A DNA stretch of 64,000 bases from Eledone cirrhosa (taxonomy: Eukaryota). A model generated the notes under the pieces. The model was not told where the DNA came from and did not search any database. It saw only the letters and a list, made by a program, of their open reading frames with translations. Position numbers and translations under genes: made by a program. The number at the start of each line of letters is the position of its first letter. Positions within the stretch are counted from its first letter, which is position 1. Shown one piece after another: positions 1 through 64,000 of this stretch. The DNA is taken from NCBI GenBank assembly GCA_964016885.1, contig OZ024740.1, positions 242,730,001 through 242,794,000 of the forward strand, in the 5' to 3' direction.

Positions 1-45
1 ATAATCACTCCAGCTATACAGTGATTTTATGAGCATGGGTGTCTA

Positions 46-126
46 TATGTATGCATATATGTATGTATGTGTATGTATGTACTTATGTATGTATTTATGT
101 ATGTATGTATGTATGTATGTATGTGT
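46..126. repeat. (TATG)n microsatellite
   Basis: Direct tetranucleotide repeat; explains the MYVC-type spurious ORF 67..312. Confidence 0.95.
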
Positions 127-525
127 GCAGCTTTGAAATTGGCAGAGTCATTACAGTGTCAGATTGAAATGCCTCGGTATCTGTTCCAGCTCACTGTATA
201 CTGCATTCAAATCCCACCAGAGTCAGCATTGTCTTCCATTCTTTCAAAGTTGATAGAGTACCAACTCTCTCTGGAAGAAATTAGCTGTTCTTCGGGGGGG
301 GGGGGGGGGTGATCAAGACAGGCCATGTATCAGGAAAGTGCCCCTATGACTCAATCTACAGTTAGGGCCCTTTACTAATTAATATGTATGTATGTGCGTA
401 TATCTATCTTTCTCTTAATTTCAAGTACACTTTTGACTGGCCACCTTCCTGGTGGCAAGGTTGTAAAAGAAAAGAATGTATATATGTATGTATGTATATG
501 ATGTGTGTATATATATATATATAAC

Positions 526-709
526 TGTTTCTACTTTAGGCACAAGGCCAGCAATTACCCAGTACATTACTGGTACTTTATTTTATCGACCCCGTGAGGA
601 TGAAAGGCAAAGTTAACCTCTGCGGGATTTGAACTCGGATCGTAAAGGGACGTAACTATGCTGGAAAGCATGGCGTCCGACTCTCTACCAATACTGCCAA
701 TCCACCGCC
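526..709 (-). mobile_element. Young tRNA-derived SINE with Meta-like central domain (family S1)
   Basis: Minus strand: GGCGGTGGATTGGCAG head, GTTCAAATCCC B-box, central TTTGCCTTTCATCCT..CGGGGTCGATAAAATAAAGTACCAG resembling the MetaSINE domain; about 10 near-identical copies in the window. Confidence 0.85.
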
Positions 710-1139
710 TAATATATATATATATATATAACAGTCAACTGACAGGATCCCAGGCATCATTCACTTAATGAGTTGTGTGGAACTCATCAAATCAGATTGA
801 GGAAACAATGTTTCCATTGGTCTTCCAGGCAGAAGGAGCAACATGAAATAATGTGTCTGTAAATCAAACTCACAATTTCCCAATTGAGAATCCAATTCTC
901 TAACCACTCAGCCACACACCTATACAAATGTATGTATGTATGTTCTTCTGGTTTTATAATTTCACAATGTATGTATGTTTTTCTTTCTCTGACAAAGCAC
1001 CTGAGAAAGATGGTATATTGACTGAAATAGTGCAGCAAGGTGGTCCTAAAGAAAAATGATATTTGCATAACATACACAACTAAGTGTGCATGAAGGATGC
1101 AGTCCTATAGGACTGGAAGATGCTATTCCCAACTCCATG

Positions 1140-1432
1140 TTTGTGACAACTGCCAATGGATCTCTTTACTATCAGTTGTTGGTAAGATCTTTGCTTGGAT
1201 TCTTCTTAATTTTCTCCTGGTGCATGTTTCACCTAACACTCTGCCAGAATCACAGTGTGGTTTCCATCCATATCAGTGCACTACAGATATGATCACTGTA
1301 CAGCAGATAAAGGAGAAGTGTAAGAAGCAACAGCTTGATCTGTACTATTGCTTTATTGATCTCATGAAGGTCTTTAAAACCATTATTAGGCAAGCCCTTT
1401 GGAGTATACTCTTGAAGCTGGGATTTCCTGAG
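1140..1432 (+). mobile_element. RTE-clade LINE RT fragment (BovB-like)
   Basis: Translation CDNCQWISLLSVVGKIFAWILL...LPESQCGF...TTDMI...EKC...FIDL matches RTE RT N-terminal motifs. Confidence 0.8.
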
Positions 1433-1849
1433 GCAGAGAATGAGTCACAACACATCATGTCCCAGATTAGGGATTTACCTCTCTTGAATGGGAAAAGAGT
1501 TATTTCATCGAGGTGATTACAATCAGCATGGTTGAGGTCAGCTGGCTCGAGTTGGGATGAGAAGCTGGCTATGTTGATGCTCCTTTTGATGATGTCATTC
1601 AGGACAGCATGTTGTGGGAACTGTCCTGTATGAAGTAGGCATGACAGGGGTTCAGGCCGAACTCATCAACAATAGGCCCACAGCTTATAAGCTCTAACAC
1701 TTATAGTGATAGAGCATATAAGCTCCTTGGTTACATATTTCCTTGTGGTTGTCTAGCTGATATACATACTTTCTGATAAACGCCCTACTCAGCTTCAAAA
1801 TCTGTTAGTGATATTTATCATTTCTTTCAATTTACAAGCAAATATCTAT

Positions 1850-2876
1850 ATGCCGGATTCATATCTAATCGATCCACCACCGACCACATTTCTGCCATCC
1901 ACCTCATTATCAAAAGATCTCTGAAGTTCCATAGAGATCACTGCCTCTATGTTACCTTCATCGACCTCAAGGCAGCTTTCAACATGGTCAACCACACATC
2001 CCTCTGGAAAATTCTCCAGCTTGTCAGCACACCTCCCAAGATCACCACCCTGTTCCAACGGCTCTATAGTAGTGCAGAGAGCTGTGTGCAAGTGAATGGG
2101 AAAGAGTCTGACCGGTTCCCCATCAACAGTGGGATCAGACAGCTGTATGGCTGCCCATGATCTCTTCAACTTTGTCATTGACTATCTAATGACCAAAGTT
2201 TGTGAGCGAGTTTCCGGCATTACCTTCGGGAGTTACCACCTAACCGACCTGGAGTATGCAGAAGACATCGCCCTATTCAGTAACATGATCAATCAGCTCA
2301 GAGATGCACTGGCCATATACGAGGAGGAATCAGCAAAGCCTGGCCTTCAGGTTAGCTGGGTAAAGACAAAGCTGATGGATGCCGGCAATGGCCTGGATCC
2401 ACCTTCACTTCATATTGGCCCCGATGCTGTGGAGTTTGTCAGCTCCTTCATTTACCTGGGCTCTACTGTCACCAGCAATAGAGACCTGACCCCAGAGATC
2501 AACCACAAATGTGGCCTGGCTGCCAGGATCATGCACTCTCAATGGAAGTCCCTTTGGTACCATTGCTCAATCTCCAAGAAGACAAACCGCCATATTCTCC
2601 ATTCTCCTCTATGGAGCCGAAACATGGCCTCTCACAAAGACCCTGACAAAGAAGATTGACAGCTTCAATAGCAGAGCCCTAAGGGCCATCAATAACATCA
2701 GATGTAGTATGGTTGCTTCAGAGATGGTTACTTCTGACAGGATCTGCTGGAAGGTGGGCTTGAGGACTCTGCCCCTACAACCCTCCCAGGAGGAGGAGAG
2801 GAAGAAGAAGAAGAAGAAGAAGAAGAAGAAGAAGAAGAAGAAGAAGAAGAAGAAGAAGAAGAAGAAGAAGAAGAAG
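1850..2876 (+). mobile_element. 5'-truncated, frameshifted RTE LINE with (GAA)n tail
   Basis: FIDLKAAF, LFNFVID, DLEYAEDI (YADD), KTK, FIYLGS, ILLYGAETWPL motifs; terminal (GAA)n 2801-2876; 3' end resembles the element at 33069. Confidence 0.85.
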
Positions 2877-4415
2877 CAACAGCATGTGACTGCCAACATG
2901 CTTATAAGAGGTGATTGATTAAGAATAGCGACACAATTGTGTCACCAAAGAATATCTATAATAAATAATTTTCTTCTGAAGAGGAACAAATTTTCAGTAA
3001 CAATGACAGCTGTGGTGATAAATTCATTTAGAAAAGATAAATTCACGAGCAGAATCATGTTTTGTTTCTGTATTTTTTCTTTTTTTTTTTTCAGAACATA
3101 TCCTTGATAACATATTAAATTACAGTTAATTATTTTGTCCCAAGTTATTAGTTCCCAAAACCAGAGGAACTCTTTAAATTGGTACAAAGCTGCACAGTAA
3201 TGCTGCAAACATGTTGGGTTGCTTAAAAAATTTAGATGACCCCCCATATGGAGTGTGGCCAACTGACGCACTGAGTGTTGAATTGATGGGGTTTATTTCT
3301 CACTTTGATTATATATTCTTGTGTATTGTATTTATAAGGTTCTTAACAATAATTAATTGATTACATGTATGCACTTCTATTTAATCGTTCATATTTGTTA
3401 TTTCTCTTTCTATTGTCATGTAGAGGCTTCACATCTAATATGTCTTGACAAATAAAAGAATGCAACTGGTAAAAAGAAAAAAAATGGTATAATTCTCTAA
3501 AGGTATAGTATAGAGTTTCAGCATTTAACTGAATATAGAATTTAATGTTTTAATCAGAGACACAACAAAATACCTGAAGTAGGTGTATCCTGGCTTTTAG
3601 AATAAGTACATAGTATTCCTATATGTCATAAGAGATGACTAAAAAGGTTAGCATCTGGCTGTAAAACTCTGCATAAAAAGTTTCAACATGGAAGTGTGAA
3701 TGTAGAAACAAAGACTTTGAAGTGATCAACCAATAACATTTCCCGTTGACCTTTTACTTCAGTTAAAAAATAAATTCTGACAAATAACAAGTTTGAATTT
3801 GGTCATAGTTTTACCCTTTCAAGATAACAAGAAAAACACTGATTACATAATGGAGTTGAGATAATTAACTATGACTCTGTTTACAAAATAGGCCCTATTA
3901 TACCTCCACCCCCACCCTATGGCTTAATCTTGAAGAAGGGCAATGCCAATATATTATAACAAGTGATGAAAACAATATAGTTCATGTTCAGCTTGCACAT
4001 TTGTAAATTGACATCTTCAGAAAACATATAGGCAGGGTTGGAAATCCAGGGAGTTGACACTTTGGGGGAAAGAGTGACTGAGCCTGTGCCTCAGAAAGAA
4101 AAAAATATCACATATAAATAAATTTAATAACAAAGTCTGTATTATTATATTTCTACAGCCATTCCACTAGCATTTAAATGTTACTAGTAAAAATTAATAT
4201 CCCAAAGTGTTATTTTTAAAATACCTTTCTGATTATGTTCTACTTTCATACAAGTAAAGTAAAGTTGATCTGTTTAATATAATGTAAACTTCTTAGTCAG
4301 TGAAGTTGATCACTACTTTACTTTCAGAATTGACTAAATTTATGTAACAGTATACAAATACACTGTCCCAACATATTATATTGCCATAGAAACCTCTTTT
4401 AATGCAGTAACTTAC

Positions 4416-4644
4416 CACCAATAGATGTATTTCTAGTCTTAGCCACTAGCTACACTTAAGAAGAGTAAAAAATCTTGGCAAGATTATTTCCAGAAAATTG
4501 GTTCTCATAGCATAATTAATTCTACGTTTTATAGAAATGTCTGAATGGTTCCATTATGAGGAGCAATTCAGTTTGGCTTTATACTCTATTTATTCATTTC
4601 CAATCTCTCCACTGTTGATTGTCTCTTATCTATCCTTCCCTCAC
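4416..4644 (-). other. Candidate host exon (stop-containing or non-coding)
   Basis: Acceptor aataatttgttttctcAG at 4645-4646 and donor GTAAGT at 4410-4415 in unique sequence; phase-1 frame reads GEGRIDKRQSTVERLEMNK*. No homology recognised. Confidence 0.3.
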
Positions 4645-5280
4645 CTGAGAAAACAAATTATTTTGTATCCAAATTGATTTCCTACTAATTAAGACATGTC
4701 TACCAAAAGAAAAAAAAATATATTTTCAAAATTTTGACCTTTCTACCCTTTGTTTTTCCTTTCACTTTACTATTGCGTTATTGTTATAGTTGTTGTCATT
4801 GTTGTTGTTATTGATATTTTTGTAATTGTTTCATATTATTAGTTTGCCAGAAACACCAGTAACTGTAGATGTTTGTTTTTTTTATGTATTTTCTTCTTTG
4901 AAATCAATTATATTTCAATAAAAGAGATTTACAAAATATAATCTATAACTATTTTCCTCTACTCACACACATGCTCACACTGGAGATTCACAACTACAAC
5001 TTTTTACTACGTGCTCAGTTTGCTACTAACTTTTCAGCAGAACCTCCTTACCTCCCTTATATACCTTCAAAGAATTATTATTATTTTCCTAAGAGACAAT
5101 GTTTCGAACAAGATTTATCTCAAACGTGACTTGTTCTCTAAAAGTATCTACTTGAATATCTGAACATTGCTTATACTTCATGGTTTTTAGTCAAATTGTT
5201 TGAATGTAATTCTTATGCTAAGAACGCTTTCTGTTTATAGCTGAGAGTTGAAAATATTAGGCTGTTGATCAAGAGATTAA

Positions 5281-5512
5281 CCCTTTTGTTACTGTATTTC
5301 TATTGAAATACTTCGCATTTTAAGTAATTAATGAAGAATTTGGGAAGTATTTATTAAAACTATGATTTCATTAAGATAATATTTGTAAAATAACAAAATA
5401 TCCCTATATAAGGTTACGTGGAAAGATTTTAATTTAAATAGGACCCCTTAAAATTGGATAATTCTATTTCATAGAAACAGAGGTGGTTTTGGGCAGGTTT
5501 GTATAAAAAGGG
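5281..5512 (+). mobile_element. Old piggyBac-like MITE (family M2)
   Basis: TTAA|CCCTTTTG...AAAAGGG ends; related copies at 26614-26872 and about 52287-52524. Confidence 0.55.
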
Positions 5513-5584
5513 CCAATAAAGCAAACATTACAATAAACATATGATAGAGTTAAATAGCTGGCAATGGAAAGAGTTTCCAGGACA

Positions 5585-7038
5585 ATCATCATTATCATGT
5601 TTACATCCATTTTCCCACGCTGGCTTGGGTTGGATGAAACATTTTTGGAAGCAGTATTCTGCAACTAAATACCCTAGTTGATGCCAACTCTTACTCATTT
5701 TAAAGTATAGTGCTTAGAACATTGATCTTTATCCATCAAATCACTAAGCTGTGTGACAATGGTGGTTGTTTAAGAAGACATACACACTTACACATACACA
5801 GAGGTTGCCATGTCTTTGACACAATTGAAGGGTTCTCTCAACACTTTGTTTGGCATGTTTTCTTTGACTGGATGCTCTTTCTATCACCAATGACTTTATT
5901 ACAGCATGTACTGGGTGTGTTTATACTGTAGATAACCAACACTAGGATGGTTGTCATGCCACTGACTCAACTGAAGAGTACTCTGGAAACTATTTGCATG
6001 GTTTCTACAGTGAGGTGCCTTTCCTATCACAAACAACCTTACAGGGTGTATTAAGTGCATTTTTATGGTACCAATAATAAAGAGGTTGTAGGTTATTGTC
6101 CCAAGTGAAAACTCCTCCCTGTTTGGTGAGGATATGGCAGAGGAAAGAAGGAAGATAAGTCTGAACTATGGATGTGTGACAAGTGTGGTGTGATTTGACA
6201 GGGTGATAAGAGGGGGGAAGGGGTCTCTGCTGTTAGCAGGCATGGGGGGATGTAGTGATGGTGCTAATATCTAAGCGGTAATAGTGATGGAAGCGTCGAT
6301 GGTGTGGTCAATATGAGGGAACTTACCAGTATGTCAGGATTTGGAGGGGGAACAGTGTAGTGATGGAGTGAATAGCTTAGGAGTGGTAGTGGAGGTAACA
6401 TTTGTGGGTGAGGTGTACAGGGGTGGAGAATGTAGCTATTAGGGTGCGATAGTGAGGGTATCTAAGGGCTTTGGTATGAAAGAATAGCTAAGGATTGATA
6501 CTGGGTGGAGCATGGATGGGGTGGAGTGGGGGTGTGCAGTAATGGTAAGGTTAGCTACTAGGGAGTACTAGTAGAAGCGGGATGGGGATGGGTCAGGTCA
6601 CATTTTAGGCTGGTGGCCAGATCTTTAATAGTGCAGCCCTGATGGTCCTTTGTCATCTCTTTTGTAATGTTTAGCTTCTTAAAGTCAGTCTACATTACCT
6701 CACCCTAAGTCCTCCTTAGTCTACCTCTTCTATGGGTTACAACCACAGGGATTTCTCTGCATTTCTTTATGCAGTTGCCATCTTCCATATGCATCACATG
6801 TTCCTACCAATGCAGTCTTCTTTCTTGCACCCTATATCCAATTCCACTTGTGCTGCATTTTTCTTTCAGTTCGCTTATGTTAAGTCGTTCATGTACACTA
6901 ACATCACATATCAACTGGAGAATACTCGCTCCATTTCTTTCTATCCTTTGCTGGTCTTTTGCAGTCAAAACCCATGTTCCACTGCCATGTAGCATTGTAA
7001 TTTACACACAAGCATCATACAGTTTACTCTTCACACTA
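5585..7038 (-). mobile_element. Degenerate RTE LINE 3' portion (family R1)
   Basis: ORF MLHGSGTWVL...ERNGASIL...VQERRLHW is homologous to 40526-41155; decayed 3' UTR motifs (ggatgc.ct, acagtgtgtactgg) and a (CAT)n-type tail toward 5585. Confidence 0.65.
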
Positions 7039-7462
7039 GATGTATCAACACCATAACAACCTTCCTAGTGCTGGTGCCATGATAAAATGTATATAGAATG
7101 TATGACCAAGATGCAAACCACCAGCTTGTCTGGGAGGTCAGTGGGTCTGCTTCCGTACCGAGTCAATCTATGAAGACCTGGCCATCCCTTCCAACCCTTC
7201 TCCAGCCCTTGTCCAACCCTTGCTAGCAGGAAAAGCTGGCGCTAAATGGTGATGATGATAATGATGACAATGATATATATATATGATTTTTTGCTCTCCT
7301 TATAATACGATTGTTAAATATCTCTTTTTCCATCTTCTCGCATGGCTTGCTAGTCTCATAATCTATATGCATAGAGAACACTAACCTTCTCTCTATCGGC
7401 TTGTAATCTGCATAACTAATCACTGTTCTCTCCTCCTGATTAGCTTACTTGCTTTTTATTCT

Positions 7463-7812
<350 letters not shown>

Positions 7813-7861
7813 GATTCCTGATGATTTCTAATGAATGAAACAGTTCTAGTCCTGTAGAATC
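7813..7861 (+). ncRNA. Type I hammerhead ribozyme candidate
   Basis: Stem I gattc/gaatc, CTGATGA 7818-7824, stem II ttc/gaa closed by T.T, GAAA 7837-7840, stem III cag/ctg, GUA cleavage triplet 7854-7856. Confidence 0.6.
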
Positions 7862-7897
7862 TCATCTATATTAAAACTATATATATGTATATATATA

Positions 7898-8245
7898 TCA
7901 TCATCATCATCATCATCATCATTTTACGTCCGCTTTTCCCTGCTTGCAAGGGTGGGATGGGAACTGATTCTGGCTTGATTTCTACAGCTGGATGCCCTTC
8001 CTAACACCAACCTCATTTACAGTGAGTGCTGGGTGCTTTTTTGCCATGGCACCTCCACATCCACTTTGCAGTGGAATGATAGGGACCCCAGTCCCTGTCA
8101 TCTCATTTCTACAGCTGAGTAAACTGGAGCAATGTGAAATAAAGTGTCTTGCTCAAGGAAACAACACATCACCCGGTCTGAGAATTGAACTCACAACCTT
8201 TCGATTGCAAGGCCAATGCTCTAACCACTAAGCCATGTGCCTCCA
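7898..8245 (-). mobile_element. tRNA-CORE-like SINE with RTE-derived 3' tail (family S2)
   Basis: Head GGAGGCACATGGCTTAGTGGTTAGAGC...GTTCAATTCT, central TCCTTGAGCAAGACACTTT, tail ggttggtgttaggaagggcatccagctgtagaaa plus (GAT)n shared with RTE R1. Confidence 0.85.
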
Positions 8246-9833
8246 TATATACATATCAGATGGACTTCTGCACAATTTCTTTCAACGAAATTTCACTTAC
8301 TATGATATAGTGGATATCACTAGCCCAAGCTGCCATGCAGTGGAATTAAATCCCAAATCACATGGTTGCAAACTAAACGTCTTAACAATATAGCCATGCT
8401 TGCACATGTGATTAAATAATAAATTATCCTGTTAACAAATATTTATTCAATAATAATTTTAAAATGTTGTCTATAAATCAAGGCTATTTCTTATATTGAG
8501 CACATGATTAAATTTTTTGAAAATTATCACCCAATGTTCAAATTGTATAATCCGCATTTAGTTTTCAAAGAAGGTTTTAAAATTTAGAGGATAGTCTTCT
8601 AAGCCAAAATATAAACATTTTCCTGCCGTGGAAATCCCCAAAGCAATTAAAATGACTGAAAATCATTTTCTGCAATAAGTTATAAACCAATCATTTATGA
8701 GCCATGTGTTTACTTCCTACCTTAAAAGTTGCAGGAATTCAGACAAGAAAAAAAAATACAGAAAAAAAATGTACCAAATATTTCATAATAACGAAATAGA
8801 AATGTATTTAGTATTCAATGTTTCTCCAATATGTTAAAATACTTCAAATTCAATATAAGACTTTTTAAAACTTTTGCCAACTTGCCCAACTATTATAAAT
8901 AAAACACATGCTATTCAAATTCTGTTTATAAAGAAAACCAGATTAAATCAAAATAATAAATAATCAAAACCAAAATCAAAATAATAAAAAGATTGATTAG
9001 AAACCAAGTAAATATTGAAGTTCTTTTTCAAAAAATTAGGAAAGCAATAAGTCTGAGGCTTCTTGCTTCACTTCTTTAACCATTCCAAATCAATATAATC
9101 AGAAAGTTTATGGTTTCTAGAGTCTCTTCAGTTATTTCCCTCATATAGAACAGACACAGTATATACACTTGAAATATATGCTCTTCACCTCCATCCAATT
9201 TTTATTAAATTAAATAATAAGTATATACATTTGACAAAAAAAAAATAACAATTGATTGATATTGTAAACAGACTTAGAGCAATCTGGAAATTAACAAGAG
9301 AACTGTAGTGATAAATTTAAATCCAAATTGTGTACAAATCACAATTGGCAAATAATATAATTCAATTAATGTCAGTCATTTGACAGCTATGTCAAGTCAA
9401 GTCATTTTTGGTGTATGTTGAAAAATAAGATTTCTTCATAAAAGTTTATGACATTTTAGAAGGAAGTGTTACAATTGTCTGACTTATTTTTCCCCTCAGA
9501 TAGATGTGAGGCAAAGTTAAATCTACCAAATCTATTTGGATTTGAATTCAGAAAAGATACAAGAAAAAAAAAACTAAATATCGTAAGGCATTTAGTTTAG
9601 TAATTTCTCGTTTTTGCAATTCTTCCCACAATAGATTTTTTGAATTACAATGATTCTCACATCAAAGGGCTTTACACAATCATTAGTGTAATGAATAGAT
9701 GGAATTCAGTTGTAATGGATAGATGGGTTTGTTGGTATGATGGTTTCAATGCAAAGAATAATACCAGGATTGTGTTGTTACAATGTTTATTTTATTATAA
9801 CAATATTCAATTTGAACATTGAATGATAAAATC

Positions 9834-10487
9834 TATAACATGAAATATTTGTACAATGAGTTGGTGGCTCTTCGAGCCACGTAAATACAAGTATCACAGA
9901 ATACGATTATAATATAGGAGGAAGTTGTAGTTTAATTTGTATAATTTGTATTGTATCTGAAAGATACAATATCATAGACAGAAATGGTGCGTGTAAAATG
10001 CAAACAGCGGGAACTTACTATGTGTGCATGTGTGCGTATTAGTATACTTTCTTGTCTTAGCAGTAGTAGGATTCAATCAGCCAGGCGGGAATGGCATGTG
10101 AGAAATTAGTGGACAGACGTTTTTCGTGAAGGGAGTATTGACAGCGTTGGTGAAATACGTCCTGTCTTGTCTGTGGTCTCACTTTTTCTGCCGGGTGTAA
10201 ACAACCCTTGTATTTATAAGGGTTGAAGTTAGAAGGATAGATATATCATCTGACCTGTGGTTAGCATCTCCCAAGGGATTGGTCTGCCGGGCGTAAACAA
10301 CCCTTGTATTTATAACGGTTGAAGTTAGAAGGATGGATATATCATCTGACCTCTTTTCTGCCAGGCGTAAACAACCTCTGACCTGTAGTTAGCATCTCCC
10401 AAGGGATTGGTCTGCCGGGCGCAAACAACTAACCACGGCTTGTCCCAGAAAGCTCAGATTCGGTTTTGAATCTTCGCCGCCGTTATA
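9834..10487 (-). mobile_element. Solo-LTR-like element with shuffled internal modules
   Basis: CpG-richer block bounded by TATAAC...GTTATA; TATAAATA and ATTAAA on the minus strand; internal direct repeats 10187-10429; no TSD found. Confidence 0.4.
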
Positions 10488-12634
10488 TTAGGGAAGAGCA
10501 TAGTCAATAAAATCAACTATAAGAACATGACAGGGACTTAGTTTAATTTCCCTGGGGAAATAAAAGACTAAGTTAGCCCAGGTATAATTTGAAGTGAAAA
10601 CTTGTAAGTAGAAAATGAAATACTGAAAGAGATTTCATCCAACATGATAAGCATTCTACACAATTCATACAAAATTCTACTGATAATCCATCTACTAGGA
10701 GTTTGATCCCTTATTTGTTCAGCTTTTGTACATCCTAATAAATTTTCATCTGTTTCAATGATAACTATTCAGTTGATCAATCAACTGGACTGCCTGTTCA
10801 TTGAATTAGAAGTGGCTGAGTATTTAACTGACATATATGAGGCTCAGCTGAACAGTTCATTGGCTAACCAAGATACTCTCATGGAATGACCAAATGAGGT
10901 TTGTTTTTTCAACATAATCCCTGGAAAGAAACAATGCAGTTATTAATAAGAAGAGCCAGAATTAATTCATGCAAGATTTCACAGTTCTTGCATCACTCTT
11001 TCATAGCCAGCCTATGAACATTTCAGCTAACCCTCGTATACTCTTAACATAATTCTCAGGTGGAATCTGCATGACAGTGTGTAACAAGACTGGACTTTTG
11101 TTTTACTCATACAATCAATCTAATGAACTTTTCTACCTTTGCTGTTGGAATCAACCCAAGGTTCTGATAAAAAACTAAAAAAACTCATGCCCTAGCTGCT
11201 ACACAGCAGAATCAAATCCATGGCCTTGTGATTACAAAGTAAAGCAAACTTAAACATTTAGCCATGTTACATTCTGATGATACATTTAAACTAGAAAGAA
11301 GAGTTTCCATGAGAGCTAAGCTTTATTAGTATGATGACTGTTAATTCCATTTACCAATTGAGGCATTGTGACACAACTACAGACTTTTTCATGTGGTGTA
11401 TCTAGGGCATGTCAACCTGGAGAGTAGCTTACCTACTCTAAGTTCTATAAACAGGAAATATTTGAACTCAACCGCACCTTCAAACTAATGGAATAATCAG
11501 CAGTTTTATAATAATGCAACTGCTGTTTAAACAAGTGAGTTATACTCCACTGTTTTCTATTATAGCCATTTTGAAGGAATCTTTGAAAATTATGTGAATT
11601 AACTATGGATAAATCAGAGTGTTGGTAACAAAATAGGAAATGATAATTCTTTATCTTGTAGCTCAGCAATCTATAAATGTCGCCATTTACTGAATGATAT
11701 AGGAATGATCAAACGTAATCACTAGAATTTTAGAAGCATAATGGTTATCTTTATCACAAAGGAACAATTTTATATAGGAAAAGCCCCCCCCCCCCTCCTT
11801 CTTTATCTAAAATACAGTGTGTTATAGTATTCTAAAGAGGGTGAAAATATTTAATTTTTCAGACATGGCCTTCAAGCAGACAAATGATTAACCATAATAA
11901 TTTAACTCTTAATGTCCTATACTGCATGAAACCACATTCACAAGGCATTCTTGAAAAATACAAAACAGCACTAGGACAACATCACATTAAAAACTAAAGT
12001 CTTCCTATTACTGTTGCAAATTTTTACAAGGATCTGTCAACCAGTAAAGATACTGAAACATGTGGATTAAAGAATCTGTTTTTAGATATTTTCTGGTAAA
12101 TCATTGCAGGGTGATAAGATTCTTCTTATACACATTTTTCCATCAACATATAAGTCTTTTATGCACACTATTATTAATCATCTAGTGGAGCATGCCCAAT
12201 TCATTTCTGTTTAGACTTCATCCTCTGCATTTGTACAATTTCCATTTACCAAATCTATTCACAAAGCATTAGGCTATAGTAAAAGTCTCTTATATAATGT
12301 GCCACCCAATGATAAAGAAATCTTCTTAACTATACAGCCATGTGTTAAGGGGCATCTTGAGTGTCATTGAGTGCCTTGTGAGGGGAATTGAATAGACAGA
12401 TGTTGTTTGGAAGCCTGTCAAATGGATTGTAGTTTCAGTGTCATGCTGAATCATCATTTTCATATCTACTTTTCCATGCTGACATGGGTTAGATGGAATG
12501 TTTTGAGAGAATGTTTTGCAGCTGAATGCCCTTCCTAACACCAACCCTCTTAGTTTCCCCTTACAACATGTAGAGATACAGTATATCTATTCTAACAACA
12601 GGGACAGTTAACCTTCTGTCCAGCAATTTGAGTG

Positions 12635-12763
12635 TGTGAGAGAGAGAAAGAAAGAGAGGGATGTAAGATGAAAGAGCGGGAGAGAGAGACAGGAGAAGAG
12701 AAGAGAGAAAGAGAGAGAGAGAGATGAAGGGGAGAAGAGAGAGAGAGAGAGAGGAAGAGGAGA

Positions 12764-12813
<50 letters not shown>

Positions 12814-12901
12814 GAAGAGGAGAAGAGAGAGAGAGAGAGCAGAAGAAGAGAAGAGAGAGAGAGAGAGGAAGCGGAGAAGAGTGAGAGAGAGGGGGAGAGG
12901 G
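12635..12901. repeat. (GA)n-rich polypurine tract
   Basis: Direct observation; explains the ERER ORF. Confidence 0.95.
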
Positions 12902-13340
12902 TTTAACTCAATTTCTGTGTGGAAGTTATTCTCTTGAAAATTTATTGATATTTATCTACAAAAACCAGCTTAATTATAAAAGATATAAAGAACAAACAGA
13001 ATAATGCATGTGCATATGTATGCATGTATGAGTGTGTGTGTGTGTATGTATGTATGTATGTATGCATGTCAGGTCACTCTCAAGTGCTACTGGTAACATG
13101 TAACCCAGTACAACCTGTCGCATGGTCGGGTCGTCGGCGACTAAACCGGCAACACCACTAAGTTGGTGTGGAGGGTGATTTTGGACACTCTGCAGAACAA
13201 AAAACAAAACCTGACAAAGGGCGGAGGAACTCAAAAGAGTCAACGGCCATCCAAAAGTGTGTAAATATGTATATACACATGTACATATGTATGTGTGTGT
13301 ATATGTGTATATACATGGGTGCATGTGTATGTATATGCGT

Positions 13341-13895
13341 GGGGACATAGAAATAGTCAAGCTGGACACCCGATCGCGCGGTTAAACCACTGGGAGTGAA
13401 GGAACCCTAGCCTTTCTCAGGGCATTCTTCTAGGAGAAGGCAACTCAGGAAACTGGGATAATTTTGATATAAAACCTGCGGCTCAGTAGGTACCGTTGAT
13501 GTTGATCTTTTCTTCTTTTCAGGTTATAGCTACTGTCACTCAGAGAGTGGGATTGGCTCAGTGCACAGTTTTTCCTTACTTTAAAAAATATTTTCACGCA
13601 CAGGCATTGCATGATAGAATTAATTAATAATTATTAATAATTGTTTCTACGTTAGGCACAAGGCCAGCAATTATCCAGTGCATTACTGGTACTTTATTTT
13701 ATCGACCCCGTAAGGATGAAAGGCAAAGTCAACCTCGGTGGGATTTGAACTCAGATCGTAAAGGGACGTAACTATGCTGGAAAGCATGGCGTCCGACCCT
13801 CTACCGATACTGCCAATCCACCGCCCTTTAATAATTATTAATAATGGTATATCGTGCAATGGCCATACTCGATAACGAGGGGGCAGCCATCATCC
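13341..13895 (+). mobile_element. Non-autonomous bipartite RTE-derived element (family B), interrupted by an S1 SINE
   Basis: Colinear with the reverse complement of 30333-30684; ends ggccatactcga.aacgag..ggcagcca.c before (TATG)n, as at about 17120-17150. Confidence 0.7.
13642..13826 (-). mobile_element. S1 SINE with 18-bp TSD
   Basis: Full S1 copy flanked by ttaataattattaataat at 13624-13641 and 13828-13845. Confidence 0.9.
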
Positions 13896-14112
13896 TATAT
13901 GTATGTATGTATATGAATCCATTTGTGTATATAGTGCATGTTCAATACTGTCTATACATTTGTAAATAAAGCCCGTCATATCCTTGAGTAATTAAATTCA
14001 GGAATGTCTGCAGGATCACCCATGTTCTTTACATGACTCAGTGTACCAAGGCAATAGGCATGTATCTATGATATTCAACTCTAAGATATAACAAAAGAGG
14101 TTCTGTTTTTAT

Positions 14113-14698
14113 ATCATCATCAGCATCCCCATTTTACGTCCGTTCTTCCATGCTAGCATGGGTTAGACGGGTTGTCCTGTTGTGGGCAGTGTCTGGTCGG
14201 CTGACCATGCCTTGCTCATACGGGAACTGATTTTGGCTTCATTTCTACAGCTGGATGCCCTTGCTAACACCAACCTCATTTACAGTGAGTGCTGGGTGCT
14301 TTTTCCGTGGCGCCTATACGTCCACTTTACAGTGTGGCCTGGGTGCTTTTTTGCTGTGGCACCTCCACGACCACCTTGCGGTGGGGTGTGTGGGGGCATA
14401 TTGTCTATATGCTTCAGCTTGTACCCATGGGAGGTCGGGTACTCTGTATTACTGTGTGACGCCAGAGGTCACGGTCGTGTGTCATCGCCTTTGAGAGGTG
14501 TAATTGGGTAAGGTCAGCATTTATAACCTCATCCCAGGTCTTCTTGGGTCTCTCCACTCCGCAGTTTCCATTGACTTCTAGTGCTCTGCACCTTTTTATG
14601 CAGCTGTCATCCTTCATTCGCATCACATGTCCATACCAACGCAACCGCCTCTCCTGCACACAGCATTTGATTCCTCTTATGCTCAGTCTCTCTCTCAA
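14113..14698 (-). mobile_element. 5'-truncated RTE LINE (R1)
   Basis: C-terminus RRLRWYGHVMRM...GVERPKKTW plus 3' UTR and (GAT)-type tail. Confidence 0.9.
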
Positions 14699-14735
14699 TA
14701 TAAGATAGACAATGAAAATACTATAGTAAGCTTAA

Positions 14736-14943
14736 CCCTTTAGCATTTAAACTCGTCATATCTGGCCAGAATTCTCTCACCGCTTTCTGTTCAAACTGGC
14801 TGTAACTGGCAGCTCATACTAATGTTAAGGTATTGTTCTCAAAATAGATAACATGAAAATCTCATAGATTCGATATTATGTGAAATAAAGTGTTTACTGT
14901 GAAAATACAATAGTAAATATAGAGTAATGTAAATGCTAAAGGG
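14736..14943 (+). mobile_element. piggyBac-like MITE (family M1), 208 bp
   Basis: TTAA at 14732-14735 and 14944-14947; perfect TIRs CCCTTTAGCATTTA / TAAATGCTAAAGGG. Confidence 0.85.
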
Positions 14944-15068
14944 TTAATAGATGTTTTCTTTGTATACTTCCCCAACAAAAGACATAATAAATAATAATAA
15001 TTCTGGCACAAAGCCAAAAATTCGAGAAAAGGATAAAGTTAATTAAATCAATCCCAGTGCTATACTGG

Positions 15069-15140
15069 TACTTTATTTTATACTTTATTTTATACTTTAT
15101 TTTATACTTTATTTTATACTTTATTTTATACTTTATTTTA
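15069..15140. repeat. 12-bp minisatellite (TACTTTATTTTA)x6 inside an old S1-like SINE
   Basis: Unit matches the S1 segment ctggTACTTTATTTTAtc; the flanks continue the SINE. Confidence 0.9.
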
Positions 15141-15705
15141 TCTGCAAGCAGGGAAAAGCAGACAAAATGATGAATCCCAGAAGGCAAAGTTGATCTCAGT
15201 GGGATTTGAACTCAGAAAGTAAAGAGCAGTAACTAAATATCACAACGCATTTTGTCCAACACTGTAATGATTCTGCCAATCCACATTTATTTAATTATCT
15301 CTAATATGTAGTATCTGAGGTGATGGTTGATTGGTTTGATGTCAATTGTCACAATTTACATAGAGAGCGAGAGAGGAAAAGAAGAAGGTTGCTTAACAGG
15401 AGGCATGCAACACACAGACACACACTCTCTTTATCTCTCTTTCAAACATGCACTCACAAATGTTGTCTGCTGAGCCTACTGCAAATCTGTGCACATTTAT
15501 TTTTCACTTTGTTATTATTATTTTTCATGAATGAAATATACACATATGAAAATTTATATTCCTTTTCTCAATTTCTGTTTTATTTTCCTTTTTTTCTCAA
15601 ATCATTGCTTCTTTAGTACTATATGTATAGTGTTTTAGGATGTGGAAAATACAGGTGTAATGAATTCATTTATTTATTTTTACCAGTATATTTATACATT
15701 CATTA

Positions 15706-15888
15706 TTGGCAGTATCGGTAGAGGGTCAGACATGCTTTCCAGCGTTGTTACGTCCCTTTACGATCTGAGTTCAAATCCCGCCGAGGTTAACTTTGCCTTT
15801 CATCCTTACGGGGTCGATAAAATAAAGCACTCGATAAAGTAATGCACTGGGTAATTGCTGGCCTTGTGCCAAAAGTAGAAACAATTAT
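15706..15888 (+). mobile_element. S1 SINE
   Basis: Same sequence as other S1 copies; slightly 5'-truncated. Confidence 0.85.
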
Positions 15889-16398
15889 TTATTTATCTAC
15901 TTTCACCTACAGTGGTAAAAGTATACTCTCAAATATTATCTGTCATCTGACAGGTAGCACTCTAGCAAAAATAATAATTTTCCATGTATAACATGTATCT
16001 GCAATCAGGCTTCACTGTAAATAGCTGAATAAGAAAAGAATTTTAACTTGATATTTTGATATACCTGTCTACCACTAATACAAAGAAGATGTTGGTGTTA
16101 TTGTTGTTTTGTATGTTTTACAGTTTTGGCAACATATAGAATGAATTGTTTTTTTTTATTTTGTTTCCTGATCATTTCTTTTGCATGCCAAACCAAATCT
16201 CTGAGACACAACCATGTATTTATGAACAAAACAACAATATAAGAAAAGTTCTAACAGAAAAAATTTATAGAATAATTGTGTAAAGCTCTCAGCAAGCAAT
16301 TCGATTTATATTAAAAGACAGCACAGCATAAAGAAACATTGAGTATATACAATTTGGAAAATTCTGGGTGATGGTTATGTGAGGTTTGAAATTGGCAG

Positions 16399-16434
<36 letters not shown>

Positions 16435-16584
16435 TTGTCCATAATTAAGTGATTGTTTGAAACTCTTTATAAATATTAAGCTTATATGAAAATGTGTTTT
16501 ATCAACAAAATCAAAAGCATATACACTTTTGGCTATATGTCAACAGATGAGAAAAAGCATCCAAAATTTTTTTCTTATACATTA

Positions 16585-16783
16585 TGTATGTGTGTATGTA
16601 TGTCTGTATGTATGAATGTATGTATGTATGTATGTGTGCATGTATGCCTGCATGTATGTATGTATGTTTGTATGTGTGTATGTATGTATGTATGCCTGCA
16701 TGTATGTATGTATGTATGTATGTATGTATGTATGTATGTATGTATGTATGTATGTGTGTGTATGTATGTATGCATGTATGTAT
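16585..16783. repeat. (TATG)n compound microsatellite
   Basis: Direct observation. Confidence 0.95.
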
Positions 16784-16785
16784 GA

Positions 16786-17152
16786 AGGAAAACTCTGATA
16801 TAACACCTGCAACCCTGATGGTATCCAATGATGTTGACTTGTTCTTCTTTTTGGTAAATATCATCTTGGTTAAGAGAGTGGGACTGGCTTTGTGCAGTGC
16901 CTTTGCTCACTATAAAAGCTTTACGGCACAGGTATTGCTTTGTATCTGGAGATCTCTCTGCACTTGTCGTCACATGGTACCATGGGCCCATCATTATGTG
17001 TCAATAATTGTCACAAGTGTAGTGTTTGTACCAGAGTTTTCAAGTCGCTGGCTGAACTAAAAAGTCACACTCGTTCAGCGCATCGGTAGGGGTTCTCCTA
17101 CATGGATATAAAGTAGTGGCCATACTCGAAAACGAGTTGGCAGCCACCATGT
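16786..17152 (+). mobile_element. Longer family-B-related RTE derivative retaining a C2H2 finger
   Basis: 5' part similar to 13450-13610; then HKCSVCTRVFKSLAELKSHTRSAHR* (C2H2) and the shared 3' end ggccatactcgaaaacgagttggcagccacc. Confidence 0.6.
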
Positions 17153-19032
17153 AAGTATGTATGTAAGATTATTTGAAAGTCTTCTGAAAAACTAAAGAAA
17201 CAACAACAGAAACACCATAAACCGCATCATCAAACCAAGCAACTAACTTTGATGAGTGGAAATACTAAATTTTTAAATACAAGTTGACAAAATTGACTTA
17301 AGTATCTGAAAGACAAGTTATAAATTATAATTTATAACTTTTCCACAAAGACAGAAATTTACAGTAAAAGTTAAAGATGTATATTTGATTGACTCAACAC
17401 ATTTATATAATTGCTACTTATTTTATTAATTAAGGGGTGGAAAGCAACATTTAGGAAGGGTATCCAGGTGTAGAAATCAAGCCAAAATCAGTTTCCATAT
17501 GAGCAAGACAAGGTCAGCCAACCGGGCACTACCCACAACAGGACAACCGGTCTAACCCATGTTAGCATGGAAGAATGGATGTAAAACGGTGATGATAATA
17601 CTGGAGGAATTGAATTCAGACTGTAAAAAGCCAGTAGAAATACTGCTACATACTTGTCCAGTACTCTAATGACTAATAAATACAAATCATAGACAAAATA
17701 TTTGGATTCTTCTGTCTCCATAATCACAAATTACAATCACCAGTATAAATGGAAAAGGCAGAAAATCTACAGGTCACACATAGACAACTAATCTAGAAGT
17801 CAAGTAACTCTAAGCTTAAAAAGAAACAAACAAACATGGCTACTTTGCACCATAGACAGGGGTATGAATGCCACATCACCTTTCTCTCCTATTATTTTAA
17901 TATTTTTCAAATGGAGAAGGAAGAATAATAGGAGTAGGAAGCAGGTGTGGAACCTTTACAAGAATCTGCATAAAACATAAATCAATTACAAGAGTTAGAG
18001 AAATAGAGAAACTTTTATCATGAGCAAAATGTGTGCTTATCAAAAAAAAAAAAAGAAGAAAAAATATTTCCACTAAAGGTTTTATGAAAACAATTTTGGA
18101 AGAAAGGGTTATTGGCTTCATTTCCTCACCTTTCTTTTTTGTAAAATAAAGTGAAGATAATTATACACTTTAGTTCTAGAGAAGTTGCAATAAGGGAAGG
18201 ATGCATTTCTCATGATAAGCCAGTTCAGAAGAAACAATTTTCTATTTCCAAAATCATCTAATTGACTCTATTTTTGCTTTGTTTTTTTTTTCATCATTAG
18301 TACCCCTCTGTTACTTTATTTTTAACTAAATTTATATGAGATATTTTTATTTAAATGTTTATTGTATCTTTTACTTTTTAAAAAATTACTTTGATGTCTG
18401 ATCTCACACAATTGATTGATTTTTACACTGACCTCTATAATTAGTGGACATTTTCCAAAAATTCTTCTCTTTTATTTCCTTAAAATAATTTGCACAGTTC
18501 AAGATATCTATGTTTTCTCCTTCCATTTCCTCTATTTCTTGAAACATATTTTCTTATTCTCCTCTATTTCTGGTTTGTTAGCAGCAAGAATTGCAACTTT
18601 TCTTCTGAATTAAATATTTCTTCTTCATGTAAAAGTAAGATTTATTTATCATGCGGAGAAGATAAATGCCTGAGGCAAATATAACTCTATATTCGATTAT
18701 CATTGAGAGTTAATGTTGCAAGCTACTTTAACTATCGATAGATAATCTGCATAAATTAATTCTGAAACAACAACAAACAACAACAAAAGAGCCCAAATAC
18801 TGAAGAAGGAGAATCATATAAAAAAGCATATCTAAATGTAACTTTTAGAAGGTGATGAAGTGCACTGATGTAAAATTACATTTCTGTTGCCGCATGCTAA
18901 AATTGGTGCATTGAATTAAAATACACAACTTCAAACTAGTAAAGCAGTAGCACAGCAATGTGTAATATTTGGTTGAATCTCATTAAAGGTTTTGCCGAAG
19001 TATCTGAAAGGTAAACTAATTAGACTAATGTA

Positions 19033-19272
19033 GACTGGGTAATTGCTGGCCTTGTGCCTAAAGTAGAAACAATTATTATTATTGGTGGATTAGCAGTATC
19101 AGTAGAGGGTCGGATGCCATGCTTTGCAGCATAGAGTTACGGCCTTTTATGTTCTAAGTTCAAATCCCGCCGTAGTTAACTTTGCCTTTCATCCTTACGG
19201 GGTCAATAAAATAAAGTACCAGTAATGCACTGGGGTAATTGTTGGCCTTGTGCCAAAAGTAGAAACAATTAT
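19033..19272 (+). mobile_element. S1 SINE preceded by an extra S1 3'-end fragment
   Basis: ctgggtaattgctggccttgtgcctaaagtagaaacaattatt at about 19035-19080, then a near-full copy. Confidence 0.8.
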
Positions 19273-19977
19273 CATTTTCATCATCTTTTTTAAGTCTATA
19301 TTTCTATGCTTGTATGGGTTAAATAAAATCCTTTTTCTGGCAAGTTTTCTACAGCTGGATGCCCTTCTTGATGACAGCCAACAATATAAAAACTAAGAGG
19401 ATTTTATTGGATCACATGAATGTAAAATGGGGTATAGGTAGATTTTCCTTGTAAAAGAAAAAAAACTTATAAAAGTCAATATCAACATGATTTCAATATC
19501 ATACTTGCTTTTTTTAATGTGTTCCAGCAAATTTCAACCCAAGTTAGTAAACTAAATACAGCATAGCATCATACCCAAATAACTTATTCTAATATACCCA
19601 CATCATCATCAACATCGTTTAACGTCTATTTTCTATGCTAACCATAGGTTAGACGGGTTTGTCCCATTAGAGGCTAGTTGGGTCAGGTGACCATGTCTTG
19701 CTCATATAGGAGTGTTTCTAGCTAAATTTCTATGGCTGGATGCCCTTCCTAACGCCAACCACATTTACATTGTGCGCTGAGTGCTTTTTGTTGTGTCTCC
19801 TACATGACCACTTTACAGTGTGGGCTGGATGTTTTTGATTACCAACATAACTTTACAGTATAAGGGTGGTGTGTGCAGAAGTGAGAGGGTGGTGTAGGAG
19901 TTTAGGGGTGTATGGAAGGGGGTATAGTAAATTAAGAGGTGCCTACTGAGTGTATGTTTGAGTCCTTGAATAATAAC

Positions 19978-20010
<33 letters not shown>

Positions 20011-20011
<1 letters not shown>

Positions 20012-21012
20012 GGAAGAGGTCTTATCAGCATAGAGGACTGTGTTCAGATGGAGAAAAACAACCTATACAAATACGTGACCTATAGTAAGGAGCCAATGCT
20101 CAGAGCTGTACTGAAGGAGGGGACAGTAGGCCAGGGGATACCCAAGGAGGAAATAACATCAAGGAGGAAGAGCAGCCTTAAGGGAAAATCCCTTCATAGT
20201 ACCTTCTTTGAGAAAACTGAATTTAGAGATCCACAGACATGGAACTGGTTGAGAAGAGGAGACCTCAAAAAGGCTACAGAAGGAATGCTAATGGCTGCGC
20301 AGGAGCAGGCCCTCAAAACGAAGTGGTTGAAGCACCATATCTACAAGGAGGAGGCTAGCCCACTGTGCAGGATCTGTGGAGAGAGAGAGGAGACTGTGGC
20401 TCACATTGTGTCCGAGTGTAAACACCTAGCCCAGACCCACTATAAGGGCTGGAGACACGATGTGATGGGCAGGGTGATCCACTGGCACCTGTGCAAAGTA
20501 AACAATCTACCACATTCTGAGAAATGGTATGAGCATAGGCCAGCGGCGGTGATGGAGAACAGTCGGGTGAAGGTGCTGTGGGATTTTAGGATACAGACGG
20601 ACAAAAAACTGGAACACAATAGACCTGACCTGGTGGTTGTGGACAAAGAAAAAAGATTGTGCCTGATTGTGGATGTGGCCTGCCCGTTCGACACGAGAGT
20701 GCAAGAGAAGGAGAGGGAGAAAATTAACCGATACCAGGACCTAAAGTGGGAGGTGAAAAGGATTTGGAACTGCCATGAAGTCAAAGTGATCCCGATTGTC
20801 ATAGGCGCACTGGGGACTATCTCCAAAGGTTTCCAGGGATGGTTAAAGAAAATCGGCCCCTTCACGCTTTTTGGAACGCTTCAAAAGGCATGCTTGCTTG
20901 GAACGGCAAGAACCCTCCGATACGTCCTGAATATCTGAGGCTGAAGGTAGTGGCTTGATATTCAATCCAACGGACTTTCCAGTTAACCAACATCAATGAC
21001 TGAGATTCAAGG
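20011..21012 (+). mobile_element. 5'-truncated R4/Dong-type LINE (CCHC finger plus restriction-like endonuclease)
   Basis: ORF 20048-20938: GRGL motif upstream, CRICGEREETVAHIVSEC, RHD, RPDLVV, DVACP, EKINRY, IVIGALG; (AAT)n on both flanks, the known Dong target repeat. Confidence 0.9.
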
Positions 21013-21129
21013 AATAACGATAACGATAATAATAATAATAATAGTAATGATAATATTTGAAACTTATCTGATCTTCAAAGAATGGACTCCCAAATGTGAA
21101 AACTCTTTATAACCAACAAAATGCATCAC

Positions 21130-22110
21130 CGTAAGGCAGACGTAGATTTTCCTATCTTTGCCAAGACAAGAAGGAGGAAGAGGGGTAATCCAACTGGAAC
21201 TGTCATACATAATAAATACAATCGGCTTACAAACGTACCTAGGGAGCACTAATGGTGATGTTAGGAAGAGAACATGAAAACCCCAACAAACTTCTTTCAG
21301 GCAGGAAATTACAGGAAAGAACTAAAAACTGGAGACATACACCTAAATAATGAAGCTGATCTAATTTTAAATAAGGCAGCAACAATCCACAGAAGCAAGT
21401 CAAAATCTAGAACATCTAAAAATATTTAAAGAAAAATGGCAACAAAATCCTCTGCACCCAAGATGCTGCCGTAGATCAAGCCGAAACCAACCAAGGACTA
21501 TGAAGTTCAGGATTAAAGGCTTTATTTTTGCTGCCCATGACCAGAGCCTCTTTCCTAGGAATTATCAGGCAAATATTCTCAGAAATGGAGCAGACTCCAA
21601 ATGCAGGATATGTTATGTACAGCTACAAACAATTGGCCATATATCAAGATCCCCTATACTAGCACCAACTGAATGTAAGATTAGACATGATATGGTGGAA
21701 CAACACATCCATTGGATAATATGCAAAACATACAGAAAACTGGTATGAACACAAAGCACCATCAGTAACTGAATCTGAAGATGTAACAATTCCTTGGGAC
21801 TTTATCATTCACACAGATTGCCCTATTAATGCAAACTGCCCTGATACTGATATTATTAGTAAATATTTTTAAAACAAGACCTACTTACTCAATGACATAA
21901 CTGTAATGTCTAATAGAAATGTGTTAATAAAGGAGTATGAAAAATTTGGAAAATATAAAGATCTAGAAATTGAGATAAACAGAATTTGGCACCTTAAAAC
22001 ACAAACTATTCTGGTAGTGATAGGAGCTCTAGGTGTCATAAAGAAAGGTGTTAAGAGTCTTCTAGAAAACATACCTGGTAAACCTAGCATCTATGAAATC
22101 CAAAAATAGT
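21130..22110 (+). mobile_element. Older degenerate R4/Dong-type LINE fragment
   Basis: GFIFAAHDQSL, CRIC, RHD, WDF, EKFGKYKDLEIEI, VVIGALG in broken frames. Confidence 0.8.
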
Positions 22111-22479
22111 TCTATATATAATCTCAACACAATATTTTTCTGTTTATTTTTAATAGTATATTTAATTGATATTTAATACCATTCAAATATCATCAATGCA
22201 AAATTAATTTATATCTTTTATACTCCTTGATGATCCTTTTTATTTCCTCGTACTCTTACCGTTGTATATTTATTTTCCCAATTGTTTTAAAAACTTATTT
22301 ACTTATCAACTTTTATGATGATAAGTGAATGTGAGGATGGAACAATATAAAAAAAAAACTATCAAAAACTAACTAATGGTGTCTGCCCTAACTATCTGGT
22401 TGATACTCAGTAGTTATTGCATATAAAGGGAAATCAAAGGAAATATAATAACAACAATAATAATAATAATTGTTTCTAC

Positions 22480-22740
22480 TGTATCCAGCTGTTCACAGTA
22501 CACATCTGAATTGATGGTCCTGTTTGTGGGAAGAAGTTCATAACAAACAACACCCTTCCTATCCTACCAAATTAGAAGCATAATCTTCTTTGGGTGAAGT
22601 CCTGCTTTGGAGGTTGTTTGTGGTGGTCCTTGGCACTTACCACATCATTGTTTTTGCTTCACATTGTTATAGACGATCCATGTTTCGCTTCCATTTACTA
22701 TTTTCTTCAAAAAGGAATCGATTTTATCACGTTTGATCAG
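22480..22740 (-). mobile_element. Mariner transposase fragment
   Basis: Minus translation FLKKIVNGSETWIVYNN...LHPKKIMLLIW*DRKGVVCYELLPTNRTINSDVYCEQLD matches the mariner TGDEKW..YxN / K.ML.VWWD region. Confidence 0.8.
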
Positions 22741-22765
22741 CCTATGAATGTTTCAGCCAACCCTC

Positions 22766-22812
<47 letters not shown>

Positions 22813-23290
22813 AGTGTGTGCATGTGTTTGTGTCCTCTTTTGTTTGTTTATGACTAATAAAATAAGTACAGACATCAAACTAAATACTTTCAAGGCAGTG
22901 CTCCAGTATGATCACAGTATAATGAGGGAATCTTGTAAAAGAATAATAGAAACAGAATGTCCAAGATGCAGCATCTATTCTTGCCTCTTAGTGGTATATG
23001 AATACACACTGATCTATCGGGCATTTTGTAATGCTTTGCTTCTTTTTTTCTTTTTTCTTTATAGTTCTTATTTATCGTAAATATTTCACCAGTTTGATAG
23101 ATTGGACTTCCTGCAAAACATGTATCCTTGCTCTGGTATTCAACTCTTAGGTTGGGACAAAAATCATCAACAAAATCTTTTTCTGTTAAAACAAATTATT
23201 ACACGCTTTGGGGGAGTTAAATTCCTTAGTGACAGCATATGGGCTTGACAGCCAAAATACATTTTTTCACAAGAAGATTTTAGTCATTAA

Positions 23291-23848
23291 CCCTTTAGCC
23301 TTTACATTACTCTATATTTACTATTGTATTTACGTAGTTATCTCACATAATATCGAATCTATGAGATTTTGATATTATTTGTTTTGAAATAATTGTTTCT
23401 ACTTTTGGCACAAGGCCAGCTATTATCCCAGTGTATTACTGGTACTTTATTTTATCGACCCCATAAGGATGAAAGGCAAAGTTAACCTCGGCGGGATTTG
23501 AACTCAGTCCGTAAAGGGACGTAACTGTGCTGCAAAGCATGGTGTCTTTTGTTTTGAAATAATTGTTTCTACTTTAGGCACAAGGCCAGTAATTACCCAG
23601 TGCATTACTGGTACTTTATTTTATCGACCCCGTAAGGATGAAAAGCAAAGTCAACCTCGGCGGGATTTGAACTCAGATCGTAAAGGGACGTAACTATGCT
23701 GGAAAACATGGCATCCGACCCTCTACCGATACTGCCAATCCATTGAAATAATACCTTAAAATAAGTATGAGTGGCTAGTTACAGCCAGTTTGAACAGAAA
23801 GAGGTGAGAGAATTCTGGCTGGATACAGCCAGTTTAAATGCTAAAAGG
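23291..23848 (-). mobile_element. M1 MITE containing two tandem S1 SINEs
   Basis: TTAA flanks; the internal sequence is the reverse complement of 14736-14943; S1 copies at about 23393-23545 and 23564-23742. Confidence 0.85.
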
Positions 23849-25379
23849 TTAAGTTTTTTTTCCAAGAAACAAAAAATATTTCATGGCAAAACTTAATATT
23901 CGTTAACATAATAAACCAACTAATCTGTTTTGCTTTGTGTTATCTAATTTTTGTTATACACCTATTGTAAAAATAAATATTATACTCACTCCACTCACCC
24001 TGTCCAATTTCATTCTTTTTTTAACTGGGTGATTTGTGAGAGATTTGGCTGCTAATTGTAGCATGTCAGGTGTTCATATAGATATTCTATTGTTGGCTCA
24101 TAACAGTGGTACAATTAAGTGTGGTTTGTTCTATTGTTAGTATCATAAATAAATAGTGAGTGTGGGCTTGTTAATATGTCTGTATGCCAGTTATTGTTGT
24201 TGTTGATATTTTACCACTGTTCAACTCTGATTGAGTAGATTTGGGATGAAAAACATTCCAACCATGAACAACCCAATTTTTTGTAGTATCTTAGAATATG
24301 TTGTATAATGTTTTGTTTTAGATTTTTTTAAAGATAGTAGGGTGTGATTTCCGAAAGATTTGGCTACTACTTCTAGCCATTTGAATGACTGCAAGAAAGA
24401 TCACTCAAAAAAATGTTGTGTACATGCATGTGCCTCTGTGTGTGTGTGTGTGTGTGTGTTACAATTCTAAATTTTCATTTTTGGAAGTAAATGTCTCAGG
24501 GATTTTTATATCCAAGATTATGATGATGATGATGATGATGATGATGATGGTGATGATGGTGATGATTATATGCCTGCACATTTCCATATATGTTTTATCT
24601 GAGTTAAATTGTGCTTTAAATAATTATAATAATCTATTTAAGAAGGTGGATATGGTCCTTATTCACATTTATATGATTGAAATATGTATGACTATGTGCT
24701 TATGTGCTATATGTGTGCATATGAGGTGTTCATATTATGTTTGAGTTTGCTGTATGTATATGCAAATTGTATGTAATAATGCACATAGATAACAGATAAT
24801 TGTGTTCATAAATATATCCTATAATTATATATGTACATAATTCATAAGTGATTAATATAAGCTTTATTGTGATAGAAGTACATTACAAACCTGTATTTAA
24901 AAAATATATAATTATTATGCAGTATACACATATATGTACATTTATGCATACAGGGTACACATATATATACAATTGAATACACACACAAACACCAAATGCA
25001 AGGTAAACAGCAGACAAGAAGAGTAAAAACAGTGAGCACAACACATGGAAAACATAATAGAATGGTTATTATTAGTTTGAACCTTAAATGAAAAAGGAAA
25101 TAAAAATATATCTTTGTTGTTTCAAACATTAGGTCTTCATAATAAAGGGAAGAATACAATAGACTAGAACAGGGAACAAGAGTAGGAGAAAAGTAAAAAG
25201 TAAAAAGAGAAAAAAATGAGGAAAGAGAGAGAAACAAGGAAGACTGTAAAGGAAGAATGGTAGGCATTGAATAGAGAAGTGGGGAGAAGAAACATTGTAG
25301 AGGTGGGGTAAAACTGTGGTCCTTGACGGTGGCATCTGGGGATGTGGACATGTATGTATGCACTTGTTGCACATATGTC

Positions 25380-26345
25380 ATATATGTCCAGTCCAGTGCA
25401 TTTGTGTTCAGATGATGATGAACTTGATACAGGTGATGCTGCAGATCTTCCTGAAGCAGCACATGTGGAGCTCCTTAGGTCAGAATGAAGTGTGGTCCAT
25501 GTGTCACAGCCATAAAGGAGTGTGAGCAGAACCACAGTCTGGTAGAATTGGATCTTAGTGCTCAGCCAAACACTACTTTCTGAGCACAAGTGTTATTACA
25601 GGCATCCCCTCACCCCAAATATAAATGACCCACTGGCCTTGCTGATACATATTGTAACCTCACCATCAATTTTTGCATCCTATGAAATCACTCAACCGAG
25701 AGAGCAGAACTTGTCTATGGCTTTGAATGTTTTATTGTTGATGGTAATGACAGGACTGTTGGAAGTATCCTTGCCCTCTTTATAGTGATGACCAACCCAT
25801 ACCAGACAGTGGACCTGGTAAATTCATCAGCGAAACTCTGAGCATATTCTAAATTATGGGCGATCATATTTCAGTCATCAGCATGGAGAAGATCCTGCAG
25901 CAACTTAAACAGTGTCTTTGTATTGGCCTTTAGTCTATGCTGGTTTAAAATGCTGCCATCCATACAGAATCAGATCATGGTACCCCTACCACGTGGTACC
26001 CCTACCACATTGTGAAGTATTGTGGAGAAAACAATGATAAACAGAAGAGGCTCCATGATACAATCTTGCTTTGTACCATTGTTGAGGAACATCAGTGATG
26101 ATGTTGTTAATCATTTTATTGGGGGAAAAATAGATGATGTTAATAATTCTCCCAAGACATCCAATCTTGGCAAGCAGGGACAAAAAAAAATCTTCCCTAT
26201 AGAGTCAAAAGCCTTAGTGAAACCTATAAATATCATGAAGAGCTCATGGTCCTGGAATACTTTAATACTCAAGTTGGTGCAGGTCATTCTACCTGGAAAC
26301 AAGCTATCAGCCACTAAGGTGTCAAGAAGTACATCAATGGTACTC
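25380..26345 (-). mobile_element. Highly degenerate RTE (BovB-like) LINE fragment
   Basis: FIGFTKAFDSI and LSTKIQFYQTVVLLTLLYGCDTWT remnants. Confidence 0.7.
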
Positions 26346-26613
26346 TCCTCTTGTCTATATGTATTGAGAACTAATTTGTTACCACCAGTAGATTATTCCA
26401 ACAGAAAAACAAGAATACATCTATTGGCACCAGAATGGCTTTATAATAGTCAGGCATTGCCATCACAATTGTTGTCTTCATGATGACGGTAATCATCATC
26501 ATCATCATCATCATTATAATCACTCTTACCAATTGTATGTTATTACTATAACTAATTTCGATGTCTTCTATTACAATTTTATTCATGTCTAGGAAGCTTT
26601 ACAAGAATATTAA

Positions 26614-26872
26614 CTATTTTGATACCAAACTGTCTGAAACCATCCTGATTCTACAATACAATATAAAAAAAAACTGTATGTTTTAAAGTATTCATATTTA
26701 TCTAAAAGTCTTACATCATAATTTTATGTAAAAACCTTTGTTATATTCCAAACATCAGCTTAATAATGAGAAAATTAGTCTTTTTTATTAAATCCATCAA
26801 ATACTTGGTTATTTTCAAAATTATTTTTAAATTATAGGCTGGGACTTTAATTAGAAATTGATAATGAAAGGG
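26614..26872 (-). mobile_element. Old piggyBac-like MITE (M2)
   Basis: TTAA flanks, AAAGGG|TTAA end; reverse-oriented relative of 5281-5512. Confidence 0.55.
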
Positions 26873-27517
26873 TTAATCCATACCTTGAGTGATAATTTAT
26901 TTTATTAGTCCTCAGAAAGATGACAAAGGACCAAAACAAAATAACACAGGTATTTTGTACAGCATTCTAATGATTCTTCCAACTGTTTTGTAATTGTTGT
27001 TGATAGATGATGGAGAAGGCAAGCATTGTTAGGTGAAGGATGATGTCTCTGCTAGCTAAAATGTGGGCGGTTGTCTAATAATTATGATAAGGAAGAAGAT
27101 TGTTATTATCTTGTAGTTTATGCACTTGAATCAATACAGTCCATTGTGATACAAATGTTTTAACATCATATTGACTGTGGAAGGGAAGGGAGGGGAAAAA
27201 GTGAAGGAGATAGGTTGGAATTGTGTGATAGGATCTCATGTGGCAAGAAGTAACTTGATCTGAATATACAGAAGAGTTGACACATGTTAAATACATTTGG
27301 CAGATAGGAAGTTATATCATCATCATCACACCATCATCGACACTATTTAGCATCCATTTTTCCGTGCTTGCATAGGTTAGATGGGTTGTCCATGCCAGGA
27401 GGCAAGTCTGGCCAGAATTGCCTACACCATATCTTGCTCTGACAAAGACTGTAAATTTGGCCTGGTATTTTACAGCTGGATGCCCTACCTAACACCAACC
27501 ACATTTACACTGTGGAA

Positions 27518-28270
27518 CTGGATGGCTCTGTTATGAAGAGGGACAGGCCAGTTGGCTGCACTGAACCTATCTCACAGTGGAACCATAGTTTTGGAGCTAG
27601 ACCCATCTCACAGCAGAACCATAGTTTTCGAGGCCAGTACTGGATGGCACACATATGAGGAGCCTAACCTATCTCACATTGTTACCATACTTTTGGGGCC
27701 TGGTACTGGATGACACCACTATGTGGCAGGAAAGTGTTGTTGGCTGCGCTGAACCCTTCCCTTCACACAACAGACCCCCAGTTCAGGTGTCGCATGGTAC
27801 CGCTATGTGAAGGGGCAGGCCAGTTGGCCATGCCACACCCCTCTTTCAGCAGGGCCACATACTGGACTTGGGAGCCTGAAACTACACTATGTGGAGGGAC
27901 AAGCTTGTTGGCCATGCCAAACCCTTTACACAGCAGACCCATAGCTCAGGAAGGGAACTGGGTGGCATTGCTATAAGGAAGGAGAGCCAGTTGGCTGCAC
28001 CGAACCCTTCACATAGCGGACCCTCAGTTCTGGTGTTGGATGCTGCATGCTTCCACTATGAGGAGGAACAGAGCTGTTGACCCGCCAAACCCTTCACACA
28101 GCAGAACCATGGTTTTGGAGCACAGCCCTGGATGCCATGATAATGATGAGGGACAAGCCATTTGGCCACGATGAACCTTCTTCACTGTGAAGCCACAGTT
28201 TGCTGGATGGCGCAACTAGGAGGAGGGACAAGCCAGTTGGCTGTGCTGAACTCTACACAGCAGATCCTCA
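27518..28270. repeat. Diverged GC-rich minisatellite, about 70-80-bp units
   Basis: Recurring ctggatgg..actatg.ggagggaca.gccagttggc.g.ctgaacccttcacacagcagaaccat motif, roughly ten degenerate units. Confidence 0.75.
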
Positions 28271-28439
28271 ATCTGAAAATGGAATGGGGGAAGGAGGAAC
28301 CCTCAGATTCTCCCAGCTTCAGAGATGTTTTCAATGTGAATGATAGTGGTGGGAAGGGAGGGGGATACGGAGTTACAGATAAGCACCTGTCAGTTGTTTA
28401 AATTTATAGAAAAGCAATCCCTTAATATTGAAGGATGTT

Positions 28440-29308
28440 TTGATCCTCCATCATTTTGTACTGTTGTGGAAAGTGTTGTAAGCTTAATTAATTAAGTGTT
28501 CCCCAATTTCCAAATCCACCATTCCAATGAGGAGTGGCTGTGTAAAAGAGCATTCCTTGCCCCCAAAATCATCTGGAGGTAGCTAGACCTATAATTCTAT
28601 TGACAAAGTTGTTAATGGGGAAAATGCTATCCATTATCCAATTGAATTTCTCAACAATTTGGAACTGTTTTGTATGCTGCCACACAAACTTGAATTGAAC
28701 AAGACCTCAGTCACCATGCTTCTCAGAAACCTGGATCAGCCAAGATTGAGCAATGGGATGCATATGGTTGTGACTGAGCTACAGCCTAACATTATCGAAG
28801 CCAAAATCCTCACTGGATATGATAAGAGAGACATCATATTTATACCTAGAATGCCACTAATACCAATAGATGTCCCCTTTTGTTTTAAATGATTGCAATT
28901 CCCAGTGAGAGTCAGTTACACAACGACCATTAACAAGTCCCATGGTCAAACCATACAAGCTCTTGGTCTCCATCTCAAAAAGGGCTGTTTCTGACATGGG
29001 CAATTGTAGGTAGGATATTCCAGACTAGGAAGATGCCACAAACTCTTCATATATGCTCCAAAGAAAAAAGTTATACACATTGTATATACTGAAATTCTGT
29101 AAATGTTTTATAATTTTCCTAGAATACATTTTTCTATTATTTTCTGTATTTAGATATTCTAAATAATTTTAAAAGATTATGTTATGCAATATTTAAACAC
29201 CTTTTAACATCTTTTATTCTAATGAAAATGGACACTACGGCAGATGGCAATAGGTGCCTTATGAATAGATTCGAGCACAGACTGAGGCATAGGCCAGTAG
29301 GCTGCTAG
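28440..29308 (+). mobile_element. Helitron 3' fragment: decayed Pif1-like helicase C-terminus and CTAG terminus
   Basis: WLCKRAFLAPK, YPIEFLN, PHKL, MLLRNL, IPRMPLIP, QFPVR, TINKSHGQT, HGQL; weak hairpin actg..cagt then CTAG (29305-29308) followed by T. Confidence 0.9.
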
Positions 29309-29463
29309 TATATATATGTATGTGTGTGTGTGTTTTGTTGATGTCATTACTCTAACCATTTTTCCCCTTTCCTCTAAGACTCATTGGCTCTGCTTGGAGC
29401 AGCACTCGGCCATTCTTTTTCAAGTATTTGCACAGGGGACTCAAGTACCCATAGTCTGGTTAC

Positions 29464-29665
29464 CTGTACCCATCTTTGCTGCTCTGTAGAATTCTTGGTT
29501 TGAATTAGCTTTTGGAAGATCATCACTAAAGTCATTTGTATTTAGTTCTATTTTCTCTGCTCTTTCTTCTCCAGGTCCTCCCCACTTCTTGTCTTGTTGG
29601 CAGCCTTTGAAGAGCTTGTGGAAAGTGAGAACATTTCTCACCTTGGCATCTTTTTTATTTGAAAG
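29464..29665 (-). CDS. Candidate host coding exon (202 nt, phase 0 to 1), product unknown
   Basis: Acceptor cccattttacttccattttAG, donor CAG|GTAACC; only one open frame: LSNKKDAKVRNVLTFHKLFKGCQQDKKWGGPGEERAEKIELNTNDFSDDLPKANSNQEFYRAAKMGT. Confidence 0.35.
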
Positions 29666-30149
29666 CTAAAATGGAAGTAAAATGGGAATTAAATTAGAAA
29701 TTAGGGAAAAGAACAAGTCCCTTATCTTCAACGGAGAAATCTAAATTAATGGTGAAGCTTACATTATTTAAGATGTCATGGAAGACTAGCATCATTGGAG
29801 CTCAGTGTGTTATTGTGCTTATTTATATCACCTCACTTTTTGTGGTAAAGTGTATTTGTGTTGTAGATACCTTGTTTTTACAATATTATGCTTCTATACC
29901 TTTTAAAAGGATTTTAGACTCTTTTGGAATGCAAAAGTTCATTCCTGATAAATTTAGAAGCCTATTCGAACAAAAGAGACCATTCTTGAAAAGTTTGGTA
30001 ACTTAAAGAAATTTCTAGTTGTTTCTTTTCCTAACAAATAATTTTTTTTATTTTGATTACAAACTTTCATGAAAAATCGTGTTCATTTGTTTTAGATTTA
30101 CGAAATTGGATTTTTCATGAGAGAAAGAGAGAGGGGTGCGAGAGAGAGG

Positions 30150-30153
30150 GAGA

Positions 30154-30216
<63 letters not shown>
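30150..30216. repeat. (GA)n microsatellite
   Basis: Direct observation. Confidence 0.95.
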
Positions 30217-30220
<4 letters not shown>

Positions 30221-30332
30221 AGGAGCACACAGGACAAAGACAATAGAAAAACAATGGAAAAATGGACAGTCCCACAGTCCTCAGTCAACCCCTGGAAATC
30301 ACATACATACATGCATGCATGTATATACATAC

Positions 30333-30684
30333 ATGATGGCTGCCCCCTCATTATTGAGTATGGCCATTGCACAATATAACATTATTAGTAATTATCAATT
30401 AATGCTATCATGCAATGCCTGTGCATGGAGATATTTTCAAAGTGAGGAAATACTGTGCACTGAGCCAATCCCACTCTCTGAGCGACCGTAGTTATAACCC
30501 GAAAAGAAGAAAAGATCAACAACATCGGTAACTACTGAGCTGCAGGTTTTATGTCGGAGTTATCCCAGTTTCCTGAGTTGCCTTCTCCTAGAAGAATGCC
30601 TTGACAAATGTTAGGGGGGTCCTTCACTCCCAGTGGTTTAACCATGCGATCGGGTATCCAGCCTGATTATTTCTATGTCCCCAC
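30333..30684 (-). mobile_element. Uninterrupted family-B element
   Basis: Reverse complement of 13341-13895 without the nested SINE. Confidence 0.75.
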
Positions 30685-30709
30685 ACATGCATACATATAT
30701 ATATATACA

Positions 30710-31190
30710 TTAAAGGTTAATGAAAAGGAGAATATCTATGCAGAACTAATTAGAAATCTACAGATACTCCACCCTGACTATACCTTCAGATTTATACCTG
30801 TAATTATTGGGGCACTGGGATATGTTAGTAACTACCTCAGTACAAATCTTGAGAAGCTGGGCTTCACAGAAACAGAAAGAACACTAGTTAGGAAATTACA
30901 ATTACAATCCATTAATGGAACAGTAAAAATATGTAAAACATTCCCAAAATTCTGCATCTAATAGCTCCATATACACATGTACAGATGCAAAGCATATGCA
31001 CATGCAAACATATAACTCAAAACATTCACATCGACACAGATAATAACACCCATACCTGCACACACATGCATGCATGCAGACATTCATACATATCTACCTA
31101 GTTGATGTGTAAATTCCAATGAGAGAGTCTTGTATCTATGTTAGAGACCGACTCTCTCTCTATTGGTAAACATTTATAAAATTATAAAAC
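30710..31190 (+). mobile_element. 3' end of an RLE-type non-LTR retrotransposon
   Basis: EKENIYAEL...IPVIIGALG...KICKTF*; 3' UTR stem gagagagtc/gactctctc. Confidence 0.65.
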
Positions 31191-31472
31191 CAGAAAAACA
31201 TACATAAGCTTGAAAATTTTACTGTCTTGAACCAACATTACCATTTCTTGATAAATGTTCACAAATTTGATTCAAAGGCCCATAATCATCTCAGAATAAC
31301 CCATGAATAAAATATCTCCCAACTGCTAGCTGCCCTGGGGTAAAAAGAGATGACAAACTACTGATGTTTTTTTTTTAAATTAAAACATTTTCATTTTCTG
31401 AAATGACAAAATAAAATACTTTGCATTCTAAATTAAAATATTAGTCATGTTTCTCCTTCAATTACACTTAAA

Positions 31473-31524
<52 letters not shown>

Positions 31525-31619
31525 ACTCTCTCTCCACTATCTCTCACTCTATCTGTAACACACATACACATGCAAACATTCTTTTTCCCTCTCTCTCTCT
31601 TATATATATATATATACAT

Positions 31620-31910
31620 ATAATATATAAGATCAAAAGATGGTTAAAAGAGTTCCATGTATTTTATTATGCGGATTTCAAAAACAAATATCATCATGCA
31701 ATAACATTTGTGTTTTCATCAGATAAAATAGGAAGACATGATATGAAGGTTAAAAAACACTTGTGAATAGTGCAGTTTTAAATCAACATATGTTGATTTA
31801 AAACCACCCTTTGATCTTATATATTATTTATACTCCAGTCCTACAAACTGTAGAGTGCTTCTTATCCGATATCTGCATTGCTTTATTGTACTACAATAAA
31901 ACTCACCTCC
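31620..31910. mobile_element. Second copy of the hammerhead fold-back element with one arm largely deleted
   Basis: 31620-31789 matches 44761-44930; fold-back aatcaacat|atgttgatt; 31805-31910 is the reverse complement of about 44678-44785. Confidence 0.85.
31660..31730 (-). ncRNA. Type I hammerhead ribozyme candidate
   Basis: tattttat-CTGATGA-36-nt stem-loop II-GAAA-tccgca-TA-ataaaata on the minus strand. Confidence 0.65.
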
Positions 31911-32392
31911 TACATATATATATATTTATGTACAAGATCAAATATAGGCATTATGTGTCTGCTTGTATGTGTATAAATATCAGTATCAATTTATGCATAT
32001 GCATTGTATTTCTTTGTAGATGTATATATGTGTATAAATTCATATATTAGCATTATGAGGTTGTATGTATTTATATGTGATTGTATGTGTACTTACCTGT
32101 ATTTAGAGGTCTATAAATTTATACATATCTGTGTGTGTGCATATTTGTCTGTGGGTTGAGTGTATGTTAGTAATAGCAAACCTGTGTCTCTGTGTGTCGC
32201 TATGATTGAAAGTGTATATTTGTTCACCAGAGTGGTATGTGTAAAAACAACATAAAAAACTAGATATAAGTTAAGTCATTTAAGTTTAACAAAAAGTAAA
32301 CGAGATTTTTATATATTTACCACACAAATGATGCTGAGTAGCACTGTTAATATATCTATATCTATATCTATCTCTCTATCTCTCTCTCTCTC

Positions 32393-32428
<36 letters not shown>

Positions 32429-32758
32429 TACATACACAGACATACACGTATATTTACTTATATACATACATACATACTGACATACATACATACATACATA
32501 CTGACATACATACATACATACATACTGACATACATACATACTTATATACATTTATCTAGTTTTAAAATAAAGAGCAGATAATTAGCAATCATAATATCCC
32601 CTTGGAGATTTTATTTTGTTTTATCATATTTATGTTTTTAAATTGTTTGTAATATTCAATCAGTCTAAGAAGCAAATATGTATACTGAAAAATTTTCTTT
32701 TATAAGTGATTTTCTATCTGTAACTAAACTTAACTTACAAATATATATTATCAATAAT

Positions 32759-32933
32759 TGTTTCTACTTTAGGCACAAGGCCAGCAATTATCCAGTGCAT
32801 TACTGGTACTTTATTTTATCGACCCCGTAAGGATGAAAGGCAAAGTCAACCTCGGCGGGATTTGAACTCATATCGTAACAATGCTGGAAAGCATGGCGTC
32901 CAACCCTCTACCGATACTGCCAATCCACCGCCC
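32759..32933 (-). mobile_element. S1 SINE with 18-bp TSD
   Basis: atatatattatcaataat at 32741-32758 and 32937-32954. Confidence 0.9.
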
Positions 32934-33068
32934 TATATATATATTATCAATAATATGATCTACCAACATCATCGTTTTCTACATCAACTATTCTATGTTG
33001 GCATGGGCTAGGTACTTTTCATCTTGTCAGAAACCCTTTTAAACACCTCTTACAACATGCAGGGATAT

Positions 33069-34841
33069 CTTCTTCTTCTTCTTCTTCTTCTTCTTCTTCT
33101 TCTTCTTCTTCTTCTTCTTCTTCTTCTTCTTCTTCTCCCACTTATTCCTGAGAGGGCCGTGGGAGCAGAATCCTCAAACACTCCTTCCAGCATGACCTCT
33201 CAGAAGCAACTGTTTCCAACTGATCTGGCTGGATCCCCAAATGAGACCAGCCAAGCTCATGGATGTTATCCAATCATCTTTCTCGTGGTCTACCCCTGGG
33301 TCTCCTGCAGGCTGGTTGTGCCTGTAAAATCTATCCAACGATTCTTTCCTGAGACATTCTAACCAGATGCCGATCGTATTGGAGCTGTGATATCTCAATT
33401 CGGAGAAGTAGTGCTTCTACATGGAGTGACTCTCTGGTCTCCAAGCTACACACTCTATTGAGTAACATTACTCCAAAGACCCTTTGGAGGAATCCCATTT
33501 TGTATTCGGCACAGCTGTTCTGTTAGAGAACGGGTTGCAGGAGGTAGATAGAGATATGGCCAACAGATATAATGGTTAGTTGCGATATAAGCAGGCAACT
33601 GTCAGACAAATAAGCAGCTCCAGACCTACTAGGGAAGATGGAGCAATGAATGACCCCTGTAGCTCCCAAGAAAACTCTCACAACCCAGTGACATAGCTAT
33701 AATAAGGCGAGTTAAAGCAGCCTCTAAAAAAAGCCTAGTCTTTGCAGGTTTGACAAAGTACCAGATTGTTGACTGGCATGTGTAAGACCACAAAAACTGG
33801 AACTGTAATATGGTGAGAGGAACAAAAAATAACCATACCACATCATCCTTCATACAGGTTAATAAGGGACATATTCAGGCCTTAAGTAAAGGGGCCTGTT
33901 TGAAAAATATATTACAGTCTCCATTGCATGCCGCAAAAACTGGTGATGGGCCTGCAACCTGTTCTGGGGGGTGTGGGAAGGACACAGAAAGATTGCATAT
34001 CCCAAGACCCCCAAGAGGGTCCTGAAGGGAGCAAACCTTGACAATTGAAACCTTGAACATCACAACCCTTACAGGTAAGGAGCTAGAACTAGTAGAGGAG
34101 GCCAGATGCTACTGGCTAGATATAGTTGGGGTTTCCTCAACAAAGTTCTATGACTCTAATACTGTAGATTTGGATAGAGGGGGGAAACTCCACTATTCAG
34201 GTGTGGTGCCAGAAATGACTGCACAGGCAGGAGTGGGGATACTCACAAGCTCCCAGCTGTTATTATGAACTGGATTCCATTAGGAGGGAGGATTTGTCTC
34301 TTGACACTTAAGCTGAAAGGTAGGTCTCTGTAGCATTAGAAGTAGTTAAGACTGAGTCATATATCCTGATGGGAGACTTCAAAGCACTTGACACTGATGA
34401 TCTGACATGGAAAGGAGTGATTGGAAGGAATGGTGACCCCAATCTAAATACAAATGGAGAGGCCTTATTAGACTGATCGCTTGCACTTGATAGCTTTGAT
34501 GTCGAGTTCTGCATGGATGGAATGAAAATCAGTGCTGAAAAAACTGAGTCATTCATCCTCTGAAGAAAGCCTGTGCAGTGCACTCTATATGTGAATGGAG
34601 TTCCACTGAAGCAGGTAGAGACGTTCAAGTATGCTGGGAATATGTTCACAAGTGATGGAAGGCAAGAGACTGAATTGTGTGCAAGAATTGTAGGAGCTGG
34701 TGCAGTGATGCACTAGTTTCAGCATTCAGTAATCAAAAGAAGGGAGGTAGGTGTAAAAACCAAACTCGCTATCTTCAATTTGATATTCGTACCAACTCTT
34801 ACCTATGGTCATGAATCTTGGGTAATGACTGAAAGAATATG
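33069..34841. mobile_element. RTE LINE derivative with 5' inversion and 12-bp TSD
   Basis: (CTT)n tail plus a minus-strand 3' piece to about 33501; plus-strand 5' piece (APE: IETLNITTL, AGVGIL, ILMGDF; deletion; KISAEKTE, FKYAG, YGHESW); ATGCAGGGATAT at 33057-33068 and 34842-34853. Confidence 0.85.
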
Positions 34842-34909
34842 ATGCAGGGATATGATGTAACTATTCTCAAAACCAGAATACACTCAGATCTATGTATGCA
34901 TACATATAT

Positions 34910-36935
34910 ATCATCATTATCATTGTTTTAATGTCCATTTTCCTCACTAGCAATGGTTGGACAGTTCTACACAGACCAAGTCAGCACTGAAGTAAAGCTA
35001 CTGATCTCCCAGACAGGCCAGGAATATCTGTCTTGCTTATGTACTCTCTCACATTCTACAAAGTGCACAGAAGAGGTTGTCATGTCTTTGACACAACTCT
35101 GGGTCCTCCCAACCCTTTGTTTGGAAAGTTTTCTATGGCTGGATGCCCTTCCTATCATGAACCACTTTACAGTGTGTACTGGATATATTTATAATGTAGA
35201 TCATCAAACACAAGGGAGGCTGTCATGTCCTTGACATGACTGAAGGGTTTTCAAAACCCTTTGTTTGGCAAGCCCTCCATGGATGGGTGTCCTTCCTATC
35301 ACTAGCAGAAATGTGTGTGGGGCTGGGGTGTGTGTGGTGAGGGTGGTGTAGTAGTGTTGATAATAGTTGTTATGAGTGGTAGAGGAATGGGGGACACAGG
35401 GGTAGCTCAGGCCACATTGTATGTTGTAGGTTGGGTCTTCTTCAGCACTGCATAGCACCAGCCCAAATGGTCTTTAGTCATTTCTGTTGTAAGGCATAGT
35501 TTTTAAGTCTGATCATCACAATCGCATCCCATATCTTCCTGGGTCTACCTCTTCCATAGGTTCCAGCCACTAGGGTTTCTCTACATTTCTTCATGCAACT
35601 GTTATTTTCCATGTGCTTCATATGTTCTTACAAACACAATCTTCTCTCATGCACACTACATTCAATTCCTCTTATGCCAAGTTTTTCTCTCGGTTTGCTT
35701 ATGCTATGTTGTTCATACACATTAACATTACACATCTATCAGAGCATAGACTCTTCATTTCTTTCTAGCCTCCACAGGTCTTCTGCAGTTAAGGTCTTTC
35801 ACTGCCATATAACATTGCGGTTCACACAGGTATCATACAGTCTATCCTTCACTCTGAGAGAAAAACATTTTGTTGTTAGCAGAGATAATAGAACTCTAAA
35901 CTTCTTCCAGCCTCTTCTTATTCCCCAGCTTGTACATCTTCCTCCATGGCTAATTTGGTTACCTAGGTTGCAAGAGCTATCAACAAATTCTATGGAGATC
36001 CACCCTGCCATCCCTAGGCAGCTGAAGGAATCTATTTCACATGTGCTGTTTGTGCTCACTTCCCCTTTGCATCTTATGAAATTTCTGCCCACTCCTTTGT
36101 GACATATCGAACAACACCAATTTCCTGATGGTACCACCTTCCTGTCTTCTTTCCTACTTATTAAAACTGTTGTCTTTGCTAAATTTACTTTTAGACTTTT
36201 CAACTCTAGGTTCTTCCATACTTGAGATTTTGCTTCTAACTCTCCTACAGATTCAGCTATGAGGAATAGGTTGTCAGCATATAGGAGCTCCCATAAAGTG
36301 CCAGTTTTAAACCACTTAGTGATGGCCTGAAGAACAATGATAAATGGGAATGGACTGACAACTGGTGGACCCCCACCTGCACTTTAACTTCCTCAATGTA
36401 CTCATTGCTCCTCTATACATGGCCTGCATATGGCCCTCACAAGCCATTTCTCTGCACCTAGATTCCTACATGCCCACCAGATTGTAGAGTGAGAGACCTC
36501 ATAAAAGGCCTTCTCTAGATCTGCAAATGTTAGTTACAGTGGCTTACTCTTCACTAAGTACCTTTCCTATAGTTGTCTCATCAGAAAAAAGGCACTGGAA
36601 GTACCCCCTACTTGGCATAAATCCTAACTGCATCTTATTTAACTTGATTCTTTCCCTAATTAGTTTTACTATAACCATTTCAGCAACTTTCATGACCCAC
36701 TTGATGCCTCTATAGTTACTTCATTCTAGTGCATCTACTTTGCTATAGTAGCAATTTATGATAATGTGGCTACACCTGTCATTGAGTGACACCATACTGT
36801 ACTACTTGGTTAACTGTACATCTGACTAGCTTATAAGCTACTAAGCTGATGCTTTTAGCGCCCCAATGACTATACCAAAGCTACTGCTTTCCCTATCTTC
36901 ATGTCCTTAATTGCTTTATCTATTATAATGCTGTC
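34910..36935 (-). mobile_element. Degenerate RTE LINE (R1)
   Basis: WELLYADNL, LKVNLAKT, CSICHKGVGRN, GWKKFR, KDRLYD remnants plus 3' UTR motifs. Confidence 0.8.
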
Positions 36936-37287
36936 ATATATATATATACAATAAGGATAATTGCGGAGGTCTGATGTAGATGTTTATAATTCCAATATTC
37001 ATAAAGTTGCAATACATATTTCAATAGCATTTATGGCTATGTTATGCTTTGATCATGCAATAGGTAACACAACATCATCAGACAGCATCTTATGCAATAA
37101 GGTTATATGTTGCAATACAAGCTAAAGGTAAGGAGATGGGCCAATATGATGTTTTTACTACCAAGGTCCGAAATACAAATGTGTGTTGTATATAAAAATA
37201 AAAAAAAAGGTCTTAATAATTGAAGTAGAATTAATGAGATTAATAACAGCAATAACATTTATGTAAGAACCTTTGTTAAATAATAAT

Positions 37288-37472
37288 TGTTTCTACTTTA
37301 GGCACAAGGCCAGCAATTACCCAGTACATTACAGGTACTTTATTTTATCGACCCCGTAAGGATGAAAGGCAAAGTTAACCTCGGCGGGATTTGAACTCAG
37401 ACTGTAAAGGGACGTAACTATGCTAGAAAGCATGGCGTCCAACCCTCTACCGATACTGCCAATTCACCGCCC
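37288..37472 (-). mobile_element. S1 SINE with 12-bp TSD (ttaaataataat)
   Basis: Full-length copy with a direct repeat on both flanks. Confidence 0.9.
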
Positions 37473-38710
37473 TTAAATAATAATAAAAGCTAATGTCACA
37501 CCTTCTGTGCCAATGTTACAGTGTCTGTACTGACATCACACTTATGTTGTGTGTGTGAGAGAGAGAGAATAAGCACAAATATCAGCAACCTATGCAATCA
37601 CTATCTCCATGATATATGCAGAAAACCAGGTGCAATCTGTGTCATTGTTCCAGTGGACAGAATAGAATTATGTCTGAAACATTAGCTTATCTCTCCAAAT
37701 TCCTGATTATTTTCAAAATTATTTGAAAATTCTAATCAGTGTCTTTCATTAGAAAGAGCAGATGTGGACATCACACATATTCTTTTAGAGCCTGGAGAAA
37801 AGAAAAACAACCTCTCTTTAACAGAACATATAGAGAGTAAAAGATGAAGACACCATAAACTTTAAGATACTATGACGTGAAAGAATATGCCAAACATTAC
37901 AGTGAAGGATTTGGATGCTACTATAGGTGAAATTTCCTTTCATATCTCTTCTCAACTTGTTGAATTCTAGGAATGAATCAATTTCTAAATGTCATCACTG
38001 AAACATTATAGAAAACCTTATTCTAACTACAGGTTCAATATGTTGCCATTTTACAAATAGAATTTCTTTTAAATTCTTTGATCATTTTTGTAGTTCCTTG
38101 AAGTTCTATAAATGTCATATCTTACAAATATTTAGAGCTTTTTCAATCCTGCATTCTACATCAAAAACTCTCAAGTAGCTAAATGTTGTTCAAAGGAATT
38201 TCACATAAGACTGAAACTATTACTAAATTTAATCTGTTTTTCTCCTAAACGAAAACTTGAATTTGGTTATTGAAACTTTAACACTATTTTCTTGTATTTT
38301 CTTTTATTTGATTTGGGTTGTATTCTCTGTACTGTCTCCCTCCACTTCACAATTTCTTTTTCTTTTCTTTTTTCTTTCTCTTCTTTATATTATGGTGACT
38401 TTTTATTTCTTGTTTCCCTTATTTTTCAACACTGTAAAATCCAATACATTCAAATTTTTACTGTCATTGTTTTGCTGTTGTTTAGTTCTCTATTCAGTAA
38501 GTTCAATACTAACATTTACACTTTCTTATTAGCATTGACAACCTTTCCAAAGAAATATATCCTTTCTCCAGCTATTGAAAGAGTATAAGCTTAATCGCCC
38601 AAGCAAAGAATCTCTATAATAATATCTACACTCTACTTTCCTTAAGTATAGAGTATTAAGTTGAATAATAGTCTTACTGGTCTTAACACCTCATCCATAT
38701 ATATATATAT

Positions 38711-39065
38711 GGAGGCACATGGCTTAGTGGTTAGAGCATTAGCCTTGCAATCGAAAGGTTGTGAGTTCAATTCTCAGACCGGGTGATGTGTTGTTTCCTT
38801 GAGCAAGACACTTTATTTCACATTGCTCCAGTTTACTCAGCTGTGGAAATGAGATGAGAGGGACTGGGGTCCATATCATTCCACTGCAAAGTGGTTGTGG
38901 AGGTGCCACGGCAAAAAAGCACCCAGCACTCACTGTAAATGAGGTTGGTGTTAGGAAGGGCATCCAGCTGTAGAAATCAAGCCAGAATCAGTTCCCGTCC
39001 AACCCTTGCAAGCAGGGAAAAAATGAACGTAAAAATGAAATGAATGAAATGAAAATGAAAATGAA
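38711..39065 (+). mobile_element. S2 SINE
   Basis: Near-identical to the reverse complement of 7898-8245; tail degenerated to (AATGA)n. Confidence 0.85.
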
Positions 39066-39319
39066 TATATATATATATATATGTATATATATGCATATAA
39101 TCAGAGATTGTCTAGGTTAGTTAAACCTTTCTGTATCTATCATAGTTATGTTAATTGTATAGCCGGTGCCTTCAGTCGGTTTTCTTGGTGTCACACATTA
39201 TAACTGTTGTGTTTACTCTGGACCTAATGTTTTTTAACTTTTGATCCATTGAGTGCTTTGTGATTGCCTCAAACAGATTTAATAGTACTTACTGTACAAC
39301 AGCTAAAACTTTGATTTAT

Positions 39320-39422
39320 AACTATTATATATATATAACTATTATATATATATAACTATTATATATATATAACTATTATATATATATAACTATTATATAT
39401 ATATAACTATTATATATATATA
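39320..39422. repeat. 17-bp minisatellite (AACTATTATATATATAT), about 6 units
   Basis: Direct observation. Confidence 0.9.
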
Positions 39423-39805
39423 AATTTTTCAGTTGACTTATAATCCCCCCTATTTTCTACCTCACCCTTTACACATACACACCCACCACCCTTATCCTTC
39501 ACTCAGTTCACTCTTTAACCAGATACTCTTATCTTGATCTCATCACAAACCTTTTATTACACTTTTTTCCCTTACTATTTTTAATAATTGGGTTTTTATT
39601 TCAATTTTACTCCCCCCTTTTTTCCTTACTTACTCACTAGTTTTTTATGCTCTCACATAGGGCTGTGTGCAGGCACTTTTGCAGACAGGCACATGTGTAC
39701 TTACATTTAGAGTATTTTGATTATTTATTTGTACATGGGTGTGGATGCGTGTATGTGTGTATGTGTGCGTGTATGTATACATATGTATATATATATATGT
39801 ATTTG

Positions 39806-39858
<53 letters not shown>

Positions 39859-40017
39859 ATATGTAGATATGTGTATGTATATATGTATGTATGTGTACGT
39901 TTGTATGTGTGTGTGTATGTATGTGTGTTTATATGTGCATATATACATATATATATGTATATGTATGTGTATATGTATATATATATATATATATATAAAT
40001 ATATATGTATGTGTGTA

Positions 40018-42866
40018 TCATCATCATCATCATCATCATCATCGTTTAACGTCCATGTTCCACGCTTGCATGGGTTTGGACGGGAGTTTTCCCACTTGAG
40101 GCAAAAGTGGTTGTCTTGCTCGCATAGGACTGTCTGGCGGGTTTTCTACAGTTGGATGCCCTTCCTAACACCAACCACATTTACAGTGTGGGGCTGGGAG
40201 GTTTTTACCGTGTTGCCTACACGGCCACATTACAGCGTAGACTGTCTGGCGGGTTTTCTACAGCTGGATGCCCTTCCTAACACCAACCACATTTACAGTG
40301 TAGGGCTGGGAGGTTTTTACCGTGTTGCCTACACGGCCACATTACAGCGTGGACTGTGTGTTTTTTTTGTCGTGACACCTACATGATCTCATTTGTTTCG
40401 GCCTGGATGTTGTCGCACCAACATAACTTTACATTGAAAGGGGCGGTGTGGATGGGGTGGGGGTGGTGGGACGGGGTGTATTTTGATAGAGATGCCTACT
40501 GACTGTAGTAGGTTTTACTTTGTATTTAGGTAAGGCGGGTCTTCTCTATTACTGAGTACCGCCAAAGGTCTCGGTCCAGTGACATTGTCTTGGAGAGGTG
40601 TAAGTGGGTGAGGTCGGAATTTATCAGCTCGTCCCAGGTTTTTCTGGGTCTGCCTACTCCGTGGCTACTATCTATCTTTATTGCCCTGCACTTTGCTATA
40701 CAGCTGTCGTCTTTCATGTGCATCACGTGACCATACCAATGTAGCCTTCTCTCGAGTAAGCAACATATGATCCCTCTTATTTCTAATTTTTTCCTTAGTT
40801 CGTTTATGCTTTGCCGTTCACGTATATTACTATTGCACATCCAGCGGAGCATGCAAGTTTCGTTTCTCTCTAGTCTGCGTATATCCTCTGCACACAATGC
40901 CCAGGTCTCACTGCCATGCAACATTGCTGTTCGTATGCAGGCATCGTACAACCTGCCTTTCATTTTTAGAGAGAACCCTTTAGCGGCTAATAGTGGTATA
41001 AGCTCTCTGAACTTTTTCCATCCAGTTCTGACTCTAGCTACTGTACTTTCAGAGCACCCTCCCCCACTGCTGATTTTGTCACCCAGGTAACGGAAGCTGT
41101 CCACTATTTCTATAGAACCCTCTGCGCAATTGAAAGAGCTAGTATTTGTGGGCACTTGCTGCTACTTATTGCACCAGAGCACCGGCCACATGTAAAATCT
41201 GTGTTCTTAGTTAGCTTACCTGTGATCCCACTACATCTTTTATGCACCCATACTTTGCATTTTGGACATAAAATGGAGTTTCTACCTACGCCTTTCCTAC
41301 ACACTGAGCATGGCCATTTCCTGGAAGGGACCGGCGCCTTATTTTCTTTCCTACAAACTAGAACTTTAGTCTTAGCCAGGTTAATTTTAAGGCCTTTTGA
41401 TTCTAGGCCGTGCTTCCATGTTTGGAATTTCTTCTCTAGCTCGGCCATTGATTCAGCTATGAGCATTAGATCATCTGCGTATAGGAGTTCCTATGGGCAG
41501 CCGGTCTTGAACTCCTCTGTTATAGCCTGAAGGGCAATAATAAATAGTAGGGGGCTAAGAACAGAGCCCTGATGGACACCAACTTTTACGCTAAACTCTT
41601 CACTATATTCGTTGTTAATTCTAACCTTGCTGACTGTTTCTTTATACATGGCTTGTATAGCTCTCACAAGCCATTCATCAACACCTAGTTTTCTAAGAGC
41701 CCACCAGATAATGGAACGAGGGACTCTGTCGAAGGCTTTCTCCAAGTCGACAAAGGCTAAGTATACGGGTTTACTTTTAGCTAGGTACTTCTCCTGTAGT
41801 TGTCGTACAATGAAAAGAGCGCATTTCATCTAGATCGATTCTCTCTCTGATTAGTTGCACTATTACTTTTTCCGTGACCTTCATGACCTGGTCGATTAAT
41901 TTAATGCCTCTATAGTTACTCCTATCTAGGGCGTCTCCTTTACCCTTGTAACAGTTAATGATGATGCTGCTACGCCAGTCCTTCGGAACAACCCCATTCT
42001 GTATGACTTGGTTTACTATCCGGGTGACCATAGTGTGTCCCACCATTCCAGAGGCCTTCAGCATCTCAGCAACTATTTCCGAAGGCCCAGCAGCCTTACC
42101 CGTCTTCATATCTTTGATTGCCTTACTTATTATACTACCTTCAACTAACACTGCTGGTCCCTCTATTGGATCGATCTGGGGGAGACTATCCTTCTCCCAT
42201 TTATTCTCCTCATTTAGTAGCCTCTCGTAGTGACACTTCCAAGTGACCTTCTTATCAGCGTCAGTGATGGCGAGTATGCCATCATCATTTAGTACACACT
42301 TCTCCCCAACAATATCACGGTTTTCCTTGACACATTGCCTAGCAATCCTGAACACCTCACGTTTTTGGTCCTCGCGTTGTAGAACATGCTTGAACTTTCT
42401 TTCCTCTGCTTCCCTTCTTGCGAAGTACACTTGTCTCCTAGCTTCCCTCCTGGCCACTTGATAGTCTTCTCTACTTCCCCCATCCCGCCATACTTTCCAA
42501 GCCTGCTTTTTGGCCTTAATCGACTCCTCCACCTTACTGTTCCACCACCATGTTACTCTCCTCCTGCCTATAGGCCTGCTCCAGCCACAGACTTCGTCTG
42601 CCGCCATCAGCAGGTTTGCTTTCAGGAATTCCCACTGTCCCTCTATATTGTACGACTCTAAATGCTCTTCCTTACTGTCGAAAGCATCAAGTAATATGCT
42701 TTGAAATTTATTTCTGGCTGTGGGGTCCTTTAGCTTCCATATTTTTCTCCTGAGGATAGTCCTCTTCTGCTGTCGAGTACGTCTCGTCCTGACTATGAGG
42801 TCACTAATTATCAGTCTATGTTGGGAGGTGCATTCTTCATGGGGGAGGGATTTAGTGTTTATAACA
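40018..42866 (-). mobile_element. RTE LINE (R1), 5'-truncated, few lesions
   Basis: SQHRLIISD (APE end), TWWWN, NYRGIKL, FVDLEKAFD, GVHQGSVLSP, YADDL, C4HC3 finger, FRYLGD, LHWYGHV; one stop, frameshifts, a deletion after DEM; (GAT)n tail; 112-bp 3' UTR duplication 40128-40351. Confidence 0.95.
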
Positions 42867-42894
42867 GTCACTCTGTCATGTGTATATATATATA

Positions 42895-44165
42895 CAGGGT
42901 GTGGATGATATTTTTTCGCAATTTTCAACTGCTAATTTTATGCAATTTTTTTTTACTTCCATTGTCACTCTTGTCTTCATAAAAACAGTGACTATATTTC
43001 CATTATTTATTTTCAGAATAATTGATTATGAATAATTCTGAACCTCCAAATTTGTGGAAGAGACACGGAGTCCTTCTTGGAATCTGTACCGGGAGGACAA
43101 ATAAGGAAATTTCAAACTTTTTCAGCATCAGCAGGAGAATGGTGGATATGGTCAGAAAGGAATTGGAAGATTCAGGATTCGACTACGAAGCAACATCAGA
43201 GAGGAAAACACATGATCGACGATCTGACGCCTTCAGAACGCCCGAGTTCGTCGCTGAAGTTCAGGATATCATCAACAATGACCCTAGCAAGTCGATGCAT
43301 GCCATTGCAAGGGAGAAAGGCGTGGATGAAAAGCTCATTAGGCTGGTGGTACATGAAGACATTTGCTATGTTTCATACAAGATGAGGAAAGGACAATTTC
43401 TGTCAAAGGCGATGCAAGAAGCATGCAAAGAAGCTGAAAGTTGAAACACCCACTGGAGCCAGACATGCAGTGGTTTTTCTCCAACGAGAAAAACTTCTGC
43501 CAAGACCAGCAGATCAACTCCCAGAACAACAGGTGGCTCGCTGTCTCATCCAAAGACGTGCCCAGAGTCATGTAGACAAAGTTTCCAGCGACAACATCTG
43601 TCTTAGGTGTTGTCAGCAGTCAAGGGGATGTCATGCCACCTCACTTCTTCCCTGAGGGCCTCAAGCTGAACACCGATGGCTACATCCGCGTTCTGGGCAA
43701 GGTAGTAAAGCCCTGGATCGACCAGGTAGCTGCAGGTAGGCTGTACGTGTGGCAGCACGACTCAGCACCCTGCCATACCAGCCGAAAGACCCAAGCCTGG
43801 CTGTCAGAGAACTTCGTCGACCAGACTTCACCTGACAACTGGCCTCCCAGCTCGCCTGACTGCAACCCCCTCAACTTCTTTGTGTGGGGCGCAGTGGAAT
43901 GAGACACCAACAGATCTAACTGCAATATGAAAGACGATCTGAAGGCCAGGTTCACAAGTGCCTTTTGGGGCCTAAGTCGAGGGACAGTGACGAAGGCCTG
44001 TAGCCGGTTCCGAAGCCACCTTGAGGCCGTCATCAAAGCCAATGGCGGATTAATTGAGTGAGATCGAAAGAACAAGTCATGAAGACAAACTGACCAAAGT
44101 TTGATAAATATATCTTAGAAAATAAAACTACTGTGTAATCTCGCGAACAAAATATCGTCCTCACC

Positions 44166-44168
<3 letters not shown>
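42895..44168 (+). mobile_element. Full-length DD37D (maT-type) Tc1/mariner transposon, pseudogenised
   Basis: TA flanks; TIRs CAGGGTGTGGATGATATTTT / AAAATATCGTCCTCACCCTG; FSNEKNF, WQHDSAPCH, then 37 residues to SPDCNPL-N. Confidence 0.92.
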
Positions 44169-44204
<36 letters not shown>

Positions 44205-44629
44205 TGTGTAAGTATTTGTATGTGTGTGTATATATATATATATGTTTTACGTGTGTGAGTTTATTTATGTTTATATTTTACTTATTATGGTTCTATGTAT
44301 GTGTTTACTTATATAGTTGTGTGTATGCGGTTTTTATATATGCCTTTTTAATCATGCTTTTGTTTTTGTCTGTATAGTCTTACGTATGGTTTTGTATGAA
44401 AGTGTTCATTTCTTACAACGCGCAAGTGCGCGCATGCATATGTATACGTTTGTACGTAGATTGCTCCTTTTTGTAGGGTTTATGTGTGTGTTAGTATATT
44501 TGGTTGTATGCATGTTTTTATATACGTGTTTATGCATGTCTATGTGTATGTCTATATGTATTTTTGTACGCATGTGTATGTGTATACGGATTTGTCTGTA
44601 TGTTTATTTTTTTATTTTATACTTTTGTG

Positions 44630-44677
<48 letters not shown>

Positions 44678-44800
44678 GGAGGTGAGTTTTATTGTAGTAC
44701 AATAAAGCAATGCAGATATCGGATAAGAAGCACTCTACAGTTTGTAGGACTGGAGTATACATAATATATAAGATCAAAAGATGGTTAAAGGAGTTCCATG

Positions 44801-44871
44801 TATTTTATTATGCGCATTTCAAAAACAAACATCATCATGCAATAATATTTGTGTTTTCATCAGATAAAACA
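44801..44871 (-). ncRNA. Type I hammerhead ribozyme candidate (left arm)
   Basis: Mirror image of 44996-45066. Confidence 0.75.
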
Positions 44872-44995
44872 GGAGGACATGATATGAAGGCTAAAAAACA
44901 CTTGTGGATAGTGCAGTTTTAAATCAACATATGGATATGTTGATTTAAAACTGCACTATCCACAAGTGTTGTTTAGCCTTCATATCATGTCCTCC

Positions 44996-45066
44996 TGTTT
45001 TATCTGATGAAAACACAAATATTATTGCATGATGATGTTTGTTTTTGAAATGCGCATAATAAAATA
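44996..45066 (+). ncRNA. Type I hammerhead ribozyme candidate (right arm)
   Basis: Stem I tgttttat/ataaaata; CTGATGA 45004-45010; stem II with 15 of 16 positions paired; GAAA 45047-45050; palindromic stem III TGCGCA; AUA triplet, predicted cut after 45058. Confidence 0.75.
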
Positions 45067-45233
45067 CATGGAACTCCTTTAACCATCTTTTGATCTTATA
45101 TATTATATATATATATATATATAGTAATAATAATAAAATTGAAGTCTAAAATACAAAGAGTGCTCGATAAGGATAAATATATATCAAATATATAAGAACC
45201 ATAGAGCAAATATTTATTAAAATAACAGATTAA

Positions 45234-45284
45234 AGTTTAAGCAAAGAATCGCTGCTTTCACCTTTAACGGGATCTTCTGAAACT
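45234..45284 (-). ncRNA. Degenerate hammerhead in the Naiad pLTR
   Basis: agttt-CAGAAGA-t cc..gg t-GAAA-gca..tgc-TT-aaact; core U4 replaced by A. Confidence 0.45.
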
Positions 45285-45363
45285 AAAAAATCAATCTGTG
45301 AACGCAGAAGTAAATATTAAAAAAAAAACGTTGCAACCGAAGGAAGACAGGTAGTCGATACTT

Positions 45364-45637
45364 TGGTTCGTGGAAACATTCCCTGGCAAGGAACGGGAAA
45401 AAACAAAGATAATACGTCATTATTTGGAGCGGTGAAAAACAATTACACGCAAAGACAAAACCACGTTTATGGTATAAATGAAGTCGTAGACTAATATTCT
45501 ATTAAGTGGTTCATGGAGACGTTCTCTGGCAATGAACGGAAATAATACGTCATTATGTGGAGCGGTGAGAACAATTACACGCAGAGACAAAACCACGTAA
45601 ATGGTAGAACAGAAGTCGTAGACTAAAATTCTATTTA
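45364..45637. repeat. Tandem duplication, units of about 143 and 131 bp, in the pLTR
   Basis: tggttc.tgga.ac.ttc.ctggcaa.gaacgg...taatacgtcattat.tggagcggtga...gaagtcgtagacta occurs twice. Confidence 0.9.
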
Positions 45638-47934
45638 GGAAACCGAAAGATTCTCGGCTACAGAGTTAAGAATAAAGTAAATAAAATACAGAGGTAATTG
45701 AAATTAAATATATACATACACGCATCCATATACGTACATACACAAGCATACGCGAAAACACTCACCATGGGTATGCAAATACAAGCACGTACACAAAATA
45801 AACACGCACGCACACACAGAACCCACGCAACACCAGTACCCGCACACATACGAATGTATACACCAAATACATATAAAAATATATATGTGTGTACATATAA
45901 TTAAATAAATGTCTATAGATATACACACATAAATACGTATATAACGCGCGCAAACACATACCTACATGTAAATACACATATGTTCGCAGACCTACGTCAA
46001 CCAAAACACAAAGTACACATATAGACACACCCTACATACGTACGAACCCGCTTACTCACACATGCAAAACTCGTATACACATAACCAAATAACTCGTATA
46101 CACATAACCAAATGCACATGTACCAGTATATATAATATATACGCCATAACATATACAAGCAAATATATGTACGAGAAAGTATACATACTTTCACTAAACA
46201 TACAGGTGATATATACTTACCTATGCAAATAAGTAATGGTATAAACATAACATATACTTAGCTACCACATCAAGACGTAAAATATCTGCGTATAGTTCAT
46301 ACTATCCGTTAGGGTATAATGTGGGGCTGTAATACAGGAAAGTTTTGTCCAATTTATGTTTACAAGCCGAAAATGCGTCAGATTTTTTGTTTAAGGTGTG
46401 GTCTTTGGCGTAGAGTATTTCCAGGGCCTCAGCGGCGCAGAGGTCACATTGTCTTTTATTTCCGTTATACAATCTAGCTTTAGCTAGGATCTCCCAGTGT
46501 AACTTATATTGGGTGTGGTTGTCTTTTAGACTCCAGATATAAGCTGAAAGTGACGTCATATTCCTTCTTAAAGCGTTAAGAAAGAATGGGTATGCATGTA
46601 AAGAAGCTGCTTGAATCTATTGGCGGTTAACCCTATGTAGGCCCTACGGGACGTGGGTGTTTCAACCTTACATTTGTAGACAATGTTACTAGAGAGGCAT
46701 TTCCCGGATAGGGGGCAGTCAACCCGATTCCTACAATTACAGTTAGTACTAGCTACAGGGTTGCACGTGTTCCTACGGCTAGGTAGTTTAGCTAAATTTG
46801 AAGCTGTGATGTTATGTGCAAGGTTAGGAGTCTTAGAGTAAGAAATTTTAATGGTATTTCTATTAAAAATTATACTATATTTATGTGCTGGGGGGGGAAA
46901 TGCTTCATAATAAGGAGAGAAAGATCTTAGCTAATGGTGTGGCCACCTCCATATTATATGGTGGGTTATACCATATAATGCTTCGGGATCTATTTCTTCT
47001 AGGTCTATTCTCGTACTCTGTTTTATGCTACCTTATCGACAAATCCACCCAGAGCTAGAGTTTCATTGTAATATGTGGAATGGTCGTTGAAAATATGCTC
47101 GTTAGTAGATAGACGGGAAAGCCTCAAAGAAACGTTTCTTACCAGGTTCTTGGTTATGCTGGCAGAATGGTTAGAATGCTTACTTATGTAATTAAGCGTA
47201 TCATTCGACTTTCTATACGGGTAATGCAAGCCATTCGATAAATTGAGGGTAACGTCGAGGCAATTAACGACCGAGAGGTTGGCTTCAACCTGTATGGAGA
47301 AGTTGAAGCCTTTAAAAAAGGCTGTGAGTTCTTTTCTGAACCTGTCGCAAGCACGTGGGCCGCACTTTGTCATGGTCAAAAGACCATCATCACGGTACAA
47401 ACCACCGCCCACGTTGGGGAATTCTTCCTTGATAGAGACAAGAAGTAAAAGGCCGATAAGATCAGTAACCTCCGCAGAATCGCTGGCGCCCATACACACG
47501 TCGAATGGGGTACTATTAGATTGTTTAATCCAAATAGAGTCGTCGAAATTAATCACCGACTTAGGGGCATTGAGGGTGACATCAACTTCGAAATCCTTAA
47601 CCACTGTATATATCACCTGTATGTTTAGTGAAGGTATGAGTACTTTCTCGTACGTATATTTGCTTGTATATGTTATGGCGTATATATTATATATACCCAT
47701 GCAAGCGTGGAAGATGGACGTTAAACGATGATGATGATGATGATGATGACTGGTACATGTTGTGGCCAATGCCAGGTCAGATGACCATGTCTTGCTCATT
47801 CAGAACTGATTTTGGCTTGATTTCTATAGCTGGATGCCCTTCCTAACACCAACCTCATTTACAGTAAGTACTGGGTGTTTTTTTTTGTCGTAACACCTAC
47901 ATGACCACTTTACAGTGGAAGGGGTGAGTAGCAG

Positions 47935-48228
47935 GTTTGCTCCTGTACAATGGACAAATCCCTTTCATGTCCATCTCTCTATTTCTCTTATATTTTTCCG
48001 TGGCCCCTTTGTACACCCTGATTCTGTCTCCTTGGTTGTAGCGAGAGAACTGCATGCGATTGATGAAGTGTTGTATGTGTCTTTCCAGTTCAGTGGGATC
48101 ACACATGTGGGATACATTCTTCATCACTCTTACCAAGACTGTGATCCGAATATTAAACTCACCACTATTGGACATCGCTGAACCCATGACCTCCAAATAC
48201 CTTATACACAAAAACTCAGCGATGTCCA

Positions 48229-48229
<1 letters not shown>
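47935..48229 (-). mobile_element. Fragment of a second retroelement ORF, possibly a PLE RT thumb region
   Basis: SAMS...RVMKNVS...FINRMQFSRY...KY...D.KG.CPLYRS resembles PLE thumb regions; family not recognised with certainty. Confidence 0.35.
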
Positions 48230-48275
<46 letters not shown>

Positions 48276-48282
<7 letters not shown>

Positions 48283-48466
48283 GAGTCAGGACCCGGACGT
48301 CTGAGCTCTTGCCATTTCAACAGCTGTTCAGAACTAGCTGTTTTAACAGCAAGAACTCAGCTGTCGGGGTCTCAACTCTTTCATATTACCACACACTACT
48401 ACCCCAATTATTGAGTACTCCAGTGAGTAATGTTCTAACAGGATTTTACTGCATCCATTTTGATTT
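48276..48466 (-). mobile_element. Hairpin-plus-motif short element (family H), copy 1
   Basis: 110-nt imperfect hairpin, then attacc..cac.ctactaccc.aa.tattgagtactc; (TA)n flanks. Confidence 0.6.
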
Positions 48467-48486
48467 ATATATATATATATATATAT

Positions 48487-48871
48487 GGAGGCACATGGCT
48501 TAGTGGTTAGAGCATTGGCCTTGCAATCGAAAGGTTGTGAGTTCAATTCTCAGACCAGGTGATGTGTTGTTTCCTTGAGCAAGACGCTTTATTTCACATT
48601 GCTCCAGTTTACTCTGCTGTAGAAATAAGATGATAGGACTGGGGTCCCTATCATTCCACTGCAAAGTGGTTGTGGAGGTGAGATGGCAAAAAAGCAGCCA
48701 GCCCACACTGTAAAGTGGACGTGTAGGCGCCACGGAAAAAAAGCACCCAGCACTCACTGTAAATGAGGTTGGTGTTAGGAAGGGCATCCAGCTGTAGAAA
48801 TCAAGCCAGAATCAGTTCCCGTCCCACCCTTGCAAGCAGGGAAAAGCGGACGTAAAATGAGGATGATGATG

Positions 48872-48905
<34 letters not shown>
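48487..48905 (+). mobile_element. S2 SINE, long variant with an extra 3' UTR repeat
   Basis: As other S2 copies plus about 52 bp (cccacactgtaaagtggacgtgtaggcgccacgg) also present in the RTE at 53560. Confidence 0.85.
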
Positions 48906-48906
<1 letters not shown>

Positions 48907-49016
48907 ATATATATATATATACATACACACACACAGACACACATATACACATATATGCATGTTTGCTGGCAGGGAAAGCGGATGTTAAAATGACAATGAC
49001 GATTATAATATGGATA

Positions 49017-49655
49017 TGAGGGTAAGTCAAAAATTATCCGCACTTTCATCATAACATATCTCTAGGTTTTTCACACTGCCTACTGATCATTCTGGTACTG
49101 TTGTGGTCACATGATCGAAATTTGAGCTTGATCACACCAATGTTTTTACTGGTTTCAGTGTAAACATGGCCGCACTCTACTAGTAGTGTGCACAAAGAAG
49201 GAACAAAGAAAAGTGATCTGATTTCTTTGGTCGGAAGGTGTGTCTGTAGCTGAAATTCATTGGAGGCTTTTAACACAATATGGCGATAATGCACTACCGC
49301 GTGGAAGTGTGTATGAGTGGATCAAGAAGTTTAAAAGTGGCCAGACAAGCGAGATTTATGAAGAAGGAGCAGGACAGCTGTCAACCTCCACCACTGACAA
49401 GAAAATTCAGCAAGCTTGGGAGATAGTAATGGCGAAGTGACAAGTTATCATCGATGAGGTAGCATGTTCTCTGCAGATTATTCATGGTTCTGCTTATCAA
49501 ATCATTAATGACAAGTGGGGCATAAATGGTTGCACAACCAACCAAAAATCGTCTTGTTGGAGGGAATACGCAAGCTTATGGACCGCTGGACCCATGTTTT
49601 TGTGTAAATAAATTTTAAAAAAACAGGAGTGTGGATAATTTTTGACTTTCCCTCG
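49017..49655 (+). mobile_element. Internally deleted mariner element
   Basis: TA flanks; TIR (c/t)GAGGG.AAGTCAAAAATTATCC.CACT; N-terminal HTH (AEIH..L...YGD.AL....VYEW.KKFKSG) fused to the C-terminal QPK...GIRKL..RW. Confidence 0.9.
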
Positions 49656-51061
49656 TATATACATACACAGACTCTCTAACACATGCCAAAGTAGAAAGTG
49701 CACTTAAAATGAAGATGATCAGATTTTTTTGAATTAAACATTTATATGAATAACTTGAGATTTCTAATTACATGCACTGAGCTGACTTAGAAATGTAAAC
49801 TTGGAGGTTTGTTGTGTTTTAATTTTTTGTGTATGAAACCTGAAATTCCCTGCACCCCCACCCCCCAAGTTCTATAGTGCTTCATAGTAATGACCAATTA
49901 GTTTCTCATTTTCAATATGACCATCGTGATGAGGAAGGGGATGACTTTTACAAAACTTTCTGAGATTTTACATTTTTATTATAGTAGTTTTACACTTTGA
50001 TTTGGATTTTTATACATTATACTGTAAACAAGAAAATACTTATCAAAGAACTGTCTTAAATATGTATTGCGGTTACAACTGGAGATTATTTAGCATGAAA
50101 GTAACATTCAGTTCAGTTCAATAGAATTTCATTTGTGATTAGTAAAGAATATCCTTTAGGCAAAATTTAAGTTACAGACAGAATTGCTATTGTAAAAAAA
50201 AGACTTTAAAAATGTAAAAGAACATTTTTTTTTTTTTAAATTGTATGAATTATGTTGACTGTTTCAAAGTCAGTTCCATTTTTTGGTTTGCATGACTTCT
50301 ATTGAATATTTATTGATGATTGCTGTAAGTTGTTATGCCATGAGGAAAGAAGAGAGAATGAAATAAGCACCAGCAAAGATATTTAACAATTTGAATTAAA
50401 TTAATGTTGTTGCTGTCTCTTATCAAGTATTTATTGATTCTGAAGTAACACTGTACTGACCATGAATAATCAGAAAACTTAAAATGAACTCAACTCTTCA
50501 GGTTTAATGTTTGTATTCATGTGCTGACAAAAGTTGAGTATGTTTGTAATCTTTGAGCAGGTGCTAAAATCAGAACTTCAATTTTTTTAATTTCTAAAAA
50601 TTGCAAAAACACATTTTTTTCATAAACTTGGACTTCATTCATTTCAGAAAAGTGCTCATTCATGCTTATATCTGCACTGCATGATTTTTTTTTTTCTACT
50701 AGTTCAATTTTTAGCTGTCTGATTTCATGAAATATATTATGGTTCACTTTGAATTTTGACAAGACAGTTTCTTAAAACAACAACAGCAGCAAACGAACAA
50801 ATTCAAGTGCCTTCTTGGTGGTTATTTCACTTTAATTCATTTCAAGTCTCTTGATCTACGTGCCAAATATATTGTTGCCTAAATTTAGCAAAGCACATGA
50901 TAGAATGTTTTGATTTGGACTTGATTTCTTGAACAAAGTTTAGAATTCAGTTATTTTAGTGTACACATGCCTATGTGTTGAAGTTAGAAGGAATGTAGAA
51001 AGGTAATTAGGATACTTGTATATGTATTGTGTATAAGAATATAATATATGAATACAAATAA

Positions 51062-51247
51062 TTGTTTCTACTTTAGGCACAAGGCCAGCAATTACCCAGT
51101 GCATTACTGGTACTTTATTTTATCGACCCCGTAAGGATGAAAGGCAAAGTCAACCTCGGCGGGATTTGAACTCAGATCGTAAAGGGACGTAACTATGCTG
51201 GAAAGTATGGCGTCCGACCCTCCACCGATACTGCCAATCCACCGTCC
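51062..51247 (-). mobile_element. S1 SINE
   Basis: Full-length near-consensus copy. Confidence 0.9.
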
Positions 51248-51837
51248 TGTTTTATTATGTTTACTTGGACATATAATTGCAGTTATTTTATAAAAGAATT
51301 AATGAATATCCATTAATTGTGTATTTGACATAACATTATGGATATTGTATGAGATGATGCCATCAAATTATTTTAACAGTTTCATTTGGCTATAATAATG
51401 ATATTCGTTTCCTCTGCTTCTTTTCTTCTTTTTCTCGTGTGATACAATTATCAATTATAACAAAAAAAAAAAAAATCATTATTAATGAACCAAATAAAGG
51501 AAAACCAGAAATAATAGTCTTTTCTTGAAAGAAACATAAAAAGATTATCACGTGTATATAAAAATCTCTTATGAAGAGAAAGAAAACTTCTTATTATTTT
51601 TATGTATAGTGATGTGACTAGGCCCATGGTCAAGAAGAGAGTGGGCATTTGATAGCACTGTCATCCCCTCCTCTTTAATGGTGCAACCCTCAGATTTAGA
51701 AAATAGAGTTTATAAAAATGACCTGAAATAGAATACCCACTCAGAATGTTCTGTTGACGTTTCTAAAATTATCTACAAAACAGTAGACAAAAATACAAAA
51801 AAATAAACAAAATAACTGTAGCCATATTGTTTCAAGT

Positions 51838-52112
51838 GGAGGTGTGTGGCCTAGTGGTAAGTGTTAGACTTATGATCATAATGTGTGGGTTCGATTCCGG
51901 GACTGGTTTGTGTGTTGTGTTCTTGAGCAAAACACTTCATTTCACATTGCTCCAGTATACTCAACTGAAAGTGAGTACCAGCAATAGCTGGGGGTTTAAC
52001 CCTGTGATGGACAGGTATACTGTCCAGGGGGAGTATTGTACTTTCAGTCATTTAATGCCACAGAAACCAGGATAAACACTGGTCTGATGAGCCTCTGAGC
52101 CCGAGACAGATT
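51838..52112 (+). mobile_element. Older tRNA-CORE-like SINE with a different 3' tail
   Basis: GGAGGTGTGTGGCCTAGTGG head, GGTTCGATTCC, TTCTTGAGCAAAACACTT, tail gaaaccaggataa...ctgatgagcc. Confidence 0.7.
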
Positions 52113-53367
52113 TTAAATATTATTGCAAGGATACTTTGGGTTTGACTAATTAGAACTTTGGTTTCCTGTTAATACCTCCCAATCATCACAGAAATTGTCT
52201 CAATCCTTCCACATTAAGATAAAAAAGGGAACAAAAGACATTATGGCCTAAACATATAGAATGCACTGCCCGTAGTTATTGATAAATCTCTATTACCATA
52301 TTTTTAATGAAATGCTCTCTGTTTGAATTACTTAATGAATCCTTTAAAAGGATTTGCTAAAATCATAAATAATTTTATAATCAAAATGATATTGGTAACA
52401 TAACAACAACAGGTTTCTCAATGAAATTATGTTGACAGATTTTAATTTAAATAGGAATCCTTTAAAGGTAATGGTTTTGTTTCATATAACCAATGGCAGT
52501 GTTGAGAAAGTTGGCATTAAAGGGTTAAACCACAATAACAAACTGACAAGGTTTCTTTTCTCTAATTCAGATTAGTATTTTCTAAACCTAAGATAGCAAA
52601 CTCTTAATGTCATGTGTTCTAGTGTAAGATTCTGACTTGCAAACAAGCCAGTGGGTGTACATTATAATGGTTTCTATATAATTATCATCAACACTATCCC
52701 CATTACTGCTGTTTCTATCATCACTGTCATCATCATTTTTTTCGTAATGCTAAGAGACTAACTACGTAAATTGACAGATGATGTTCTATCAACGCAACAA
52801 GAGGGTGTAATTAGAAGCCAAATATTGCAGTATTTCAGTGATTTATATGCAAATGAGTTGCAGTATCTGTAATATAATGTAGAATGTGTTTGCCTACTAG
52901 ACATATGTCATAAACCTAAAGGAGTTGGTATGATCTGGATGAAGTAAGAGCATAGCAGACTATTAAAGGATCTTGTTTATTATGAGAAAATGGTGAAATC
53001 AGATTAGGAAAACTGAATGAAAGTTAAAGAAAAGCCACAATTACATATAATTACAATTGATTTAAGGTAGCCAGATTATATAGTGTACATTTCAATAAGC
53101 ATAACCAAACACATACATATCCACACAAATGTACAAAAAATATATGTACTATAACTAATTAGTGACCATGAAATGGTGAAAATTATTTCCAACAGATCAA
53201 CAAAATTAGTTATTCTGAAGCCTAATTGAAGTTTCTTAAATTTTTTATTAAATTCCATTCTGATACCATAATAAAATACCTGCATCTACTACTTAGTAAT
53301 AATTATTTCTTTAAATTTTTCAATATAATTTTAAGCATAGACACAAGATTTGCAGAAAAGAAACATA

Positions 53368-53546
53368 GTGTAATTAAGGGTTGAGTTTGCTTCCCAACCA
53401 TGTTGTTCTGGGTTCACTTCCACAGTGTAGCACCTTAGTAAAATATCTTCTACTATAATGTCAGGTAAAATATCTTCTACTATAATGTCAGGTTGATCAA
53501 TGCCTTGTTAAGGAATTTTGTTAGTGAAAAACTGCAGAAGCCTGTT
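53368..53546 (+). mobile_element. Old tRNA-SINE (family S3) with a 27-bp internal duplication
   Basis: ttgcttcccaaccatg...gggttca..cca...caccttag...tcttctactata...gccttgt...aactgcagaagcctgt; relatives near 8260-8400 and 12215-12345. Confidence 0.55.
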
Positions 53547-53559
53547 ACATATATATATA

Positions 53560-54652
53560 TCATCATCATCACCGTTTTACGTCCATTCTTCCACATTAGC
53601 ATGGGTTAGACGGGTTGTCCTGTTGTGGGCAGTAGCCAGTTAGCTGACCATATCTTGCTCATACGGGAACTGATTCTGTCTTGATTTCTACAGCTGGATG
53701 CCCTTCCTAACACCAACCTCATTTACAGTGAGTGCTGGGTGCTTTGTTTCCGTGGCGCCTACACGTCAACTTTACAGTGTGGGCTGGGTGCTTTTTTGCC
53801 GTGGTACCTTCACGACCACTTTGCAGTGGGAGGGCGTGGGGGCATATTGTCTATATGCTTCAGCTTAGGCTTGTACCCATACGGGGTCGGGTCTTATGTA
53901 TTACTGCATGACGCCAGAGGTCACGGTCCTGTGTCATCACCTTTGAGAGGTGTAATTGGGTAAGGTCGACTTTTATCACCTCATCCCAGGTCATCTTGGG
54001 TCTCCCCAGTCCGCGGCTTCCATCAGCTTTGAGTGCTCTGCACCTTTTTATGCAGCTGTCATCCTTCATACGCATCACATGTCCATACTAACGCAACCTC
54101 CTCTCCTGCACACAGCATTTGATTCCTCTTATGCTCAGTCTCTCTCTCAGTTCGTTTATACTTTGCCGTTCACGTATATTACTATTACACATCCATCAGA
54201 GCATGCAGGCTTCATTTCTTTCTAATCTATGCAAGTCTTCCACAGTCAGTGCCCAGGTCTCACTACCATGTAACATTGCTGTTCATATACATGCATCATA
54301 CAGTCTGCCTTTCATTTTGAGGGAAAAGCCTTTTGCAGCTAGCAGTGGCAGTAGCTCCCTGAACTTCTTCCATCCTGTTCTTACCCTAGTTATTATACTT
54401 TCCGAACACCCACCTCCACTGCTAATTCGGTCACCTAGGTAGCAGAAGCTGTCTACGGTTTCTACAGAGTCCTCCCAGAGTTTGGTGGTGCTTGTTTCCT
54501 GTGGCTGTTTACTGTTTGCTGTCCCAGCACAGCTGCTACATGTGAAGCCTACATTCTTAACTAAGCTTCCTGAGATCCCACTATATCTTTAGTGTACCCA
54601 TTGTTTGCCTTTGGGGCAGAGGATGGAGTTCCTACTTACACCTTTCCTACAT
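53560..54652 (-). mobile_element. 5'-truncated RTE LINE (R1)
   Basis: Homologous to 40018-41300, from within the C4HC3 finger to the (GAT)n tail. Confidence 0.9.
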
Positions 54653-54772
54653 ACTATATATATATATATATATCATGGTCACTATAGTACATACCTATAT
54701 TTTTTGTACATTTGTGTGTATGTGTATGTATATATATATATGTATGTGTATGTGTATATATATATATATATA

Positions 54773-54932
54773 GGAAAAAGTATGACCTCGACGGCAGAGC
54801 TCAAACCGTTTCGACCGGCCTGAGCTCAGCCGTCGGTGTCATACTTTTTCCAATTACCCACTCTACTACCCTAAGTATTGAGTACTCTGGTGCATTATGG
54901 TCCATCTTGTTCCTTACCACAATTCCTTCGTT
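54773..54932 (-). mobile_element. Hairpin-plus-motif short element (family H), copy 2
   Basis: 79-nt hairpin ggaaaaagtatgac...gtcatactttttcc plus the same adjacent motif; (TA)n flanks. Confidence 0.6.
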
Positions 54933-55196
54933 ATATATATATATATATACATCATTACCATCATTTAAAAGGTTGTTAAATGGTGATGATGATGTATATA
55001 TATATGTATGCGTGTGTTTGTGAGTATGTTTACGTTTGTATCTGTGGTATGTCCCATAACTAAATAAATTGATAAAGTAAGTACCAGACTTGGAAAAATA
55101 AGTCCCAGGGTTGAGATCATTGACTAAATCGATTTATGGTGGTTTGAGATATTGTGTTATGTTCTTTCTTTACTTTCAAAATTTTGTTTTAAATAA

Positions 55197-55383
55197 TTGT
55201 TTCAATTTTTGGCACAAGGCCAACAATTATCCCAGTGCATTACTGGTACTTTATTTTATCAACCCCGTAAGGATGAAAGGCAAAGTTAATCTCGGTAGGT
55301 TTTGAACTCAAACCGTAAAGGGCCACAACTCAATGCTGCAAGCATGGTGTCCGACCCTCTACCGATTCTGCCAATCCACTGCC
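55197..55383 (-). mobile_element. S1 SINE (more diverged)
   Basis: S1 homology along its full length. Confidence 0.85.
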
Positions 55384-55699
55384 ATTTTGTTTGGATAAAA
55401 TATAAATTTTTAAAGGAAAGATATCATCATCATTACCATTTAATATCTATTTTCCATGCTTGCATGGGTTAGACAGGCTATCATATTATGAGGCTAGACT
55501 GCTCAGGTGGCCACATCTTGCTCAAATGACTTGCTTTTGGCTTGGTTATTTATGATCTAATGCCCTTCCTAACACCAACCACATTACAGTATGTTTGTTA
55601 ATTGAATTGGCCCAGTATATTAATGGTAATTCAAACACAAAGCCAATAGGCTAAGCATAATGATGAATGAATATGGATTAATACCCTGATTTCCAAAGT

Positions 55700-58600
55700 T
55701 TTCAACACCATTACGGTCACATCGTTGGCATAGGCCGATTCTGCTTTTTACAGTTCTGGTTCCATCGAGATGCCCTGCAATAGCTCTAACTTCCACAGCA
55801 GTGGCTGAAGAGTCAGCACATACAGAATGGAAGAGAGAGGGCATCATTGGCAGATGGAACACATGATTTGGGATAGATCCAATAGGTAGCCATTCACCTT
55901 GACTGCTGAGCAGATGTTGCTGCACATGGCAGCGATCCAGCTTCTGAAGACGGGACCGAAACCGGCCACCTTGAGAACCGCTTCCAAGTATTGATGGTCA
56001 ACCCTATCAAATGCCTTAGATTGATCTAAATTGATCAGAGCCCCAGTGAAGCCAGGTTTACACCCTACCCTCTCTATGATGTATCGCATGAGGTGGAGGT
56101 TGTCATATATGGACCTGGTCAGGATTGCACATGCTTGCATCACCCCCACCAGGTTCTCGACAATGAGCGCCAGCCTTGTTGTTAATACCTTGGCCAAAAT
56201 CTTTAACAGAGTTATGGGTCTGAAATTACTTATGTTATCCCCTTTGTTATCATTTTTCCTGATCAGCATTACTACGCCTCTGCTTACAGAACTGGGAATT
56301 CTCCCGTTCTGATGCCAGGTGCAGTAGACAGCTTCAAGGACGTCAGAGAACAAGTCTCGCATGCCTACGTAAAACTCATAGGGTAGACCATTTAAACCGG
56401 GTCATTTGTGTTTCCTTCTGTGATCGGCCTTTCGCAGCTCTCTGCATCCGTGTTCGAGAGTCGTGGTAGGCCATTGAGATAGGAACTGAAGTACATTACC
56501 CTGCTCAACACATCATTCTGTGTGAACAGTTGTGCAAAGTGCTGCTGGAAGGCCATGCACATCTGCTTGGATTCAAGTAGTACACGTCCTTGGCTTGCCA
56601 AAGACCGAATCGTGGATTTGTTGCCACTTTTCTCCTCTGCCACTCGGGCCCAGCTAACAGCTTTCGCTCCTTCGTTTCTCAGAGCAGGTGTTCTACAACC
56701 TTCGTGTTTCATGCTGAAGAACTGGTCTAGTGCCATTCTTGCCACTAACACATTAGCTGTACTGCCACTCCTAAGTGCCTCTTCTACTTTAGCTACCAAT
56801 TCCTTTTCTGTCTTTTTCTTCTCTAAAGCTACCTTGCTAAAGGCTATTGGTTCTACTCTAATTGCTCTCTTGAGAGAGCACCACCACCTGTTGTTGATGA
56901 TGGCCCCCGACAACTGCCGTTTAACTAAAGTGCTAATCCATTTACTGTGAGCTTATGTATCACAAGCAACAAGTTTAGCTTCCAGTATCCGGGTCCCTGT
57001 TTATATGATGACTATGCAGGTCACTAATTTGTGGTCTGAATAGGCAACCATGTGCATTTTTGTGGACAGCTTAATGTTTCCCTATTGTTTTGTCTAATTA
57101 GAAATCTATCTAAATATGATCTAGAAGACCCAGTATGGTTGCTCCACGTCCACAGTGGTGCACTTGGGAAATCTAGTCGATATCTATCAACCAGTTGTAA
57201 TTGGCTGATAAGATTTGTAAGGCTATTCCCCCCCCTTTCTATCACATGCTCCTACATAGTCCCAACATGCATCCAAGATACCATTCCAGTCCCCCACTAA
57301 CAGTAAAGAACGAGACAGTCCCAGAAAAGACTCTTGGTGCTTAAAGAACTCCAGCCTTGATGCCCCAATTGAGGCATAGATGGCCACCAGTATGAAAGCT
57401 CCACTTTCACTACCATTCACGTCTAGTACCACCAACTTGCCCTCCAGGTCCAAGAAGATTGTCTGTACTTCGAGATCCAGGTCTTTTCAAAACAAAACAG
57501 CAACTCCCCCCTCCACCTCCTGGCTGACAGAGAGATGCGTAGATCTCAAAGTCATCGAACATGGGAGTTAACTGCTACTTGACATGATTCCCTGACTCGC
57601 TGATGGCTATCACATCTATACAGTGTGACCTGAGGTCATTTAAAAGTTGGCCCTGTTTCCAGGACAACCCCAGGCCACGCCCATTCAGACATCCAACTTG
57701 TACAGTCGCCATGTTGGTGAAGAAGAGTTAGGGAGAGAAAAAGGCAGGAACACTTACCTTTTAGTTTCCTGGAGATCGGATTGTTCGATCTCCATGTTGG
57801 TGGTGGTGGGGTTTGTCTGGTGGGATGGGAAAACATTTCAGGAGTACATGGTTCAGGGTTTTTTAAGAAAACTGTAAGTTTGTGTTGGAAGTCTTATCAG
57901 TTTTAGGTGTAATGCTGTGTTTGTGCTTGTCAAGGTTTTTCCTTCTGTCTGAATGGTGGGGTCTTTCATGATGGCCTCCATTAGGTCTTTATTTGTAGTG
58001 TTAATGTATGTGTAGTGTGGTTTGAGTTTTTGCTGTAATGTTTCTGTTTGTTGTTTGTTCTCTAGTTTTCTTTTGATGGTAGGCATTTGTGCTTGTGGTT
58101 GTGTTGGTGTTTGTTTTGCTGGGAGGTGGTGTCTGTGTTGTTGATGTGGTTGTCGTTTGTGGTGGTGTCTGTGTGTTTGTGTTGGTGATTGGCAGTTTTT
58201 TGTTTTTGCAGTGTCTCCTTTTTTTGTTTTTTTTACTTTTGGGGTTCCTCTTCATCCTCGCTTGGAGATGCAGTGGTTGCAGCATTTGAGGTGTTTTCAT
58301 CGGGAGTATGTGGGAGGGGCATGTTGTGTTTGTGTGTGTGTTTGTGGGAGTGTTAGACAGAGGGGGAAGAGGTAGGATAGAGTCCTTCAGGGGAATTTTT
58401 GGTGTGGTGTCTTTTTTGGTTTGTGATGGTGGAGAGGATATTGATGGTTTTTTGAGTTGCGTTCTTGGTTTTCGGGTGTTGCTGTTGGCGTTTGGGTGTT
58501 GGTAGCAACACCTTGTTGTGTTTTTGTGTATTTAGCATTGGGCAGAATGCTTTTATATGTGTATCTTTTCCACATCGAAAACACTGTGTTTTTCTGCCCT

Positions 58601-59772
58601 CCACTGTGATGTTGATAACAAGGTTGTTATCAAGAGGTACCCTTTCAGGTATCCTTGAAATTCGTTTTGGTCTCATTTGAAGCAGGAGTTCCACCAAGGT
58701 GCCATTCCAGTTATACCTGGTTGACTTTTTAAAGAGAGGAGGGTGTCTTGTCCTTTCTTGAAAAAGCCACCCAGGATCCACCAAATGTTGGTTTTTGGTG
58801 GGATTTGGGATACCCTTATTTTATGCATTCTTCTTCCCATGTATGTCGGAAAAAAGATGTATTAGCTCATTTTGATTGGAGCCACCGAGATATTTTTGAG
58901 CGAGGGCCTCGTCTTTGAAGAGCACCGAGATGCTCCCATACTGCTTGGCCCTCTGAAGGTAGGCAATGTCTGGCATTGCCTCCCTCAACACACTTTCTAC
59001 TGTGTTCTGAGGCAAAGAGGCAGGTTTTCTTGATTCTGTAGACACAGTTCTATTAAAGATCGTTATCCTTAGGGTTGCAGCCCTAAATTCTGGTGGGGCG
59101 TTTATCCGAAATCTATTGCCCTCGACAGTTATATATTGCACGGCATCCTTCAGGTACTGCACTTTATTCGTTATGTCGATGAATTTCATTTCTTTGGCAG
59201 CTGTCATTGCAAATGTTTTTGTATGTATTTGATTTTGATTTTCACTGCTGTCTTTATTGTTTGTGTCATTTTGGTTCTTATTTTCATCGTTGGTGGTGTT
59301 GTTGTTTTTCACTTGGTTCATGTTCATGTTGTTGTTGTTTTCGTTTGTTTGTGTCCAGTTTGTTGTCATGGCAATATTTGTCATGATGTCACCAGTGTTT
59401 AGTTACTTGTACGCAGGCAAAGAAATTTGTCCCTCTCTTAAGTGTTGAGGTAGAAGTGTTGGCATTTCTTTGTTCACATCTGCTACTATCAGAGGGATCT
59501 ACTGCTGTTGTAGTAAGCATTGCTTTCCATACCATGTTGTTGTGTTGACAAGGTAAACAAGGAAGAAGGTGCCGTTTCTTTGGCTATTTATTTCTCGATA
59601 ATATGATTATTGTTTTGCTCTAAAGGGCAGGATACTTTGAGAGACTGACCAGATCAAAATCTGACCTGGCAGTCCCTCTACAAATTGAAGTAAAAATGAA
59701 TGTTCAGGTTGACAAATTTCTAGAGAAATTTAAACAGAACTTAATGAGCAAGTTTTACACGTGTCCGTCCCA
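55700..59772 (-). mobile_element. L1/Tx1-type LINE: ORF1 with CCHC knuckle, ORF2 APE plus RT; 3' part missing
   Basis: CFRCGKDTHIKAFC; LVGDWNGILD, WTWSN...SYLDRFLI, NFRPITLL, LDQSKAFDRVDH, Q*CPLS, AYANDVT; many frameshifts. Confidence 0.9.
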
Positions 59773-59801
59773 AGATAGATAGATAGATAGATAGATAGAT
59801 A
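59773..59801. repeat. (GATA)n microsatellite at the Tx1 5' junction
   Basis: Direct observation. Confidence 0.9.
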
Positions 59802-60382
59802 TTCCATATAAGAAGATTGACCACCCAGTACATTGGTCTACTATCTAGAGAGTAAAGGAGGCAACACAGAAATATTTAACAATGCCTTAAAAACTACCAT
59901 CAGAGGCCCTACTCATGGGGGTGCTATAGTTGAAATATTTCCAGGGCTATCTCAAGTAGTTGTGTTTGTTGCTGTTGTTGATGGTGATGTGGGGTATAGC
60001 TATCTTGTAAGTAAGGCAGTATTTAGATATATATTTTTCATTTGAAAACTTGAGAAATCTATTGGACACATATGTTGATATATTAAAGTTTTCATTTTAC
60101 AAATAATTACATTATTCTGGATCTAATCAGTCTTCCTTCTAACTAAACTTATCTTTCCTATCTATTTCTTACACCCCATTTCTCCCCCATCAGCATTCTC
60201 AATCTTCTTCTTTTTCTTCTTCACAGGATCCTTCATTTCCTGCTTCCTGTTAATCTCATCATTCGCATATCCTTTCTTTCTTCTCTCATCATTCATAACT
60301 TCAATTCTAATTCTATAGATATTTTACTTCCTACAAGCTATTCTCTATATTTATCTCCACTCTCCACCCTTTTCTGTGTGTG

Positions 60383-60419
<37 letters not shown>

Positions 60420-60656
60420 GAATTGACATTCTTGTCTCTGACCAAAACTAAGCAAGAGCGTTTTTGAGTTCATATAAAAATGAAAAAACTCATCGCTATA
60501 GCAGCCATTAAAACAGCCAAATGTTATCAATAACAGTGACGGACAAAAATGCCTCAGAGCACAGAGACCAGCAGCCAATGGTCAGCAGAGAGACAATTAA
60601 TGAGATGGGCGACAGGCAGATGAAACATAGAAAAGACTGAAAATTGAGGAGGACAA

Positions 60657-61261
60657 GAGAACTGCCATGCAACAGTTTTGCTTGTATATATGTTTCATAC
60701 AATCTGCCTTTCATGTTGAGGGAAAAGCCTTTTGTAGCAATGGTAGTAGCTTCCTGAACTTCTCACTCTGGCTGTTCTACTTTCATAACACTTACCTACA
60801 CTGTTAACTTGGTCACCTAGGTAGCAGTAGCTGTCTACTGTTTCTACTGAACCTTCCCAGAATTTGATAGCACTTGTTTCCGGTGCACCAGCCTCATGCA
60901 AAACCACTACATATCTTGTGTACCCATAATTTATATTTGGGACAGTGGATGGAATTTCTACCTACACTTTTCCTACACACTGAGCAAGGCCATTTCCCCA
61001 AGGGGATCAGGGCTCTGTTTTCCCTTCTACTTGCTAGGACCTTAGTCTTTGTCAGGTTGAATTTAAGACCCTTTGTTTCTAGGCCATACTTCCAGGTTTA
61101 GAATTTCTTTTCTAATTCTCCCATGGGTTCAACTATGAGTGTAAGTTCATCTGCATACAGGAGTTCTCATGGCCAGCCAGTCTTAAACTCCTCTGTTATA
61201 GCCAGCAGAACAATAATAAACAGAAGAGGGCTAAGAACAGAGCCCTGATGAACGTCAACTT
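60657..61261 (-). mobile_element. Internal RTE (R1) fragment
   Basis: VHQGSVLSPLLF, ELLYADEL, KWPCSVCRKGVGRNS, YCYLGD, MKGRLY, LHGS. Confidence 0.85.
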
Positions 61262-61440
61262 ATGGATTGTCTGTCTGCCGACCATTGGTCATTAGTCTCT
61301 GTCCCCTGAGGCATTTTTGCCCATCGCTGTCATTGTCAGCATTTGGCTGTTTTAATGTCTATCCTAGCGATGAGTTTTCTCATTTTTATATGAATATATA
61401 TACATACACACACACACACATACAGTCATATATATATATA

Positions 61441-62494
61441 TTCTAGGGCGGGTAAAATTCCCGAGATCCATGGATGAGTTTTCTCCAGCAGTTTCTGTCC
61501 CTCATTATCGCTGCCATGTCCTTTGTTTCCAACAGACCAGTGTCTGTCCTTAGGGCATCAACATATGTTAACCTTGGTCTTCCTCTTCAAGTGTATCCAT
61601 GTAGGGGCTCCCACAGGATCACTGAGTGCAGTGTCAACTCTGGATGTCGGTGAGCATGTCCAGCTAACCCCAGTCTCCTCTGTGTCACTTTTGAACTGAC
61701 TTTTGGGAGGCTCCCATACAGATCTGAGTTTTTCATCCTCAGTGTATACTGATTAATGTTCAGAACTATCCTCAGCATTCTCATGTAGCACCCATCCACC
61801 ATCTGAGTGAGTTTTTTGGTCAGTGTCCAAGTCTCAGACCCATACAGCAGCACAGACTCCACTACTGCAATGAAGAGGCGGATATTCAGGTCTTTACGAA
61901 GGTCCAACTTCCACACCAATCTCAAGCTGTGGCACGCCGCCCAGGTTTTGCTCTTCCTCTCAACCACATCATCTTCCGTATTCCCAATCTTTGCTCCCAA
62001 ATACAGGAAGTCCTCAACCAATTCTCTACCAGATATTTTGTTTTAGTCTCATTCATTCTCAGCCTCACACTCATCGACACAGTCTCAACCTGCTGCATCA
62101 AATCCTCTGCCTCCTTCACTGTATTTGTCACCAAAACTATGTCGTCGGCAAATTCAGCATCCGATATCTTTTTCGCCTTAACTCTCCTGCTCTATGCCTT
62201 CCTGCAGTCATGGTTTTCATTGACTTTAGGAAGGCCTTTGATTCTGTGGACCGTCACTGCCTAATGAAGATCTTAAAGGTTTATGGAATCCCCAAGAAGA
62301 TGGTGGACCTGATATCACTGCTCTACACCAACACCAAAGCCCAAGTCATTACACCTGATGGGATGACAGAGTTCTTTAAGATACTGGCTGGAGTGCTCCA
62401 GGGAGATACATTGGTTCCCTACCTTTTTATCATCGTAGTGGACTATTGTATGCGCCTTGCACTGGAGAAACACCAGGAACCTGGCTTTACTGTA
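61441..62494. mobile_element. RTE LINE with 5' inversion
   Basis: Minus piece 61441-62197 (SRRVKAKKISDAEFADDIVL...FLYLG...LLYGSETW...GHAHRH); plus piece 62198-62494 (FIDFRKAFDS...GVLQGDTL...GFTV); (TA)n flanks. Confidence 0.85.
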
Positions 62495-62526
62495 ATATAT
62501 ATATATATATATATATATATAATTGG

Positions 62527-63074
62527 TGTGGGATGCTTAAAGCGTCTGTAAATGGTAGGCCGTTTGAGCACTCAATGCTCTTACAGAGCAGAGTATGATA
62601 TCACATAAGAAACGGGGAATCAATGTTGTGACGAATAAAATTTATTAGACATATTACAATCGTTTCTCTGGCGACCAGCTCGCGGCACGATCGATGTAAT
62701 GATCGAACCTGACTCTGAAATCACAAGGTCCTCAGATACGTCTCGATTCTACGAAACAGAGTTTCCAAATGTCCAGTTACACCCGCGGCCCTCACTCGGC
62801 AGCTTAGATCCTGTTGTTGTCATTTGATAAGTGGTCAAGAATTGTACACATCATCGGTATTTTTGGCCACTCATGGCCATCCTATATTTGGTTCCTTTCA
62901 TTTGCCACCTGTCAATCAAAGTTGTTTCTTAAATCGGAATTACTACTGTAGGCGGTAAGGGGTTGTATGATTGAATCACTCACGCCCTGTCGCAGCCTTC
63001 CTAACCTGTAGGCGCCCGCACCCATGTCCATGTTTCGCGCAGGCCTGATACATATGGGTACTTATACACCCACA
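62527..63074 (-). mobile_element. CpG-rich LTR/pLTR-like element containing a hammerhead candidate
   Basis: TGTGGG...CCCACA ends, AATAAA on the minus strand at 62641-62646, CpG excess relative to flanks; no TSD seen. Confidence 0.45.
62647..62743 (-). ncRNA. Type I hammerhead candidate with extended stem II
   Basis: agacgtat-CTGAGGA-62 nt-GAAA-C-gatt-G-TA-atatgtct; 8-bp stem I, GUA triplet. Confidence 0.55.
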
Positions 63075-64000
63075 GCGATCACATACACACCCAAAACTGT
63101 ATTATATGTGACAATCACGGTAGATATTGAATGTGCAGCGAATACTTAGAAAGAACTTTAAAAAAAATGGAAAAAACATTTAAAAGAACGTTTCAGAAAA
63201 ACACACCCTCAAAATACCTTAAAAAACACGCATTTCAAAAAGAAAAACCCTGTAAAAAGAACGTTTTTAAAAGAATGCTTGAAAGTATCTTTCAAAAAAG
63301 TTATTTCAAAGGTATTTTTGATAAATATACACATATCTACACACACACACACTGTACTCAGGAAAGCGTATATAGTTAAGACGCTGTTAATACAGATGAA
63401 AAAATACAGATGAAAAAATGGAAGATCTACACATACATATGTATACACTTACACAGACATGTTCATACAAATACATCCACCCAGACATGTATATACATGT
63501 ATGCATATGTGCATCGACACACATACATACATGTACCTGCACATGGGCATGCTTATACATCTCAAAAAAAGCACATACTTGATGAATACCTACATATCCA
63601 CACATATGACACATAAAATATTATATGAGACGACATTCTTGAGGCTTGGACCCAACCCATTCATGTGGCAATATAAGCCTGAAAGTGCATGCACAATATG
63701 CATAAATGCAATAGCTATGTAGTAGCCATGCACACATCATAGATAACATGGGTGGCACATATATAAATGTGTGTACGTACATAAAATAAAATAAAATAAA
63801 ATACTGGAAAAATGAATGTATACATGAAAAAGATGCAGAGGGGGTATCTGTTCACCTGGACATATTGGGATGTGCATAAAGTTGCATAAAATACCTGAGG
63901 ACTGTGATGCATAGGGTTATATAAGATACAGAAGGACTGATGATCCAAGGGACTGGGTAAGAGCCTGCACATCAACCATGCGCATGAGACAGGTTTCATG

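What the first reader, a model, noticed from the sequence alone, without database searches (positions are those of the whole stretch)
44678..45106. Mobile fold-back element with a hammerhead ribozyme on each strand
Seen: a 346-bp palindrome (172-bp arms, one mismatch, 2-nt spacer), each arm containing a full type I hammerhead fold with a palindromic TGCGCA stem III. The copy at 31620-31910 has the same fold-back point and outer end in opposite orientation, with one arm collapsed at a tttaa(a)ac microhomology. Established: PLE pseudo-LTRs carry minimal hammerheads with palindromic stem III and can be inverted. Inference: the palindrome itself is the amplified unit, a non-coding retrozyme-like element. 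A transcript from either strand would contain a ribozyme plus its own antisense, so self-cleavage would compete with a long dsRNA hairpin (possible ADAR or Dicer substrate).
Basis: partly seen in the sequence, partly recalled or inferred. Interest (0 to 1): 0.8.

Follow-up and report, generated by a model that had tools for sequence, protein, structure and literature searches.

The report
Mirror-image stubs of a Penelope retroelement
This hairpin-shaped DNA with a ribozyme motif on each strand is the shortest kind of insertion left by an abundant Penelope-like jumping gene, likely built anew at each landing by joining two DNA copies of the front end of one RNA, rather than a separate self-amplifying element.

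Summary
The palindrome is real: 172-bp arms, one mismatch, GG spacer, a type I hammerhead motif per arm. It is not an independent non-coding element. Arm plus outer 83 bp are the pseudo-LTR and 'tail' of a young (TA)n-targeting Penelope-like retroelement (PLE) with Hydra-clade motifs and an intact 809-aa ORF elsewhere in the genome. Long copies show the same inverted, one-sided-tail layout. Of 65 tail-selected insertions, 52 carry an adjacent inverted arm but only 7 fold back at this point in both arms. Centres vary; short and long copies interleave on a tree; arms of one insertion are nearly identical. A sharp 5'-end hotspot with an extra G suggests the capped RNA start. Likely mechanism: two cDNAs primed from opposite target strands on one RNA, joined by microhomology. 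Opposite-strand hammerhead pairs from truncated PLEs are in print (PMC4209133), and this scan noted similar cases in other genomes. New family of a known kind; the junction statistics give a testable handle on how PLE inverted repeats form.

The parts
44678..44760 (-). PLE 'tail': in tandem autonomous copies it runs on into the 5'UTR and the ATG; here it ends in the (TA)n target
44761..44932 (-). tailed arm = pseudo-LTR positions 1-172, 97.6% identical (with tail) to the 5' pLTR of the ORF-intact copy in L098
44795..44874 (-). type I hammerhead motif (C3 at 44863, predicted cut after 44809)
44933..44934 (.). GG spacer at the fold-back junction; one G is likely copied from the RNA cap (inferred)
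44935..45106 (+). tail-less arm = pseudo-LTR positions 1-172, ending in the (TA)n target
44993..45072 (+). type I hammerhead motif (C3 at 45004, palindromic stem III 45050-45057, predicted cut after 45058)
44640..44677 (.). (TA)n target microsatellite, left side
45107..45123 (.). (TA)n target microsatellite, right side
31625..31791 (-). second insertion: full tail-less arm, hammerhead motif with a stem III substitution
31802..31913 (+). second insertion: tailed arm from pLTR position 147, joined through a short stretch matching the arm's start

Best explanation
The palindrome is the shortest class of inverted insertion of an abundant, young Penelope-like retroelement with Hydra-clade motifs, and it is likely built anew at each insertion from two cDNAs that both run to the probable capped 5' end of the element's RNA. 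Shown: the arm and outer 83 bp are the pLTR and tail of an element with an intact 809-aa ORF; insertions sit in (TA)n; one end carries the tail and the other stops at pLTR position 168-171; centres vary; the arms of one insertion match each other. Inferred: transcription starts at pLTR position 1 (C|ATATG); the endonuclease nicks both target strands; one strand primes reverse transcription at the end of the tail (about 257), the other at about 170, probably on the same RNA; both cDNAs run toward the cap, which often adds one base (G on the sense strand); the two cDNA 3' ends anneal through ATAT or other microhomology, often with short templated inserts, and repair seals them head to head. The hammerhead is the element's own pLTR ribozyme, predicted to cut best as a dimer through its palindromic stem III, and would be buried in a read-through transcript of the palindrome.
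For: Autonomous partner: 809-aa ORF in L093, L098, L104, L111 (4 of 20 fetched loci), with YRDD, DKT, CxCx5C, a GIY-YIG-type motif, CxxC and CxH; its predicted fold matches reverse transcriptases and telomerases best; 3 of 31 aligned proteins hit Pfam GIY-YIG. 5,538 arms run on into the 3'UTR. Tail on exactly one side in 68 of 71 inverted pairs; in the tail-selected set the inverted partner's outer end is tail-less in 49, tailed in 2, absent in 14 of 65; this fits the two RT start sites bounding the tail in the anole PLE (PMC11167929). Independent templating: some insertions have non-overlapping arms (tailed 180-257 with tail-less 1-171), so neither arm is copied from the other. Shared template: 0.8% difference within versus 3.3% between insertions, 692 of 706 polymorphic cells concordant versus at most 566 in 2000 shuffles, 10 variants private to one insertion yet in both arms. 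RNA start: 5,434 of 14,522 arms lack the templated C before ATATG (G 2,587, T 2,061, A 786); 16 of 16 one-base spacers among 50 listed places are G/C (counted by eye); an extra G marks capped 5' ends in full-length L1 insertions (PMC11702581); D. virilis Penelope has an internal promoter in its pLTR (PMC2377424). 7 of 21 internal folds have the tailed arm 14-19 nt short of the other (permutation p 0.0004; 0.0008 without one duplicate junction), as if one RT trailed the other. Short and long copies interleave: 17 label changes, at least 7 forced by well-supported branches, 0 of 200 bootstrap trees with one clade.
Against: No RNA evidence for the start site or for cleavage is in hand. A one-base G spacer is ambiguous, because it is also the templated C of the opposite arm, and about 5 of 30 sampled G cases fit a templated (T)TG copy. 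Arm-to-arm identity could also come from gene conversion after insertion or from two RNAs of the same source locus. 755 identical perfect centres are also what a few palindromic masters would give, and the tree is somewhat clustered (17 changes versus 22.8 shuffled, 2 of 500 shuffles as low). The 14-19-nt cluster was noticed in the data before it was tested, and includes the first 30 loci in which it was seen. The samples are not random: 30 loci were chosen by likeness to the query, 65 by a non-A base after the tail. Pfam finds no family in the 809-aa protein itself. No two-sided covariation in the hammerhead.
Confidence: 0.78

Rival explanations
1. The palindrome is itself a non-autonomous master: it is transcribed whole and copied in trans, so the centre is inherited.
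For: 755 identical perfect centres; L001 and L002 have identical tailed arms and share a one-arm T-to-G change; cis-acting pLTRs sufficed for trans-mobilisation in Adineta (PMC3846280).
Against: Tailed-tailed, tailless-tailless and cross distances between insertions are equal (3.6-3.7%) while own-partner distance is 0.6% (50 short copies). No short-specific diagnostic column, and interleaving with long copies. The T-to-G change occurs at only 34 exact places, in long and short copies and on either arm type. L001 and L002 differ at the centre. Short copies lack the sequence downstream of the tail, which the anole PLE needed on its template (PMC11167929).
Confidence: 0.08
2. One cDNA snaps back on its own 3' end (self-priming at ATAT or a small hairpin), copies itself, and the endonuclease trims the second arm at the internal TATATTAT site, giving the tail-less end.
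For: The terminal ATAT is self-complementary; many centres hold short templated repeats of the arm's start; self-priming was proposed for Penelope palindromic junctions (PMC3846280); the tail-less end lies at a TA-rich, target-like site.
Against: It predicts that the tail-less arm never reaches further 5' than the tailed arm. In the tail-selected set it usually does (offset above +4 in 30 of 43 insertions with both ends in or at the pLTR start, below -4 in 4), and some arms do not overlap at all. Snap-back may still explain the small templated inserts.
Confidence: 0.08
3. Two cDNAs are joined as proposed, but position 1 is a strong RT stop or an RNA processing site rather than the transcription start, and the arms match because of later gene conversion or two RNAs from one locus.
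For: pLTR positions 1-50 can fold into a weak stem-loop (-8.1 kcal/mol); long perfect palindromes can convert (general knowledge); the G signal is partly ambiguous.
Against: G is the commonest non-templated base before position 1 in a 37% G+C window, appears where no partner arm exists (L211, L215) and on both arms in CATG centres. Arms kilobases apart are as concordant as adjacent ones. The hotspot is 123 nt upstream of the hammerhead cut, so it is not the ribozyme's product.
Confidence: 0.15

Closest known systems
Hydra clade of C-terminal EN+ Penelope-like elements (Craig et al. 2021, PMC8557442; includes Hydra-1_Obim from Octopus bimaculoides)
   Same: Single ORF, DKT, CxCx5C linker, CxxC and CxH around the endonuclease end, no CCHH, hammerhead, (TA)n targets; RT motifs line up by eye with the paper's supplementary Hydra alignment.
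   Different: Unit is 3.7 kb rather than under 3 kb; RWT instead of RWK; protein and hammerhead differ clearly from Hydra-1_Obim as read in the supplement; tail about 86-89 nt rather than 30-40.
Inverted 5'-truncated pLTR plus one-sided 'tail' of PLE insertions (PMC8557442 fig. 2 legend; Arkhipova et al. 2013, PMC3846280)
   Same: Head-to-head inverted copy at the 5' end, tail at one end only, palindromes at the junction; a 15-bp overlap is noted for Pen2a.
   Different: Here both copies are reduced to the pLTR alone, in more than a thousand insertions, with a single-base 5' hotspot and an extra G. Arkhipova et al. proposed self-priming on an antisense template; the data here favour two sense-templated cDNAs.
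Opposite-strand hammerhead pairs in Schistosoma mansoni (Cervera and de la Pena 2014, PMC4209133)
   Same: Two hammerheads 100-700 bp apart on opposite strands, ascribed to truncated PLEs; short palindromic helix III acting as a dimer.
   Different: The motif here has a longer stem I (8+3 bp) and stem II (about 15 bp) than their minimal hammerheads.
Two-site internal RT initiation of the anole Poseidon PLE (Frangieh et al. 2024, PMC11167929)
   Same: Two start sites bound the tail; both target strands are cut and extended; AT-rich target.
   Different: That work does not address the inverted junction in the parts read; there the hammerhead overlaps the ORF start, here the cut lies 186 nt before the ATG.
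L1 twin priming (as described in PMC11702581)
   Same: Second target strand primes internally on the RNA; inversion junction with microhomology; cap-derived G at full-length 5' ends.
   Different: L1 twin priming gives non-overlapping inverted pieces; here the two cDNAs usually overlap and duplicate the pLTR, which requires strand displacement or a second RNA.
Animal non-LTR retrozymes (PMC7229834; bioRxiv 10.64898/2026.07.22.740005)
   Same: Short, non-coding, type I hammerhead, related to PLE pLTRs.
   Different: Retrozymes are head-to-tail tandem repeats giving circular RNA; this is a head-to-head pair with only one sense ribozyme per strand.

Membership tests
EN+ Penelope-like element | single ORF with RT and C-terminal GIY-YIG endonuclease | tested here: met
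   809-aa ORF; YRDD at 366 and LIY...YFG at 687; fold hits RTs and telomerases; GIY-YIG Pfam in 3 of 31 aligned proteins, none in this one
EN+ Penelope-like element | partial tandems forming pLTRs | tested here: met
   L098, L111, L094, L103 carry pLTR+tail upstream of the ORF and again downstream
EN+ Penelope-like element | adjacent inverted 5'-truncated copy; tail at one end only | tested here: met
   52 of 65 with adjacent inverted arm; 68 of 71 pairs with one tail
EN+ Penelope-like element | hammerhead motif in the pLTR | tested here: met
   core CTGANGA in 186 of 193 arms
Hydra clade | DKT, CxCx5C, CxxC and CxH, no CCHH | tested here: met
   against PMC8557442 section 11; absence of CCHH judged by eye
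Hydra clade | RWK motif | tested here: inconclusive
   RLRWT at 44
Hydra clade | insertion into (TA)n | tested here: met
   30 of 30 loci flanked by TA repeats
Hydra clade | generally under 3 kb (a tendency in the paper, not a strict criterion) | tested here: not met
   unit 3,714 nt in L098
Hydra clade | groups with curated Hydra proteins in an RT tree | not tested
   reference proteins were only read in the supplement; no tree with them was built
Type I hammerhead ribozyme | conserved core, NUH triplet, three stems | tested here: met
   98.6% of 840 cells paired, changes in stems are G-U/A-U type
Type I hammerhead ribozyme | compensatory covariation | tested here: inconclusive
   0 pairs changed on both sides; 319 of 500 shuffles as well paired; sequences 95% identical
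Type I hammerhead ribozyme | match to an Rfam hammerhead model | tested here: not met
Type I hammerhead ribozyme | self-cleavage | not testable with these tools
   dimer fold predicted at -42.1 versus 2 x -15.0 kcal/mol; no assay
Non-LTR retrozyme | head-to-tail tandem repeats with a hammerhead in each unit | tested here: not met
   arms are head to head in the 30 best copies
Non-LTR retrozyme | own non-autonomous lineage | tested here: not met
   interleaved with long copies; no arm-specific lineages
Non-LTR retrozyme | circular RNA intermediate | not testable with these tools
   no RNA holder listed
MITE or foldback DNA transposon | symmetric terminal inverted repeats around a conserved inherited interior | tested here: not met
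   ends asymmetric, centre variable, sequence belongs to an RT element

The most novel reading that the evidence does not exclude
PLE inverted repeats arise by overlapping twin priming: two RT subunits prime from opposite target strands at the two tail-bounding sites of one capped RNA, the rear one displacing the front one's cDNA and stalling about 15 nt behind it, and the two cDNA ends are then joined. This genome records the reaction thousands of times, and its 1,500 or more perfect stubs would act as outward-firing promoter pairs or as dsRNA sources when read through.
Probability: 0.45. Interest if true: 0.65.

Novelty: new member of a known kind. Interest (0 to 1): 0.42.

Why it matters
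The element itself is a new family of a described clade, and its layout is in print. The value is mechanistic: Craig et al. 2021 (PMC8557442) name the formation of PLE tandem and inverted structures as undefined. This family offers thousands of young junctions in which the tail rule, arm-to-arm identity, a cap-like G at one base and a 14-19-nt lag can be counted, and it has intact ORF copies that make the model testable in vitro. It also warns annotators that such palindromes will look like MITEs, miRNA hairpins or retrozymes (Rfam's best hit at the centre is a miRNA model), and it marks more than a thousand potential long dsRNA hairpins in a probable cephalopod genome, a group recalled (no call) for heavy A-to-I editing.

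Tried and rejected
Rfam: no hammerhead family on the window or the arm; miRNA and snoRNA hits are below gathering scores. Pfam and PDB sequence searches gave nothing useful for the ORF. Covariation on 30 arm haplotypes was uninformative. Expression: no RNA holder listed. Four coded contig runs (one study, kind not on record, possibly the assembly's own source) laid on L098:5700-6400 show depth rising at the tail end, about doubling across the pLTR and falling past position 1 (891k to 373k in X1); the tool warns that this depth is no copy number, so it is not counted as support. The one-arm T-to-G change was tested as a marker of a palindromic master and rejected. The tail followed by a non-A base was searched to find the 5'UTR and did not show it, because the element continues with A. 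The mostly positive offset between arms is not taken as evidence for one RNA, since equal processivity from two start sites gives it too. Literature searches for a two-cDNA or cap-G account of PLE inverted repeats found none; the library lacks most subscription papers, so this does not show absence from print. The O. vulgaris repeat paper has no passage on hammerheads or Hydra. Papers seen: PMC8557442 passages, section 11 and supplement passages; PMC11167929 parts 1-2 of 4; PMC4209133 part 1 of 4; bioRxiv 2026.07.22.740005 part 1 of 5 (its supplements are closed); passages only of PMC2377424, PMC3846280, PMC13282606, PMC7229834, PMC11702581.

Full report
1. Observation. The 346-bp palindrome is as described: arms 44761-44932 and 44935-45106, one mismatch, a GG spacer, and an 83-bp unique piece (44678-44760) outside the left arm, all set in (TA)n. 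Each arm reads outward from the centre as a type I hammerhead: 8-bp stem I with a further 3 bp beyond a bulge, CTGATGA, a stem II of about 15 bp, GAA, the palindrome ATGCGCAT and the triplet AUA, with the cut predicted after 45058 (+) and 44809 (-). Rfam does not recognise it. In 193 sampled arms the core is CTGATGA in 178 and CTGACGA, a change at the free position, in 8; stems keep 98.6% pairing through one-sided G-U/A-U changes, but no pair changes on both sides and shuffles do as well. A dimer through stem III is predicted at -42.1 against 2 x -15.0 kcal/mol. The second window copy (about 31620-31913) shares the tail end and fold point but has another centre, a mutated stem III and a tailed arm that resumes at position 147.

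2. What it belongs to. The genome is 3.0 Gb; the only named protein relative is from Argonauta hians, so the host is probably a cephalopod (inference). The 40 best-scored of 434 candidates cover the whole 429 bp; the 30 fetched all lie in TA repeats and have many different centres. A search for the tail end gave two outward-facing tails 3.5 kb apart around an RT-like reading frame. That ORF's DNA has 2,415 candidates, the best 40 at 99% or more. Four of 20 fetched loci hold an intact 809-aa ORF. In tandem copies the unit is 3,714 nt: pLTR from position 1, hammerhead cut at 124, tail to 256, ATG at 310, stop at 2739, then about 1 kb of 3'UTR. The window's tailed arm is 97.6% identical to that pLTR and tail. 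The protein has no Pfam hit, but its model (mean pLDDT 83.5) matches reverse transcriptases and telomerases, 3 of 31 aligned proteins hit GIY-YIG, and it carries the motifs that define the Hydra clade and lines up by eye with the published Hydra alignment. It is a different family from Hydra-1_Obim.

3. Is the palindrome the amplified unit? Mostly not. Genome-wide, 14,522 arms reach position 1; 5,538 run on exactly into the 3'UTR; 755 centres are perfect ATAT overlaps and 838 have 1-25-nt spacers. In a set chosen only by the tail end (65 of the 67 matches; the pair in L061 left out), 52 have an adjacent inverted arm, 27 have at least one arm ending within a few bases of position 1, and only 7 have both. 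Long ORF-bearing copies show the same layout. In 71 inverted pairs the tail is on one side in 68, on both in 1, on neither in 2 (duplicate loci were dropped by a list in the script, and most pairs were selected through a tailed query). The arms of one insertion differ by 0.8% against 3.3% between insertions; among 50 short copies, same-type and cross-type arm distances are equal, so tailed and tail-less arms are not separate lineages. On a tree of 75 tailed arms, 46 short and 29 long copies interleave (17 changes; 0 of 200 bootstrap trees with one clade), with mild clustering that partly reflects how the long copies were chosen. The finding's single mismatch occurs at 34 places of every type and is not a master's mark.

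4. Mechanism. Shown: asymmetric ends, variable centres with microhomology and templated inserts, matching arms, a one-base 5' hotspot. Some insertions have non-overlapping arms (for example tailed 180-257 with tail-less 1-171), and the tail-less arm usually reaches further 5', so neither arm is a copy of the other: two cDNAs. This fits the anole PLE, whose protein cuts and extends both strands and starts at two sites bounding the tail (PMC11167929). The base before position 1 is not the templated C in 5,434 of 14,522 arms, and is then G in 48%; one-base spacers are G/C in 16 of 16 listed cases; G appears even where the arm joins the target directly. An extra G marks capped 5' ends in full-length L1 insertions (PMC11702581) and Penelope has an internal pLTR promoter (PMC2377424), so position 1 is likely the transcription start. 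Part of the G signal is ambiguous. Seven of 21 internal folds leave the tailed arm 14-19 nt short of the other (p 0.0004 by shuffling partners, a post hoc test), which suggests a rear RT stalled behind a front one on the same RNA. Inferred sequence: nicking of both (TA)n strands, priming at about 257 and 170, copying to the cap or to a break, annealing of the two cDNA ends, repair. A read-through transcript of the product has the antisense arm first on either strand and folds into one hairpin, so the ribozyme would be silent there; a transcript starting at the centre would carry a single free arm.

5. Comparison and novelty. Inverted truncated copies with a one-sided tail are standard for PLEs (PMC8557442, PMC3846280), and opposite-strand hammerhead pairs from truncated PLEs were reported in Schistosoma (PMC4209133). 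It fails the retrozyme tests of tandem order and own lineage. It works like L1 twin priming but with overlapping cDNAs. Three searches found no paper giving a two-cDNA or cap-G account of PLE inversions, within a limited library. Earlier notes of this scan on other genomes reached a similar reading; my reading was stated before that look-up, and those notes are not counted as support.

6. Verdict. Real, abundant and explained as a by-product class of a new Hydra-type PLE family: new member of a known kind. Interest 0.42, carried by the testable mechanism rather than by the element.

Noticed in passing
window 46338-47589 (-): Broken ORF remnant of another Hydra-type PLE family, 38-42% amino-acid identity to the 809-aa protein, 1.2 kb from the finding; no hammerhead motif found by pattern in 45700-47800.
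   Followed up: partly
L098 ORF residues about 590-664: Asparagine/threonine-rich, low-confidence stretch between RT and endonuclease, reminiscent of the N-rich inserts in Adineta Penelopes (PMC3846280).
   Followed up: no
L061 2582-2788 and 2793-3011: The element's 3'UTR holds an internal duplication of about 220 bp at 80% identity.
   Followed up: no
L061 2297-5782: Exception to the tail rule: both ends carry the tail; the inverted copy supplies an in-frame ATG for a chimeric 637-aa ORF.
   Followed up: partly
protein P0015: An Argonauta hians protein named 'GATA zinc finger domain-containing protein 14-like' is 37% identical over 616 columns to this PLE protein, so the name is likely wrong.
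   Followed up: partly
L131 and L132 (G000:C4, about 450 kb apart, opposite strands): Two copies with the same unusual centre and variants; a segmental duplication or assembly duplicate is possible.
   Followed up: no
window 8178-8235, 38720-38777, 48496-48553 and repeat families D8, D9, D13-D16: Several dispersed SINE-like families; three copies give near-threshold tRNA matches.
   Followed up: no
window 40529-42931 (-), 55847-56952 (-), 61590-62042 (-), 35802-36383 (-): Open frames that look by eye like LINE reverse-transcriptase fragments (label from recall).
   Followed up: no
L061 6149-7999 (-): Fragments that look by eye like a Helitron/PIF1 helicase next to the PLE insertion (label from recall).
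   Followed up: no
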